Both the position numbers and the translations under genes were made by a program. A stretch of 54,375 nucleotides of DNA from an uncultured virus (IMG/VR IMGVR_UViG_3300024420_000237) (taxonomy: Duplodnaviria > Heunggongvirae > Uroviricota > Caudoviricetes), in IMG/VR virus record IMGVR_UViG_3300024420_000237, positions 62,001 through 116,375 of that record. One strand, given 5' to 3'. The first letter of the stretch is position 1, and each line of letters begins with the position of its first letter. Shown piece after piece: positions 1-54,375 of this stretch. The notes beneath the pieces are model-generated. The model made no database searches. It had not been told where the DNA came from and was given only the letters and a program-made list of their open reading frames with translations.

Positions 1-143
1 TGATGACAACTTGCAGTCTGCCCATGTCCTAACCAGATAGTAGCGTTATACCATTTAGAAGCACAGTAGCTTTCGCTCTTGCTATCAATCATACGCTCTT
101 TGTATTGATGAAGGGTTTCTCCCTCCCAATGTTTACGACCCAT
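1..143 (-). CDS. Radical SAM protein with N-terminal twitch/SPASM-like domain (5' part only, runs off window)
   Basis: Not in ORF track. ATG at 143-141 overlaps the end of the upstream gene and reads MGRKHWEGETLHQYKERMIDSKSESYCASKWYNATIWLGHGQTASCHH. The CxxKW...GxTxSCxH pattern matches the N-terminus of the 133..1701 protein. Confidence 0.7.
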   Translation of the reverse strand, partial: MGRKHWEGETLHQYKERMIDSKSESYCASKWYNATIWLGHGQTASCH

Positions 144-1701
144 ATTTTTCCTCGGCTTCTTCTTTTGCTTCATTCCAAAACGCTGTCATTTCTGGAAAGG
201 TTTCTAAAAAGTTTAATCCTCTACGTCTGTCATACTCTGTAAAGTATTCATAAAAACGAATTAAGTTATTACTTAATTCATCATCACTCATATTTAGTCC
301 TTCTTTGGCCCATGCTAAATCTCGTTCAAGTTTTAATACTTCATAGTTCTTAAAGCCTGTATACTTGCGACCATATAAATCATTCGGTAGTACATTTTCT
401 TTCATAAAGTCAATGTTAGATTGAATTACATCCAGCATTTCTTGGTCTGCTAATTGAATAGTCATCCAATCAGGATAACGCAGATAGGGAATGTCAAACC
501 ATACACGCTGGCGTTTTTTACGTACAAACTCTGGGTGCTTAAACCCATCATGGTCTGGTGGTTGAATAATTTTATCTTCTTGGTTCTCATATCCAAATTC
601 TTCACGTAAATCTAATATCATTTGCAAAAACCCACGTAAATTTGGGATGCTCAATAATTGAAATGTATTGATGAATGAAATTTCTGTTCCATCTGTTTCA
701 CTTAAGACTCTACGACAATTTTGATATAGTGTATCAAAGTCTAATCCGTCACGCATATATTCTGCTTGAGGTCCTACACCATCTACGCTCACATATAAAC
801 TAAAGTGTTTACATGCTGGTGCAACATACCAGTGATTGCCACTATCAGGATTAAAACGTTCTGGGTCTTCCCATACACGAATTTTTTCTAATGCTTGTAT
901 TTTTTCAATAAACTTATCCATCAACTTAGGACTTGGTGGACACATATTCGATGTAATACTTAGGTCAAGAAAAGGATTAGGGTTTTCATTAACATAGTCA
1001 AATACTTTGAATGTATTATTATCCATAAGAGGCTCTCCGCCTGTCATACGAAATACTTTCAAATCTCTGTATATCTGTGGAAACCATTCCCAAAATGCTT
1101 CAATATAAGGATTGTCCTTACGTGCTACTTCTAATGGCATGAGACCTGTTTTACGCAGGTAATCGATATCATTATGACCAGTTCCATTTGAAAAACGAAA
1201 GCCGCCATGTTCTTTGATATCATCTTCCCATGCTGTACTTAGATGAGGCGAACAATAACTACACTTGAAATTACAAGCCTGATTAAAGTTCACCTCAACA
1301 TATCTAGGAGTAATGTTGTGGTCAAAGTCATTGTTTACGACTTCGTCCCATGCATCTTTAACCCACCACTCACTTGAACGATAATGTCTGTCACTAAGTC
1401 TTCCGCCTTGTGGGGCGTCAGGAGCATCTTCTACATTCCAGCAATACTGACAACCTTCAGGACGGGTGCCGCATTTCATTTGCTTTCTTTCTTCTAATTT
1501 GAATGTAGTGTTGTGTAATGCATTAACATCTTTCTTAAGTTCTTCTAACGGAATAGGGTGTGTAGGTGGATGATAGCAACTGTGTGTGCGACCTTGGGGC
1601 AGATGCAAACTAACTTGCAACCACTTAGCCATACACATAGACGGTGAAAGAGAATTTAATTTTTCTTTCGTTATCTGTGCATCATCATCATAATTTGACA
1701 T
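133..1701 (-). CDS. Radical SAM enzyme with N-terminal twitch/SPASM-like Fe-S domain
   Basis: CxxxCxxC motif CNFKCSYC, GGEP motif (TGGEPL), SVDG strand, extra N-terminal cysteines (CMAKW..SCYH..CQYCW). Confidence 0.9.
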   Translation of the reverse strand: MSNYDDDAQITKEKLNSLSPSMCMAKWLQVSLHLPQGRTHSCYHPPTHPIPLEELKKDVNALHNTTFKLEERKQMKCGTRPEGCQYCWNVEDAPDAPQGGRLSDRHYRSSEWWVKDAWDEVVNNDFDHNITPRYVEVNFNQACNFKCSYCSPHLSTAWEDDIKEHGGFRFSNGTGHNDIDYLRKTGLMPLEVARKDNPYIEAFWEWFPQIYRDLKVFRMTGGEPLMDNNTFKVFDYVNENPNPFLDLSITSNMCPPSPKLMDKFIEKIQALEKIRVWEDPERFNPDSGNHWYVAPACKHFSLYVSVDGVGPQAEYMRDGLDFDTLYQNCRRVLSETDGTEISFINTFQLLSIPNLRGFLQMILDLREEFGYENQEDKIIQPPDHDGFKHPEFVRKKRQRVWFDIPYLRYPDWMTIQLADQEMLDVIQSNIDFMKENVLPNDLYGRKYTGFKNYEVLKLERDLAWAKEGLNMSDDELSNNLIRFYEYFTEYDRRRGLNFLETFPEMTAFWNEAKEEAEEKYGS

Positions 1702-1707
1702 TATATA

Positions 1708-2688
1708 TTATTTGTCCCAGCCAGTTTGTTTTTCTGTTGCTAATGGGTTGTTAACTCTTGGTGGATTCGTATATACACGTTTGAAGAATGTTGCTACCTC
1801 TGGTGTTGGATCACAAAGTTCCATACCAATTTTATCTACTAGAATATCACCTATTACTAAGCATTCATCAAATAATTTTTCATAGTCCCATTCTAATTTT
1901 GTCTTTTCGCATTTCATATCTCCGCCTTCAAACTTAGGGAATACAGTATTATCAAAGTACTCTTTAAACCAATCATAACTAGAAATATTTTCTAAAACAA
2001 AATCAGGGTTAAGATTTGTATCGTAACATCCTAGTCTTGCACCATAACATGCCCATAGTCCGTTCTCTACATTTGCACCAATATTCATCCATGTAATTAG
2101 ACGTTCATAGTTCTTAGGCCAGATACACTTCTTAAAGTCTTCTACTGGTACTTTCTTTCCCTCATCAAGTGACATTTTAGAACCTTCACGGTAACCTGCA
2201 CGAAAGGCTTGAAATGGAGACCCTGCATTATGTACTGTAGAATAAATGTTATTCATCTGAATATAATTTAAGTCCCAACAAAAATCTACTTTCTTTGTTT
2301 CATCTACTGCATTTTCATGGGTTTTCATATCTAATACAAGCTGTACTGGCCAGCATTTGATACCACCATTGCCGTATACTAGACCGTTAACAACGTTCTT
2401 CGCTGACCATGAGATAACAGAGTTTGCCAAATCAGTATCTTCTGGAAATGTTAATTCCATATCAAAGAATTTTTCATCTACGATATTATCACCATCAATA
2501 GTAATAAATCTTTCTGTATCACTTTGTCTTGCACATTCTTTATGTGCATTGTCGAATCCTTTTACGCCGTCTACTCGCTTTGCAAATGGAAATTTACTTA
2601 TAATATCTGCCCAATGTTCTTCTTTATTAGGCTCATCGTAACTTAGATAGAATACATCTAACTCGCCGATTTCTAGTTTGCTCATCAT
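1708..2688 (-). CDS. Glycosyltransferase-like protein (GT-A fold)
   Basis: N-terminal DVFYLSYDEP strand, then AHKECAR and a DxD motif (FITIDGDN); lies in an operon with other GT-like genes. Confidence 0.6.
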   Translation of the reverse strand: MMSKLEIGELDVFYLSYDEPNKEEHWADIISKFPFAKRVDGVKGFDNAHKECARQSDTERFITIDGDNIVDEKFFDMELTFPEDTDLANSVISWSAKNVVNGLVYGNGGIKCWPVQLVLDMKTHENAVDETKKVDFCWDLNYIQMNNIYSTVHNAGSPFQAFRAGYREGSKMSLDEGKKVPVEDFKKCIWPKNYERLITWMNIGANVENGLWACYGARLGCYDTNLNPDFVLENISSYDWFKEYFDNTVFPKFEGGDMKCEKTKLEWDYEKLFDECLVIGDILVDKIGMELCDPTPEVATFFKRVYTNPPRVNNPLATEKQTGWDK

Positions 2689-3272
2689 GTTCTCCTGAAT
2701 GAATATGTTTCCAGATATTTCTGGGTATATAAACTTATATTGTATTTATTATATTCGAATTTAACTCTAGTCTCAGAACTCAATAGTTTTGCGAACGGAA
2801 TAGAGATAGTTTGTATAATAAAATCTGGTCTATTTTCATATGTTATGAAAAATGGGTGATGAGTTTTTCCTGCCAACGTGACATTTTGATGTTCATCAAC
2901 GTTTGCATTCTTCACTAATTCTTTGCTAGGAGTAAAACATAATTCGGTTCCGTCCCATGTTACAGATATTTCACAATACTTCTCATTATTCAATTTGTGT
3001 AGTTGAGAATCTTTATTGCGTTGTTTAATATCTACTTTGGATTTTATAATCTCATAAACAAATATATCATCTGTTTTGACTACTTTGTAATCAGAGAACT
3101 TATAATTTCCCATAAGAAATGGTTTTATAGATTCCATAGAGAACCAAGCACATTTTAGTACATCATCTTCTATACTCATAGATGTTATACTAACAATGTC
3201 ACCATGCTCATTGAAGTTAACCGCTCTTGCATCTTTAGTCTCATGTGTGAACCCGGTGCTTAATATTTTCAT
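2685..3272 (-). CDS. Hypothetical protein
   Basis: 195-aa ORF with 4-bp overlaps to both neighbours. Confidence 0.7.
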   Translation of the reverse strand: MKILSTGFTHETKDARAVNFNEHGDIVSITSMSIEDDVLKCAWFSMESIKPFLMGNYKFSDYKVVKTDDIFVYEIIKSKVDIKQRNKDSQLHKLNNEKYCEISVTWDGTELCFTPSKELVKNANVDEHQNVTLAGKTHHPFFITYENRPDFIIQTISIPFAKLLSSETRVKFEYNKYNISLYTQKYLETYSFRRT

Positions 3273-4126
3273 ATATCTAGTGCCTTTTCATACATATTAA
3301 TTTTTTCTTCTGTAAGCCATTTCTTTTCAACATAGTGAAAAGGAAGTGACTGTTCATAATTTGCTACACGAATTTTTAAATCACTTGATAAACTGCTTGG
3401 GATACTTTCTGTCCAAACACCTGATATCTTGTTATTAGGAATGTTTTGAATATAGCTTTTCATGTGCGTAAACGTAGGCACATCTTTGATATCATTGTCT
3501 ATTACTTCTTCTTCTAAATCTAATAAACGAATAGCAAGAGCATAGGCTAAGTCTGCACTCATCCAATCTTGTCCAGTACCTTTAAGAAATTTATCATAGT
3601 ATACGTTCCAATGAACCATAATCAATTCAATCATTTTAAACAATTCAAAAGTTGTATCTGATTCTTTAAAATAAGTCATGTTGCTATACACATTAGGTAA
3701 ACCTAATTGTGTAAATTTTTTACGATAGTAGTCATCAACTACTTGTTCGTTTCTAAATGTTTTGACATGTGTACATGCCCATACATCTTTTTTAGATAGA
3801 TGATCCCACCAATGGTCTACTGGGTGTGTAAACAACACATCAGTATCTAAAATAATAGTTTCTTTGAACGGTGTCATGTGTGGATACTTCCATTTATTAT
3901 GGATCTTCCATTCATCTGCGCCAGCATCATCGTTCCAAGGGATATCTACTATATGGTCAAACACTTCTTTGTGTTTACCAGTTATTTGTGTTTTTGTTGA
4001 AGCATCTACGCATACACAGATTGCATTCTCTTGTTGTGTAGCTTTAAGCGACAACGCTAAAGCATAAGCCTGATTAAGATAATCATACTTACTATTCTGT
4101 GCTATACAAATATATCCTCTACTCAT
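3269..4126 (-). CDS. Glycosyltransferase (GT8-like, GT-A fold)
   Basis: YLNQAYALALSLK helix, TPFKETIILDTD (DxD) and late D/H motifs; paralogous to the next gene. Confidence 0.7.
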   Translation of the reverse strand: MSRGYICIAQNSKYDYLNQAYALALSLKATQQENAICVCVDASTKTQITGKHKEVFDHIVDIPWNDDAGADEWKIHNKWKYPHMTPFKETIILDTDVLFTHPVDHWWDHLSKKDVWACTHVKTFRNEQVVDDYYRKKFTQLGLPNVYSNMTYFKESDTTFELFKMIELIMVHWNVYYDKFLKGTGQDWMSADLAYALAIRLLDLEEEVIDNDIKDVPTFTHMKSYIQNIPNNKISGVWTESIPSSLSSDLKIRVANYEQSLPFHYVEKKWLTEEKINMYEKALDI

Positions 4127-4992
4127 AGCGTATCTCCTTGCGCCAATAACACATCTATGTTGCGTTGTATCGCAGACTTGTTCATAATATGTATATCTGT
4201 GTTAGTAAATCTAGCTAATATATGCTCAGTTGTTTTTTCGGGTTTGGCGCAATACATTATAATATCATTTGCACTGTTTACTCTAAAAATATCATCTAAA
4301 TCAAAACTGTTGTTTAGATAATCAATAGGCAATGAAGGTGTTTGGCATGCTACTTGTCCATTTAAAATATGAACAGCCATTGAGAACGCAAAATCATTTC
4401 TAAACAGTGTACCAGAACAATTATACAAATAGTAATAGTACTTATAGTTTTCTTTTATATGACTAACTAAAGTGAATAAGTTTTCAGTGTATTCGGATTT
4501 TCTAAAGTAAAAGACTGTTGCCCAATACATCGGTATGGAGAAATCGTCAATATAGGAAACGTTGCCGCCATGTCTACCAGCTACGTCCCTATATTGACAA
4601 TTAATCATGAAGTCGTTTTCACTACCCCATACTTGGTCAAGAGTGTCACTCATTACAAAGTAATCACAATCTATTACCAAACTTTCTTCGTAAGGTGATA
4701 GGTCATATACATCACTACGTGACATATTGACGAAAGGTGCATACTGCGATTGTTGTGCAGTATCTTTGAATAACCTTATATTACTATCTTGTGTTGATGC
4801 GGAAATAATAGTTCTATCAAAATATTTGTTTACTAGTTCTTCGTTGTCTAACAATGATTCATTGTTTGTAACTAGGGCTATTTCGTCAAACCCCGATAGA
4901 TTTTTTCTTACATATCCTGCACATGTACATGCAATTTTTATGTAATCTAGTAAACCATTATTTGTCGCAAAGATTATAATGCCTTTGCTCAT
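4123..4992 (-). CDS. Glycosyltransferase (GT8-like, GT-A fold)
   Basis: SPYEESLVIDCD (DxD), WATVFYF, FRNDFAFS, HIMNK; paralogue of 3269..4126. Confidence 0.7.
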   Translation of the reverse strand: MSKGIIIFATNNGLLDYIKIACTCAGYVRKNLSGFDEIALVTNNESLLDNEELVNKYFDRTIISASTQDSNIRLFKDTAQQSQYAPFVNMSRSDVYDLSPYEESLVIDCDYFVMSDTLDQVWGSENDFMINCQYRDVAGRHGGNVSYIDDFSIPMYWATVFYFRKSEYTENLFTLVSHIKENYKYYYYLYNCSGTLFRNDFAFSMAVHILNGQVACQTPSLPIDYLNNSFDLDDIFRVNSANDIIMYCAKPEKTTEHILARFTNTDIHIMNKSAIQRNIDVLLAQGDTL

Positions 4993-5375
4993 TAGATTTC
5001 CAAGACCTTCTCAATCTTACGTGAACTACGTAGTTTCTGATAATCATTATAATATTCATTAATGACTTCGAAATACAAACTAGAAATATCTTCTAAAAAT
5101 TTCTTAGTATCTTCAATTTTAATTGGAATGTCGTTTTTGTCTAAGAGAATTACTTCATCTTTTCCAGACACAACAATCATATTAATAAAATTAATCAATT
5201 CTTGTGATACTTTAAATGTACCACCAGAACTACTATAGTTCAATAAATTCTGTGTTTTAACTTTTAAGTTGTTTTTATTAAGGTTGAAAGTCTGCATAGT
5301 GTTCGAAAACTCTAATGCTCTTTCTAGCCGTTCAAGTTGTTCACTTGAAGGCGTAATAGTTTCTTTATTTGACAT
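4992..5375 (-). CDS. Hypothetical phage protein (first gene of the GT/radical-SAM operon)
   Basis: ORF track gives 4992..5408; start reassigned to ATG 5375 because AAGGAG precedes it and the longer start overlaps the promoter. Confidence 0.7.
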   Translation of the reverse strand: MSNKETITPSSEQLERLERALEFSNTMQTFNLNKNNLKVKTQNLLNYSSSGGTFKVSQELINFINMIVVSGKDEVILLDKNDIPIKIEDTKKFLEDISSLYFEVINEYYNDYQKLRSSRKIEKVLEI

Positions 5376-5399
5376 GGTTATACTCCTTGTATTCTTTAT

Positions 5400-5428
5400 A
5401 TAATACAAGAAAACAGACTGTTTGTCAA
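5400..5428 (-). promoter_or_regulatory. Sigma70-type promoter for the GT/radical-SAM operon
   Basis: Minus strand TTGACA (5428-5423), 17 bp, TATTAT (5405-5400). Confidence 0.7.
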
Positions 5429-5431
5429 GCC

Positions 5432-6382
5432 TTAAAGTTCAGAAATGTGTGAAAAAGTCGGAGAGGATAGTTGTACGCCAAGTCCAGATGCATCTTGGTC
5501 ATCTGCACGTAGCAAATCTACTTGTACTGATAATGTACCGGCGACATAATCAGTCAAATTATATTGACTTGTTGCATATGCATCATAGAATTCTACTTTA
5601 ATATCTATTGCATTTGTGCCATTTAATCTAGCATGTACTTCGAATTTGTTATTTGTATAATAACCACTGCTACCATCGCCACCTGATTTTTCATATATTT
5701 TAGAATATGCTGATGTTAATGATGTAAATCCACCAGCTGGTGTTCCTACACCACCAGAAGATTCTGTAACGTTGTGTGATAGTTTGACATTTCCAATGTT
5801 TGTAAACATTGTGGCCCAGTCAGTACTTTGCTTATGGGAAACGTCATAATTTGCTAATGAAGTATCTAGTCTTAAATCTCCGCCTGCGTTGAAGAAATGT
5901 CTTCGGTCATCTGCGTTGGCAAAAATTGCAGATACTTCATAAAATATATTTGAATTCCAAGTGTGGATTGCACCAGCACCTGGAACATCATATGTCTTAG
6001 ATGATGAAATTTTATTAGACTCTGCGGTCATTTGTGCGATATCAAAATTTAGTTTATTAGCACGAACATTTGTAATGTCTGATAATAAATCTGGGATTAT
6101 TTCAATAATTTTGCCTGCAGTTGGGAAAGCAGGGTCACTAGTATCTTCTGGTGAAGCTATACTAGTTCCCTGATGCCTTCCTGCAAACTTAAGAGCAGTT
6201 AGGAGTAACTGCATGTGAGAAGCGTTAATTTTTGTACCACTAGCTACGTGAGGGATAACGAGTTGATTTTGACCATAACCCGAGTCGACCGCACCAATTC
6301 CAACAATTTCGTTTATATCATCTGCGAAACCGTTATAATCGGATGCTCGTATCTTTCCTCCTAAGTAGTAACTTTGTGGCAT
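5432..6382 (-). CDS. Virion structural protein (baseplate/fibre-associated)
   Basis: G/S/T-rich, GYGQ and FFNAGG motifs, end of the baseplate operon, paralogous to 6418..7323. Confidence 0.55.
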   Translation of the reverse strand: MPQSYYLGGKIRASDYNGFADDINEIVGIGAVDSGYGQNQLVIPHVASGTKINASHMQLLLTALKFAGRHQGTSIASPEDTSDPAFPTAGKIIEIIPDLLSDITNVRANKLNFDIAQMTAESNKISSSKTYDVPGAGAIHTWNSNIFYEVSAIFANADDRRHFFNAGGDLRLDTSLANYDVSHKQSTDWATMFTNIGNVKLSHNVTESSGGVGTPAGGFTSLTSAYSKIYEKSGGDGSSGYYTNNKFEVHARLNGTNAIDIKVEFYDAYATSQYNLTDYVAGTLSVQVDLLRADDQDASGLGVQLSSPTFSHISEL

Positions 6383-6417
6383 GCTGTTAACCTATCTCTT
6401 TTCATCTTGGAAACCTA

Positions 6418-7323
6418 TTATAGGTTGTCCGTAATTGTAAATGTTGGATTTGTTAAATTAACAGAACCTGATGTATTACTTAATTTTAATGATGTTAATG
6501 CGACTGTTGAAGTCCCTACTGCCTGGTCAGCGCCTGACCAAGACCATGGGCCTGCATAACCTGACCCAGAACCAGAACGTGCCACGTGTGCATCTGCTAA
6601 AGTAGTTTTAACATAAATGTCGCCACCTGATTTGTAAGCCTCAATAGAAATATAGTTTGAACTATAGTCGCCATCGTTTGCGTATTCTTTCTTAATTTCT
6701 GCGTAAGAACCACTTAGGTCAGAATACTTTTTACGTGTAGACGTATCAACGTTAGTTGAATCTGTTGCACGTAATGAAATTCTATATGTTCCTAATTCTG
6801 CTGTTAGTTGTTCCCACGAAGTACCTTGTTGGTTTGAACTTGTATCGCTATGTGATGCTGAAATTCTAATTTCCCCACCTGCTGACATCCACGCATTCAT
6901 GTTTGCTTCACTACCGAAAGCTACTTTAACGATTTGTGTTCTTGTGCCGTTCCAGTTGCTTACTGATTGTGAAGTCTCTGATGTAACACTCATGTCCCAA
7001 CCAGTTGAATAATCCCATGGATTATCAAAACGTGTACTGATTGAACTAGTAAATGATGATGCGTCATTATAAAATTGTGCATCGTCAATTACATCACCAG
7101 CATCAACTGCCGTAAATGGGTTACTAATATTATAAAAATTTGCTACCTTTGCCGCCGCGGAATAGATTGAATCTTGATATGCATCATCGATTGTATCTCC
7201 CGCAGAAGGGTTAGCCGCAACTGTGTGACTTTGGTTATAGCCACCGCCGACTCCTGTTCCATTCAAAATTGAATTTAAGGTGTCTCTTAGTGTACTTAAG
7301 TCACTATTTGATATCACCGCCAT
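6418..7323 (-). CDS. Virion structural protein, paralogue of 5432..6382
   Basis: GGYNQ and WMSAGGEIRI align by eye with GYGQ and FFNAGGDLRL; both have similar C-termini (PTFTITDNL / PTFSHISEL); AGGAG RBS. Confidence 0.55.
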   Translation of the reverse strand: MAVISNSDLSTLRDTLNSILNGTGVGGGYNQSHTVAANPSAGDTIDDAYQDSIYSAAAKVANFYNISNPFTAVDAGDVIDDAQFYNDASSFTSSISTRFDNPWDYSTGWDMSVTSETSQSVSNWNGTRTQIVKVAFGSEANMNAWMSAGGEIRISASHSDTSSNQQGTSWEQLTAELGTYRISLRATDSTNVDTSTRKKYSDLSGSYAEIKKEYANDGDYSSNYISIEAYKSGGDIYVKTTLADAHVARSGSGSGYAGPWSWSGADQAVGTSTVALTSLKLSNTSGSVNLTNPTFTITDNL

Positions 7324-7389
7324 GTTTATACTCCTAAATTTGACTAGTCATTAAATTATACTTAACCTCGAGGTATTTCCGGATTCCTC

Positions 7390-8061
7390 TTAGCTAAGTT
7401 GAATAGTTACCGTATAATCTATAACGATAGTTCTATTCGCTGATAATAACACAGGATGAAATGTTACATGTGTTAGCATCAGGGTCTTTTCTTCTTGTAA
7501 CTCTCCGGCGTTAGTGACGCCAGACAATAAACCAATTTCATCAAAAGTAAATGCCGCGACACTATTAGCATCTGTCGAACTATCTGTTTCCGGTGTACTC
7601 ACAGTAGGATCAGTTAATTGCAACATACTCTCATAGTCATTGTGCGACAATGTTACTTTGAAATTAATCTTAGAAGTGTTTTCTGGAATAAGTGTTCCAT
7701 TAACACTCTCGCCAGGATAAAAAACTGTATTAGTTGTTTCCTGTTGATATGTTTTTGCATATAACTTTGAATTACTCGCTGTCATATCCAATGTATCATA
7801 AGTTGTGAATACTCTTGGAGAACGGTAAGATAGAGTAGTAGTTGAATTACTCCCACCATTACCAAATGCCATCCAATTGATATATGGTGCTGAACCAGTC
7901 GAATTGATACTTGTTGGCTTACCAGCAAGTCCAGACGCTAGAACATATGCCATATTTCCTGGATGAATAGCATTTTTCTTGTTTACAAGTACTTGGCCTG
8001 TCTCTTTGTCAGAGATTTTTAGTACACCAACTACTTGTGCTTCTATATTATCTTTAAACAT
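7390..8061 (-). CDS. Baseplate/tail-associated structural protein
   Basis: KKNAIH, MAFGNGG, FTFDEIGL and LTHVTFHPV motifs typical of fibre-attachment/baseplate proteins; late promoter upstream. Confidence 0.55.
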   Translation of the reverse strand: MFKDNIEAQVVGVLKISDKETGQVLVNKKNAIHPGNMAYVLASGLAGKPTSINSTGSAPYINWMAFGNGGSNSTTTLSYRSPRVFTTYDTLDMTASNSKLYAKTYQQETTNTVFYPGESVNGTLIPENTSKINFKVTLSHNDYESMLQLTDPTVSTPETDSSTDANSVAAFTFDEIGLLSGVTNAGELQEEKTLMLTHVTFHPVLLSANRTIVIDYTVTIQLS

Positions 8062-8086
8062 TTTTATCTCTCTTAGTAATCTTAAC

Positions 8087-8094
8087 TATTTATC
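8087..8094 (-). promoter_or_regulatory. Late promoter (GATAAATA)
   Basis: Variant of the T4 late -10 box TATAAATA in an intergenic gap upstream of a structural gene. Confidence 0.6.
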
Positions 8095-8114
8095 AAAATA
8101 CTCTCTATATGGTT

Positions 8115-11100
8115 TTATATCCATTCTGTCTTAAGTTTTCCGTGAAGAACCATTTCAAGTGGCGTATCTAACGCATATACTTTGCTAGTTGATCCCGGTG
8201 CTGTATGCAATCCTGTATAGAGTCCTCTTTCGTCAATAGTAAGGTTTTGACTTGCTTTCTTATTGTATGTCATAAATTCTATAACACCTGTTGTTTCGTT
8301 TTCAAAAGCAATTAGTTTCTTATTCTTCTTAGATGCAGTCTTAAATGATGCTGGTGTATCTACTACAACTGTTGTACCATCAAATGATGTTGCTGTAGAT
8401 TCTGCATCAACTCCAATTCTCCAACCACGTCCGAACATGTCATATACGAACATGTATGTTTTGTCGTGCGTTGTCTTCGTTGCATCTGTATATTGCTTAA
8501 CCATCACAGTAGATGAATCTAGTATTGTAGGAAGTACAAGACCAGTATCGAACCCGCCTGCTTCGGCAGTATATTCTTGTCTGGTTCTTAATAGTCTTCC
8601 TTGTTCCCATGTTCCGTCTGCGATATCGACATAATTATCTGCATCGATAATCTGCTCATCGCCGCCGTCAATAGTGTCTGATTCAATATAACGTGAATGG
8701 TTACCAAAGTCAAGTGAGATTTCCATTTTTTCTTCAATATCTACATCTGACTTTATAAGTTCGTCTTTTCCGTATATGCGTGTCTTTGTTCGTATCTTTG
8801 TATGATACGGTTTTGCCTCAGTTAGATATTCTAAAATATCTTCTTCGCTGTCACGTTGATATATAGCATACTGTCTTAAGTCTCTATGATACATTGTGAT
8901 ATCAATATAGCTTGATTTGAATATCCAATCTGGATGTGTTTTCTCAGTATACATATAATTAATCATACCAAATAATAGATTGTTAAGAAGATTTCTCTTA
9001 GGATATGTTATTAACAATCCCATTAGTTCGTGTATTTGAACACCTAATGCATTTTCGTAATATTTTGCAGATGCTTGGTCATTCTCTGGAAATACTAAAT
9101 CATTATAAGATAATCTAAGTGCGTTCTTTGAACTATGAACTAAACGCAAAGCACCGTCATGTTCAGCATAATACTCATCGTGTGTAGGCAATTCTAACTT
9201 GAATGATGTTACGCCTTCTTTGTATAATTTTAGCATGTCAAAGTTGCGTGTCTTTGATAGATATCCGTATCTCTTAATTTCTTTGTATTCGTCTGCTAAG
9301 TACCAGTCACCCAATGATAATGCAAGTTGGTCTGGTTCTATAAAATCTTTATAGAATGGGAAGCTACCTGTTAAGTGTTTGTTAGACAACTCTTTGTTAA
9401 GAATTGATGCAAAGTTTTCTCTAGCAATTTGTAGATTCGTAAACCAATTATTTTCTGTAGGTATCATTCTGTAAACTCTTACTACATCGTCTGGTAATAC
9501 TGTTACTGACTTAGCAATTAGCAACTTAGCCAAATTTGGATTTGTTGTAGAAATATCAAACCCAATATCTGATGCATCGATTATTTTAGAGTTAAGTGTA
9601 ACAACGGTATCATTGATGGTTGCATCGTCTCTGCCGCCGCCATATAAACCTGAAAGAATTGGGAATGTTATAATTGTGTGATTAGGATCACCCAACATAG
9701 ATTGCTCAACTTTCTTCTGGTCATACTGTTCAAAATGAACATTAGCGATACTATCAATCATTTGCCTTTGTAGTTCGCCATCAACTACACTCGTATCATA
9801 TTTTCCGCCTTCTTTGACGAATTTCCAATCTGTGTGTTTGGCTGATATATCTGATGTTACTCTATATTCGATAGAAACATCAATCGATTCGTTTTCAAAT
9901 ATGTATGCATTGTTGCTTATAAGTATTTTATTATTTGAAATTGGAATAAACTTATTATTAATATCACCGCTTTCAAGTAGCATTTTTATTTCTGCAATGC
10001 TTAATGTCTTACCAGCGACTGGACTGTTTCCCACTTCACTCCAATAGTAGTATTCAGTAATAGATTTATTCTTTGTTGTATCAAAGTACACTTTGGTTGT
10101 GAACTTTGTTATTCCTTCTGGTAATTGTTCGCTCTTAGACCATTGTTTAATATTAATCTCTGAACCTGCAACCAACTTGCCCCAATACTTTGATGCAAAT
10201 GATTCGACTATTAATTTGTTTGCGTCTCCATAATCATTATACCTATAGTAACGTGCGAGTGTAGTGTCCCACCAAATCTTTCCTAAGTTCTCATCAAGCC
10301 ATAGTTCATTGTCTGTTGTAGTATCATACCCAGCCGGATCTTCCCATGTAACGTAATCAATATCTCTTGTTGCTGAACCTGGGAATTTTAAGTTAAGTGG
10401 GTCATATAGTTGATAGTTAAAGAAGTTATTACCATCTTTTATTATCACACGCTTCATGTAATCTACTTCAAGTGTGTTTGCTTGTCTGTTTCTTATTAAA
10501 AGAGAACCAGTGCTATTTCTGTTTAAGACAGCCCAACCTTCACTTATATAATCATCTGCCCAAATCAAAGCCTCTGCATTTAATCCTAAGTCTGTATAGA
10601 ACTCGTCAAATGTTTCAAACAAATAATTAGGAGTAAATCTCATTGACTTCCAACGCATTGCTTTAAAGTTTGCGTTACTTGTAACACTTGTATAGTCTCT
10701 ATATAATCCTAACTTAGATAACATTGCGTCTGTGGTTCCGCTAAATGTTAAACTAACTGCACTTGTAGTGAATACCATTCTACCATCACTTGTAATATTT
10801 ACAATGATATCACTTGATTGTGAGTTTATATAATCTTTGAATTCTGATGCACTGCTACTTACTGTTGTAGAATTATTATAAGTTCCTACAAGTATACCCA
10901 AATCGTTTAATGGATTACCAGTTATATTAGAAAGAACTATACTTGACTGTGAACTAACAATCTGTAATTGTCTGCCCGATGCACTCTTAGATAATGTTAC
11001 ACCTGTTACACCCTGTAATGCTTGATTTTGAATATCTTCAATAATATTTGTTAGTGCGTCTACTGTTACAGTAGTTGTAGCAAATCCTAGTCTACCCATA

Positions 11101-14100
11101 GCGCCCGGTGTTGTTTCTGTAATAACTAAATCTGAATTTGAACTAGAAATTGTTATTGCGTTACCTGATGCTGATGCGTCTACAATACCCAACGCATTGA
11201 TTTGATTAACAACCGATTGTGCAGTTGGATTACTTGTTGCACTATAATTACCAGCAGTCATGCCTAACACCGACAATGCTGTCCCAGCCAATGTCATTGT
11301 GTTGTTTGTACTTGCAATAGTTAACAATCCGCCCGCTGATACAGTAGATGTTATACCTGATATTGTAGATAGTTCTGTAGCAATATTTTTAAACTTACTT
11401 TGTTTATATGATGAAGTAGTTGATAAACCCAAGTCAGTTAGTGCGGAACCTGATAGTTCAAGTACACCACTTGTTGTAGTTAATATTAACTCATCATTCG
11501 CTGTTTTACTTGCAATAACATCAAGACTATTCGTATTAATGTTTAGTATAACTGCATCTATATCATCTGCCGCGGTCAGTGATAGCAATGTTCCATTAAC
11601 CTGTAGTGGTTTGTTTTGAGGTATAGTTGGCGCTGAAACAGTTCCAGTAACAGTTAAGTCTGCAAAAGACTTTGTTGTTCCATCAACGACAATAGTATCG
11701 CCTGATGCAACCGCAGTTGTTTCTGTCACAGATGAAGTCTCGCTGATGCTAGAAATTGCACTATATCCAATAGTCAATGGTGTACCATCAATTTCAATTA
11801 TGTCATCTTTGACTGACGCTAACGCCGATGTTGCTGTTGCTGTTGTTCCTCTAAATGTAACAACTGTATTCGAGTTTACAATAGTTCCATTGTTTCCATA
11901 TACAACCATTTGCATTTTTTCATTTGCTGATATTACCGGATCAACTGTTGCACCGTCACCACCTATTGCAATTCCACTTGATACTGAACCAGACCCTGGT
12001 GTGTAAGTATAGCTTATGCCATCAATTACTAATGCATCACCTGATGCAAATACTGGGTTACTTACTGAGCCTATTGCTTCAACTCCTTGTGAGGATGAAG
12101 TTGGTACAAACAAACTGCTAGATGTTGAACTATCGATTTCTACAATAAGAGGTTCATAATTTAATTCAAATACTAGGTACTCATATATTGTAATTCCGCC
12201 TACTTCTTTTGTGCCGTTGCTTACTAGATAATAATAATCTGCAATTTCTGGATCAATAGTTTCATTTTTAATTTTTATATATACGCTATCAACGATATCA
12301 ATTTCATTTACTAAACCCAAATATAACTGATTGTCTTCTGTTTCACCAACATAAGAAATTTCTGCTACTTCACTTAAGCGTCTTACGTCCCATTCACGTA
12401 TTGGGTCGAACTGCAACCAAGCTGTATCGCCTTCATATAATGTATTGGCATTCAATGATGTTAAATCATATTCTGTTTTTACTGTGTAATTAACGTCATT
12501 TCCATCCACATATCCTGTAGTTCTAATTGGAAATTCTTTTGTAATATCTCTGTACACAAAAGGCCTAGGAAGCGTATCAAATTCTACAGCATGTGGGTCA
12601 CTTAAAATGTCAATAGTGTTGACAGACTTAGTTATATTATATCCGTTGTTTACTTTACCATAGTCATCTACTTTTATTGCCCAAACATCTTGGTGAGTAA
12701 TATCTTTGAAGTTACTATTGTTGTTAATAATTCTGTTAATAGAAGACTCAGTTCCTTTATGTGCCAAGAAGCCTTTATAGAATTCTAACGCACTTTCTCT
12801 TTCAATGCCGTGATTGCTTAAGTATGCTCGTTTGTTATATCCTATTTGTGAACCTTTTAGCCCATTTATTGCTTCCAAACTTTGGTCAATAAGTGTATCT
12901 CTGTAATACTTTGACTCTTCTGCCATTGTTTCAAAGTTAGGTATTAGTTCATCGCCGTATGTTAAATAACCGTCAACTGTTAAAGTTCCGTCCCAATCTG
13001 ACTGCCTATTACAATCAATTTGCATACGTAAGTTTCTATTGTGCATATGAGGATCATATATTATGTCACCATAACTATCTACTCTGTCTACTACAAACGC
13101 ATGTTCTACGTCTTGTATATCAATCTTCATCCCGTATACCGGAACATTACTTCTAAAGTTTATGGCCTTGCCATCTGTTGTGAATGATATTTCTGAGTTT
13201 GGAATTAATCTTCCAGATGCATCTACAACACGATAGAAGTTTTTATGTGTTTCTTTTCTAACTGATGCGACACCATATGGTGCAGTGAAACTACCTGTTA
13301 ATAATACAGGAGATAGTGTAATAAAGTCTCCTGGTTCATGTGTCTCTGAACTCCATTCTAAGAATTTTAATAAAAGCTGTTTAAAGTCAATGGTGTTTCC
13401 ATCTTCATCTATATCCGTAAATCCCCAACCTATCAGTCCTAAATATTCCTGATAGCCTACCATCAAGTGTGCGACATCATCTATCGAAGTTAAAATATCA
13501 CCATAGTTGAATGTTTTTACAGCATCATTTTTAAACTTTTTCCAACCGTATGCTGTAACTACATTAGTAACTGGCCATTCTACTAGCTGTTTCCAATCCT
13601 CAATGTTATCATCTATCAATGTAGTAGATGTATGTGCATTTAGACAAACATAAGGCTGTCCTTGATATTTCATATAAGAATCTTGTCTATAATAGTTTCC
13701 TTGTTGCCAATCAGAAAGATGCATTCTGTCACCTTTAGTACTGAATGCCTTTTCGCCAGATGTTCTATCCCAATCCATTGCAAAGAATGTAGGATTGATA
13801 TCGTCATATCCTTGTATTCTATATCCAAATGATTGTGTCTTTGGTTGAGAGATAAGAGACCATGCTTGATAATCAAATTGAATTATAGGACTTGATTGTT
13901 GTTCTTTTGCTGTCTGTGACTCTGCTATTCTTCTGTAATATTTGCCGTCAAACTCATTTAAGACAATATCACCTTTTAGATATGTCATAGTATTTGCTTT
14001 TGAATATACCGGATGAGGGCTATCTAATGAAACTTTTTCAATAACAATAGCACTGAAAAATTCACTTCTATTCGGCTCACCAGAATGTATTACTAAATCA

Positions 14101-16955
14101 TAATTGTCTTTAGGAATTTCTGTATATTTACTGTTAGTCATAGATGTATTTTCTGCTAACAGCTTGAAGTTATTAACAAATCCACCTAGCTTTGAGCCAA
14201 GTTTAAATTCATAATCTTGTTTTTGTATTATGATATTTGCAGTATTATATCCTTCTCTACTATTGTAAATTGAAATACTCGTATCAATTTCATCTTTGTA
14301 TGTGTGGAATATTTTGAAAGGTTTGGTCAGCATCATTAGTATGAATTCTATGAAAGGATATTCACTTGAATTCTTCCATGCCATTTCTACTGGAGATCCA
14401 TCACCGAATTCCCAATCTTCTGATAATCTGCCTATATCATTGTTTAAGATTGATCCGCTAAAAAATAAATTATTAATATCAATATAGTTGCCGCCAGCAT
14501 CGACTGGAATTGGAACATTTGTGATATTATTAATAGAAAATAAGTTAGACCAAAAACTTGGGTCAGCAAAGTTGGAACCGTATGTAGTTCTAAACGTTGT
14601 AGGCTCTTGTGAAAGTCCTATTGTTTTCCACGGTTCTTCTATAGGATTATCTGTATTGTATGCATATTTAAATATACCACGCCAGTGTCCCGGAGAGTCT
14701 GCATTTATGTTTCTATAATTCCATGTAGTCCAATCACTAGCATCAAATCCTGTATTCTGTAAATCATCTATATTATTTCTAATTAGCCATTTCTTAAAGA
14801 AAGGATACATCGTGTAGTTCTTTTCAGAATTAGACCATTCGCTTGGTGCAGATTTGTACACCCCATAATTTACAGCATCTAAATTTGTTCTTGCAAGATT
14901 ATCATCTAGGTTGTTCCATATAAGAGTTTCAAACATTAACATAATGTCATCTGTCTTGTCGCCCCAAAGTTTCATTCTTGAACCGTCATGTCCTATAAGG
15001 AATTGTGTTACTCCGGAACTATATCCCATATCATCCATAATCATAGGTCTAAATGCTGGGTATAATTTCAAGTATGTAGCACTTGGTGGGACGAATGTTT
15101 CTTTGATGCTATCATATCTTCTAAGATAGATAGTACTGTTGCCTGATACCGGAGACCTAAAATTTAAAATATCCTTACCGCCTTGACTGATAATGATAGT
15201 ATAATCTATGTTAAGTCTTTGCAATACACCATCTTTAAATACTGACAGAGTTTCAGGAAACGCTATAGCTCCTAATTCATCAGGTACAAACTGTTCAGTA
15301 GCATCTGCTATAATTTCTGTTATTTCTGCTTCTTGGTAATTAGAGTATAATTCACCATGATTAATCATGTCAAGTTTATCAAATATACTAATGCTATCTC
15401 TCTTTGATAATGCAATTAGATTTATTGCTTCTTCTAAAATCATTAAGTCTGATTTAGATTGGCTTCCTGCATCATTGAGAATATCTCTTACTGTCGTTAC
15501 TAATTTGTTTTTGTATCCTTGATACGTTGTTGATAAAAACTCAACTGCTTTTATTGGGTCATAATCATCCCTTGTTATAGAAAAGAATGCATCTTTAACA
15601 TCAACAGAGTTTGTAACTAACACACTTCCTTTATTATGAAAAGTGTTAAGATGTCCAACAGTATTTAGGTTTCTAAAGTTATTAAATCCATTTGCTTCAC
15701 CGGTAAGACCAGGAGCAGTTTCTAAAATTCTTAAAAAATGTTCATACAATATTGAGTATGATAAATTTATATTATTGTAGCTTTTATTATCTACGTTAAA
15801 TTCTATTGAGTGATGCAATCGTTGAAAGCCGTTGTCGCCATCATTTACTACACCGCTTTTTGTACAGTAATCAATATACACAAACCCATCTGGTTCATTA
15901 TCCAATGTCACTGTATTGTTTGTCAAATCAACTGTATAATTAGCAATCTGTTTCATACCCTCAACATAAACATCAACGGCATTAGTTGTCTTTGGTGTTT
16001 GTGATAAGGTTAATACTTTCCCAGATTCTCTTCCATACTCTTGTCTAAAGTTTCTATAATCGAATGTAGTATCAATATAGATACCAGTCATTACTCCATC
16101 TAAATCATATTGTGCATTATCAGGTATATCAACAATAAATTGAAATTCACTAGCATAATCGCCTGCTTTTAATAATGGAACAAATCCTAATTCTTGGTCT
16201 GCGTTATATAATGCGGAATCACCAATCACATATGAAAAGATTTTTGAATCTACTATATTTCCAGCATTGCCATCTTTGTCATATATTTTAAATGTAGGAA
16301 ACTCCCAATCTGTTGAAGCGACTTTATTTAAACTATCATTTCCAAGTTCTATTCTACTATCAAATTCTATGATAGGACGTTTAGCTTGTTCTATCTTATC
16401 ACTATTTGTACTTGTTATAAATGATTTTATATCATCGTAATGATACCATGAGTTTTCATTAGACCACCAGTTATCAACTGCAAAAAGATTTGCATCGTCC
16501 CTGGCAATCGTAACATAATGTTTTTTATTACTACCAGTTATAGTTAGGTCGAATCCTGGCTTAACCCAGTAATACATTTCGTAGTTTATAAACTTGTCTA
16601 AGTCTACTGGTATATTAATTGTTTTCTTTGTAGTATCGAATAATCTTCTATGGTCATTTGTCAAAGCACCTTTATTAAATAAAGAATTCAACATGTCTTC
16701 ATAAAAGACCTTATCATTCTTACTAGAGTATACTGGTTCTAAACCGTAATTCTCACGACCATATGCATGTGGAGGAAACGAGAGATATATATCTTCTTCT
16801 CTGTTTATTCCTTTTTCTTTTCTACCAACATATGCTCTTGTCTTTTCGACTGAGCCTTTTGAGAATGCTCGTTCAAGTGTGCCTTCAAAGATAGTTTGTA
16901 ATTCACTATTCTTTAAATGTCCCGGAAGAAAGTCATAAATTTTATTCTTAGCCAT
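8115..16955 (-). CDS. Very large baseplate/virion structural protein (2946 aa)
   Basis: Uninterrupted ORF following the gp6-like gene; contains CBM5/12-like motifs (WQQGNYYRQDSYMKYQGQPYVCLNAHTS), an S/T-rich repeat block and a late KPYHTKIR motif. Confidence 0.7.
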   Translation of the reverse strand: MAKNKIYDFLPGHLKNSELQTIFEGTLERAFSKGSVEKTRAYVGRKEKGINREEDIYLSFPPHAYGRENYGLEPVYSSKNDKVFYEDMLNSLFNKGALTNDHRRLFDTTKKTINIPVDLDKFINYEMYYWVKPGFDLTITGSNKKHYVTIARDDANLFAVDNWWSNENSWYHYDDIKSFITSTNSDKIEQAKRPIIEFDSRIELGNDSLNKVASTDWEFPTFKIYDKDGNAGNIVDSKIFSYVIGDSALYNADQELGFVPLLKAGDYASEFQFIVDIPDNAQYDLDGVMTGIYIDTTFDYRNFRQEYGRESGKVLTLSQTPKTTNAVDVYVEGMKQIANYTVDLTNNTVTLDNEPDGFVYIDYCTKSGVVNDGDNGFQRLHHSIEFNVDNKSYNNINLSYSILYEHFLRILETAPGLTGEANGFNNFRNLNTVGHLNTFHNKGSVLVTNSVDVKDAFFSITRDDYDPIKAVEFLSTTYQGYKNKLVTTVRDILNDAGSQSKSDLMILEEAINLIALSKRDSISIFDKLDMINHGELYSNYQEAEITEIIADATEQFVPDELGAIAFPETLSVFKDGVLQRLNIDYTIIISQGGKDILNFRSPVSGNSTIYLRRYDSIKETFVPPSATYLKLYPAFRPMIMDDMGYSSGVTQFLIGHDGSRMKLWGDKTDDIMLMFETLIWNNLDDNLARTNLDAVNYGVYKSAPSEWSNSEKNYTMYPFFKKWLIRNNIDDLQNTGFDASDWTTWNYRNINADSPGHWRGIFKYAYNTDNPIEEPWKTIGLSQEPTTFRTTYGSNFADPSFWSNLFSINNITNVPIPVDAGGNYIDINNLFFSGSILNNDIGRLSEDWEFGDGSPVEMAWKNSSEYPFIEFILMMLTKPFKIFHTYKDEIDTSISIYNSREGYNTANIIIQKQDYEFKLGSKLGGFVNNFKLLAENTSMTNSKYTEIPKDNYDLVIHSGEPNRSEFFSAIVIEKVSLDSPHPVYSKANTMTYLKGDIVLNEFDGKYYRRIAESQTAKEQQSSPIIQFDYQAWSLISQPKTQSFGYRIQGYDDINPTFFAMDWDRTSGEKAFSTKGDRMHLSDWQQGNYYRQDSYMKYQGQPYVCLNAHTSTTLIDDNIEDWKQLVEWPVTNVVTAYGWKKFKNDAVKTFNYGDILTSIDDVAHLMVGYQEYLGLIGWGFTDIDEDGNTIDFKQLLLKFLEWSSETHEPGDFITLSPVLLTGSFTAPYGVASVRKETHKNFYRVVDASGRLIPNSEISFTTDGKAINFRSNVPVYGMKIDIQDVEHAFVVDRVDSYGDIIYDPHMHNRNLRMQIDCNRQSDWDGTLTVDGYLTYGDELIPNFETMAEESKYYRDTLIDQSLEAINGLKGSQIGYNKRAYLSNHGIERESALEFYKGFLAHKGTESSINRIINNNSNFKDITHQDVWAIKVDDYGKVNNGYNITKSVNTIDILSDPHAVEFDTLPRPFVYRDITKEFPIRTTGYVDGNDVNYTVKTEYDLTSLNANTLYEGDTAWLQFDPIREWDVRRLSEVAEISYVGETEDNQLYLGLVNEIDIVDSVYIKIKNETIDPEIADYYYLVSNGTKEVGGITIYEYLVFELNYEPLIVEIDSSTSSSLFVPTSSSQGVEAIGSVSNPVFASGDALVIDGISYTYTPGSGSVSSGIAIGGDGATVDPVISANEKMQMVVYGNNGTIVNSNTVVTFRGTTATATSALASVKDDIIEIDGTPLTIGYSAISSISETSSVTETTAVASGDTIVVDGTTKSFADLTVTGTVSAPTIPQNKPLQVNGTLLSLTAADDIDAVILNINTNSLDVIASKTANDELILTTTSGVLELSGSALTDLGLSTTSSYKQSKFKNIATELSTISGITSTVSAGGLLTIASTNNTMTLAGTALSVLGMTAGNYSATSNPTAQSVVNQINALGIVDASASGNAITISSSNSDLVITETTPGAMGRLGFATTTVTVDALTNIIEDIQNQALQGVTGVTLSKSASGRQLQIVSSQSSIVLSNITGNPLNDLGILVGTYNNSTTVSSSASEFKDYINSQSSDIIVNITSDGRMVFTTSAVSLTFSGTTDAMLSKLGLYRDYTSVTSNANFKAMRWKSMRFTPNYLFETFDEFYTDLGLNAEALIWADDYISEGWAVLNRNSTGSLLIRNRQANTLEVDYMKRVIIKDGNNFFNYQLYDPLNLKFPGSATRDIDYVTWEDPAGYDTTTDNELWLDENLGKIWWDTTLARYYRYNDYGDANKLIVESFASKYWGKLVAGSEINIKQWSKSEQLPEGITKFTTKVYFDTTKNKSITEYYYWSEVGNSPVAGKTLSIAEIKMLLESGDINNKFIPISNNKILISNNAYIFENESIDVSIEYRVTSDISAKHTDWKFVKEGGKYDTSVVDGELQRQMIDSIANVHFEQYDQKKVEQSMLGDPNHTIITFPILSGLYGGGRDDATINDTVVTLNSKIIDASDIGFDISTTNPNLAKLLIAKSVTVLPDDVVRVYRMIPTENNWFTNLQIARENFASILNKELSNKHLTGSFPFYKDFIEPDQLALSLGDWYLADEYKEIKRYGYLSKTRNFDMLKLYKEGVTSFKLELPTHDEYYAEHDGALRLVHSSKNALRLSYNDLVFPENDQASAKYYENALGVQIHELMGLLITYPKRNLLNNLLFGMINYMYTEKTHPDWIFKSSYIDITMYHRDLRQYAIYQRDSEEDILEYLTEAKPYHTKIRTKTRIYGKDELIKSDVDIEEKMEISLDFGNHSRYIESDTIDGGDEQIIDADNYVDIADGTWEQGRLLRTRQEYTAEAGGFDTGLVLPTILDSSTVMVKQYTDATKTTHDKTYMFVYDMFGRGWRIGVDAESTATSFDGTTVVVDTPASFKTASKKNKKLIAFENETTGVIEFMTYNKKASQNLTIDERGLYTGLHTAPGSTSKVYALDTPLEMVLHGKLKTEWI

Positions 16956-19900
16956 TGCTTACTACATCCTCGCCTTGAAGTTCTGATGATGAAATTGCTG
17001 AAATGATTTTAACATTTTCTGATGTTGTTACACTTAAGAAAATTTCATTTGGTTCACTAGTAATACTTAGCAAGTCTGTAAAACCGCTAGTAGAATATTT
17101 AGGTGTTGTAACAACACTTGCAATATAATCTCCAAGTTGATTATGTAAGTATGATGCTAATTCTGAGAAGTAGAATGTGTCACCAAACTCCCAGTTATCT
17201 AATTCGAAGTATTCATTTACTTTAGTTGACACTGCGGTCTTGACCTCACTGTCAGTATATGCTGTTCCTGATTTCTTAACAACTTTGAATGTAGCCTGAT
17301 TTTCAGGAGATGCGAAGTTGCCGAACAAGTATTTGAACTTGACTGGTATATATGAAATATGGTCTGCAATAGACGATTTGGGTTCAATACCACTCATCAA
17401 TGTTGACAATTCGTAATTATTTGGAGATGTAGGTACTGCTGTTTTGAAACCACCTGCTATCCATTGATTTACTTGTCTTACATAGTCACTTGTAAGAACA
17501 TACATATCAACTATATTACTTGTACTCGGATCAATTCTTTTATCTACATCTGCATAATGATCCCATCTATAACTCATAAATTTGTCTTCAACAAAACTTT
17601 TGCCATCGACTACTGAGTATTGTGTGTCGCCATACCAAATAACTGTAGGAGATTGTTGATAGTACACAAACGATTTTGACCAAGTACCTGCTTGATATAA
17701 GTACCATTCGCTATCATCTGTGTTAAACCATATTTTATAACTTGGTAAATTGCCTTCTGGTGTTGGGTTACTAACTGTTCCGGCATTTGGTGCCGCTGTT
17801 GCAGATTTTGATGCTCTATGTAAATCTATATTTTCATAGCCTGCATGACTGAATTTGTATGACTCTATAATAAATTTAGATGAAGTCACGTTTCCTTGGT
17901 CATCTTTTAAATTAAATACATTCAATAATCCATATGGATTTCCGTCTGCACTTAATGTCAGTAATTTAACTCTTGTAGGATCAATGTATCCTGAACTTAT
18001 TCTATATTCATCATAAACATATGCACTTGTAGTAACGTAAGATGATGTTTGTACTTCAACTTTCTTAGCTACTTGTACATCGGCCACAACTTTGACTCCA
18101 AAGTCTGCTAATGTAGTAGTGGCACTACCATCGCCTACAAAAACATCTAATAAACTTGAAGTGCCTGGATCTATTGTCCAGAATATAATTTTATATGAAT
18201 TGCCAGCACCCGCTACTAATTCACAATGATTCGATGATATAATTTGTCCGTTGTTATCTTTGATAACCATATTAGATTGTGTTATAGTTTCAGATGTTGA
18301 GAAATTTATTTCACCGTATGCTGTCTGTTTAAATCTAACATCATTTTCTGCGGTATCAGATTGTGTTATACCATCTCCGCCTGTGCCATCTGGTTGTACA
18401 TTCCAATTCTTATATGGATATGTAAATTTATACGATGAAGTTCCTGACAAGTATTCTGTAATGAAATCTTTTTGTACACCTGTCATACCAAATGTTGCAG
18501 TCTCTCTTGTTTCTCCAGTTGGTAATGAACTAGTATCAATCCATAAAAAGTTATTTGTTGTCGGTGCAGAACCAAAATATGATAAAGAAGGTTCGCCCTT
18601 AAACCCATGTATATTTTTTAAGTTAGTGGACGATATTGTACTATGTGATGCTACTGCGTTTGCTTGTGCTTCTGCGTTCTGTTCGCCATCAATTGGCATT
18701 CCGTTTGGTGAAATGTGCGTTTCAGACCCTGTCGTTACAACCGAATCGTCTTCTACATTCGTTAGCAATGAAACATATTGAGACAAATCATCAACTTCAA
18801 GTTCTAATTCAAAATCAGGAGTTGAACCGATGATATTATTTGGTGTTGCAGGTGAAGTTATTGCACTAGTTGGCAAGTCGTATGTAATTCCCGCAGGCGA
18901 TACTAATTGATGTTTATAATCAACTGTCGAAATAGTACTGTTATTCTCAACATAGTCGTATGTTACATCTGCACCGGTGTTGCGATATTTTGCCTTGAAT
19001 GTTCCACCGCCACTGCCGTTTGATGCAAATTCTGACACTGGTGTATAACCTACAGTAATCTCATCTGAAATATTTGAGTCCGAAGAGGTTACTGTCTTAG
19101 CGCCATCATAGTAGTTAATTAATAGTTTGTCTCTTTCAGCAAGATTTGTTTCATTATCTACAACTACTTCATTGTTGCCATAATAAAATCTAACTTGGTC
19201 GTAGCTTTCAAACACAACTTTCTTGCCGTTAATTTTGGCAACATACATAGTTTCGTGGGTTCGAATGCCAGGATTATATTCATACTCTACTTTTATTTTA
19301 TCACTGAGGTCTACTACTCCATCCCATATTTTCCATTCCCATTTAGTTGTTTGTCCTTGAGCAACATCATAATATAAAGTAAATGATGTAACATTCAAGT
19401 CATCAATTTTTTGAGTTTTGATTGCTGTGATTTCTGCTTCTGTAAATTTACTTCTGTAGCCTCTGATTACAGATTTCAATGTTCCCTTTTCTGTAATGAC
19501 TCTATCTAAAATAATCTGTCCTGGGTCTGTAGAAACAACTTTTTTAACTCTTGCATAATACTCCGTACTTGACTCTCCTAGTATTTTTACATAGTCACCT
19601 TGTTCTATATTCCAAGGCGCAGTGCCTTCGATTTGTAAATTATTTAATGGGCTTTTTGTATATAATTCATTTACGTCAATATTAATACTAGCCGCGTCTC
19701 GGTATAAATGATAAAACTTATTAAACAATGACGGATGTCCGATTGCTCTTGAAAGTTCATTTCTAATAAAATCATCGCTGTTGCCACTAGTCCTATTAAA
19801 GTACAATGACATGTTTAGGCTTTCGTCTTCAACAAACACAGAACCATCTGTTCCTGTAATGCTTAAGTTTGAGTGATGTCCGGTAACGTCATCCATTTCA

Positions 19901-21294
19901 AAGTAACGAGAATTGCCTGCAAAACTTGTGTTTACTGATTTCAGCTTTCTTACAATGTTGTTACCTAATGTTAATGGGTATACATTGTAGTCCTGTGCGT
20001 TGACCATTCTGTCTTGGGCGTAATATGATTTCTGTGCAATTCTTCTTACGCTTGTGAATGTTTCACCCGCAAAGTTTTCACCAAAGTCTTTAGTGCTTGC
20101 CATTGTAATTGTAAGTCTGTATGACTTATCATCTGCACCAGTATATGGGATAGATATTGTAACGTTTGAAATATCGCCTGAATTTACAGAAAAGTTTTCG
20201 TTTGTACAAGTTCTAAACCATGCTCTATAATCACCGAATGCCGCATTGCCGAATATACCGTCTGGATATCTAAGTTCGATTGTATTGTTAATACCAGTTG
20301 AGATATTTACAAGGTCGCCATTTCCAGTTCTAAGTGAATTGTAGATTGCAGTTTCACGTGTATCATTGTCAACTTTAGTAACATCTGATTTATAATTTAA
20401 GTTACTATCTAATTTGTGCAACCAAACATCAGTATTAGAAACGTTTGCATCTGTTAATGTTTCTACTCTATTAGATGCCTTTATTCCATATCTAAAGTTC
20501 TCAAATTGCAGTTGTCCTGCTTTAGCAAGAACGAAGAAACCTGTTCTGTCTGATGCAGGTCCCAAGTTATCATTTCTATTAATGATTGTGAAATTTTTAT
20601 CATTGAGCGGAGCACCTTCTATAATCTTATTATTTTCGATACTTGCTCTTACAGCCTCAAACCGTCTATTGGCACCTGCTACATTCGATGTGAATGCGTA
20701 TGCAATAGATTTAGAATTCTTGTTCTCATTTACTTCATATAAGTAATTTTCAACATTGCCGATATTCAAACTTGCACTAGGATCTTGAATTTTTGTATTT
20801 TTATTGAATGAAGAATTTAAAACAGTAATGAATTTTTCATACCAGTCAACATCATTTGAGTCATTCCAGTTAACAACGTTGCCGGCGAGAGAGTTACCTT
20901 CGTTGTCTGCTACATCTTCTGTAGTTGTGACGCTTGTGATTTTCATCATACCACTTGCATTGATTGGTCGTGTCTTTGTATAACCAAGTGTTCTAGCCAT
21001 ACGTAAAATACTTTCACGGCGTTCAGCCGTATCCATAAAGTTTTCACGTGTATTCATATCACTTCTGAATGCTAGTGAATGTCCTAAGTATGCTACAAGG
21101 TCTAAAATCGCAATGAATTCAGAACTTGCTATAAAATCATTAAATTTTTCTGGGTATGTCTTATTGATGTACGCAAGTAAACTTTCACGTATTGTATCGA
21201 AATCATAAGACTTCAAACTCACGTTACTGAAAGCAGTGTATACACTGGTCCAGCTTTCACTTGCAAATAAGTTATCTATTCTTTCTTGACTCAT
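16948..21294 (-). CDS. gp6: Baseplate wedge subunit (T4 gp6-like) with a large internal insertion
   Basis: YDFDTIRESL, LDLVAYLG, ENFMDTAERRESILRMARTLGY, FGDG-equivalent YPDGIFG and QDRMVNAQDY motifs; follows gp25. Confidence 0.8.
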   Translation of the reverse strand: MSQERIDNLFASESWTSVYTAFSNVSLKSYDFDTIRESLLAYINKTYPEKFNDFIASSEFIAILDLVAYLGHSLAFRSDMNTRENFMDTAERRESILRMARTLGYTKTRPINASGMMKITSVTTTEDVADNEGNSLAGNVVNWNDSNDVDWYEKFITVLNSSFNKNTKIQDPSASLNIGNVENYLYEVNENKNSKSIAYAFTSNVAGANRRFEAVRASIENNKIIEGAPLNDKNFTIINRNDNLGPASDRTGFFVLAKAGQLQFENFRYGIKASNRVETLTDANVSNTDVWLHKLDSNLNYKSDVTKVDNDTRETAIYNSLRTGNGDLVNISTGINNTIELRYPDGIFGNAAFGDYRAWFRTCTNENFSVNSGDISNVTISIPYTGADDKSYRLTITMASTKDFGENFAGETFTSVRRIAQKSYYAQDRMVNAQDYNVYPLTLGNNIVRKLKSVNTSFAGNSRYFEMDDVTGHHSNLSITGTDGSVFVEDESLNMSLYFNRTSGNSDDFIRNELSRAIGHPSLFNKFYHLYRDAASINIDVNELYTKSPLNNLQIEGTAPWNIEQGDYVKILGESSTEYYARVKKVVSTDPGQIILDRVITEKGTLKSVIRGYRSKFTEAEITAIKTQKIDDLNVTSFTLYYDVAQGQTTKWEWKIWDGVVDLSDKIKVEYEYNPGIRTHETMYVAKINGKKVVFESYDQVRFYYGNNEVVVDNETNLAERDKLLINYYDGAKTVTSSDSNISDEITVGYTPVSEFASNGSGGGTFKAKYRNTGADVTYDYVENNSTISTVDYKHQLVSPAGITYDLPTSAITSPATPNNIIGSTPDFELELEVDDLSQYVSLLTNVEDDSVVTTGSETHISPNGMPIDGEQNAEAQANAVASHSTISSTNLKNIHGFKGEPSLSYFGSAPTTNNFLWIDTSSLPTGETRETATFGMTGVQKDFITEYLSGTSSYKFTYPYKNWNVQPDGTGGDGITQSDTAENDVRFKQTAYGEINFSTSETITQSNMVIKDNNGQIISSNHCELVAGAGNSYKIIFWTIDPGTSSLLDVFVGDGSATTTLADFGVKVVADVQVAKKVEVQTSSYVTTSAYVYDEYRISSGYIDPTRVKLLTLSADGNPYGLLNVFNLKDDQGNVTSSKFIIESYKFSHAGYENIDLHRASKSATAAPNAGTVSNPTPEGNLPSYKIWFNTDDSEWYLYQAGTWSKSFVYYQQSPTVIWYGDTQYSVVDGKSFVEDKFMSYRWDHYADVDKRIDPSTSNIVDMYVLTSDYVRQVNQWIAGGFKTAVPTSPNNYELSTLMSGIEPKSSIADHISYIPVKFKYLFGNFASPENQATFKVVKKSGTAYTDSEVKTAVSTKVNEYFELDNWEFGDTFYFSELASYLHNQLGDYIASVVTTPKYSTSGFTDLLSITSEPNEIFLSVTTSENVKIISAISSSELQGEDVVSNG

Positions 21295-21298
21295 TTTT

Positions 21299-21655
21299 TT
21301 ATTCTCTCTTTAAATCTATTGTTAGTGTTACAGGCTCATTATCTGGTAATATAGCGACACTAATAGATGCTGTGACTGTATGCTCACCTTCAGTTAAGTT
21401 AATGGACTCTAAATTCACTCTAGGTTCATCGCTGATGATGTTCGTTAAATCTTCTTCAATAAGTGTTCTTATGTTAGAGGTCAACGGCTCAAAGATAAGG
21501 TCATGTATAATCGACCCATAAGTAGGCATCATAATTCTTTCGCCTTTGCGAGTCATGATATTATTCAATAAATCTTCTACTACTAACTCTTTTCCAGTTA
21601 GAGTATGATTGATTGCACTTTTGTTTTTAGTACTGAAACCTATAAATCTTGCCAT
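21299..21655 (-). CDS. gp25: Baseplate wedge subunit (gp25/GPW family)
   Basis: [23 protein letters not shown] signature. Start moved to ATG 21655 (MARFIGF), downstream of the late promoter at 21682-21689. Confidence 0.9.
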
Positions 21656-21681
21656 AATGTTCTCTCTATACTTATTAAGAG

Positions 21682-21744
21682 TATTTATCAACATATAAAC
21701 TTCGTACTTTTTGTATTGACTTTTGTTGTAATTTCTGTTATTAT
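21682..21744. promoter_or_regulatory. Divergent control region: late promoter (-), imperfect palindrome, sigma70 promoter (+) for clpP
   Basis: GATAAATA on minus at 21689-21682; TAAACTTCGTACTTTT at 21696-21711; TTGACT 21716-21721, 17 bp, TGnTATTAT ending 21744. Confidence 0.65.
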
Positions 21745-21781
21745 TAATTTAATCAAATACAAATGGAGAATAAATAAAAGT

Positions 21782-22384
21782 ATGCCAAACTTAGTACCAA
21801 TGGTCGTAGACCAAACTGCAAACGGAGAACGTAGCTTTGATATATTCTCACGTTTGTTAAAAGAAAGAGTTATATTCTTAACAGGTGAAGTCAATGACTA
21901 TCAGTCTGACTTACTTTGTGCCCAATTTCTGTTCCTAGAAGCAGAAAACCCAACAAAAGATATACATTTTTATATCAACTCACCAGGCGGAGCAGTAACA
22001 GCCGGAATGGCAATCTATGATACTATGCAATTCATTCAACCAGATGTTTCAACAATGGTTTTAGGTCAAGCATGTAGCATGGGTTCATTATTGGCAACTG
22101 CGGGAGCTCCCGGCAAACGATTTATGTTACCTCATGCAAGACACATGATACATCAACCAAGTGGCGGCGCCGGTGGACAGGCAACTGACATGGAAATTCA
22201 AGTCAAAGAAATCTTAAAAGTTAAAGAAAGTTTGACTAGTATCTATGTAAAACATAACTCTAAAGGCAAAACTTATGAAGATTTCTATAGTGATATGGAA
22301 CGTGATAAGTTCATGGGCCCAGAAGAGGCACTAGAATACGGGTTAATTGATAAAATTATCAATGAAAGACCTGAAAATCAGTAA
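21782..22384 (+). CDS. clpP: ATP-dependent Clp protease proteolytic subunit (phage-encoded)
   Basis: [32 protein letters not shown], catalytic Ser in QACSMG, His in MIHQP, ERDKFM. Start ATG 21782 rather than 21605. Confidence 0.95.
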
Positions 22385-22398
22385 GTAGTCTAATACTT

Positions 22399-22439
22399 AA
22401 CGGGTTAAAATGTAATTATGCAATTTAACCCGTTTTTTT
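22399..22439 (+). terminator. Intrinsic terminator after clpP
   Basis: Stem AACGGGTTAAA / TTTAACCCGTT running into a T7 tract. Confidence 0.8.
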
Positions 22440-22451
22440 ATGGCTAAAAAC

Positions 22452-22479
22452 TTGACAGATTAGCGAATCGTAGTATAAT
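22452..22479 (+). promoter_or_regulatory. Early sigma70-type promoter with TAGCGAATCGT spacer motif
   Basis: TTGACA, 16 bp, TATAAT; spacer motif shared with 22869-22896. Confidence 0.75.
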
Positions 22480-22511
22480 AATAGTATATTCAATAAAGAG
22501 AGGGTTTAAAT

Positions 22512-22865
22512 ATGACTACAATGACAGTAAAAGAACTAAGTGTGTTAGCAGAATCAAAAGCAAATCAGGCTTCTTTAGATTATTTCAATTCAAAACTAGG
22601 TGGTAAGGACAATTATCCCTGTGGTTTTGCATGGGTTACTGTTCGTCCTGAAAATAAGGGCAATACTAAGCTAGGTAAAGAAGAACGTAGAGTGTTAGAA
22701 TCTATGGGATTTTCAAAAGATTGGACTGGCAAAGCGTGGCAAATCTGGAATCCAGGTAAAGTTAACGTACAAAATGTTGATGTTAAAGAAGCAGGTGCTC
22801 AGGCATATGCAGATGTAATGTCTTCTGCTGGGTTTAATGCTTCTTGTGGTTCACGTTTAGACTAA
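22512..22865 (+). CDS. Hypothetical early phage protein (CGFAWV motif)
   Basis: 117-aa ORF with AGAGAGG RBS and its own promoter. Confidence 0.8.
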   Translation: MTTMTVKELSVLAESKANQASLDYFNSKLGGKDNYPCGFAWVTVRPENKGNTKLGKEERRVLESMGFSKDWTGKAWQIWNPGKVNVQNVDVKEAGAQAYADVMSSAGFNASCGSRLD

Positions 22866-22868
22866 AAC

Positions 22869-22896
22869 TTGACAAACTAGCGAATCGTGTTATATT
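22869..22896 (+). promoter_or_regulatory. Early sigma70-type promoter with TAGCGAATCGT spacer motif
   Basis: TTGACA, 16 bp, TATATT with extended TG. Confidence 0.75.
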
Positions 22897-22926
22897 AATT
22901 ACATAATCAACAGAGAGGTTACTAAT

Positions 22927-23274
22927 ATGAAATACAAGTTATATCAAATTCATCTTACAGATGCAGAAATTGATTTAATCAATGAAGAAGGACATGATGC
23001 TGTTCATAAGCAATCATTGAAATTAGATATGAATTTTTCAAAGAATGACACAGGTATGGTTGCCCGGGATGCATTCAATCGTGGATACTACACGCATGTT
23101 AGTAACATCACTGCTGATAGTTTAGAGGGCGTGTTTCATGTAGGGAACATGGGCCCAGAAGAAGACATTGAGCGTTTGTCTCGTATGTACAGTGTTAGTG
23201 TTGGTGACATTGTGGAAGATGAAGATGGCAAGCAATCAGTAGTTGCTAATTTTGGTTTTAAAGAGGTAGCCTAA
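22927..23274 (+). CDS. Hypothetical early protein, possibly YodL-like
   Basis: YKLYQI N-terminus, SLEGVFHVGN and SVSVGDIV..GF C-terminus resemble the YodL domain pattern; AGAGAGG RBS. Confidence 0.5.
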   Translation: MKYKLYQIHLTDAEIDLINEEGHDAVHKQSLKLDMNFSKNDTGMVARDAFNRGYYTHVSNITADSLEGVFHVGNMGPEEDIERLSRMYSVSVGDIVEDEDGKQSVVANFGFKEVA

Positions 23275-23909
23275 CTAAAGCCAGGAACAAAACTCCACAT
23301 CTTAGAAGTTTTAATTTTCATAGCGGCTAGTTTTTCATTAATCTGGCCGTTATTCTTTTTAATATTAGTCTGAATTTCATCTGTAATATTATACCATTTT
23401 TCATTATTAATCAATGCAATGATAGGATGTCCTTCAATTTTATCAACGCCTTCATTGAAGAAATAATATAACAATGCATCAAATTGTGGTTGAGATAATT
23501 CTTTCTTAACAAACTTTTCTAAAACATTTCCTATATTACGTAATTGCTTTTCTAATATAAAGTTTGCCATTGGTTTTGTAATTTTGCCTGTACCTATGTC
23601 TATTCTCTGTGAGGCAACGGTTATATATCCATAACGCTTTTCTGTATTTGTTATTTTATAACCAAACCCAACAGTATCATCTGTTATCTCTAACATAGGT
23701 TTGTTTGTATCAATGATTGCATTCTTACTCATTTCACTGAATATTAAATCTGTTATTGGAAAGCATGTCAATCTAACGTGTGATAATATATAAGTAGGCT
23801 CACCGGTTTCTTTGTAGCCCGTACCTAAATAAGTGCCATTAGGAGTTACAACATTCAACGGAAGTTGAATATAATTTAGCAATGACCCTTTTCTTTTATC
23901 AAATAACAT
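23271..23909 (-). CDS. Phage lysozyme (GH24)-fold protein, probably catalytically degenerate
   Basis: TVGFGY and LSQPQFDALLYYFFNEG match the lysozyme TIGYG and LTQxQFDALVSFxxNxG motifs; directly follows the gp5-like gene. Confidence 0.6.
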   Translation of the reverse strand: MLFDKRKGSLLNYIQLPLNVVTPNGTYLGTGYKETGEPTYILSHVRLTCFPITDLIFSEMSKNAIIDTNKPMLEITDDTVGFGYKITNTEKRYGYITVASQRIDIGTGKITKPMANFILEKQLRNIGNVLEKFVKKELSQPQFDALLYYFFNEGVDKIEGHPIIALINNEKWYNITDEIQTNIKKNNGQINEKLAAMKIKTSKMWSFVPGFS

Positions 23910-25765
23910 TACGCTAACCTCACTGCGGTTGTTCCTGTAACAGAAGAACTATCTGCTACACTGTATGAACGAGTTAATCGGTATGCGCCTCTTTCTGCAC
24001 TTGCGGCTGAGAAATGCATTGGATCCCATGGAGCACTCCAGTTTCCGCCCCAACCTAAACCATGCCTTGCGGCTATCTCACCGATGTTAAGTGGGAAGTC
24101 ACAGCCTTGGTCTGCGCCTCTAGTCACACCTGGATTCCAACCAGCTGGTCTTGTTCGTGCATATCCGTTTGGTGCATATGCATTAATATCTATTGCGGCT
24201 CCCATTGCATGGAAGCTAGGTCTTGAACCACCTCTTTGATTTCTATTACAGTAACCGCCCAATGTTTTAATAACGTATCCGGTTGCTTCTAAATCATCAA
24301 TTAATCCTTGGAAGTTAGATTGGAATATTGCCGCAACCTGACAGCCTACTCCATTACTTGCACGTATAGATGCCAAGCCTTCTCCGGGAGGAAGCCCAGG
24401 AACATCTTCGTTTGATGTTTCATTTGAATCTTGATTTGCGGCATCCATTTGTCCAGATGCACTATTTGGATCACTTGCTATTTCATTACCAGCGTTTTGT
24501 GTTTCGTTGTTATTCTCGCCAGGCGTAGACCCATCTGCGGCTTTTTGTACTGTTTCTGTACCACGCAAGAAAGGTTCATGTGTTGGGAATTTAGGTATAA
24601 TACTTTTTTCAATTACTGTGTTTTCTAAATTCTGAATATCTGGTTGTGTTTCTAATGGTATATCATAAGCGATAGAAGCCATAGGACCATTAAGATGTAG
24701 CTTGCCATTAACTGTAGAAACATACATACTTGTTTCAACTTTCTGATGTAGTGACCCACCACTTTCATAAAACTGCGAACCAATAGTCTTAGTATGCATT
24801 TGATTATCTACGTTAATATTATAATTGTTTATAGCATGTAGATTAATATTTTCACCAGCTTCAAGGTTTATATTTTTATCTGCACGTAGATTGAAATCTT
24901 TTTCTGTACGCATCGACAATGATCCTTCAGCATAAACCATCACTTCACCATCTGCTCCAATTTCAACCCAACCGGAACCTGAACTATTGATTGCATATAC
25001 AAAATCATTTGTGCCATCAACAATAACTTGTGCGCCTGAACCTGTCGAAATTCTAATTTGATTAGGGTGTATTGTGCCATCGTCTCCGACAGACCCATCA
25101 TCCATTGTAATTCCATTACCACCTGGTGTAGTCCAGCCATAAACTTTTGAGTGTTGCGTTGTTTCATAGTTTGCATCACGTAATGGACTTGCAGTAGATT
25201 GTCCTCGTTTATTATCAGAAAATATACCTTGACTTGCTGAGTTTACATTTCTGTTAGAATTTCCTTGGTCTGCTTCATCTGTATTTTGTAATTCTGCTAA
25301 TGTGTTAGGTGTAGACTTTGCAACTTTAACATCTTTGGCAATTCCTTCACCCATTCCACTGCCGTCAGGATTGGCAGTACCTGCCGCACCACCTGGTACA
25401 GTGCCGGGAACTTCTTGTGCAACTGCGAACCAATAACCTTCGTTTAGATTTCCGTTATCTGCAAAGAAAACTAATATAGTAACTCCGCCATCTGGTGGGA
25501 CAGAGAACATACCATATGAACCTTGAGAGTTTGAGCCTCCGAAAGAACTTGCATACATAAAATACATTGGCTCATCTGGATCTCCGCCCAATTTAGGAAC
25601 ATAAGCCGCTATACGTCCTCGTCCTTCTGGATCTGGTTTTCCTCCAACAGTTATGGCTTTATATATGCCACTTTTAATATTCTGTAAAATAGGATTTTCT
25701 TGCGACTTTCGATTGCTCAAAAGAGATTTTGCAAGACTGTTTCCTATAGTAGATTGATTAGCCAT
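23909..25765 (-). CDS. Baseplate central spike (gp5/VgrG-like) with C-terminal M15 peptidase
   Basis: OB-fold DPEGRGRI..VPP..G..VFF, beta-helix-like repeats, PTHEPF, then SFHAMGAAIDIN (SxHxxGxAxD) and WGGNW..DPMHF zinc-peptidase motifs. Confidence 0.8.
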   Translation of the reverse strand: MANQSTIGNSLAKSLLSNRKSQENPILQNIKSGIYKAITVGGKPDPEGRGRIAAYVPKLGGDPDEPMYFMYASSFGGSNSQGSYGMFSVPPDGGVTILVFFADNGNLNEGYWFAVAQEVPGTVPGGAAGTANPDGSGMGEGIAKDVKVAKSTPNTLAELQNTDEADQGNSNRNVNSASQGIFSDNKRGQSTASPLRDANYETTQHSKVYGWTTPGGNGITMDDGSVGDDGTIHPNQIRISTGSGAQVIVDGTNDFVYAINSSGSGWVEIGADGEVMVYAEGSLSMRTEKDFNLRADKNINLEAGENINLHAINNYNINVDNQMHTKTIGSQFYESGGSLHQKVETSMYVSTVNGKLHLNGPMASIAYDIPLETQPDIQNLENTVIEKSIIPKFPTHEPFLRGTETVQKAADGSTPGENNNETQNAGNEIASDPNSASGQMDAANQDSNETSNEDVPGLPPGEGLASIRASNGVGCQVAAIFQSNFQGLIDDLEATGYVIKTLGGYCNRNQRGGSRPSFHAMGAAIDINAYAPNGYARTRPAGWNPGVTRGADQGCDFPLNIGEIAARHGLGWGGNWSAPWDPMHFSAASAERGAYRLTRSYSVADSSSVTGTTAVRLA

Positions 25766-26744
25766 TGTTTATTTTCCTATACGCTTGATGTATGTTTTTA
25801 GCTAAATCTTTATTCGCAATTTCATCAAAATGCCCACAACTTAGCCTACTATAATCAAGTGGTGTATTGATAATTTCTACTTTTCTGTCTAAAGTATTCA
25901 TATCATTTATGTATTTATTTGCCAATTCCATTGCATCTGGTAAAATATTATACTGTTCCCAAAATCCTATATTAACAAATATAATATTCCATTTGTTTGC
26001 AAGAGTTAACCAATGCAATCGTCTTAATATTATCTCAACATTTTTAATAAAAGAATTTGCATTAGTATTAATATGTAGCATATGCGCCGCCCAAGATTCG
26101 TCTAATGCTTTTTGGGCTTTTGCACTACGTTTGTTAAAATTTGTATGAAACTCTTGCGATGCTTCTGGTAGTTCCCATAGAATTTCTGGATCAACTATCG
26201 GCATTTTTCTTATTCCTAAATTTGGATTAATATTTGCATTTGTATCCCAAGCTCTTAGTAGCTCATTGTATATTGGCTTAGTTGGTTTGTCTATACCAGG
26301 TGACAAAATGTTCATATACCATGCATGTCTCATCATCGAGGACATACTATACACAATAGTTTTTGTCTGTTTAGACTTTGGTTCATTTGTCCATTGTTCT
26401 AATCTTCGCATTATTGTTTCGTTTCCAGAACCAGGTTTTGCTAAATTTATCCAAAACTTATTTTTATCTTTTTTATTCAATAACGCACTCAAGCACCATT
26501 TCTCTGGTAACCCATCGCCAAACATAAAACTATCACCGAATATAGGAATTATTTCTTCTTCGAAATCTTCAAAATTTGTTAAGTCTGTTCTTGTAGGCCA
26601 AGCATTAGGCCATACTTCTTTTTGTTCACCAAATTTAGGGTCAATGGTATACGGAGTATAATATGTTTTATCCATATCATGTCTTCCATCATCAAACAAC
26701 TTACTGAAAGTTGAATACTCATTATTAAATTCGTTAGTCTTCAT
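25758..26744 (-). CDS. SGNH/GDSL hydrolase-like protein
   Basis: FGDSFMFG block I, NLAKPGSGN block II, C-terminal His (CGHF). Confidence 0.65.
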   Translation of the reverse strand: MKTNEFNNEYSTFSKLFDDGRHDMDKTYYTPYTIDPKFGEQKEVWPNAWPTRTDLTNFEDFEEEIIPIFGDSFMFGDGLPEKWCLSALLNKKDKNKFWINLAKPGSGNETIMRRLEQWTNEPKSKQTKTIVYSMSSMMRHAWYMNILSPGIDKPTKPIYNELLRAWDTNANINPNLGIRKMPIVDPEILWELPEASQEFHTNFNKRSAKAQKALDESWAAHMLHINTNANSFIKNVEIILRRLHWLTLANKWNIIFVNIGFWEQYNILPDAMELANKYINDMNTLDRKVEIINTPLDYSRLSCGHFDEIANKDLAKNIHQAYRKINNG

Positions 26745-26752
26745 TCTATTTC

Positions 26753-29700
26753 CTACGGCGTTGGTGGGTTAACTATCACAAAATCAGCGGCATTAAATCG
26801 AACGCCTATTTGCAATGCACCAGTTTCTGGGTTTCTACTATCTTCATTTGCAACTCCCGATGCAGTTGTTACCGCAATATCTGGGTACTCATTGGCTATT
26901 GTATTTTTTAAATTCATTGGGTTTAGTCCAGGTTTATAATATTCAAATGATCCAACAGGCGCAGTTGAATCGACTAATCCAAAATGTGTTACTGGGTCTG
27001 TTATCGTTTGTATTGTTCCTGAAGAGTCTCTATATGTTATAGGACCAATTGCACTGTAATCTAATACTTGCGAGGTGTAAGTTTCTCCATCAAAAGTTTC
27101 TGTTAATGTTGTTCTTGGTGCCGCTTCAACTTTGGTTAATATATCATTGTACACATCTTTTGCATTAGTATATTGTGCAACTTGTGAAGCAGACACTTCT
27201 CCGTCTGATATTGCATCAACTATATTACTGTTAGAAATTGATGTGCCAGTCCTATCACCAAGTGTTTCAACTACTATTATAGGTGCAGTAGCATTTGGTT
27301 CTTTGATTGGTACTGCAACATTTTCATATTTAATTTCGCCATTTTCTTCAACTGGTATTATACCAGTAGTTACACCATCGGTTGAACTTAAATCACTTCT
27401 TATATCATTTACTTCGGTTTGTAATTTAGATGCAAGTTCTTCGTCACTTTCTCTTCCTGCTTCTGTCCAATACCAACTCTCTAATCTTTCTTCTGTGTCT
27501 TTTAGTTCTGCTTCTTTTTCATTTAGCAACTCTAATTTCTTTTGTTTCTTCAATGCATCTATTGCCTCTCCTCTAGTTCCTGAGGTTGCGTTTGTTGTAA
27601 TTGTATCAATAGTGCTTTCTATTGCTTTGACTTCCGAATATTCTTGGTCTGTTAAATCATGTAAACTTCTGCCATCGATAATATTAATGGCTTTTTGGTT
27701 CAATGCTGAAACTTTGTCTGCTTCGTTTACTGTAAGAGTATTAAGCCCAACATCAACTGAATAATTTCTTGTGCCAAGTCCTGTTCGGTAACTTTCTACG
27801 TTTACCTGATGTCCGTGATTTTCTATTGGAACAGTACCGTCAAGAATTGACGCGGCACCATTGATACTTGCCGCCTTTTCTGCATTGGTTGTGTTAGGGT
27901 CATTCACATCTATCGTTTCTAAATCAGACATTATTGATTGTGGATCTTTTATAATATCATCCTCGCCTTTAAGGTATCGTTCTGATTCTATTCGATTTGC
28001 TTCGTTTACCTTAGTTAGTGCTTCTTGGTCTAATCCTGTTACAGTTGTTCCCACGGTTGCATTTTCAGTTGCCTCAAGTGCGTGGTCTATCTCTGCCATA
28101 GTTTGTGCTGTTACAGTATAACCTTCGTCTATGGCTTCATTGTAAGCATTTCGAGTTGCATCCGATACTGACTCATTTCCTGTTTGATAATCGTCTGCTA
28201 ATCTTTTTGCAATCTTTTGTGCAGATTGTTGTACCGCAATACAAGATTGTTCATGACCTAATGCACATAGTCCCTCGGCCTGTTGTCTAGCAAGTGCTAA
28301 TTGTTTTGCAACTGATTCATTTGGAACTGCGTAATCGTTTTGGTTTGAAGGTTCAAGAAAGTTATTTGTTGCAGTTTGTAATGCCATGACCGCATGCGGT
28401 CCCGCACCATCTATATCAACTACATACACATCGCCCTCTGGTGTTATTCCAGTACCTGCGCCCTGTGGTGCAACTATATCATCTGCAAATTCTTTTGCTT
28501 CCGCGTCTTCTTTTGCATTTGGATTCACAACAGCATCGCCTCCATCATTGAGTCCTAATCTATCTTGTACTGGTAATTGAAAATAACCGTCTGACATTAA
28601 TTCTGGATTAGGAGCTCCTAGTACTGCATCTACTGTTTGAAATTCTTCCGCCGCTGGTATCTTTACCATTTGTAATGTTTGTGTAAATAATCCACCACTG
28701 AATGAACTAATAACTGAGTTAACAGAATATACACTAGTCATTAGTCGTGTCTTTTTTATTCCATCATAATTTTCTGCATCTAGTCCTACTCTCTCTGGGT
28801 TATTTAAATAAACGCCTTCTGCTTTATCTGTAACTAAGATAAGATAATTTACTCCATTAATATTCGTAGAATGCATTTTATATTCATCAAGTGCATTTGC
28901 ATTGCCGTATTTTGCTTTTATCATAGAAGGAGAATACACGCTATCTACCCAATATGGGTCTCCTTTGATAGTCATTTGTGCATTCATCATACTTAAATTA
29001 TTATTTCTTCCTTCATAATATTTTGCTTGTGCAAGTTCAATATCTTCTTGGTCAGCCGATTTAATAACATTCAAGTTAGTAGGATTTTCTAATAATGATT
29101 TAGTAATACGTGAAAAGTTAACTGGGTTTTCTACAAGTGCTTTTAATAAACTATCAAATTGGTCAAGACTTAATTTACTAATCATTTCTTTATCTAAATT
29201 TTCAGTAAGTATAAGTTCCTGTCCTTCACTGCCAGGGAATAATCCCAAGTCATTCCAATTGTCTCCGATGGTTGAAGTGCTTTCAATAATTTTAGTTGAG
29301 TATAGTTGTCCCAATGCCTCACGCATTAAGTCATTTTGTGCAATTTCATTTTCTTTTTCTTCTCTTAGTAAATCATTTTGACTTTGGTTTGAATCTTGTA
29401 TTTGATTAAATAGCTTGTTACGATTTTCACGAACTTCTCCCTTCATAATATCTTGAAGAATTTCATACTCTTGTGAATCTTCATCAAACATACTCATCAT
29501 TTGATTTGCATCAGCATTTTGAATTTGTTCATATATTTTTTGTGCTTCGGCGGCCTCTCCTGGTCCACCAACACGACTCATAAGTCTGTCTCTGAATTCG
29601 TTTCGTACTTCTGCACTAAGGTCTGCAAATTGTCCTTCAAGTGTTCGAGCGTTTGCTCTATGCATTCTAAGTGTTTCACCCAATGTTCCAGACTCTTCTT

Positions 29701-31618
29701 CCAGTTCTGTTAGCTTCTGTTGGGCTCTTTCATCGATTTGTGTACGCCAATCTCCAACTGCTTCTAAGAAACCATTTGCCATGTAGGTATCGCTAGGTTT
29801 TACGTATGCTTTTTGAAGTTGATTATCCAGTGATATAGTTAAATCTAATATGTGTTCATTCCTACCAGTATATTGATAGTAATATCTTTTATTACAATGA
29901 CCTTCTAAGAATATACTTCTTAAAACTTTTGCAGTATCTTCTGTTAGCTTTGCGTTGTGTGATTGATTTTGTACTATTAAACTTTTTTGCACAGTTAAAA
30001 AATAATTTACTTCATAAGTTTGTTTACTTGTCAATACATTATAGCCACCTAACTTAGGTGTTGCATGTGGTAGAACTCTAAACAAGTTTGATAGTTGAGG
30101 AGAATCATCAGTTAGTGCTTCTCTAATTAAACTTGAGTTTAAACAAATACTTTCTATTGCATTATATATAGATGAACCAGGCGTTATAACACCAGTTTGC
30201 TGTCCTATTTTAACACTAGCTGTTTCAGATGTTTCATTATTTCCAGATGAAGTATTGGGAACATCCGGAGAAGTCATTTGGCCTTGACCAAACATTTGTT
30301 TAAAATCGTCAGACATTTCGAAATTATATTCATTAATAAAATCTGAGTTTGACGTTACTGCTTTTTCTTCTATCTTTGCGTTTAGTTTTTTAAAGAAGTT
30401 GTCTAGTGTTTCTTCTAAGGTAGCCGCAACATCAAATTCAAAGTTATAATCCATTTGAGACAGTTCAGTATCAGCTACTACTTTATCATTTACGATTGTA
30501 CCATCTAATATTAAGTTTGTACCTTTACTTTCTGTTTGAGATTGTAGTTCATTATATTTTGTAATAACAAATGGGAATATTTTTGTAGCGGGTAAGTTTC
30601 TAACTTGGTTGCCACTTTCATCATAACCCTTAAAGCGTACTTTCATAAAGAATATTGCATTCTGTAAGTCAGGATATCCGCACAATAAAATACTGTTTTG
30701 TAACATATCAGGCAAAGAAGTTCCGCCAACTTGGCTGATAGTAAATTGTAAATTAGTGGCAGTACCTGCCATTTTTGATGCTGAACCAGTTCCGTTACCG
30801 ACACTAGTGATAGTTAAATCTGTAATGTTTAATTCTGTGGTGACGCCCGTTCTTGCTATCGTAATCACATTCATGTTGTTAGTAGGCCAAGCATCGTTTA
30901 CCACATCGTCTATAAGTTGTGGAGTCTGTTCATAGGCAAGAAACTTATTTGCTTCTTGTTGGTTAACAACAAACAAATCTAAATTGTAAGTATAATGTTC
31001 AAACGCATCTAATTCATTTTCCCAAAATAAATTATTCGATTCCATATTTTTTAATAAACTGGACAAACTTCCTGAACCAGATATCGCATTACTTTTTAGG
31101 CTTCTCGTATCGTCAATTCCTTGAGTTGGGGGTTCACTAAGCTGTTCGCCATTTGAAAATAAATCACGCTGAGTATCATCATCAATAACAGGAGAACTAT
31201 CAGGTATATTACCATATGCCATGTCCAACCCAGTACCGATACTGTCTGCGAAATAGGCAGATGCTTCATTTCCGCCTTCTTTTTGAATCATTGCACTTAC
31301 CATTTTTTCTGCTAGTTCTGGATTAGCAGATAAATCAATAGGAGTATTTTTATCTATTCCCATTTTATTTGCTACAAAATCTACATATCCAGATGTATCA
31401 TTTTCATTAGGAGGAGCCCAACGTTGAATCATTCCCTCTACATCAGTTAGTCCGTGCCTATCTTGGTAAGTTTCTAGCGTTTTGCCTAAAGCCCTTACTC
31501 CATGCTCAGGCGTAGCAAATGAAACAAATGAACCATCGCCACCTGTTGCACCTTGCCATGCTGTTGCATTGCTTCTGATGTTACCTGGGTTATTATTTCT
31601 TACGCTTCTGACTGCCAT
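26753..31618 (-). CDS. Large baseplate hub-like protein with N-terminal RNNNPGN (lysozyme-like) domain
   Basis: RNNNPGNIR..FATPEHGVRAL..IQRWAPPNENDTSGY..EGG at the N-terminus. MTIKGDP and YSVNSVISSFSGGLFTQTL resemble the gp27/GpD hub C-terminus. Lies between gp53-like and gp5-like genes. Confidence 0.65.
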   Translation of the reverse strand: MAVRSVRNNNPGNIRSNATAWQGATGGDGSFVSFATPEHGVRALGKTLETYQDRHGLTDVEGMIQRWAPPNENDTSGYVDFVANKMGIDKNTPIDLSANPELAEKMVSAMIQKEGGNEASAYFADSIGTGLDMAYGNIPDSSPVIDDDTQRDLFSNGEQLSEPPTQGIDDTRSLKSNAISGSGSLSSLLKNMESNNLFWENELDAFEHYTYNLDLFVVNQQEANKFLAYEQTPQLIDDVVNDAWPTNNMNVITIARTGVTTELNITDLTITSVGNGTGSASKMAGTATNLQFTISQVGGTSLPDMLQNSILLCGYPDLQNAIFFMKVRFKGYDESGNQVRNLPATKIFPFVITKYNELQSQTESKGTNLILDGTIVNDKVVADTELSQMDYNFEFDVAATLEETLDNFFKKLNAKIEEKAVTSNSDFINEYNFEMSDDFKQMFGQGQMTSPDVPNTSSGNNETSETASVKIGQQTGVITPGSSIYNAIESICLNSSLIREALTDDSPQLSNLFRVLPHATPKLGGYNVLTSKQTYEVNYFLTVQKSLIVQNQSHNAKLTEDTAKVLRSIFLEGHCNKRYYYQYTGRNEHILDLTISLDNQLQKAYVKPSDTYMANGFLEAVGDWRTQIDERAQQKLTELEEESGTLGETLRMHRANARTLEGQFADLSAEVRNEFRDRLMSRVGGPGEAAEAQKIYEQIQNADANQMMSMFDEDSQEYEILQDIMKGEVRENRNKLFNQIQDSNQSQNDLLREEKENEIAQNDLMREALGQLYSTKIIESTSTIGDNWNDLGLFPGSEGQELILTENLDKEMISKLSLDQFDSLLKALVENPVNFSRITKSLLENPTNLNVIKSADQEDIELAQAKYYEGRNNNLSMMNAQMTIKGDPYWVDSVYSPSMIKAKYGNANALDEYKMHSTNINGVNYLILVTDKAEGVYLNNPERVGLDAENYDGIKKTRLMTSVYSVNSVISSFSGGLFTQTLQMVKIPAAEEFQTVDAVLGAPNPELMSDGYFQLPVQDRLGLNDGGDAVVNPNAKEDAEAKEFADDIVAPQGAGTGITPEGDVYVVDIDGAGPHAVMALQTATNNFLEPSNQNDYAVPNESVAKQLALARQQAEGLCALGHEQSCIAVQQSAQKIAKRLADDYQTGNESVSDATRNAYNEAIDEGYTVTAQTMAEIDHALEATENATVGTTVTGLDQEALTKVNEANRIESERYLKGEDDIIKDPQSIMSDLETIDVNDPNTTNAEKAASINGAASILDGTVPIENHGHQVNVESYRTGLGTRNYSVDVGLNTLTVNEADKVSALNQKAINIIDGRSLHDLTDQEYSEVKAIESTIDTITTNATSGTRGEAIDALKKQKKLELLNEKEAELKDTEERLESWYWTEAGRESDEELASKLQTEVNDIRSDLSSTDGVTTGIIPVEENGEIKYENVAVPIKEPNATAPIIVVETLGDRTGTSISNSNIVDAISDGEVSASQVAQYTNAKDVYNDILTKVEAAPRTTLTETFDGETYTSQVLDYSAIGPITYRDSSGTIQTITDPVTHFGLVDSTAPVGSFEYYKPGLNPMNLKNTIANEYPDIAVTTASGVANEDSRNPETGALQIGVRFNAADFVIVNPPTP

Positions 31619-31624
31619 TGTACA

Positions 31625-31918
31625 CTACTTCATTTCGTCTAATTGATTTTTGCTAGGTATTTTAATTTTAGTACCCGCTGTGAAATCGTTTATCGGGTCC
31701 TGAATAGTATCAGGATTTCTTTTAGCAAAAACCCACCAGTATTTGGAAGTACCATATAGGTCATAACTACACAAATCAGGTCTAAGATTGTAGTTCTGTG
31801 GTATAGTATACGTTTCGTCTAACGCACTTTTTTGTAAGTAGACAGGATTTTGTATGTCTAGTACTTTATTTTTTATTACCGCAGTTTTCTTCCACGGTGA
31901 AGTTGGATCATATGCCAT
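31625..31918 (-). CDS. Baseplate wedge protein (gp53/LysM-like)
   Basis: RPDLCSYDLYGTSKYWWVFAKRN..DP..G..IKIP motif. Confidence 0.75.
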   Translation of the reverse strand: MAYDPTSPWKKTAVIKNKVLDIQNPVYLQKSALDETYTIPQNYNLRPDLCSYDLYGTSKYWWVFAKRNPDTIQDPINDFTAGTKIKIPSKNQLDEMK

Positions 31919-32487
31919 TATACATACCCCTTACTAGCTAAACGCCCATTCAAATAATCATTCATAGTAAAGTTTTCTCTAACGTTCTTTGGAGAATATG
32001 TTGTAGTCAATGACATAACAAACATATTTTGCACTGGAACTCTTGCGCCGCTTCTTGTATTAATATAGTCAATATCAGAGTCTAAGTTCCACGTAAAGTC
32101 TCTTATTAGCACGGGAACATTTGTGTAAATACCATGTGCATCTAACCTTAATATCGGTGGGGGTAATCCAGCATTTGCTGACTGCATACCGAAATCCATC
32201 TTTAATGCACCCCTCATAAAGTTGGCCATCTGTAATACTGTGTCTGCTTCTTGTTCACTGCGAACAATAATAGGAGCTGTCATGTTAAATTCTGTATTTG
32301 AAGACATATCAAACGCTCTTTGTTGAAAGTTTGTATGCGATAGGTCATATGAACTATACCCAGTACTTGTCAACACTGTTATCGTTGGTGTATACGGAAA
32401 TTGCATTGCACCAAGCCCAGACGCACCTAAACGACCACTAGGGTCACGTATAGTTACGGGCTGTTGTTCTTTGTAGATATTATCCAT
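31918..32487 (-). CDS. Tail tube initiator/baseplate-tube junction-like protein
   Basis: FPYTPTI, PPPILRL and VPVLIRDFTW motifs; first gene of the late hub operon. Confidence 0.55.
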   Translation of the reverse strand: MDNIYKEQQPVTIRDPSGRLGASGLGAMQFPYTPTITVLTSTGYSSYDLSHTNFQQRAFDMSSNTEFNMTAPIIVRSEQEADTVLQMANFMRGALKMDFGMQSANAGLPPPILRLDAHGIYTNVPVLIRDFTWNLDSDIDYINTRSGARVPVQNMFVMSLTTTYSPKNVRENFTMNDYLNGRLASKGYV

Positions 32488-32507
32488 GTTATACTCCTTG
32501 TTTCTTG

Positions 32508-32586
32508 TATTTATCGTTACTTAAACTTCGAAGTTTAAGAATATATACAATTAGCACTTGACATTGGTTTTCATATGTATTATAAT
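32508..32586. promoter_or_regulatory. Divergent control region: late promoter (-), perfect 20-bp palindrome, consensus sigma70 promoter (+)
   Basis: GATAAATA on minus at 32515-32508; CTTAAACTTCGAAGTTTAAG at 32520-32539; TTGACA 32558-32563, 17 bp, TATAAT 32581-32586. Confidence 0.8.
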
Positions 32587-32611
32587 TAATAATATTAATA
32601 GGAGCAAAACC

Positions 32612-33484
32612 ATGGCACGTAGAGGTCAAAATTATTTAAACAACAAAGATATGCTGAAAGAAATTCATATCTCTAAAGCCAACTTTAGTTGGTTTGAAAA
32701 CAGAGATTTGCATCATCAACATGATATCATCTTAGATGATGTAAGTGAAATTCATCAAGCAGAAGAACAAGCAAGAACCAATCGGGCAAACAGATTACAA
32801 AAGGCCGCTTGGGACTTAAATGAAGATAAAAAGAAAAGACAAGTAGACTTTGCAGTAGATCCAGCATCTTTCGAAAAAGAATCGTTGGTTTTCAGAGTTA
32901 TGACTTTCGACCATATTCCAGATGAACCTGGCCGTAAAGCAAACCCAAAGACTATTGCAGACCATAAAGTGAAATTGCATTTCCCACCATTCAAGCATTA
33001 TGTAATTGAAGGGAAAGGTGTAAGAGAAGTAGCATATTCACATCATAACAAAGACAAAGAGTTTGATTTACGTGGCGGTAAGATTACGGCAACGTTAGCC
33101 AACATGTATATCAAATTAGTCGAGCGTTATTCTCAAAGAAGTAACTGGAGAGGCTATACGTATATTGACGAAATGCGTGGACAGGCATTATTACAACTTG
33201 CACAGATTGGATTACAGTTCAATGAAGCAAAGAGTGATAACCCATTCGCATATTATACAGCGGCTGTAAACAATTCATTTACACGTGTTCTAAACACTGA
33301 AAAGAAAAATCAAGGCATTCGTGACGACCTATTAGAGAAATCAGGTCAGATGCCAAGTTGGACTAGACAATTAGAACATGAAATGAAGTCTCAGGAAAGA
33401 TGGCAAAAAGTAATTAAAACAAGAATTACTGATGAACAAATCCCAACAGAAACTATCAAAGAGATTTACGCTGACAATGACTAA
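32612..33484 (+). CDS. gp55: Late-transcription sigma factor (T4 gp55-like)
   Basis: NYLNNKDML, NWRGYTYIDEM and FNEAKSDNPFAYYT..NSFTRVLNTEKK motifs; upstream of gp47/gp46 as in T4-like phages. Start at ATG 32612 after AGGAG. Confidence 0.85.
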   Translation: MARRGQNYLNNKDMLKEIHISKANFSWFENRDLHHQHDIILDDVSEIHQAEEQARTNRANRLQKAAWDLNEDKKKRQVDFAVDPASFEKESLVFRVMTFDHIPDEPGRKANPKTIADHKVKLHFPPFKHYVIEGKGVREVAYSHHNKDKEFDLRGGKITATLANMYIKLVERYSQRSNWRGYTYIDEMRGQALLQLAQIGLQFNEAKSDNPFAYYTAAVNNSFTRVLNTEKKNQGIRDDLLEKSGQMPSWTRQLEHEMKSQERWQKVIKTRITDEQIPTETIKEIYADND

Positions 33485-34493
33485 TCTTTTCAACAAAGCC
33501 GCTTGGTTCACTGATATTCACTATGGCATGCGTAACAATGCACGCCTACACAATCAAGATTGTGACGAATTCATTGATTGGGTCATAGGAGAAGCTAAAT
33601 CAAAAGGGTGCGAAACCTGTATATTTGGCGGAGATTGGCATCATAACAGAGCCAGTCTGAATATTTCAACTATGAAGTACAGTCTTGCAGGCTTAAGAAA
33701 ACTCAACGATGCTTTTGAAAAAGTTTACTTTATCTTAGGCAACCATGATTTATTCTATCGTGAAACACGTGACGTTAACTCAGTTGAGTTTGCAAAAGAA
33801 TTACCTAATATAGTACTAATCAATGAACAATTTGTACAAGATGATGTAGCTATTGTTCCGTGGTTAGTTGGTGATGAATGGAAAAAAATTCCGAAAATTA
33901 AAACAAAGTATATGTTTGGTCACTTTGAACTACCTACGTTTAAGTTAAACGCAATGGTAGAAATGCCAGACCATGGTGGTCTGAAAAGTGAAATGTTTGA
34001 ACACCAAGACTTTGTTTTTAGTGGACATTTTCATCATCGTCAAGTAAAAGGTAATGTGATATACACAGGTAATGCATTCCCACATAACTTCTCTGACGCA
34101 GGAGACGATGACCGTGGTTGGATGTTCTTAGAATGGGACAAAGAACCAGAATTCTTTGCATGGCCTGATGCTCCTAAATATAAAAACATCACATTATCTA
34201 ACTTACTTGAAAATCCATCTGCGTACTTGTTACCTAAAACAAGTGCAAGAATTTCACTTGATATTGATATATCATACGAAGAAGCAACATTCATCAAAGA
34301 TACATTCATTGAGGCATATGACTTACGAGACATAACACTTCAACCTATGAAAAACACTGAACACGAAGATGACACTGGTGCTGAAATTCATTTTGAAACT
34401 ATTGACGAAATTGTGATATCACAATTAAACTCAATAGATGATAATGGTAGCTTTAATAAAAAAGTTCTCGTAGAACTATATCAAAATCTATAG
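33477..34493 (+). CDS. gp47: Recombination endonuclease subunit (gp47; Mre11/SbcD-like)
   Basis: Metallophosphoesterase motifs TDIH, GGDW, GNHD, GHFE and SGHFH. Confidence 0.9.
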   Translation: MTNLFNKAAWFTDIHYGMRNNARLHNQDCDEFIDWVIGEAKSKGCETCIFGGDWHHNRASLNISTMKYSLAGLRKLNDAFEKVYFILGNHDLFYRETRDVNSVEFAKELPNIVLINEQFVQDDVAIVPWLVGDEWKKIPKIKTKYMFGHFELPTFKLNAMVEMPDHGGLKSEMFEHQDFVFSGHFHHRQVKGNVIYTGNAFPHNFSDAGDDDRGWMFLEWDKEPEFFAWPDAPKYKNITLSNLLENPSAYLLPKTSARISLDIDISYEEATFIKDTFIEAYDLRDITLQPMKNTEHEDDTGAEIHFETIDEIVISQLNSIDDNGSFNKKVLVELYQNL

Positions 34494-34495
34494 AC

Positions 34496-35092
34496 ATGAA
34501 AAACGTTTTAATAACAGGAAACAGAGACTATGGGCTTTGCAAGAGTATTTGCAATCTGTTTGATACTGTGGATGATATTAACTATACTACTGTCAGTCGG
34601 AGCAATGGTTGGAATTTGGACGTAGGTCCAGAACAAAAACGACTAGCAGATTATTTTGTAGATAATAAATTTGATATCTTTATTAACAATTCCGCAATAT
34701 GGAAGTTTCATCAAATTATGATTGCTGAACAAGTTTATGCAAAATGCGTTGAAGAAAAGCATTCTGCATATTTGATACATATGGGTTCTACAGCCGATAC
34801 AGGTGTAAAAGGAAGAACGTGGAGATACCCAACTGAAAAGAAAGCATTAAGAGATTACAATCGTGACCTAACATACATGACAATGGGTGGGTCTAATATA
34901 AAGACTACATGTTTGTCACCGGGCAGTTTGACTACACCAAGTGTGATGAAAAAACACCCTGATAGAAAGTTTTTAGATACAGAGTATGTAGCCGATTTAA
35001 TTTTATGGTTGATTAATCAACCAGATTATGTTAATATTAACGAAATTTCTGTAGACCCAATACAAGCAGGAATATACGCAAGAGAGAGGTAA
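34496..35092 (+). CDS. Short-chain dehydrogenase/reductase (SDR)
   Basis: VLITGNRDYGL, DIFINNS, HMGS, YxxxK (YPTEK), LSPG and VNINEISV motifs. Confidence 0.85.
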   Translation: MKNVLITGNRDYGLCKSICNLFDTVDDINYTTVSRSNGWNLDVGPEQKRLADYFVDNKFDIFINNSAIWKFHQIMIAEQVYAKCVEEKHSAYLIHMGSTADTGVKGRTWRYPTEKKALRDYNRDLTYMTMGGSNIKTTCLSPGSLTTPSVMKKHPDRKFLDTEYVADLILWLINQPDYVNINEISVDPIQAGIYARER

Positions 35093-35096
35093 ACGT

Positions 35097-36905
35097 TTGC
35101 TAAAGATTAAGAATATAACAGTTAAAAACTTCATGAGTGTAGGTAACGTCACGCAGTCTGTAATACTGGACCGTGATGCATTAACACTCGTTTTAGGTAA
35201 TAACTTAGATTTGGGAGGCGATGGTTCTCGTAATGGTACAGGAAAGACCACACTTATTAATGCACTTTCATATGGTATATATGGCAATGCACTTACTAAT
35301 ATTAGAAAAGACAATCTAATTAATAAGACAAATGGTAAGAACATGATTGTCACCATTGATTTTGAATTCAATGGAAGTCAGTACAGGATTGAACGTGGAC
35401 GTAGACCTAATATATTCAGATTCATTAGAGACGGTATAGATTTAAATTCAGCCGATGATGTAGCACAAGGCGAAATGAGACAAACACAAGTAGAAGTTGA
35501 TTCTATTATTGGTATTTCTCATTCAATGTTTAAGCACATTGTTGCACTCAATACCTATACTGAACCTTTCTTAAGTATGAGAGCAAACGACCAAAGAGAG
35601 TTGATTGAAGAACTTTTAGGTATTACAGAATTATCTCGTAAAGCTGATGCACTCAAGGAAGTAGTTAAAGAAACAAAAGACCAAATCAAAGATGAAGAAT
35701 ATAGTCTTAAGGCAAAAGAAGATGCAAATTCTCGTATTCTAAAGAGTATTACAGACATAGAACGTAGGCAACGTATATGGAATGATAAACATGATACAGA
35801 ATTAACTGAATTAGAATCTGCCCTAGACGCATTATCTCATGTAGATATCAAACAAGAGATTGCTAATCATCAATTATTAAATGCATACAATGATAAGAAA
35901 ACAAAGTTAGATGAAGCGAACCGTTGGGTTACAAGTATTACTGCCGACAATAAAAAGTTTTCTGATTTAGAAGTAAGAGTAGTCGGTGATATAGAATCTA
36001 TCAAAGACCATAAATGCTTTGCATGTGGACAAGAAGTACACGATAGCAAACAAGAAGAAATTCTAAAAGATAAAGAAGAACTATTAGCAGATACACGCAG
36101 TCATTTATCAGAAAATAATGTAAAACTAGAGGAACACACTACCACAATAAATAACGTAGGTGAACTCGGTAGCAAGCCTTCGGTGTTTTATGAAGACTTA
36201 AATGATGCATACGAACATCAAAACTCAGTTAGTATGCTGAAGGAACAAATTGAAAGTAAGAAAACACAAGAAGACCCGTACACTGAACAGATTAAAGAAA
36301 TGCGTGAAAGTAGTTTAGAAGAATTAAACTACAATACAATGAACGCACTTATTTCTTATCGTGAACATCAGGACTTCTTAATGAAACTATTAACAAACAA
36401 AGATAGTTTTATTCGTAAAAAGATTATTGACCAAAACTTATCATACTTAAATACACGGTTAGAAAAGTATCTTGATAAACTAGGTCTACCACATGAAGTC
36501 AAATTCTTAAGTGATTTGACAGTAGAAATTACAGAGTTAGGTCGTGAACTTGACTTTGACAACTTAAGCAGAGGTGAACGTAACAGACTTATTCTAGGAC
36601 TATCATGGGCATTCCGTGATATCTATGAATCACTTTATAGTACTATCAATGTTCTATTTGTTGATGAACTTATTGATAGTGGTATGGATACTAATGGTGT
36701 TGAGTCGTCATTAGCAACACTTAAAAAGATGCAACGTGATAGAAATCGTTCTATCTTTTTAGTGTCACACAGGGACGAGTTATACGGTCGTGTAACAAAC
36801 GTGCTTAACGTAATTAAAGAAAACGGATTTACTACATTTTCTCACGATGATGCAGTAGAATTAACTGATACAAATAAACCAGTAGAAGGAGTACCTAATG
36901 TCTGA
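35097..36905 (+). CDS. gp46: Recombination ATPase subunit (gp46; Rad50/SbcC-like)
   Basis: Walker A NGTGKTT, coiled coil, zinc hook CFAC, signature LSRGE, Walker B LFVDE, SH switch; TTG start after GAGAGAGG. Confidence 0.93.
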   Translation: MLKIKNITVKNFMSVGNVTQSVILDRDALTLVLGNNLDLGGDGSRNGTGKTTLINALSYGIYGNALTNIRKDNLINKTNGKNMIVTIDFEFNGSQYRIERGRRPNIFRFIRDGIDLNSADDVAQGEMRQTQVEVDSIIGISHSMFKHIVALNTYTEPFLSMRANDQRELIEELLGITELSRKADALKEVVKETKDQIKDEEYSLKAKEDANSRILKSITDIERRQRIWNDKHDTELTELESALDALSHVDIKQEIANHQLLNAYNDKKTKLDEANRWVTSITADNKKFSDLEVRVVGDIESIKDHKCFACGQEVHDSKQEEILKDKEELLADTRSHLSENNVKLEEHTTTINNVGELGSKPSVFYEDLNDAYEHQNSVSMLKEQIESKKTQEDPYTEQIKEMRESSLEELNYNTMNALISYREHQDFLMKLLTNKDSFIRKKIIDQNLSYLNTRLEKYLDKLGLPHEVKFLSDLTVEITELGRELDFDNLSRGERNRLILGLSWAFRDIYESLYSTINVLFVDELIDSGMDTNGVESSLATLKKMQRDRNRSIFLVSHRDELYGRVTNVLNVIKENGFTTFSHDDAVELTDTNKPVEGVPNV

Positions 36906-37158
36906 TTTTAAAATAGTTCATAAACCACATAAAATGTTAGATTGGCTAGAAGGCGAAGTTACTGATTGGGCGCATAATATTATCAAAGAACATTTTAGTA
37001 TAGAAGATACTGATGAACTTTCCAAAGAGCAAATAGAAGAAGTTATTGCTGAATGGGAAAAACTAACAGAAGCCGAAATGGGTTACGATTGGTTAGCAAT
37101 CGGTTTCAGAAACATAATCGGTTCATGGGAAAATGAACATGATGATTATTTAATTTAA
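36898..37158 (+). CDS. Hypothetical acidic protein
   Basis: 86-aa ORF with AAGGAG RBS, overlapping the gp46 stop. Confidence 0.75.
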   Translation: MSDFKIVHKPHKMLDWLEGEVTDWAHNIIKEHFSIEDTDELSKEQIEEVIAEWEKLTEAEMGYDWLAIGFRNIIGSWENEHDDYLI

Positions 37159-37170
37159 AAGGAGTATACA

Positions 37171-37347
37171 ATGAATACACATGAAAAAATCGTAGAACAA
37201 TATGAAAACTATTTAACTGAACATGCGGCATGGGAAGAAAAAGGTGTTAAAGCCGCGGCCGCAAGAGCAAGAAAGGCTCTTGGTGAAATTGGTAAAATGA
37301 CCAAAGAACGCCGTAAAGAAATTCAGGAAAAAAAGAATAATATGTAA
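37171..37347 (+). CDS. Small basic protein, histone H1-like Hc1 family-like (58 aa)
   Basis: Not in ORF track. AAGGAG RBS; MNTHEKIVEQYENYLTEHAAWEEKGVKAAAARARKALGEIGKMTKERRKEIQEKKNNM, with a KGxKAAxxRARKA motif. Confidence 0.75.
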   Translation: MNTHEKIVEQYENYLTEHAAWEEKGVKAAAARARKALGEIGKMTKERRKEIQEKKNNM

Positions 37348-37355
37348 AAAAAGTG

Positions 37356-37384
37356 TTGACAACACTTACTTTTTTTGCTATTAT
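37356..37384 (+). promoter_or_regulatory. Sigma70-type promoter driving a non-coding transcript
   Basis: TTGACA, 17 bp, TGnTATTAT; the -35 box sits inside the inverted repeat AAGTGTTG-A-CAACACTT. Confidence 0.75.
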
Positions 37385-37390
37385 AGTAAG

Positions 37391-37502
37391 TATATTAAAG
37401 ATGTGAAGTGTCTCCTCTCAACCTCTCTCATCTAACTGAGCATCTTTATTATTCTCACACAGAGAGCAACATCAAGCCCGGCACAGTGTGTCGGGCTTTT
37501 TT
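37391..37502 (+). ncRNA. Candidate small RNA with CU-rich anti-Shine-Dalgarno loop
   Basis: Bounded by a promoter and a terminator, with no RBS-led ORF. Stem TAAAGATG / CATCTTTA encloses TCTCCTCTCAACCTCTCTC; second hairpin TTCTC / GAGAG. Confidence 0.65.
37474..37502 (+). terminator. Intrinsic terminator
   Basis: AAGCCCGGCAC-AGT-GTGTCGGGCTT followed by further Ts. Confidence 0.85.
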
Positions 37503-37518
37503 ATAGAAAGATTATGTT

Positions 37519-37710
37519 ATGCAACAACCGATTGATAGAAACAAAATTAAACAAATAGAAAAAGAAAAACTAGATAAGCAAGTTAAAAAATATTTGAAAA
37601 AAGGCGGAACTGTTTCAGTATACCCCGAAGGCGCAATCACAGATGAAGGCCAAATGAATTATAAATTTAGACGTGGTATGAAGAAGAAAACTAATAATGA
37701 AAAGCCGTAA
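37519..37710 (+). CDS. Small basic hypothetical protein
   Basis: 63 aa; VKKYLKKGGTV motif is common in small phage proteins. Confidence 0.65.
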   Translation: MQQPIDRNKIKQIEKEKLDKQVKKYLKKGGTVSVYPEGAITDEGQMNYKFRRGMKKKTNNEKP

Positions 37711-37885
37711 ACTATTAGATGGGAAAAAAGTTAAAGAATTAGAACGTGCAATAACTTTAAAAGTTTATACCAAGTGTCCAAATAAATATAAACTCATAGA
37801 TATGGAAACAGGAGACATATACATAGGTATAGATACTCCTAATTCCAATTGGCAGAAAGTATTAGACAATGAAACCAAAGATTAA
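37697..37885 (+). CDS. Small hypothetical protein
   Basis: 62 aa, overlapping both neighbours; TKCPNKYKLIDMETG. Confidence 0.65.
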   Translation: MKSRKLLDGKKVKELERAITLKVYTKCPNKYKLIDMETGDIYIGIDTPNSNWQKVLDNETKD

Positions 37886-38096
37886 AGGTTGGGAATTTGA
37901 TGTAGACGATATACATTGGATTGAACATGCACTTGCATACAGATTGGGCAGACTTATAAAACGTCAAGGCATTGTAGAAAAAGATTCTAGCAAAGATGTT
38001 ATAATAGCAGAGATTAAAGTCATAACCGCCCTTCAAGGCAAAATACACAATCAGAAAAATTGGTATCGTCCTAGGGGATTTGTACCAGGCGGTTAA
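37869..38096 (+). CDS. Small hypothetical protein
   Basis: 75 aa in an overlapping gene string; ends GKIHNQKNWYRP..GG. Confidence 0.65.
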   Translation: MKPKIKGWEFDVDDIHWIEHALAYRLGRLIKRQGIVEKDSSKDVIIAEIKVITALQGKIHNQKNWYRPRGFVPGG

Positions 38097-38143
38097 ACAT
38101 AACAACGTTGTTAAGTTGTACAGCTATTTCCATAAATACATAT

Positions 38144-38371
38144 ATGAAAGTGTTTATGATTATCATCTTTATGGTATCCTCCGGAGAACAAATAGTTCCA
38201 CCCGGAATGGAACCTAGAGAATTCAACACAATAGAAGAATGTGAATTGAAGCTAGCCGCCGCGGTAGAGTTTATCGAATACGGTATTAGAACCGAACAGT
38301 TGCCTAGATATTATATTGGGTATAAAGCGGAATGCGTTCAATCAGAAGACGTAGCGCCTTCGATGCAGTGA
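38144..38371 (+). CDS. Small protein with hydrophobic N-terminus and two Cys
   Basis: MKVFMIIIFMV..FNTIEECE..AECV; ATG lies 5 bp after CATAAATA (38131-38138); 3' end overlaps the resolvase gene convergently. Confidence 0.55.
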   Translation: MKVFMIIIFMVSSGEQIVPPGMEPREFNTIEECELKLAAAVEFIEYGIRTEQLPRYYIGYKAECVQSEDVAPSMQ

Positions 38372-38877
38372 TTCTCAAATGCATTTGAATTATACTTCCA
38401 AAATTCTTCTGCACTTGTAATAATCCAACAACCATTCTTCTCAGACTTGTAAGTTGTACTAATCGGTGAACGCCATCCGATTCCATTCATATGTTCTTGA
38501 TATGCAACATAAGTTCCTATACGATTAAATTTCATAAAGATAATGTTAACGTCACTATCTTCTGCAATCTCCATAGTTTGTACAATCCAGTCCTCTAAAA
38601 GAGGAATTTTTTTATCGTACAATAAATGGTGCCAAGGGAATTCTTTATAAAACTTACACTCACAGTTAAAGTACTTCCAGTTATCAGGAGGTATAATATC
38701 TCCTTTAAAACCTCGTACTTGTCCTTCGCTTAAGTTAGTTGCTCTATGGAAATTACTTCCACCTATAAATGCTCCAGAATTAGGGACACGTACAAAACTA
38801 CCATTATATTTCTCACTTAGGAATTTTGCTTGTTCTCTTTCATATCCAGAACCTTTAGATTTGCTTTTACTTGGCAT
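38338..38877 (-). CDS. Holliday junction resolvase (PD-(D/E)XK, Hjc-like)
   Basis: SKSKGSGYERE, RVPNSGA, GDIIPP and ECKFY motifs. Confidence 0.8.
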   Translation of the reverse strand: MPSKSKSKGSGYEREQAKFLSEKYNGSFVRVPNSGAFIGGSNFHRATNLSEGQVRGFKGDIIPPDNWKYFNCECKFYKEFPWHHLLYDKKIPLLEDWIVQTMEIAEDSDVNIIFMKFNRIGTYVAYQEHMNGIGWRSPISTTYKSEKNGCWIITSAEEFWKYNSNAFENHCIEGATSSD

Positions 38878-38977
38878 ATGTTTAATCTCTTTTCATTATA
38901 AAAGGTCTAAAGACCTAATCCCAATTAATATTCATTCGTTAGCACTCATTCATATTAATCGGTATTTCTATTTCTTT

Positions 38978-39006
38978 ATTATATAACATTAATTGGTATA
39001 AGTCAA
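38978..39006 (-). promoter_or_regulatory. Sigma70-type promoter for the resolvase gene
   Basis: Minus strand TTGACT (39006-39001), 17 bp, TATAAT (38983-38978). Confidence 0.7.
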
Positions 39007-39019
39007 ATGATATTATATT

Positions 39020-39460
39020 ATGAGTCTCTGTCCCGTGAAGAAGCCATAATTGCCCTGTTGCCAGGACAATTAAAAAATGGCTGTACAGAAAATCTTGTCT
39101 TATCTGTCCCTTGCTCATCGCCTCTATGTCTAAGTTAGTCGCTAGTTACGACGGAGTCGGTTGACGATCCCTCCTTAACTTAGTATTGCGCCTTTCGGCT
39201 CAACGGCACCTTTTATAATCCACATAGATAGAAACTATAAAAAGCCGATAGTGTTATAAAAACCTATCATCGGTAATATTATACTAGTCAACCATGTTCT
39301 TTAGGAACCATGGCTGTTTTATGATTATGAATACTCTTTTGTGGTTTACGAGAAGAATGTCAGAATTCATCCTGACTAGTCTGACGGCAAACACTACATT
39401 TGCAATCTCAATCCCGAATCGGCAACCCGATTAACAGTTCCACTATGTATGCTGAGGTAT
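39020..39460 (-). ncRNA. Candidate large structured non-coding RNA (~440 nt), family not recognised
   Basis: No ORF of 60 aa or more in a gene-dense genome. About ten helices are readable by eye, with two GNRA tetraloops and G-U pairs that form only on the minus strand. Confidence 0.65.
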
Positions 39461-39523
39461 TAGTCATTATCTTTTCCCTTTGCAAATTATATTAGTTATG
39501 TAAATGTATTAGTTGTTATTAGT
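39458..39523. repeat. Four direct copies of TATTAGT (ACTAATA on minus)
   Basis: At 39458-39464, 39490-39496, 39507-39513 and 39517-39523. Confidence 0.7.
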
Positions 39524-39525
39524 CT

Positions 39526-39759
39526 TTATAATATCGGTGTGCCTGCTTTTTTGCTCATTTCAAAGTTCTGGTCGATAATCTCATTCAGATGTTTGATATG
39601 GCCCACTGGCATTTCATGAAGTTCAGAGATTGAAACCCCTCCTCTCATGTACCAAGATAATTGTAACAGATTCTTATGTACTTTGTCAAGCTCTTTTTGA
39701 AAGTTTTTTTGTTTTTCTACAATTTCTTCACCGCTGGCGGTTGCTAGCCAGCTTAGGAA
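39526..39759 (-). CDS. gp51-like C-terminal extension reached by predicted -1 frameshift from the gp26-like ORF (77 aa)
   Basis: Not in ORF track. Open -1 frame FLSWLATASGEEIVEKQKNFQKELDKVHKNLLQLSWYMRGGVSISELHEMPVGHIKHLNEIIDQNFEMSKKAGTPIL*; no ATG/GTG/TTG until residue 38. Confidence 0.75.
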   Translation of the reverse strand, partial: FLSWLATASGEEIVEKQKNFQKELDKVHKNLLQLSWYMRGGVSISELHEMPVGHIKHLNEIIDQNFEMSKKAGTPIL

Positions 39760-39765
39760 AAATTT
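39733..39765 (-). promoter_or_regulatory. Programmed -1 ribosomal frameshift signal
   Basis: In-frame slippery heptamer A-AAU-UUU (39765-39759), 6-nt spacer UCCUAA, hairpin GCUGGC-(8 nt)-GCCAGC (39752-39733). Confidence 0.75.
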
Positions 39766-40586
39766 GCAGGGTTTATTTCAATGTTTACTTTTTCTGTAGA
39801 TTGACACTCTGGGCATGTGAATTCGAATGTATTCAATGATTCTGGCTTCTTAGCAATAGTTTTAACTCTATTGTCCATGCTAGTAACTACTTTAGTTGGA
39901 ACGTTAGCAAGAAACTCAATAATTTGTTTCTTGTCTGATACGTTACCATCTGGTGTTTCTATATGGTCTATAGTTTCAGATATTAAGTCCACATTATACT
40001 CTGCTACACGTTTGAAACTTTTGTAAAATCTTTTAGCAAGTTCCAACTCATCCTTTTCATCTTCCATAGTGTGCTTTACATTATCGATGATTCGCTTTTC
40101 TTCAAGCTGGATAAGAGCAACCCGTGTAACACTTTCTAGTGTTGGTGGTCTTAAATGTATTGTTAAGTCTTCATATATTACAGGCTCTACCTCATTAATT
40201 TCTGGGAACTTGTTTAATACAAAGTCAATATCTATATTGAATTCATTTTGGTTTTCACACTCTTTACATTTGTGCGTATATGTAACGTCTTTTCCATTTG
40301 TTGCATATTGTATTGCCAAATAAAGAGCCTCAGCATCAATGTTACACAACTTTCTTGCATCTTTGATACTAGGAACACAGCTTTCTATTAGAGATATTAA
40401 CGCCTCACCATTAAGAAGTGCATCTGGATTACGCATTGTAATCTCATCGATTGCAGTCATAGGCATAACACCCACTTCTTCAATAATGGTTTGGTCAATT
40501 TCTGGATTAAATTTGCCTTTAGTTGGCAAACTAACATATAGTGCTGGCTTTCTAAAGTATTTGTTCAGCGGGTTGTCGGTCATCAT
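39753..40586 (-). CDS. Baseplate hub assembly chaperone (T4 gp26-like)
   Basis: LPTKG, PMTAIDE, LIESCVP, DAEALYLAIQYAT, two CxxC motifs (CKEC, CPEC); ends PANFS. Confidence 0.75.
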   Translation of the reverse strand: MMTDNPLNKYFRKPALYVSLPTKGKFNPEIDQTIIEEVGVMPMTAIDEITMRNPDALLNGEALISLIESCVPSIKDARKLCNIDAEALYLAIQYATNGKDVTYTHKCKECENQNEFNIDIDFVLNKFPEINEVEPVIYEDLTIHLRPPTLESVTRVALIQLEEKRIIDNVKHTMEDEKDELELAKRFYKSFKRVAEYNVDLISETIDHIETPDGNVSDKKQIIEFLANVPTKVVTSMDNRVKTIAKKPESLNTFEFTCPECQSTEKVNIEINPANFS

Positions 40587-40600
40587 TAATTCCTTGGATT

Positions 40601-40682
40601 GATAAATACACTTATAATAAAACTTAAAGTGTTATATACGTATATTTAGACATATTATAAACTACGTAGTTTAACTTGTCAA
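40601..40682. promoter_or_regulatory. Face-to-face promoters: late (+) for tape measure, consensus sigma70 (-) for gp26-like with a palindrome in its spacer
   Basis: GATAAATA 40601-40608 (+); minus TTGACA 40682-40677, 17 bp, TATAAT 40659-40654; TAAACTACGTAGTTTA 40658-40673. Confidence 0.75.
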
Positions 40683-40694
40683 GAGGTATTTTGA

Positions 40695-42968
40695 ATGGCT
40701 GAAGGAAATGTTTACATTGAAGGTATTGATCCTTCCATCCCGGGATGGGCAACTGAGACTACTATGGCTCAGATACGTCAAATATTGGCAACAATATCTG
40801 GTAACTCGGCTGAGACAAGCACAGCATTAGATAAAATTTATACAAGCGAGAGCGGAGACGCTCAAAAACAGTATAAGATATTACATGATACGTTAGGTGC
40901 AGTTAGGACACAATCACAAGAGACTGCAAAAGCCACACAAAAAGAACAGCAAGAAAGTGCAAAAAATACAATTCATCAAAACAAAATAGCTGGATTTTTT
41001 GAAACACTTATAAGACAAAACGAAACACAAGCAAATATTTTAAAAACTACCGCAGAAAGACAGCGTGAATTAGCAATTAACAAAAATATCACTGCACAAG
41101 GCGGCGATATGACTGATGCTACGACCAGAGAACTGGCAGGCATGAAATACGATGAAGAAGCATTAGCAGAAAGATTTAAAGAAGCAGGCAAAGTCGTATC
41201 AAGAGCGGCAGTAGGAATTTTAGCAACGACTAAAGCTATTAACAGCTTTATGGGACAACAAACAGAAGACAGATTTAACATGGCACAAGAAATTAGACAA
41301 TCGGGTCTAATGGCAGGCCTTTCAGATGTAGAGTCTGGTCTTACAAGTATGTCTAAAATGATACACGAAAACAATTTCACATTAGGTGAAGCGGCAGAAT
41401 TTACAAAACAGTTTTCAAGGTCTGTTGGTATTGTAGGAGTTAAATCATCTTTGGAATTCGCAAGTTCTTTGCAGAAAGCACGTAGTGAAGGCGGACTTGC
41501 TATGACAGCCGAATTCGGACTTGAGTTTGGAGAAATAACTTCATTGGCAGGTGAGTACTTAGACTCATTAAGAAATATGGGTGTACTTGACAGAATGAGT
41601 CAACAGCAATTACGTGATGGTATGGACGATTTCATGTCAGGCGTTTCGTCAACTGCAAATGTTTTAAAAATAAACTTAGAAGATGCGGCTAAGATGATTT
41701 CGCAAACTCTACAACGTGACGATGTAACATCAAGATTGGTTACGATGGATCCTAATAGAGCAAACGCTATTAGAGAAACTATTGGCTCAGCGGGAATGTT
41801 AGAAGGTACATTGGGACAGGCAGTTATCGAAAGAATGGCGGCAGGAAGCCAAGGTGCATTTGTACGTGAGCAATCATTCCAACAGTTAAGTGGTACAGGT
41901 ATTGGTAAAGAATTACTTCCAATTGTAGAGCGTCTTGCGATGGCAGGCGAACAAGGACCAGAGGCATTTCAAACTGCTATTGCTGATTTGTCTCCCGATA
42001 TTCAAGGCATTATTGCAAGTGCAAGTCAAGAAGGCAATCGTGCAGTTTTACAGACAGACCAATTTTTGCAGTCAATGATTGCAGATTTGTCTCGTCTTAG
42101 AGCAACGGTTGAAGATGCAGATAAAGGACCAACTGGCCCATCAGAAGCAGACAAGGCTGTGCTAGAAGGAATTGATACAAGAAGACAGGCGGTAGTTGCC
42201 CTTGAACAAGTACTTGACGAACAGGTTAAAGGTTTTACATCTATATTAGGCGAACAAAATACTGCAAATAAAGCCTTATTGGCAGAAGCAGTAGAATTTG
42301 CAAACACATTTAGTCCACTAGCATCAACAGTAACACTACTAACTGGTAAATTTGATGTTGCGGTAACTGACCTACAAACAAGTTTGTTAAGTGCTGGCAC
42401 AAGTATTGTCGATTGGGCAAACAAAATAGTGGGCGCTGAGGTTTCTGAAAGCCAGACAGATAGTAGTAATGAAACAAGAGACATACAAACGGCAACAGAT
42501 TCTACGTTAGAAACAGGCAGAGAAGTTCTAAATCAAAATGATTTAACCAAGGACGACCGAAACATTATTAAAAGAGTATTTACTGATACCGATGCTGAAA
42601 ATATGTTTGATAAAATCAATAGTATACTGCTAACTGAAGGACCAAATAAAAGCGAAGATATCGCAGATGATTTAAAAGATTTGACTAAACTACTTGGTTT
42701 GTTTAAGCCAGGTGAAGAATACGGCGAAACTCAGGCGGCACAATTACGAGCAGTTATGGAAGCAATCGGAACTACAGATGCGTCAAAGACTGAGGAAGGC
42801 CAAGAAAATATGAGATTAATGATACAAGCATTAGAAAACCTAGAAACCAAGTATACAAGCATTAATCCTGGGTCTTATTTTGGAAGAGACAACGTTGAAA
42901 ATGCGGCAGAGAAAGATGCAGTATTAATTGAATTACGTAATCTAGTGAATGCGTTAAATAATAATTAA
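40695..42968 (+). CDS. Tail tape-measure-like protein
   Basis: 757 aa, A/Q/E/L-rich, helical character, few Pro and no Cys; adjacent to the gp26/gp51-like chaperone locus. Confidence 0.6.
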   Translation: MAEGNVYIEGIDPSIPGWATETTMAQIRQILATISGNSAETSTALDKIYTSESGDAQKQYKILHDTLGAVRTQSQETAKATQKEQQESAKNTIHQNKIAGFFETLIRQNETQANILKTTAERQRELAINKNITAQGGDMTDATTRELAGMKYDEEALAERFKEAGKVVSRAAVGILATTKAINSFMGQQTEDRFNMAQEIRQSGLMAGLSDVESGLTSMSKMIHENNFTLGEAAEFTKQFSRSVGIVGVKSSLEFASSLQKARSEGGLAMTAEFGLEFGEITSLAGEYLDSLRNMGVLDRMSQQQLRDGMDDFMSGVSSTANVLKINLEDAAKMISQTLQRDDVTSRLVTMDPNRANAIRETIGSAGMLEGTLGQAVIERMAAGSQGAFVREQSFQQLSGTGIGKELLPIVERLAMAGEQGPEAFQTAIADLSPDIQGIIASASQEGNRAVLQTDQFLQSMIADLSRLRATVEDADKGPTGPSEADKAVLEGIDTRRQAVVALEQVLDEQVKGFTSILGEQNTANKALLAEAVEFANTFSPLASTVTLLTGKFDVAVTDLQTSLLSAGTSIVDWANKIVGAEVSESQTDSSNETRDIQTATDSTLETGREVLNQNDLTKDDRNIIKRVFTDTDAENMFDKINSILLTEGPNKSEDIADDLKDLTKLLGLFKPGEEYGETQAAQLRAVMEAIGTTDASKTEEGQENMRLMIQALENLETKYTSINPGSYFGRDNVENAAEKDAVLIELRNLVNALNNN

Positions 42969-42978
42969 AGGAAGAGTA

Positions 42979-43007
42979 TTGACAAACATATCAAATTATG
43001 ATAGTAT
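42979..43007 (+). promoter_or_regulatory. Sigma70-type promoter upstream of portal
   Basis: TTGACA 42979-42984, 17 bp, TGnTAGTAT 43002-43007. Confidence 0.65.
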
Positions 43008-43026
43008 TAACTCTAAGGAATAAAAA

Positions 43027-44724
43027 ATGAGCTGGAAAAAATATTTTAAAACATACGACGGAATGCCCGAAAAGATGCCACGTTCATCTGGTGGGGGATA
43101 TGCCGGCGATGCAGATACCAAACGATATAGTAGTTGGTTACCTGAGGTTTATCAGGGACAACCTAATCGTGTACAAAGATATGGTCAATATGACCAAATG
43201 GATTTAGATAGTGAAGTGAATACTGCATTAGATACTATTGCAGAATTTTCTACATTGAAAAACGAATATAGTAAACTTCCTTTTCATGTTGAATATAATC
43301 AAGATTCAAGCGAAACAGAAAATGATATTATTCAAAAATCACTAAGACAATGGTGTTCTCTTAATAAAATTAATAAGAGAATGTTCCGTATCTTTAGAAA
43401 CACAGTCAAATTCGGAGACCAAATATTTGTTCGTGACCCGGAAACATATAAACTTTTTTGGGTAGATCCAGCTAAAATCGAAAAAGTTATTGTTAACGAA
43501 GGCAAAGGCAAAAAAATTGAAGCATACTATATTAAAGATTTAGATATTAATCTACAGAGCCTTAATATTACTGCCGATACAACTAAACTATTACAAACAC
43601 AAACAGGTCTTACAGGAGCACCTAATATTAATGCGAACACTACACAAGGCTATACAGCCGGCGGCGCTGGTGGTAGTAGATTTGTGTCAGACCAAACATC
43701 AACGCCAGTTGATGCAAAGCATATTGTTCATATTTCATTAAGTGAAGGTATCGATGGCTTCTGGCCTTTTGGCAACTCAATACTTGAACCAGTGTTCAAA
43801 GTTTATAAACAAAAAGAATTATTAGAAGATGCTATTCTGATTTATCGTGTTCAAAGAGCACCAGAACGTAGAGTATTCTATATCGATGTTGGTAACATGC
43901 CAACACACAAAGCAAGAGCCCACTTAGAACGTATCAAAAGTGAAATTCATCAAAGACGTATTCCAAGTAAAACAGGTGGCGGTCAGAATATCACAGATAG
44001 TGCATACAATCCACTATCTATTATGGAAGATTACTTCTTTGCTCAGACGGCTGAAGGTCGTGGTTCTAAAGTTGAGACACTACCTGGTGGTGAAAACTTA
44101 GGACAGATTGATGATTTGAAATACTTCAATGATAAGATGATGCGTGGACTTAGAGTTCCACCAAGCTATCTAGGTAGCTTAGACAGTGACGGTAACGGCT
44201 ACAATGATGGTCGTGTAGGTACTGCATTCATTCAAGAATTTAGATTTACTAAGTTCTGTGAACGTTTACAAGCATTAGTATGTGAAGACTTGGACAGAGA
44301 GTTTAAGATGTTCATGAAGCACAGAGGTGTGGTTATTGAAAGTTCTTTGTTTGACTTGAAATTTAATCCTCCACAAAACTTTGGTAAGTATCGTCAAGCA
44401 GAAGTAGACCAAGTTATGATGAACGTATTTACTGCAATCGAAGGCGCAGAGTATGTAAGTAAGCGTTTTGCAATGAAACGTTTCTTGGGATTATCTGATG
44501 AAGAAATCATGGAAAACGAAAAGTTATGGCATGAAGAAAAAGGCACTGGCGACCCACAAGACGCAGACGGACTTAAATCAGTAGGGGCAAGTGTTCCCGG
44601 CGGTGAGTTTGAAGGCGGCGAACCAGAGTTTGATGAAACGGATGCAGAGACAGATGAAGAAGGTTCACCAATAAGTGGCGCGGAAAATTCCGAAGAAACA
44701 GACGAAATCGATCCAAACGTATAA
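43027..44724 (+). CDS. gp20: Portal vertex protein (T4 gp20-like)
   Basis: LLEDAILIYRVQRAPERRVFYIDVGNMP, EDYFF, ETLPGGENLGQIDDLKYF and RVPPS signatures. Confidence 0.95.
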   Translation: MSWKKYFKTYDGMPEKMPRSSGGGYAGDADTKRYSSWLPEVYQGQPNRVQRYGQYDQMDLDSEVNTALDTIAEFSTLKNEYSKLPFHVEYNQDSSETENDIIQKSLRQWCSLNKINKRMFRIFRNTVKFGDQIFVRDPETYKLFWVDPAKIEKVIVNEGKGKKIEAYYIKDLDINLQSLNITADTTKLLQTQTGLTGAPNINANTTQGYTAGGAGGSRFVSDQTSTPVDAKHIVHISLSEGIDGFWPFGNSILEPVFKVYKQKELLEDAILIYRVQRAPERRVFYIDVGNMPTHKARAHLERIKSEIHQRRIPSKTGGGQNITDSAYNPLSIMEDYFFAQTAEGRGSKVETLPGGENLGQIDDLKYFNDKMMRGLRVPPSYLGSLDSDGNGYNDGRVGTAFIQEFRFTKFCERLQALVCEDLDREFKMFMKHRGVVIESSLFDLKFNPPQNFGKYRQAEVDQVMMNVFTAIEGAEYVSKRFAMKRFLGLSDEEIMENEKLWHEEKGTGDPQDADGLKSVGASVPGGEFEGGEPEFDETDAETDEEGSPISGAENSEETDEIDPNV

Positions 44725-44727
44725 ATA
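44720..44727 (+). promoter_or_regulatory. Late promoter TATAAATA overlapping the portal stop codon
   Basis: Exact T4 late consensus. Confidence 0.6.
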
Positions 44728-44750
44728 GATATAGTCAACGGAGTTTTTAA

Positions 44751-44969
44751 ATGAAGTATAGTGATATCAATGAAAATTATTCACCTGATAGGGATGAACA
44801 TAATAGCATAGAATTAGATGATACAAGAAAAAATCGTCTAACACTTACTCACCTTAATGACCTACGTAAGATGCGTGAATATAGAAAAGTACAGAATTCA
44901 GAAGCAAAAGAACGACTAAGCACTCAATATGGTGGTAGTTCTGATGCATCTGCTGAGCCTGAACTATAA
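44751..44969 (+). CDS. Small head-module protein
   Basis: 72 aa between portal and scaffold; GGAG RBS. Confidence 0.7.
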   Translation: MKYSDINENYSPDRDEHNSIELDDTRKNRLTLTHLNDLRKMREYRKVQNSEAKERLSTQYGGSSDASAEPEL

Positions 44970-45112
44970 TATTTAAGTGTCAATAAATGTCTGAAAAGAC
45001 AGTTAAATGAGTACATAAGTGATTGACATACTTTGTTAAATAACTTATATCACAAAATGGCTTGAAAAAATAGCCGTTTTGTTGCATTTCCTTAATAAAC
45101 CCTCAAAACCTC

Positions 45113-45120
45113 TATAAATA
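45113..45120 (+). promoter_or_regulatory. Late promoter TATAAATA for the head operon
   Basis: Exact T4 late consensus in the intergenic region upstream of the core/protease/capsid genes. Confidence 0.7.
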
Positions 45121-45211
45121 CATTTGAAACAATAGAAGTGTTTCTACAACCTTGCCACATCAAGCGACTTTGCAAACGTGGCGATTATAGAAGATAAGGA
45201 GATATAATATT

Positions 45212-46096
45212 ATGTCAGACAAAAGTACATTAGAGAACGTACTAGAACTTCTAATCAACGAGGAAAAAGACGCCGCAGAAAACATGTTGCATGACTTTAT
45301 TGTAGCAGAGGCTCGTAGGATCCATGAAGAACTTCTTAACGATAGTGACGAAGTTGTAGAAGAAGACCTTGAGGATATAGACGAATCTGAGGCCGAGACT
45401 GACCAAGTTGAGGAAAACGAAGAACTAGAGGAAGTATCATTGGAAGATGGCGAAGCTATCGAAGATGACGCATCCGAAATAGAAAATGAAGAATTCTATG
45501 ATGCAGACGAATCATCAGAAGATGAAGCAGAAGAAGACCTAGAAATGGGTGATGAAGAGGCTCCAGCTGAGGATATGGAAGCACGTGTAGATGACCTAGA
45601 GTCAAATCTAGCGGATCTTGAAGCGGAATTCGAAAAAATTATGTCAGGTGAAGGCGATGACATGGAAGATGAAGCAGACGAAGAAATGGATGTGGAAGAT
45701 GACATGGAAGAAGCAACTGAAATTGAAGCTGTTGAAGAAGAAGCAGTAGATGAATCAGATGAACTAGAACTTGATTTAGAAGAATCAGAAGACGAAGCAG
45801 AAGCAGATGAAGACAAGTTGGACGAGTATGTTACTCCGGCAACAGCGTCAACAGGCGACAATGGTGACAACACAGCATCAACAGTCAATGCAAATGCAAA
45901 GCGTCCTGGTGACGATTCAAATGCAAAACCAGTAGGCCAAAACGATGGTAACACATCAGGCGGCAAAGGTGATGCACCAAAAGATATGTCAACAGGTAAC
46001 GTAAACGTATCTGGAAACAGTAAAGCACCTGCAATGAGCCCGAAATCGGCTTCTGAAGGTGATAACGGCGCTAACACTAAATCAGTTAGTAGCTAA
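45212..46096 (+). CDS. Highly acidic prohead core/scaffold-type protein
   Basis: Extremely D/E-rich 294-aa ORF directly upstream of the prohead protease; AGGAG RBS. Confidence 0.65.
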   Translation: MSDKSTLENVLELLINEEKDAAENMLHDFIVAEARRIHEELLNDSDEVVEEDLEDIDESEAETDQVEENEELEEVSLEDGEAIEDDASEIENEEFYDADESSEDEAEEDLEMGDEEAPAEDMEARVDDLESNLADLEAEFEKIMSGEGDDMEDEADEEMDVEDDMEEATEIEAVEEEAVDESDELELDLEESEDEAEADEDKLDEYVTPATASTGDNGDNTASTVNANAKRPGDDSNAKPVGQNDGNTSGGKGDAPKDMSTGNVNVSGNSKAPAMSPKSASEGDNGANTKSVSS

Positions 46097-46113
46097 AACT
46101 TTGGAGATAACCA

Positions 46114-46743
46114 ATGACCGTTCTTATTGAAAGACTATCCCACAAACAAGCGAATGTGAAATCACGTATCGTGGAAGGTGAGGACGGCGGAAAAAACATG
46201 TTCATGGAAGGCATTTTCGTTCAAGGTAACGTTAAGAATGCTAACCAAAGGGTATATCCTGTAGCTGAAATTACTAGGGCAGTTGAATCTGTACAATCTA
46301 AAATCAGCGAAGGTTTCCCAGTATTAGGTGAATGTGACCATCCGCCAGAATTAACTGTCAATGTAGACAGAGTATCACATATTATTGAGAATATGTGGAT
46401 GGATGGGCCGAACGGATATGGTAAACTTAAAATTGTTCCTACACCCATGGGTAACATTATCAGAACATTAATCGAATCAGGTGCCACGCTAGGTGTCTCA
46501 TCTCGTGGTTCAGGTGAAGTTGGTCACGATGGGAATGTGAAGAATTTTGAGATTGTCACTGTAGACATCGTAGCACAACCAAGTGCTCCAGATGCCTACC
46601 CGAAGGCAATCTACGAAGGTTTAATGAACATGCGTGGTGGTTACCAAACTTGGCAACTAGCACAGAATGTACAAACAGACAAGGTCGCTCAAAAATACTT
46701 GTCAGAACAAATCGTTAAGTTCATTAATGAACTTAAACTATAA
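46114..46743 (+). CDS. gp21: Prohead protease (T4 gp21-like)
   Basis: EGIFVQ..KNANQRVYP, LGECDHP, VSH, GVSSRGSG and DIVAQPSAPDA. Confidence 0.93.
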   Translation: MTVLIERLSHKQANVKSRIVEGEDGGKNMFMEGIFVQGNVKNANQRVYPVAEITRAVESVQSKISEGFPVLGECDHPPELTVNVDRVSHIIENMWMDGPNGYGKLKIVPTPMGNIIRTLIESGATLGVSSRGSGEVGHDGNVKNFEIVTVDIVAQPSAPDAYPKAIYEGLMNMRGGYQTWQLAQNVQTDKVAQKYLSEQIVKFINELKL

Positions 46744-46757
46744 CAGGAGAAGCAACA

Positions 46758-47873
46758 ATGGCAACAGAAATCCTTGCTAATCTTTTAGAGTCAGGTGCCC
46801 TATCCGAAGAGGCTGGCGCACAAATTAAAGAGGCTCTTGAGACAAAACTAAATGAAGCAAGAGAGGAGATTACAGCCGAGTTGCGTGAGGAGTTCGCACA
46901 AAAGTTTGAACACGACAAATCAGTGATTGTAGAAGCTATGGATAACATGCTTAATACATCAATTAAAGCTGAAATGGCAGAGTTTAAAACAGACCGTGAA
47001 CAACTTATCGCAGAACGAGTTGCATATAAGAAAGCAATTTCTGAACATGCAAAACTCCTTGAAAAATTCATTACTTCTCGTTTAGCGACCGAAGTTAAAG
47101 AACTACAGGCAGACAGGGCTAAAGTTAACGAAAATCTACAGGAAACTAAGAAATTCGTTGTTAAACAACTAAGCCGTGAACTATCTGAGTTCCATAATGA
47201 TAAACGTGAATTAGTTAACACTAAAGTACGTTTGGTAGCAGAAGGCAAAAATATTCTTAACAAGACTAAAGAATCGTTTATTAAACGTTCAGCGGAACTT
47301 GTTGAAAATACAATTAAGAATTCTTTACGTTCAGAAATGAAAGCGTTAAAAGAAGATATCGTACAAGCTAAAGAAAATGAGTTTGGACGTAAGGTCTTTG
47401 AAGCGTTCTCAGGCGAATTTATGGCTTCACAATTAAATGAAGGCACAGAAGTAGCTAAAGTGAACAAGAAACTTAACGAATCTGCTAACAAGGTTGCAGA
47501 ACTTGAAAAAGTGATAGCTGATAAAGATGCGGACATTGAAGGCGCTAAGAAAACTCAACGTATACTAGAAGACAAGATGAACAGAAAAGAAGTTCTATCT
47601 GGTTTACTAGCACCGTTAGGTAAAGAAAAAGCAACAGTAATGTCTGATTTATTAGAGTCAGTAAAAACTTCAAATCTACAAACAGCATTTAAAAAATATC
47701 TACCAGCTGTTTTGGATGAGAAAAACGTTTCTACAAAAGAAACAAAAACATTAACAGAAGGCAAAGTGACTGAAAGAACTGGTGACCGTGGGGTAGCAAC
47801 ACACGTAGAACCACAGTCGTCAGGAAGCGATGCCGAAATAATTCAGCTTAAGAAATTGGCTGGATTGAATTAA
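46758..47873 (+). CDS. gp22: Prohead core scaffold protein (T4 gp22-like)
   Basis: Coiled-coil E/K-rich protein between protease and capsid genes. Confidence 0.75.
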   Translation: MATEILANLLESGALSEEAGAQIKEALETKLNEAREEITAELREEFAQKFEHDKSVIVEAMDNMLNTSIKAEMAEFKTDREQLIAERVAYKKAISEHAKLLEKFITSRLATEVKELQADRAKVNENLQETKKFVVKQLSRELSEFHNDKRELVNTKVRLVAEGKNILNKTKESFIKRSAELVENTIKNSLRSEMKALKEDIVQAKENEFGRKVFEAFSGEFMASQLNEGTEVAKVNKKLNESANKVAELEKVIADKDADIEGAKKTQRILEDKMNRKEVLSGLLAPLGKEKATVMSDLLESVKTSNLQTAFKKYLPAVLDEKNVSTKETKTLTEGKVTERTGDRGVATHVEPQSSGSDAEIIQLKKLAGLN

Positions 47874-47899
47874 CCAGGATAATATCAGGAGAATAAAAG

Positions 47900-49054
47900 A
47901 TGGAAAATCTTTTTGAAGGAAATAACTGGGACGGTACACGTGATGCACTACTAGAAGGTCTAGAAGGCACAAAACGTGATACAATGTCCGCAGTTTTAGA
48001 AAACACTAAAGTAGCACTTAATGAAAGTGCAACTGCTGGTGCAACACAGGCTGGTAACATCGCTACTCTTAACAAAGTGATCCTACCAGTTATCCGTCGT
48101 GTAATGCCAACAGTAATTGCAAACGAAATCATCGGCGTACAGCCAATGACAGGCCCAGTAGGCCAAATTCACACTCTAAGAGTACGTTACGCAGAAGCAA
48201 AAGCTGGCGTGGCGGCAGGTGATGAAGCACTAAGCCCATTTGATATTGCTAACGCATATTCAGGTGACGCGGCAGGGGCTCCGGCTTCTACAGCATCACT
48301 AGAAGGTGAAGCAGGATCAAAAATGTCAATTCAAGTTCTAAAGCAAACAGTTGAAGCGAAAACTCGTAAACTGTCTGCACGTTGGACTTTCGAAGCGGCA
48401 CAAGACGCTAACTCAATGCACGGTTTAGATATCGAAGCTGAAATCATGGCGGCATTAGCAATGGAAATCACTGCTGAAATCGACCAAGAAATTCTAGGTT
48501 CACTATCTAACTTAGCATCTACTGGCGCTACATATGACATGTCAGCATCATTCACAGGTACACCAACGTTTATCGGTGACAGACATGCCGTACTTGCGAC
48601 ATTAATCAACCAACAAGCTAACCTAGTAGCACAGCGTACAAGACGTGGCGCGGCTAACTGGGCAGTTATCTCACCATCAGCACTAACAGTTCTACAATCT
48701 GCAACTACATCAGCATTTGCACGTACAACTGAAGGTACTTTTGAAGCACCAACTAATACTAAGTTCGTAGGTACTCTAAACAGTACTATGAGAGTATATG
48801 TAAACACATATGCATCAAACGATGACGTATTACTAGGCTACAAAGGTCAAGGCGAAATCGATGCGGCGGCGTTCTATTGCCCATACGTACCGTTAATGTC
48901 ATCAGGCGTTGTGGTAGATCCAAGTTCATTCGAACCAGTAGTGTCATTTATGACTCGTTACGGTTATGTTGAACTAACAAACACTGCATCATCTCTAGGT
49001 AATGCGGCAGACTACGTTTCTAAAATCGCAGTCTCAAATCTAGCATTCGTATAA
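47900..49054 (+). CDS. gp23: Major capsid protein (T4 gp23-like)
   Basis: IRRVMP..IIGVQPMTGP, VEAKTRKLSARWTFEAAQD..HGLDIEAE, EITAEIDQEI, FYCPYVPL and TRYG. Confidence 0.95.
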   Translation: MENLFEGNNWDGTRDALLEGLEGTKRDTMSAVLENTKVALNESATAGATQAGNIATLNKVILPVIRRVMPTVIANEIIGVQPMTGPVGQIHTLRVRYAEAKAGVAAGDEALSPFDIANAYSGDAAGAPASTASLEGEAGSKMSIQVLKQTVEAKTRKLSARWTFEAAQDANSMHGLDIEAEIMAALAMEITAEIDQEILGSLSNLASTGATYDMSASFTGTPTFIGDRHAVLATLINQQANLVAQRTRRGAANWAVISPSALTVLQSATTSAFARTTEGTFEAPTNTKFVGTLNSTMRVYVNTYASNDDVLLGYKGQGEIDAAAFYCPYVPLMSSGVVVDPSSFEPVVSFMTRYGYVELTNTASSLGNAADYVSKIAVSNLAFV

Positions 49055-49079
49055 TTTTTTATACAAATTAGATTACAAG

Positions 49080-49108
49080 AAAGCCGGGATTTATTCCCGG
49101 CTTTTTTT
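49080..49108 (+). terminator. Intrinsic terminator after major capsid gene
   Basis: AAAGCCGGGA-TTTAT-TCCCGGCTTT with T7 tract. Confidence 0.88.
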
Positions 49109-49131
49109 ATGGCTAAAAAACCATGAATTCT

Positions 49132-49139
49132 GATAAATA
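49132..49139 (+). promoter_or_regulatory. Late promoter GATAAATA
   Basis: Intergenic, after the terminator and upstream of the 49180 gene. Confidence 0.65.
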
Positions 49140-49179
49140 CAATTAGATAAGAAACCTAATCGTTTGAGAGAGAATTCAT

Positions 49180-50916
49180 ATGGCAGAGCAAATTAAATTC
49201 GGTGACAGATTATTTCTAAAAGGTGAAAAACTGATTTTAGATTCTGTTGCAAACGCAGTAATTAAACCTAAAAATGGTGTACTAGAAATTGATGGTGATT
49301 TACGTGTATTAGGAGCCACAACTACAGTAGATTCAGAAACAGTAAGTGTTGCTGATCCATTTATGCTATTGAATGGAGACTTAACAGGTTCTGCTACCGA
49401 AGATGTTGGTATTGAGATTAATAGAGGAACAGATGACAACAAGAAGTTTGGTTGGGACGAAACCTCTGGTAAATTTTCAACGTTCAGTGATGATTTTAAA
49501 ACAGGCGCTATTGAAGGAACTGATATTGCACTTACGGGTGCATTAGTAGGTGATATAAATTCAGAAAACGGTGATGTAATAATTGATGTAACTGGAAACG
49601 GCACAGTAGATATTAACTCGGGTAATATTGATGGCACTGTTATTGGTGCAACTGCACCAGCACAAGCAACATTCACTACTATAACTGGTGATGGTACTGC
49701 GATTACAAATGTTCTAACAAATTATGATACAGATGATTTGACTGAAGGTACAAATCTTTATTATACAGATGCAAGAGCAAGAGCGGCTATCAGTATGAAT
49801 GCTGGTAGTGAATTGACGTATGATCCAGCAACTGGTGTAATATCTTTTTCAGGAAATTATTACCAAGATTCAGATGCTAGACAGGCAATCAGTGTAACAG
49901 GTAATGAAATAGGTTATGACAATACAACTGGTGTTATTAGTTATGATGCTCCTACAGACTTTGGTCTATTGACAGACACAACTGTTATTTCAGGAAGCAC
50001 TGGAGGCTCAACAGGCACTAGTCTACCGACTAATGTTGGTTCTTTTTACAATGATGCAGGGTATGTCACACAGAGTTATCAAGGCTTTGCCGCAGATTGG
50101 CAAGCAGATGATGTTACAAATTTGAATGCGGCAAATACGTATACAGAAGGCCGTATAAATGATGTGGTAGATGTTGCACCAAATCAATTAAACACATTAA
50201 AAAAGATAGCGGCATCAATAAACAATGATGATGATTACAACGGAACACTGCAAACACAGATAAGCACGTTAGCAGTAGCAAGTAATTTGGCAACAGTGGC
50301 TACATCGGGTAGTTATAATAATTTAATAGATAAACCGAATGTCCCTACAGCTATAAGTGATTTACCAAATGATAGCGGTTATTTGACTTCCGGAGATTTA
50401 CCAACGAACCATATGGTAAATGATGCCAATAATACAGTAGCAGGCTCTATAACACCATTAACTGATGCAACATATAGTTTGGGCAGTCCATCAAAAAGAT
50501 GGGAATTTGTTCACGGCGAAACGATTGAAGCCACTTATGCCGACCTTGCAGAACGTTACGAAGCTGATGCTATTTACGAACCAGGAACTGTCCTTATATT
50601 TGGCGGAGATAAAGAAGTCACTAAGACCGATGTGCCCGCAGATTACAGAGTGGCAGGCGTTGTAAGTACTAATCCAGCTTATAGAATGAATGCAGAAGCA
50701 GGCACAGATGATACACACCCTTACATTGCATTGCGTGGTAGAGTACCATGTCAAGTAATTGGACCAGTTAAAAAAGGTGATTTAATGGTAACGTCTAGTG
50801 TCAAAGGTCATGCAAAAAGTGTTGCTGGTGTTGATATGGGACGTGCAGTTTTTGCCAAATCCTTAACGACGGAGTCCTCTGAAGGCTCTAAAATTATTGA
50901 AGTAGTAATACTTTAA
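49180..50916 (+). CDS. Fibre-like virion protein with C-terminal YADLAE domain
   Basis: GIEINRG..WDE, TDDLTEGTNLYYTDAR, APNQLNTLKKIA, YSLGSPSKRW; C-terminal YADLAERYEAD..GVVSTNP..IALRGRVPC resembles intramolecular-chaperone/peptidase G2-like fibre ends. Confidence 0.65.
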   Translation: MAEQIKFGDRLFLKGEKLILDSVANAVIKPKNGVLEIDGDLRVLGATTTVDSETVSVADPFMLLNGDLTGSATEDVGIEINRGTDDNKKFGWDETSGKFSTFSDDFKTGAIEGTDIALTGALVGDINSENGDVIIDVTGNGTVDINSGNIDGTVIGATAPAQATFTTITGDGTAITNVLTNYDTDDLTEGTNLYYTDARARAAISMNAGSELTYDPATGVISFSGNYYQDSDARQAISVTGNEIGYDNTTGVISYDAPTDFGLLTDTTVISGSTGGSTGTSLPTNVGSFYNDAGYVTQSYQGFAADWQADDVTNLNAANTYTEGRINDVVDVAPNQLNTLKKIAASINNDDDYNGTLQTQISTLAVASNLATVATSGSYNNLIDKPNVPTAISDLPNDSGYLTSGDLPTNHMVNDANNTVAGSITPLTDATYSLGSPSKRWEFVHGETIEATYADLAERYEADAIYEPGTVLIFGGDKEVTKTDVPADYRVAGVVSTNPAYRMNAEAGTDDTHPYIALRGRVPCQVIGPVKKGDLMVTSSVKGHAKSVAGVDMGRAVFAKSLTTESSEGSKIIEVVIL

Positions 50917-50952
50917 TAATTAAATACATACAGTCAAATATCCACTATCTTA

Positions 50953-50960
50953 GATAAATA
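50953..50960 (+). promoter_or_regulatory. Late promoter GATAAATA
   Basis: Intergenic, upstream of the 51034 gene. Confidence 0.6.
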
Positions 50961-51033
50961 AGAGTAGATTACACTTAACCCAATTCAGTGTAGTTTATAA
51001 TAAATCGATTTTTTATAGACGGGAGAATATAAT

Positions 51034-53400
51034 ATGGCGGCATATGCAATACAGTTCCGTCGTGGTACAACGACACAACACTCATCATTTACTGGCCTAG
51101 TAGGTGAAGTTACGGTCGATACAGACAAGAAAACTCTTGTAGTACACGATGGCGCAACAACTGGCGGTTACCCACTTATGAGAGAAGGCGGAACGTCTTC
51201 TTCTACTACTGGTGCATTTACAAGTAATGTAACAGTTGGCGGTACACTAGCAGTAACAAATACAGCTACATTCTCAGCAGGCGTAAATGTCACAGGTAAT
51301 TCAGAATACACCGGTGATATCCTACCTGGTACGGATGATACATACGACTTAGGCTCAACAACAAAAAGATGGCGTGACCTTTACTTAGGGCCAGGATCAC
51401 TATACATCAACAACAAAAAGATTCTAGAAGACGATAGTGGCACTATCACAGTTAAAACGGACGCTAACGAAACGTTGAAACTGATGACTACTGGTACTGG
51501 TACTTTGCAAATTGAATCAAGCAACGGAATTCAGTTTACAGGTGAACTTAAGACTTCATCTGGTGATATTCAAGTGGGTGACCACATTGACATGAATTCA
51601 AATGTTATCAAAGAAGTTGGAACTCCAACAACTGGAAGTGACGCGGCGAACAAGACTTATGTTGATAATGCAATAAGCACAGGCATTGGTTCAGGTTCAA
51701 ACGCTGTTTCAGGTACAACTGGTACTTTCTCAAGCAACGTAACAGTTACAGGTAACTTAACAGTTAATGGTACAACAACTACAATCAATACATCACAAAT
51801 TGACTTAGCAGATAATATTCTACTATTAAATTCAGATGCAACTGGTACAGCATCAATTTCAGGCGGTATCGAAATTGAACGTGGTGATGACCTAAACGTA
51901 CAACTATTATGGGACGAAACTAACGACCGTTGGTCAATCGGCGCAGAAGATTTTTATTCTTCTGGTGACGTAACAGCGGCAACATTTATTGGTGACGTAA
52001 CAGGTGACGTAACAGGTGATGTAACAGGTACAGTATCTAGCATTTCAAATCACTCAACAACTAACTTGTCTGAAGGTTCAAATCAGTATTTCACTGATGC
52101 AAGAGCAAGAGCGGCAATTTCAGTTTCAGGTGACTTGACATATAATTCATCAACTGGTGTTATCTCAACACAAGGTTTAGCATCAAGCGACACAGATGAT
52201 TTAGCAGAAGGTACAACTAACCTTTATTATACTAACGCACGTTTTGATACAAGATTAGGCACTAAAGATACAGACGATGTATCTGAAGGTTCAACTAATC
52301 TTTATTACACAGACGCACGTTGGGATACAAGATTATCAACTAAGAATACTGATAATTTAGCAGAAGGTTCAACTAATCTGTACTTTACAGATGCGAGAGC
52401 AGATGCAAGAGTTGCCGCGGCAACTGGTGCTAACTTAAACTTATCCGCTTCTGATACAGATGATTTGACTGAAGGTACAAATAACAAATACCATACAGAT
52501 GCTAGAGTGAACACACTATTTGATACAAGACTAGCTATTAAAGATACAGATAGCCTTTCTGAAGGTTCAAATAATCTTTATCATACAGATGCTAGAGTGA
52601 ACGCACTATTTGATACAAGACTTGGTAATAAATCAACAACTGACGTATCTGAAGGTACAAACTTGTACTATACAGATGCAAGAGTTGATGCTTATATCAA
52701 TGCAAGTATGGACAGTGATGATGTATCTGAAGGTTCAACTAATCTTTATTACACAGATGCACGTGTAAGTTCTTATCTAACAACTAACTCATACGCAACA
52801 CAGGCTTACGTAACAGCGGCAGTTCAAGGTGTTGATAACTCAGACGAAATTACTGAGGGATCATCAAACTTGTTCTTCACTGATGAAAGAGCCCAAGATG
52901 CGGTAATGGCTAATGTTTCAGCAGGAACAGGTATTGGCATATCATATGATGATGCGGCAGGTACTTTAACTGTTACTAACACACAAACAGAAGTCAATGA
53001 CTATGTAGATGGTGCTTCATTCTCAAGTGGTACACTAACTTTATCAGTTGGTACACAGTCAGATGTTACAGTATCACTAGATGGTCGTTATGTACAGTTA
53101 GGTAACACTTCTAAAAAACACACACATGCTTATGAGACAACTGCACAAGACGAAACAGATAACACTGGTTCATCGCACTCAATCACATGGGCAAATTTAA
53201 CTTCTGGTAAAATTTCTTTAGGCTCAAACGCCGTAGATTTTGCATCAGAAATAAATGATTCACCATATGCTGTTGTTTATATCAACAGAATTATGGCGAG
53301 ACCAAATGAAGTAACAATTACTTCAAGTGGACTAACTTTTGCCTCAGACGTTCTTGCAGAAGACGATGAAGTAGAAGTAGTTTACATGGACGAGCAATAA
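51034..53400 (+). CDS. Fibre-like virion protein with nine TDxLxEGxxNLY repeats
   Basis: N-terminal IQFRRGTT..GEVTVDT..HDG..GG (Mtd-N-like), YDLGSTTKRW, DAANKTYVD and a repeat block. Confidence 0.7.
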   Translation: MAAYAIQFRRGTTTQHSSFTGLVGEVTVDTDKKTLVVHDGATTGGYPLMREGGTSSSTTGAFTSNVTVGGTLAVTNTATFSAGVNVTGNSEYTGDILPGTDDTYDLGSTTKRWRDLYLGPGSLYINNKKILEDDSGTITVKTDANETLKLMTTGTGTLQIESSNGIQFTGELKTSSGDIQVGDHIDMNSNVIKEVGTPTTGSDAANKTYVDNAISTGIGSGSNAVSGTTGTFSSNVTVTGNLTVNGTTTTINTSQIDLADNILLLNSDATGTASISGGIEIERGDDLNVQLLWDETNDRWSIGAEDFYSSGDVTAATFIGDVTGDVTGDVTGTVSSISNHSTTNLSEGSNQYFTDARARAAISVSGDLTYNSSTGVISTQGLASSDTDDLAEGTTNLYYTNARFDTRLGTKDTDDVSEGSTNLYYTDARWDTRLSTKNTDNLAEGSTNLYFTDARADARVAAATGANLNLSASDTDDLTEGTNNKYHTDARVNTLFDTRLAIKDTDSLSEGSNNLYHTDARVNALFDTRLGNKSTTDVSEGTNLYYTDARVDAYINASMDSDDVSEGSTNLYYTDARVSSYLTTNSYATQAYVTAAVQGVDNSDEITEGSSNLFFTDERAQDAVMANVSAGTGIGISYDDAAGTLTVTNTQTEVNDYVDGASFSSGTLTLSVGTQSDVTVSLDGRYVQLGNTSKKHTHAYETTAQDETDNTGSSHSITWANLTSGKISLGSNAVDFASEINDSPYAVVYINRIMARPNEVTITSSGLTFASDVLAEDDEVEVVYMDEQ
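52054..52890 (+). repeat. Intragenic degenerate tandem repeat (9 units) encoding TD(D/N)(L/V)xEGxxNLY(Y/F/H)TDAR
   Basis: Nine units counted in the translation; the DNA core GAAGGT(T/A)CAA and ACAGA(T/C)GC recurs. Confidence 0.85.
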
Positions 53401-53411
53401 AACTTAACAAC

Positions 53412-53434
53412 GTAGGGGAGTTTATCTCCCCTAC
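53412..53434 (+). other. GC-rich hairpin without U-tract after the 51034 gene
   Basis: GTAGGGGAG-TTTAT-CTCCCCTAC. Confidence 0.6.
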
Positions 53435-53486
53435 AGTTCAATTATGAACATGAGGTCATCTAAAGACCTTTCGATTTAAGGAGACA

Positions 53487-54375
53487 ATGATGGGAAGAAA
53501 ATTTAGACACAACGGTTCCACGAATACAAAAATTCAACGTGGTAAGCGTTATAAGTATGACAGTACTGGTAACATTGCAGAGATTACAGGCACAGTCGAT
53601 ATGACCACTGATGATATTATCTTCACTGGTACAAAATCAAATTTAAGACGTATTTCAGACCTAGAACGTAACGTATCTATTCTTGCATCGCAAGATAAAG
53701 GTGATGGTGGTGCAACAATCGCCAAAACTATGAGTGGTAAAATCAAATTCAAAAATCAAATTGAAGTTGATGGAACTGCTAATTTAGACGGCGGCGCCGA
53801 TGTTGCAGGTACACTAGATGTACAAGCAGGTCTAACTCTTGGTGCAACTGCACAAGAAGTTGTTCAAGACTTAATCGGTGGTATGGCTAACACAGGTCTA
53901 TCATACGATGATGCGAACAATCAAATCAATGTTGATACGTCAACAATAGCGACAAAATCTTATGCAGACACGGCGGCAACAGATGCCGCGAATGCAGTAG
54001 TGAATGCGGCACCTGGTTCATTAGATACACTAAACGAACTAGCGGCGGCTCTTGGTGATGATGCGAACTTTAGCACAACAATCACTGACTCAATCGCAAC
54101 AAAAGCCGCACACGCAAGAACTATTACTGCGGGTAACGGTCTTTCAGGCGGTGGTGACTTAAGTGCAGACAGAACAATCGCAATGGACGGTTCATATACT
54201 GGTAACTTTACAGTATCGGGTGATATCACTGCTAATGGTGGTGACGTGACAGCAACACGTTTCAACGGTGAAGCAACAACGGCAAAATATGCCGACCTTG
54301 CAGAACGTTATGAAGCAGATGCAGAATACGAAGAAGGCACAGTAATGATGTTTGGTGGCGAAAAAGAAGTAAAAG
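53487..54375 (+). CDS. Fibre-like virion protein (3' end outside window)
   Basis: Not in ORF track. AAGGAG RBS, open to window end; APGSLDTLNELAAALGDDANF, AGNGLSGGG and YADLAERYEAD motifs. Confidence 0.8.
   Translation, partial: MMGRKFRHNGSTNTKIQRGKRYKYDSTGNIAEITGTVDMTTDDIIFTGTKSNLRRISDLERNVSILASQDKGDGGATIAKTMSGKIKFKNQIEVDGTANLDGGADVAGTLDVQAGLTLGATAQEVVQDLIGGMANTGLSYDDANNQINVDTSTIATKSYADTAATDAANAVVNAAPGSLDTLNELAAALGDDANFSTTITDSIATKAAHARTITAGNGLSGGGDLSADRTIAMDGSYTGNFTVSGDITANGGDVTATRFNGEATTAKYADLAERYEADAEYEEGTVMMFGGEKEVK

Follow-up and report, generated by a model that had tools for sequence, protein, structure and literature searches.

A conserved small RNA with an exposed CU-repeat loop in uncultured marine jumbo phages, and its possible role in damping phage early genes

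What does a stretch of about 110 nucleotides do in a phage genome when it carries a promoter and a terminator and seems to encode no protein? The question is raised by positions 37391 to 37502, plus strand, of the window, a stretch of 54,375 nucleotides that forms the final 54 kb of a virus fragment of 116 kb, estimated to be about 32% complete (here G000). The original prediction described a promoter-to-terminator unit without a credible ORF, whose first stem displays one specific and one generic anti-Shine-Dalgarno sequence.

The unit itself held up. Its sigma-70-type promoter (37356..37384, +) has TTGACA, a 17-nt spacer that lacks GANTC, and an extended -10 box (TG-TATTAT), and it matches the consensus at 11 of 12 bases. 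A promoter scan of 35-40 kb gave a chance-level count (22 against 21.9 in shuffled sequence), so the promoter rests on conservation and not on the scan: the -35 and -10 boxes are kept in 39 of 40 distinct homologues, the sole miss being a contig end. GANTC is present in this promoter in 4 of the 40 homologues and absent in 36. The start of the predicted RNA was placed from the -10 box, and the rest from folding, a covariance model and covariation. The plus strand of 37391-37502 folds at -34 kcal/mol (z -4.6, none of 200 shuffles as stable); minus the terminator, z is just -1.7. Stem 1 (37392..37452, arms 37392-37409 and 37435-37452) is backed by covariation, and folding places on it a 25-nt single-stranded CU-repeat loop (37410..37434) with CCUCUC blocks at 37414-37419 and 37422-37427. 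The display of anti-Shine-Dalgarno sequence in an exposed loop therefore stands, while its division into one generic and one specific element does not: the two are better described as two copies of CCUCUC, both anti-GAGAGG. A small second hairpin follows (37453..37465), with 48% of its alignment cells paired, and then an intrinsic terminator with a U tail (37474..37502), an 11-pair stem at 37474-37498 before the T's. Because the second hairpin is variable and is missing from one homologue (L418), it is treated as dispensable, and the core is taken to be stem, loop and terminator. The longest internal ORF is a 32-codon GTG frame, and indels in the loop and linkers among homologues speak against coding. 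C/U-rich 22-nt windows like the loop occur just three times in the 116-kb genome, both strands counted. A minus-strand promoter at 37407-37380 was dropped, as by eye it is absent from most homologues.

The loop 19-mer was found at 34 viral loci; these give 19 distinct contexts, each of which has a promoter, a stem and a terminator. A covariance model made from 23 sequences gave 76 matches among 94 loci, 40 of them distinct; model R1 scores the window RNA at 115.5 bits, having been built partly from that same sequence. In the model-fitted alignment 21 of 26 pairs show changes on both sides; 83% of cells are paired, where slid controls reach 47% at most, and the covariation score was reached by none of 500 shuffles. 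An unfitted MAFFT alignment agrees more weakly, with both-side changes in 16 of 26 pairs and 74% of cells paired. Stem 1 shows both-side changes in 8 of its 12 modelled pairs (81% of cells paired; 6 of 12 pairs in the unfitted MAFFT alignment), and the terminator in 10 of 10 pairs (98% paired). The mean unpaired probability of the loop is 0.96, and it exceeds 0.8 in 39 of the 40 homologues. Loop columns are 87% identical against 63-77% elsewhere, a comparison biased by the fact that most homologues were found via the loop, and 12 loop variants occur among the 40. Covariation and loop accessibility thus agree with the predicted stand-alone, conserved RNA, and on the sequence evidence the RNA gene is real: a promoter, a long stem with a 25-nt loop, an optional hairpin and a terminator, about 110 nt in all.

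Conservation was also sampled independently of the loop, from the best 80 gp46 loci, of which 22 with at least 73% identity were counted as the clade and 58 as the outgroup. The whole RNA is present at 19 of the 22 clade loci; one more is cut by a contig end, and the two without the RNA are truncated loci. The exact 19-mer loop is kept at 16 of the 22, where gp46 identity runs from 73 to 100%, so the conservation of the loop in relatives that had been proposed as a check was found. The model matched none of the 39 outgroup loci searched (of 58, with 4-kb flanks), and the loop 19-mer occurs at none of the 58.

The RNA has regular neighbours. Upstream is a 58-aa Hc1 histone-H1-like protein (37171..37347, +; PF07432, E 5e-12). 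Downstream is a 63-aa protein (37519..37710, +) with a weak likeness to the SutA RNA-polymerase-binding domain (PF20661, 20.7 bits, under the 29.3 cut-off; its Atlas score of 0.87 is a lead only), whose gene has no promoter of its own in the window. The family is basic and is a candidate phage transcription modulator in its own right. This neighbour raises the idea that the RNA is a cis-acting leader or attenuator of the SutA-like gene. The same gene family lies 3' of the RNA in 36 of 40 homologues (by eye); in 20 of the 40, the window included, the gene starts 11-23 nt past the terminator with no promoter of its own and would need read-through; and AGAG in the middle part of 34 of the 40 RNAs could pair with the loop. 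The other 20 homologues have a fresh promoter 3' of the terminator, so the RNA is stand-alone in those, and four have a different gene there. The terminator forms in every single-sequence fold with the loop left unpaired, and L418 lacks the middle part altogether. A cis role therefore seems to have only a slim chance of being right.

The family appears to be uncatalogued. Rfam gave no match in the window at the gathering level and 11 weak ones at E<=10, the top one driven by the terminator: the Burkholderia double-hairpin family RF02278 (E 7e-4, 27.9 bits against a cut-off of 50), whose score comes from an 8-mer plus the terminator. In a blastn search of cultured phages and plasmids no record covers the RNA. 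The exact loop 18-mer, searched as exact copies in 185,579 GTDB genomes, occurs 4 times in unrelated phyla, and none of these is scored by the model. Several leads were rejected. A loose promoter-plus-loop pattern gave at least 120 loci, mostly chance or unrelated leader hairpins, and 14 of 53 metagenome pattern matches were chance. A model match in Pseudomonas phage PA5oct (39.4 bits) proved to be a double terminator that lacks the loop; the accessible part of that phage's description records four ncRNAs, none at the position of the match (PMC7318152). A match in G007 also lacks the loop. The search that gave these two matches missed the RNA of phage Melnitz discussed below, so its negatives are weak. 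The 1-kb region around the RNA is present in 19 metatranscriptome runs; in assembled contigs from four of the 19, one contig spans the RNA and three runs have gaps in or beside it, which proves nothing. A literature search confined to openly available main texts found no description of this RNA, nor of a phage sRNA directed against its own early RBS class. It is an uncatalogued phage sRNA family of a mechanistic kind that is already known. A separate element came up along the way: promoter-proximal leader hairpins in other phages, in which CCTCTYAAC pairs in cis with an upstream AG-rich arm (L119, L131, L140, L141, L156, L161, L191; also L115, L138, L177, L202).

The closest cultured relatives of the G000 gp46 are those of PA5oct (52%) and Atu_ph07, which makes G000 a Rak2/PA5oct-like jumbo phage; G001 is a close relative of it, complete at 342,607 bases. 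Judged by such likenesses, the clade consists of uncultured marine Rak2/PA5oct-like jumbo phages, and the phage that carries the small RNA is probably a lytic jumbo phage. Neither clade nor host was identified from the accessible text of PMC12619734 or PMC9123017. The host is probably an alphaproteobacterium; bearing on this guess, G001 has a permuted alphaproteobacterial tmRNA (L249:1167-1530), a clue to be used with caution since the Melnitz tmRNA is alpha-type and yet its host is OM43 (PMC9004378). Over half its length the G001 tmRNA shows 78% likeness to Melnitz ssrA; close to it is a manA RNA (L249:4861-5059).

Which messages might the loop read? G000, G001 and a third genome, G002, have a common promoter type in which TTGACA is followed by a spacer with GAWTC at a constant position, a -10 box and a short leader, with 7-18 copies in each. 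The class is called early because it is of the host sigma-70 type, unlike the GATAAATA motif before structural genes; its timing is presumed on that ground. The reverse complement of the spacer motif fits the GcrA consensus YGAKTCK (PMC4647560). A phage-encoded GcrA was not found in four records, and a CcrM-like methylase gave one sub-threshold match. This suggests that the phage may use the host's methylation-dependent activator (GcrA/CcrM).

Two such promoters in the window stand before candidate targets. One (22452-22479) drives the leader of ORF 22512 (22452..22514, +), with AGAGAGG at 22497-22503 (7 nt, predicted duplex -12.4 kcal/mol); the other (22869-22896) drives the leader of ORF 22927 (22869..22929, +), with a 9-nt site at 22912-22920 (-13.8 kcal/mol). 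A third candidate, also 9 nt, is in the RBS of the gp46/SbcC-like gene (35082..35090, +; TTG start at 35097; duplex -16.9). All three complements had been named in the original prediction, and all three are exact and sit 7-8 nt 5' of start codons. At the gp46 site the AGAGAGGT core is present in all 22 clade loci and the full 9-mer in 18 of them; the site doubles as the last codons of the upstream ORF (A-R-E-R-stop). That RBS lies inside the end of a short-chain-dehydrogenase-like ORF (35078-35099; label by eye), an arrangement invariant in the clade.

The predicted AGAGAGG gene class is also borne out, and it is tied to the GAWTC promoter type. AGAGAGG as such is near its Markov expectation in G000 (8 against 5.8), and 6 of the 8 occurrences are at start sites or RBSs, with one more on the RNA's own reverse strand; at start sites are 9 of 20 in G001 and 7 of 14 in G002. 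The motif is in 3 of 5, 5 of 11 and 4 of 9 GAWTC-class leaders (G000, G001, G002), against 2 of 88, 2 of 347 and 2 of 363 other genes. Another conserved sigma-70 promoter, with GAATC in its spacer, is on the minus strand at 39660-39689, within the 3' portion of the baseplate-hub region; G001, G002 and further clade records have it too.

The fit of the loop to these leaders was compared with shuffled loops. The mean loop duplex is -11.6, -12.4 and -14.7 kcal/mol on class leaders against -6.9, -7.4 and -7.2 on other genes (G000, G001, G002). On class leaders the native loop is equalled or beaten by just 6, 9 and 3 of 300 shuffled ones; on other genes the loop is ordinary, with 137, 139 and 31 of 300 shuffles as good. 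Because the leaders of G000 and G001 are for the most part orthologous, the three tests lack independence. A perfect match of at least 7 nt to the loop is present in 19 of 31 class leaders. The matches are just 7-9 nt long, no perfect 11-nt complement of the loop occurs outside the RNA gene in G000, G001 or G002, and the first base of the commonest class 8-mer, AAGAGAGG (8 of 31), to which the consensus of the class extends, is not matched by the loop. In two short fragments with a variant loop (G004, G005), their one GAWTC leader mismatches their loop; a search for longer records of the variant-loop subclade found none. A 16S-tail motif also prefers class leaders (-8.4 to -8.9 against -5.8 to -6.2), so the class leaders may just be strong Shine-Dalgarno sites.

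What is understood of early-gene shut-off in lytic phages comes chiefly from T4, in which a nuclease cleaves the Shine-Dalgarno sequence. Based on the complementarity above, we tentatively favor, at somewhat short of an even chance, a trans-acting anti-Shine-Dalgarno RNA that damps phage early genes, an RNA version of the T4 nuclease RegB. Host sigma-70 RNA polymerase would make a stable RNA of about 110 nt, in which stem 1, as folding and covariation show, holds open the loop with its two CCUCUC blocks. The loop would pair over 7-9 nt with the (A/U)GAGAG(G/A) RBSs of immediate-early genes behind GAWTC promoters, and possibly with the gp46 RBS as well. With the sites so close 5' of the start codon, a paired loop would keep the 30S subunit off, and by analogy with known anti-SD sRNAs decay would probably be faster. 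As the RNA builds up, it may damp the first wave of proteins and spare genes with AAGGAG-type sites, a delayed negative control.

The same complementarity could instead mean that the RNA protects or activates early leaders, shielding their 5' ends from nucleases, with no silencing. RNA and targets are both predicted to come from host sigma-70 promoters, and so would be made at the same time. The paired stretch is, however, the only SD-like element of these 25-30-nt leaders, and covering the sole such element should block initiation. Protection is thus very improbable.

The main rival places the targets in the host. The RNA would be an anti-SD regulator that masks GAGAGG/AGGAGA-type RBSs of many host transcripts, for shut-off or transporter repression, like AbcR or the Burkholderia RNAs, and phage leaders would match through the same strong Shine-Dalgarno sequence. 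That 16 of 22 clade loci share an identical loop core, where phage leaders vary freely, suggests fixed targets, and the best Rfam match, though far below its cut-off, is a toxic sRNA of Betaproteobacteria, a group of RNAs described as covering RBS regions (PMC5688073). Generality is also indicated by the loop of the Melnitz RNA. Its fit to the clade leaders equals or exceeds that of the native loop (z -2.2 to -3.0 against about -2.2), and its fit to the Melnitz leaders themselves is weak, with 15 of 200 shuffles doing as well, so there seems to be no lineage-specific tuning of the loop. On the other hand, on ordinary phage RBSs of the AGGAG type the native loop does not outperform shuffles, and host targets leave unexplained, unless hosts differ, why AG-repeat leaders are missing from the RNA-less phages Mosig, HTVC008M and PA5oct. 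As an account of the RNA the host reading is unlikely, and it is compatible with early-gene damping.

Melnitz, a Methylophilales phage, provides a second case. Its CU-loop RNA (MZ577097 38542-38635) scores 20.8 bits with model R1 and lies under annotated CDS 66; that 59-codon CDS, MelnitzEXVC044M_66, which overlaps the RNA (L432:1043-1136), is probably a mis-annotation. Like the window RNA it has a promoter, a long stem, a 25-nt CU-repeat loop split by a purine pair, and a terminator, and its genome has AG-repeat early leaders. It differs in loop sequence, in belonging to a T4-like phage and in its OM43 host; compared here by sequence, the two could be related by homology or by convergence. 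A scan for promoter, loop and terminator found exactly one CU-repeat unit each in G000, G001, G002, G004, G005 and Melnitz. It found none in Mosig, HTVC008M or PA5oct; of the five outgroup fragments, four have no unit and the remaining one has an unrelated unit. The scan's unit in G008 is not a CU repeat.

AGAGG or GAGAG occurs in 8 of 19, 14 of 44 and 12 of 45 sigma-70 leaders of G000, G001 and G002 and in 5 of 20 in Melnitz, where the RNA is present; where it is absent the counts are 0 of 13 (Mosig), 0 of 14 (HTVC008M), 0 of 19 (PA5oct) and 1 of 46 (five outgroup fragments). This co-occurrence rests on two independent lineage contrasts only, with outgroups that are mostly fragments. Exceptions are G004 (0 of 7) and G005 (1 of 11), which have the CU-loop unit and are 22-26% fragments. 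HTVC008M also has 5 AGAGAGG-ATG against 2 in the control despite having no RNA, and this count is flat in three clade fragments.

The loop might alternatively be a decoy, whose CU repeat titrates a pyrimidine-binding factor, or a sponge that pairs with a purine-rich host sRNA. Possible pyrimidine-binding factors are S1, Rho and cold-shock protein. The loop is repeat-like and slips in register (CU insertions in L274/L275, a deletion in G002), and the same architecture recurs in the unrelated phage Melnitz. A decoy or sponge does not predict complements 7-8 nt before the starts of one promoter class, nor the co-occurrence of RNA and AG leaders, and we give it a small chance.

For early-gene damping, the two lineages lead to a wider proposal, possible though less likely than not: in marine myophages of at least two lineages, the AG-repeat RBS may be an address code by which one CU-loop RNA shuts off a whole class, an RNA-only timer replacing RegB, with the genes of this clade switched on by the host's GcrA/GANTC-methylation signal. 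RegB is the closest known logic, since early mRNAs are there inactivated via the Shine-Dalgarno sequence; it differs in being a protein that cuts GGAG (both as described in the accessible part of PMC3014915). RegB and RegA were not found in four records, in searches run without a positive control. In mechanism the nearest phage case is c4 of phages P1 and P7, an antisense RNA with loops that pair close to the RBS on an mRNA of the phage (PMC12197685, in part). Unlike the whole RBS class proposed here, c4 has one dedicated target, ant, and serves temperate immunity.

The original comparison with AbcR and cuckoo RNAs stands for mechanism and fails for membership: the RNA has the traits of the anti-SD sRNA class (its own promoter and terminator, and a conserved accessible seed complementary to RBSs), is AbcR/cuckoo-like in mechanism only, and is a member of neither. 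AbcR1 and AbcR2 of Rhizobiales are described as RNAs that target host ABC transporters and carry UCCC twice, as module M1 in loop 1 and as module M2 between the first and second hairpins (PMC4152367, in part). The phage RNA resembles them in its length of about 100 nt, its three hairpins (of which hairpin 2 is poorly conserved), its anti-SD seed in the first loop and its alphaproteobacterial setting; it differs in being phage-borne, with both CCUCUC seeds in one 25-nt loop and a dispensable hairpin 2. No UCCC module is present in the loop or linker of the window RNA, AbcR (alpha-r15) has no gathering-level match in the window, and no alpha-r family is among the 11 Rfam matches at E<=10. AbcR repression of ABC-transporter mRNAs is Hfq-dependent; a phage Hfq was not found in four records, with a control detected in 5 of 14 genomes. 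Cuckoo, CcsR and NfeR1 are given as 2-4 adjacent hairpins, each with CCUCCUCCC (PMC4615179, in part). They resemble the phage RNA in that an invariant anti-SD loop sits on a stem with compensatory variation, whereas the phage RNA has a single seed hairpin with one large loop of CU dinucleotide repeats, and CCUCCUCCC is in none of the 12 loop variants among the 40 homologues. The RF02278 RNAs also have CU-rich unpaired stretches complementary to RBSs, with UGUCUCCU in both (PMC5688073, in part), and are unlike it in having another fold and being bacterial and multi-copy.

If early-gene damping is right, abundant marine phages would possess a new timer that works without protein, an sRNA reading a class-specific RBS; if the RNA targets host mRNAs instead, it would be a phage-borne anti-SD RNA for host takeover in an alphaproteobacterial setting. 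On either reading it is an RNA family not yet catalogued, whose Melnitz counterpart is now annotated as a protein. With Melnitz and OM43 in culture, the proposed role is accessible to testing, as it is with simple reporters.

Against early-gene damping stand matches of the loop's 5' half to other genes. One, 10-11 nt long, is to a late-promoter gene in G001, G012 and G015; another is to the RBS of a probable tail-tube gene. The late-promoter gene encodes 121-138 aa in these three (L442, L438 and L441, respectively), 64% identical orthologues with the perfect 10-11-nt complement at the RBS, and is a possible specific target.

What the first reader, a model, noticed from the sequence alone, without database searches (positions are those of the whole stretch)
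39020..39460. Large ornate candidate ncRNA between the frameshifted chaperone and the resolvase
Seen on the minus strand: AAUCGG/CCGAUU (39432-39417); GCAAAU/GUUUGC; long-range ACUAGUCA/UGACUAGU (39380-39373 with 39290-39283); CAGCCAU-GUUC/GAAC-AUGGUUG (39316-39289); CCGAU-GAUAG/CUAUCGG; UUUUAUAGUU/GAUUAUAAAA; GCC-GAAA-GGC (within 39203-39186); a three-way junction closed by CUAAGUUA/UAACUUAG (39183-39130); and AGCCAU..UAAUUGUCCUG-GCAA-CAGGGCAAUUAUGGCU (39082-39042). There is a possible pseudoknot UCUAUGU/ACAUAGA and a repeated GGGACAGA. GNRA loops and G-U pairs agree on the strand. A candidate promoter (TTGACA-18-TACAAT, 39689-39660) lies upstream. I could not recognise tmRNA, RNase P, group I/II intron or hammerhead cores. 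Inference: an unclassified large phage RNA comparable in complexity to GOLLD/ROOL-type RNAs, or a structured replication/packaging element.
Basis: partly seen in the sequence, partly recalled or inferred. Interest (0 to 1): 0.85.

Follow-up and report, generated by a model that had tools for sequence, protein, structure and literature searches.

The report
Pseudoknotted jumbo-phage RNA, probable replication primer
The gene-free stretch holds a real, intricately folded non-coding RNA of about 430 bases that marine giant phages share with gut-bacterial giant phages; its surroundings suggest, but do not prove, that it primes DNA replication.

Summary
The RNA is real. It has no Rfam match. Seventy-two distinct marine homologues at 58-100% identity support 13 local helices and four pseudoknots (92% of cells paired; 57 of 96 pairs change on both sides).

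It appears to be a distant, single-copy marine branch of the multi-copy RNA of RaK2/121Q-like phages, which this scan found earlier on other DNA. Both share pseudoknot order and genome position, but a covariance model did not bridge them.

Best reading (about 0.5): a ColE1/T4-style RNA-primed replication origin. The marine cassette runs: helically phased CTAATA repeats, RNA, AT-rich tract, DNA-type GNA mini-hairpin on the RNA-like strand (37 of 42 copies; antisense 0). It moved whole to one unrelated contig. Enteric copies are co-oriented and evenly spaced, and occur on chromosomal islands with no recognisable replication gene.

Nothing functional was tested. Skew was uninformative, and expression strand and level are unknown.

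The parts
39753..40586 (-). T4 gp26-like baseplate-hub gene, always upstream of the RNA in the marine clade
   Evidence: PHROG 150, E 3.7e-23; RNA found downstream on the same strand in 73 of 73 hub loci with room, 7 of 80 dropped for lack of room
   Evidence: open -1 frame; site kept in 8 of 43 homologues; frameshift itself not tested here
39458..39522 (-). Array of four CTAATA direct repeats (iteron-like; binding protein unknown)
   Evidence: 69 of 70 homologues have 2 or more copies, none antisense; spacings cluster at 9-12, 17-25, 31-37 and 42-46 bp; last copy 44-47 bp before the invariant CGGGATTGA in 47 of 53
39328..39451 (-). RNA 5' domain: closing helix 39443-40/39344-41, hairpins 39432-17, 39403-387, 39375-60, invariant UGAG/CUCG helix, pseudoknot a (39369-65 with 39332-28). 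True 5' end unknown
39211..39316 (-). RNA middle: hairpin 39316-289, 5' strand of pseudoknot b (39287-83), hairpin 39268-47, hairpin 39242-11 whose loop gives pseudoknot c (39228-22)
39123..39210 (-). RNA core: invariant GCCGUU, pseudoknot d (39204-00 with 39164-60), GNRA hairpin 39199-90, three-way junction 39183-130, 3' strands of pseudoknots b and c. This is the part best shared with the enteric-phage RNA
   Evidence: GNRA loop in 70 of 72
39025..39122 (-). RNA 3' part with terminal hairpin 39071-39048; true 3' end unknown
   Evidence: 91.3% paired
38963..39024 (-). AT-rich tract (candidate unwinding element); here it also holds a sigma70-like site TTGACT-17-TATAAT at 39006-38978
   Evidence: 82% A+T against 59% in the RNA; promoter pattern in 10 of 46 homologues
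38921..38962 (-). Long hairpin capped by a GA-flanked G-N(1-2)-A mini-hairpin (core 38947-38936); read as a single-stranded DNA signal
   Evidence: 37 of 42 and 62 of 79 copies, antisense 0, mostly three-base loops
38904..38915 (.). Conserved short palindrome GGTCTTTAGACC, terminator-like
   Evidence: seen in nearly all downstream flanks printed; terminator scan
38338..38877 (-). RusA-like Holliday-junction resolvase; a variable neighbour, not part of the element
   Evidence: PHROG 244, PF24608; detected in 25 of 80 hub loci

Best explanation
The RNA is the structured pre-primer of an RNA-primed replication origin, working like ColE1 RNA II and the T4 R-loop origins. SHOWN: the folded RNA, the flanking repeats, AT-rich tract and mini-hairpin, and their order. 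INFERRED: transcription enters the element (from the hub-gene promoters in the marine clade, from an own sigma70-type promoter in enteric phages); the four-pseudoknot fold holds the 3' end as a persistent hybrid at the AT-rich tract; a nuclease trims it and the phage polymerase extends it; the displaced RNA-like strand exposes the GNA mini-hairpin, where a primase or primosome starts the lagging strand; a protein bound to the CTAATA repeats gates or opens the origin. Enteric phages space 4-5 such origins round the genome, and small integrative elements have captured one in order to be replicated during infection.
For: (1) The downstream motif has the signature of a DNA hairpin: three-base GNA loops in 24 of 37 and 46 of 62 cases, with T-A/C-G covariation of the closing pair, while the RNA's own hairpin keeps GNRA tetraloops in 70 of 72. 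Such mini-hairpins are much more stable as DNA than as RNA and mark primase sites of G4, St-1, alpha3 and ssiA (PMC13037366, passages). (2) It is strand-specific: enteric copies have C-G-closed GNA loops downstream on the sense strand in 52 of 57, antisense in 3, at 5.4 per kb against 0.3-0.6 per kb genome-wide. (3) ColE1 has exactly one GA-flanked motif on its two strands, at 1331, 140 nt after the A-run at 1191 on the RNA II strand; that the A-run is the origin and the motif lies in ssiA is recalled. (4) AT-rich tract and helically phased repeats match T4's promoter-plus-unwinding-element and oriE repeats (PMC3016281, passages). (5) Enteric copies all lie on one strand, also where the neighbours face the other way, and are more evenly spaced than random (P 0.0002-0.026). 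(6) Nine of 25 pattern hits in bacterial genomes are true copies; 7 of 9 have an integrase or large recombinase and 6 of 9 a small resolvase nearby, and none of the 70 ORFs scanned matched a primase, helicase or initiator family. (7) The whole marine cassette, with a new promoter, occurs in one non-syntenic contig (L570). (8) A 5'-3' exonuclease gene, the family of T4 RNase H (family link recalled), is present in 4 of 4 genomes.
Against: No functional test. GC and AT skew follow gene direction and show no replication signal. Two near-complete marine genomes carry one detectable copy. No sequence similarity to ColE1 or to any plasmid. T4 R-loops need no specific RNA sequence, so the ornate fold is unexplained by that model. 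The GA-flanked motif is not rare genome-wide (13-28 per phage genome), and T-A-closed versions are weaker than those reviewed. The five spacing tests are not independent. Vibrio phage 2.275.O has no gap at this place and no copy was detected in it, Atu_ph07 or SCTP-2. In PA5oct the C-G-closed mini-hairpin lay on the antisense strand behind 2 of 3 copies. No RNase HI in 2 of 2 or Pol A in 3 of 3 genomes searched. Several island ORFs match no family and could be unrecognised initiators. An earlier scan note read the enteric downstream repeats as RNA hairpins, not origin parts (e1-240482).
Confidence: 0.5

Rival explanations
1. A trans-acting ornate RNA like GOLLD or ROOL: it folds, perhaps oligomerises or binds proteins, and acts away from its gene; copies raise dosage.
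For: Size, multi-pseudoknot fold, GNRA loops and own promoters (extended -10 in 49 of 52 enteric copies). Contigs covering it occur in seawater RNA libraries. A three-copy RNA family in PA5oct includes an RNA-seq-annotated lncRNA.
Against: A trans-acting RNA does not need one orientation, even spacing, or a strand-specific DNA-type hairpin behind it. PA5oct ncRNA004 is only 0.02-0.08% of phage reads, and its homology to this RNA is not shown.
Confidence: 0.22
2. A defence or counter-defence RNA (decoy, antitoxin or trigger) that islands captured along with their defence genes.
For: Island cargo includes nSTAND3, HamA, KwaB, ADP-ribosylglycohydrolase and DUF488/DUF4326/dual-OB genes.
Against: The cargo differs between islands while the RNA tends to sit beside the recombinase; no partner gene is constant in phages; it does not explain spacing or the downstream hairpin.
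Confidence: 0.09
3. A cis-acting transcription element (antiterminator or processivity RNA, like HK022 put; recalled) or a large leader for the downstream gene.
For: Cis action would explain co-orientation and spacing; it lies 5' of a gene in the marine clade.
Against: The copy beside the hub gene in 121Q and GAP32 points into the end of a convergent gene; the marine downstream gene varies.
Confidence: 0.07
4. A ribozyme, intron relic or selfish mobile element (HEARO/omega-like) that multiplied in some genomes.
For: Invariant unpaired nucleotides in a pseudoknotted core; several copies; transfer to islands and to L570.
Against: No Rfam intron, ribozyme or HEARO match; no interrupted gene and no constant nuclease or transposase neighbour; copies are old (about 70% alike) and at conserved positions.
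Confidence: 0.07
5. A directional signal for genome packaging or ejection.
For: Also predicts one orientation and even spacing; lies among virion genes and next to a resolvase.
Against: Early-type sigma70 promoters in enteric copies; the islands show no capsid-related families in the 70 ORFs scanned.
Confidence: 0.05

Closest known systems
Multi-copy structured RNA of RaK2/121Q/GAP32-like jumbo phages
   Same: Same genome interval downstream of the hub gene; three pseudoknots in the same order (a and c, d; a rests on one covarying pair plus inspection); shared CCGUU and AACC; terminal hairpin; AT-rich tract and GNA mini-hairpins behind.
   Different: Marine form is single-copy, inverted relative to the hub gene, has CTAATA repeats instead of an extended -10 promoter, an extra GNRA hairpin and pseudoknot b, and lacks an inserted 5' domain. 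BLAST, nhmmer and a covariance model do not link the two.
ColE1 RNA II pre-primer origin
   Same: Long structured transcript (521 nt predicted in a relative) followed on the same strand by a GA-flanked GNA mini-hairpin.
   Different: No sequence similarity; no antisense RNA I or Rop looked for or seen; phage encodes no Pol A; priming not tested.
Phage T4 R-loop origins oriF/oriG and oriE
   Same: Several origins per genome, promoter plus AT-rich unwinding element, evenly spaced direct repeats at oriE, location near a switch of transcription strand.
   Different: T4 origins are about 100 bp, share no sequence and need no RNA structure.
GOLLD, ROOL, OLE large ornate RNAs
   Same: Large, covarying, phage-associated, function unknown (PMC12286853 and PMC5737381, search listing only).
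   Different: No Rfam match; oligomerisation and abundance not tested; cis-type flanks.
PA5oct ncRNA004 family
   Same: Three co-oriented copies, one in the same hub-resolvase gap, one transcribed; AT-rich tract and a shared 32-nt block behind two copies.
   Different: Not matched by the descriptor or either profile; homology unproven.

Membership tests
Any Rfam family (GOLLD, ROOL, HEARO, RNase P, tmRNA, group I/II introns, small ribozymes) | Covariance-model score at the gathering threshold | tested here: not met
   0 hits in the window; best E 0.56 over the region; 14 homologue loci gave only two sub-threshold hits outside the RNA; enteric and PA5oct loci no hit on the element; ARAGORN 0
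RaK2-like multi-copy RNA | Sequence or covariance-model similarity | tested here: not met
   blastn, nhmmer both ways and model R1 (best E 0.53) fail
RaK2-like multi-copy RNA | Shared core topology (CCGUU/AACC, two nested helices, two pseudoknots) | tested here: met
   Descriptor finds 58 of 72 marine and 12 of 14 enteric copies, 0 of 14 reverse strands, 0 of 1400 shuffles, and 4 hits in four whole genomes, all at known copies. It was written after seeing both families.
RaK2-like multi-copy RNA | Several copies per genome | tested here: not met
   One copy in each of two 342-kb genomes
ColE1-type origin | Sequence homology to RNA II/ori | tested here: not met
ColE1-type origin | Single-strand initiation hairpin downstream on the RNA-like strand | tested here: inconclusive
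   Motif of the same form is present and strand-specific; primosome binding not testable
ColE1-type origin | Antisense RNA I control | not tested
   no plus-strand promoter of 10 or more matches of 12 in 38800-40750; no stranded reads
ColE1-type / T4 R-loop origin | Persistent RNA-DNA hybrid used as leading-strand primer; autonomous replication | not testable with these tools
   needs bench work; skew proxies uninformative
T4 R-loop origin | Promoter followed by an AT-rich unwinding element | tested here: inconclusive
   AT-rich tract present (82% marine, 73% enteric); promoter clear in enteric copies (49 of 52) but sigma70 pattern within 110 bp upstream in only 1 of 70 marine copies
HEARO/omega RNA | Adjacent IscB/HNH gene in an IS200/IS605 element | tested here: not met
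   neighbours are hub and RusA-like genes; varied genes in 121Q
GOLLD/ROOL-type RNA cages | Homo-oligomer and high abundance | not testable with these tools
   only assembled contigs were available

The most novel reading that the evidence does not exclude
All RaK2-like jumbo phages start replication from an ancient, four-pseudoknot RNA machine that makes or positions its own 3' primer end (possibly catalytically), and a class of Rep-less satellites has stolen this RNA origin to be replicated by the jumbo phage.
Probability: 0.2. Interest if true: 0.95.

Novelty: new variant of a known kind. Interest (0 to 1): 0.8.

Why it matters
How 350-kb RaK2-like phages start replication is not described in the papers I found. 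If the reading holds, this is a phage origin built on a large tertiary-folded RNA, conserved from coliphages to marine phages. It is directly testable in cultured coliphages with the plasmid assay that defined T4 oriF and oriG, and it would give a function to a large ornate RNA. Even if not an origin, the marine branch adds deep covariation that fixes the fold of an undescribed RNA class and shows which nucleotides matter.

Tried and rejected
Rfam at gathering and E-value level, window and homologues: nothing. blastn of the window element against cultured phages and plasmids: nothing useful. Pattern scan of 185,579 prokaryote genomes for the marine core: 0, so no host clue. Covariance model R1 on 21 cultured-phage loci: best E 0.53, although two weak hits fell on the element. 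Search for further marine copies by blastn, nhmmer, model, descriptor and by reading 6 of 14 gaps of 300 bp or more in G001: none. GC/AT skew: tracks gene direction. Metatranscriptomes: 21 of 24 listed runs are on record as RNA; in 4 laid runs only contigs exist, so strand, ends and level cannot be read and DNA carry-over is not excluded; two contigs span hub gene and most of the RNA (39211-40622, 39211-40616), which does not show one transcript. Sixteen loci of the pattern scan had no profile hit and were dropped as chance; 8 of 80 distinct hits were dropped as partial. HEARO, group I, group II and RNase P resemblances were considered from memory and rejected on Rfam and context. Phosso, Atu_ph07, SCTP-2, Vibrio 2.275.O: no copy detected; Phosso's 1-kb gap has only by-eye resemblance. 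Distant relatives L028/L029 have hub and resolvase in another arrangement and no hit. Literature: nine searches gave no description of this RNA. Fremin et al. 2023 (PMC10690425) list candidates of at most 151 nt from IMG/VR, six upstream of RusA genes; five motif words were not found in the six files searched, but the two alignment archives could not be searched, so fragments may be there.

Full report
Setting. The window is part of a 116-kb virus record of a T4-like jumbo phage: portal, major head protein, gp46/47, late sigma factor, baseplate hub and a RusA-like resolvase. A close relative is a complete 342,607-bp genome, G001. The nearest cultured phages by hub protein are the RaK2/121Q/PA5oct group at about 30% identity. 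The finding lies on the minus strand between the -1 extension of the hub gene and the resolvase.

The observation. The minus strand folds better than shuffles (z -3.22) and the plus strand does not (z -0.85). Protein- and pattern-based scans of IMG/VR gave 80 distinct profile hits, of which 72 are near full length, at 58-100% identity to the window. On 40 distinct sequences, 96 proposed pairs are 92.2% paired and 57 change on both sides; no shuffle of 500 reached this, and slid partners give 35-44%. Because kin share changes, I counted changes on a tree: covarying pairs of the four pseudoknots changed 3 to 9 times, nearly always on both sides together. G-U outnumbers A-C 276 to 43 and the small hairpin keeps a GNRA loop in 70 of 72, so the element works as RNA on the minus strand. 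Rfam and ARAGORN find nothing.

Distribution. The RNA follows the hub gene in 73 of 73 viral loci with room and in 72 of 73 metagenome loci with room. The downstream gene varies: the resolvase was detected in 25 of 80 loci. One copy per genome was found in two 342-kb genomes. No copy of the marine form was found in prokaryote genomes. Seawater RNA libraries hold the stretch, but only as contigs, so strand and level are unknown.

Link to cultured phages. 121Q, GAP32 and XaC1 have an unannotated gap of about 800 bp in the same interval. It holds a conserved element on the opposite strand, with 296 places in 74 phage records: four copies in 121Q, five each in GAP32, XaC1 and Munch, two in RaK2, all on one strand. 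This family was reported earlier by other agents of this scan; I met it independently and took the lead on chromosomal islands from those notes. Sequence methods do not connect it to the marine RNA. Structure does: covariation in 48 enteric copies gives the same hairpin-loop pseudoknot c and pseudoknot d in the same order, with weaker support for pseudoknot a. A descriptor of the core finds 58 of 72 marine and 12 of 14 enteric copies, none in 1400 shuffles, and only known copies in four whole genomes. The descriptor was written after I had seen both families, so it overstates the test; with shared position and flanks I put homology at about 0.85. PA5oct has its own three-copy family with one member in this gap and one annotated from RNA-seq at 0.02-0.08% of phage reads (PMC7318152, passages); its homology is unproven.

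The flanks. Upstream, 69 of 70 marine copies have two or more CTAATA repeats, none antisense, spaced at multiples of about 11 bp; enteric copies instead have an extended -10 box in 49 of 52. Downstream comes an AT-rich tract (82% and 73% A+T against 59%) and then a hairpin capped by GA-flanked G-N(1-2)-A loops. It occurs in 37 of 42 viral copies and 62 of 79 metagenome copies, never antisense, and in 1.3% of shuffles (the two sets overlap in origin). Most loops have three bases, with T-A and C-G alternating as closing pair. Enteric copies have C-G-closed GNA loops downstream in 52 of 57, antisense in 3. A review states that such mini-hairpins are far more stable as DNA than as RNA and lie at primase sites of phages G4, St-1, alpha3 and of ssiA (PMC13037366, passages). 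ColE1 has one such GA-flanked motif, downstream of its origin on the RNA II strand. In contig L570 the whole marine cassette sits behind a new promoter among unrelated genes.

Mechanism. These parts match, in order and strand, an RNA-primed origin: ColE1 RNA II forms an R-loop, is trimmed, primes the leading strand, and a stem-loop initiation site serves the lagging strand (PMC5935869 and PMC3167613, passages); T4 uses several origins made of a promoter and an AT-rich element, one with evenly spaced repeats (PMC3016281, passages). An origin also explains one orientation regardless of neighbours, even spacing (one or two independent observations, as positions are inherited), and capture by islands that carry recombinases but no recognisable replication gene among 70 ORFs of 90 or more residues near the nine copies (E. 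coli island). All steps from hybrid formation onward are inference. Against: no skew signal, a single marine copy, no similarity to ColE1, no detectable copy in several relatives, mixed results in PA5oct, no RNase HI or Pol A gene though a 5'-3' exonuclease is present, and an earlier scan note that reads the enteric downstream repeats as RNA hairpins. I give the origin reading 0.5 and a trans-acting ornate RNA 0.22.

Novelty. Nine literature searches found no description; a recent Asteriusvirus genome paper does not mention it in the passages seen. Short fragments may be among the candidates of PMC10690425, whose alignment archives could not be searched. It is not a member of any curated family. 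As an RNA class it is undescribed; as a mechanism it would be a new variant of RNA-primed origins.

Noticed in passing
window 39765-39526 (-): -1 frame extension of the hub gene with a slippery run; reported earlier by the scan.
   Followed up: partly
window 39228-39407: Contigs of 3 of 4 RNA runs join 39228 to 39407, skipping 178 bases ('between: not known', side 44). May be a related strain or a template switch across the fold.
   Followed up: no
L570:1900-3000: Whole cassette with its own sigma70-type promoter in a 13-kb metagenome contig without the hub gene, among small unknown ORFs and an HNH gene; possibly a marine satellite or small phage.
   Followed up: partly
L042:1980-3490, L339:3117-3735, L351:5310-6222: PA5oct three-copy element; two copies share an identical 32-nt block downstream; one is the published ncRNA004.
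   Followed up: partly
L044:2486-3501: Phage Phosso has a 1-kb gap between an RNase HI gene and the resolvase with GC-rich hairpins and mini-hairpin-like repeats; no profile or descriptor hit.
   Followed up: partly
L687, L689, L694, L696, L698, L700, L702, L705, L432: Enterobacterial islands with the enteric RNA, recombinases, often a CI-like repressor and LprI gene, and varied defence cargo (nSTAND3, HamA, KwaB, ADP-ribosylglycohydrolase, DUF488/DUF4326/dual-OB).
   Followed up: partly
G001:C1:324660-325282: A 620-bp gap rich in hairpins and inverted repeats, unrelated by profile to the RNA.
   Followed up: no
enteric copies, e.g. L316, L317, L432: A hairpin module with loop like ACAATATAGATCCGTCC is inserted at different places in different copies.
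   Followed up: no
L190, L235, L109 and others, downstream flank: In many marine homologues a different gene, not identified here, replaces the resolvase directly behind the cassette.
   Followed up: no
window 40682-40654 (-): Perfect sigma70 consensus followed by a TAAATA late-type box upstream of the hub gene; candidate source of read-through into the RNA.
   Followed up: no
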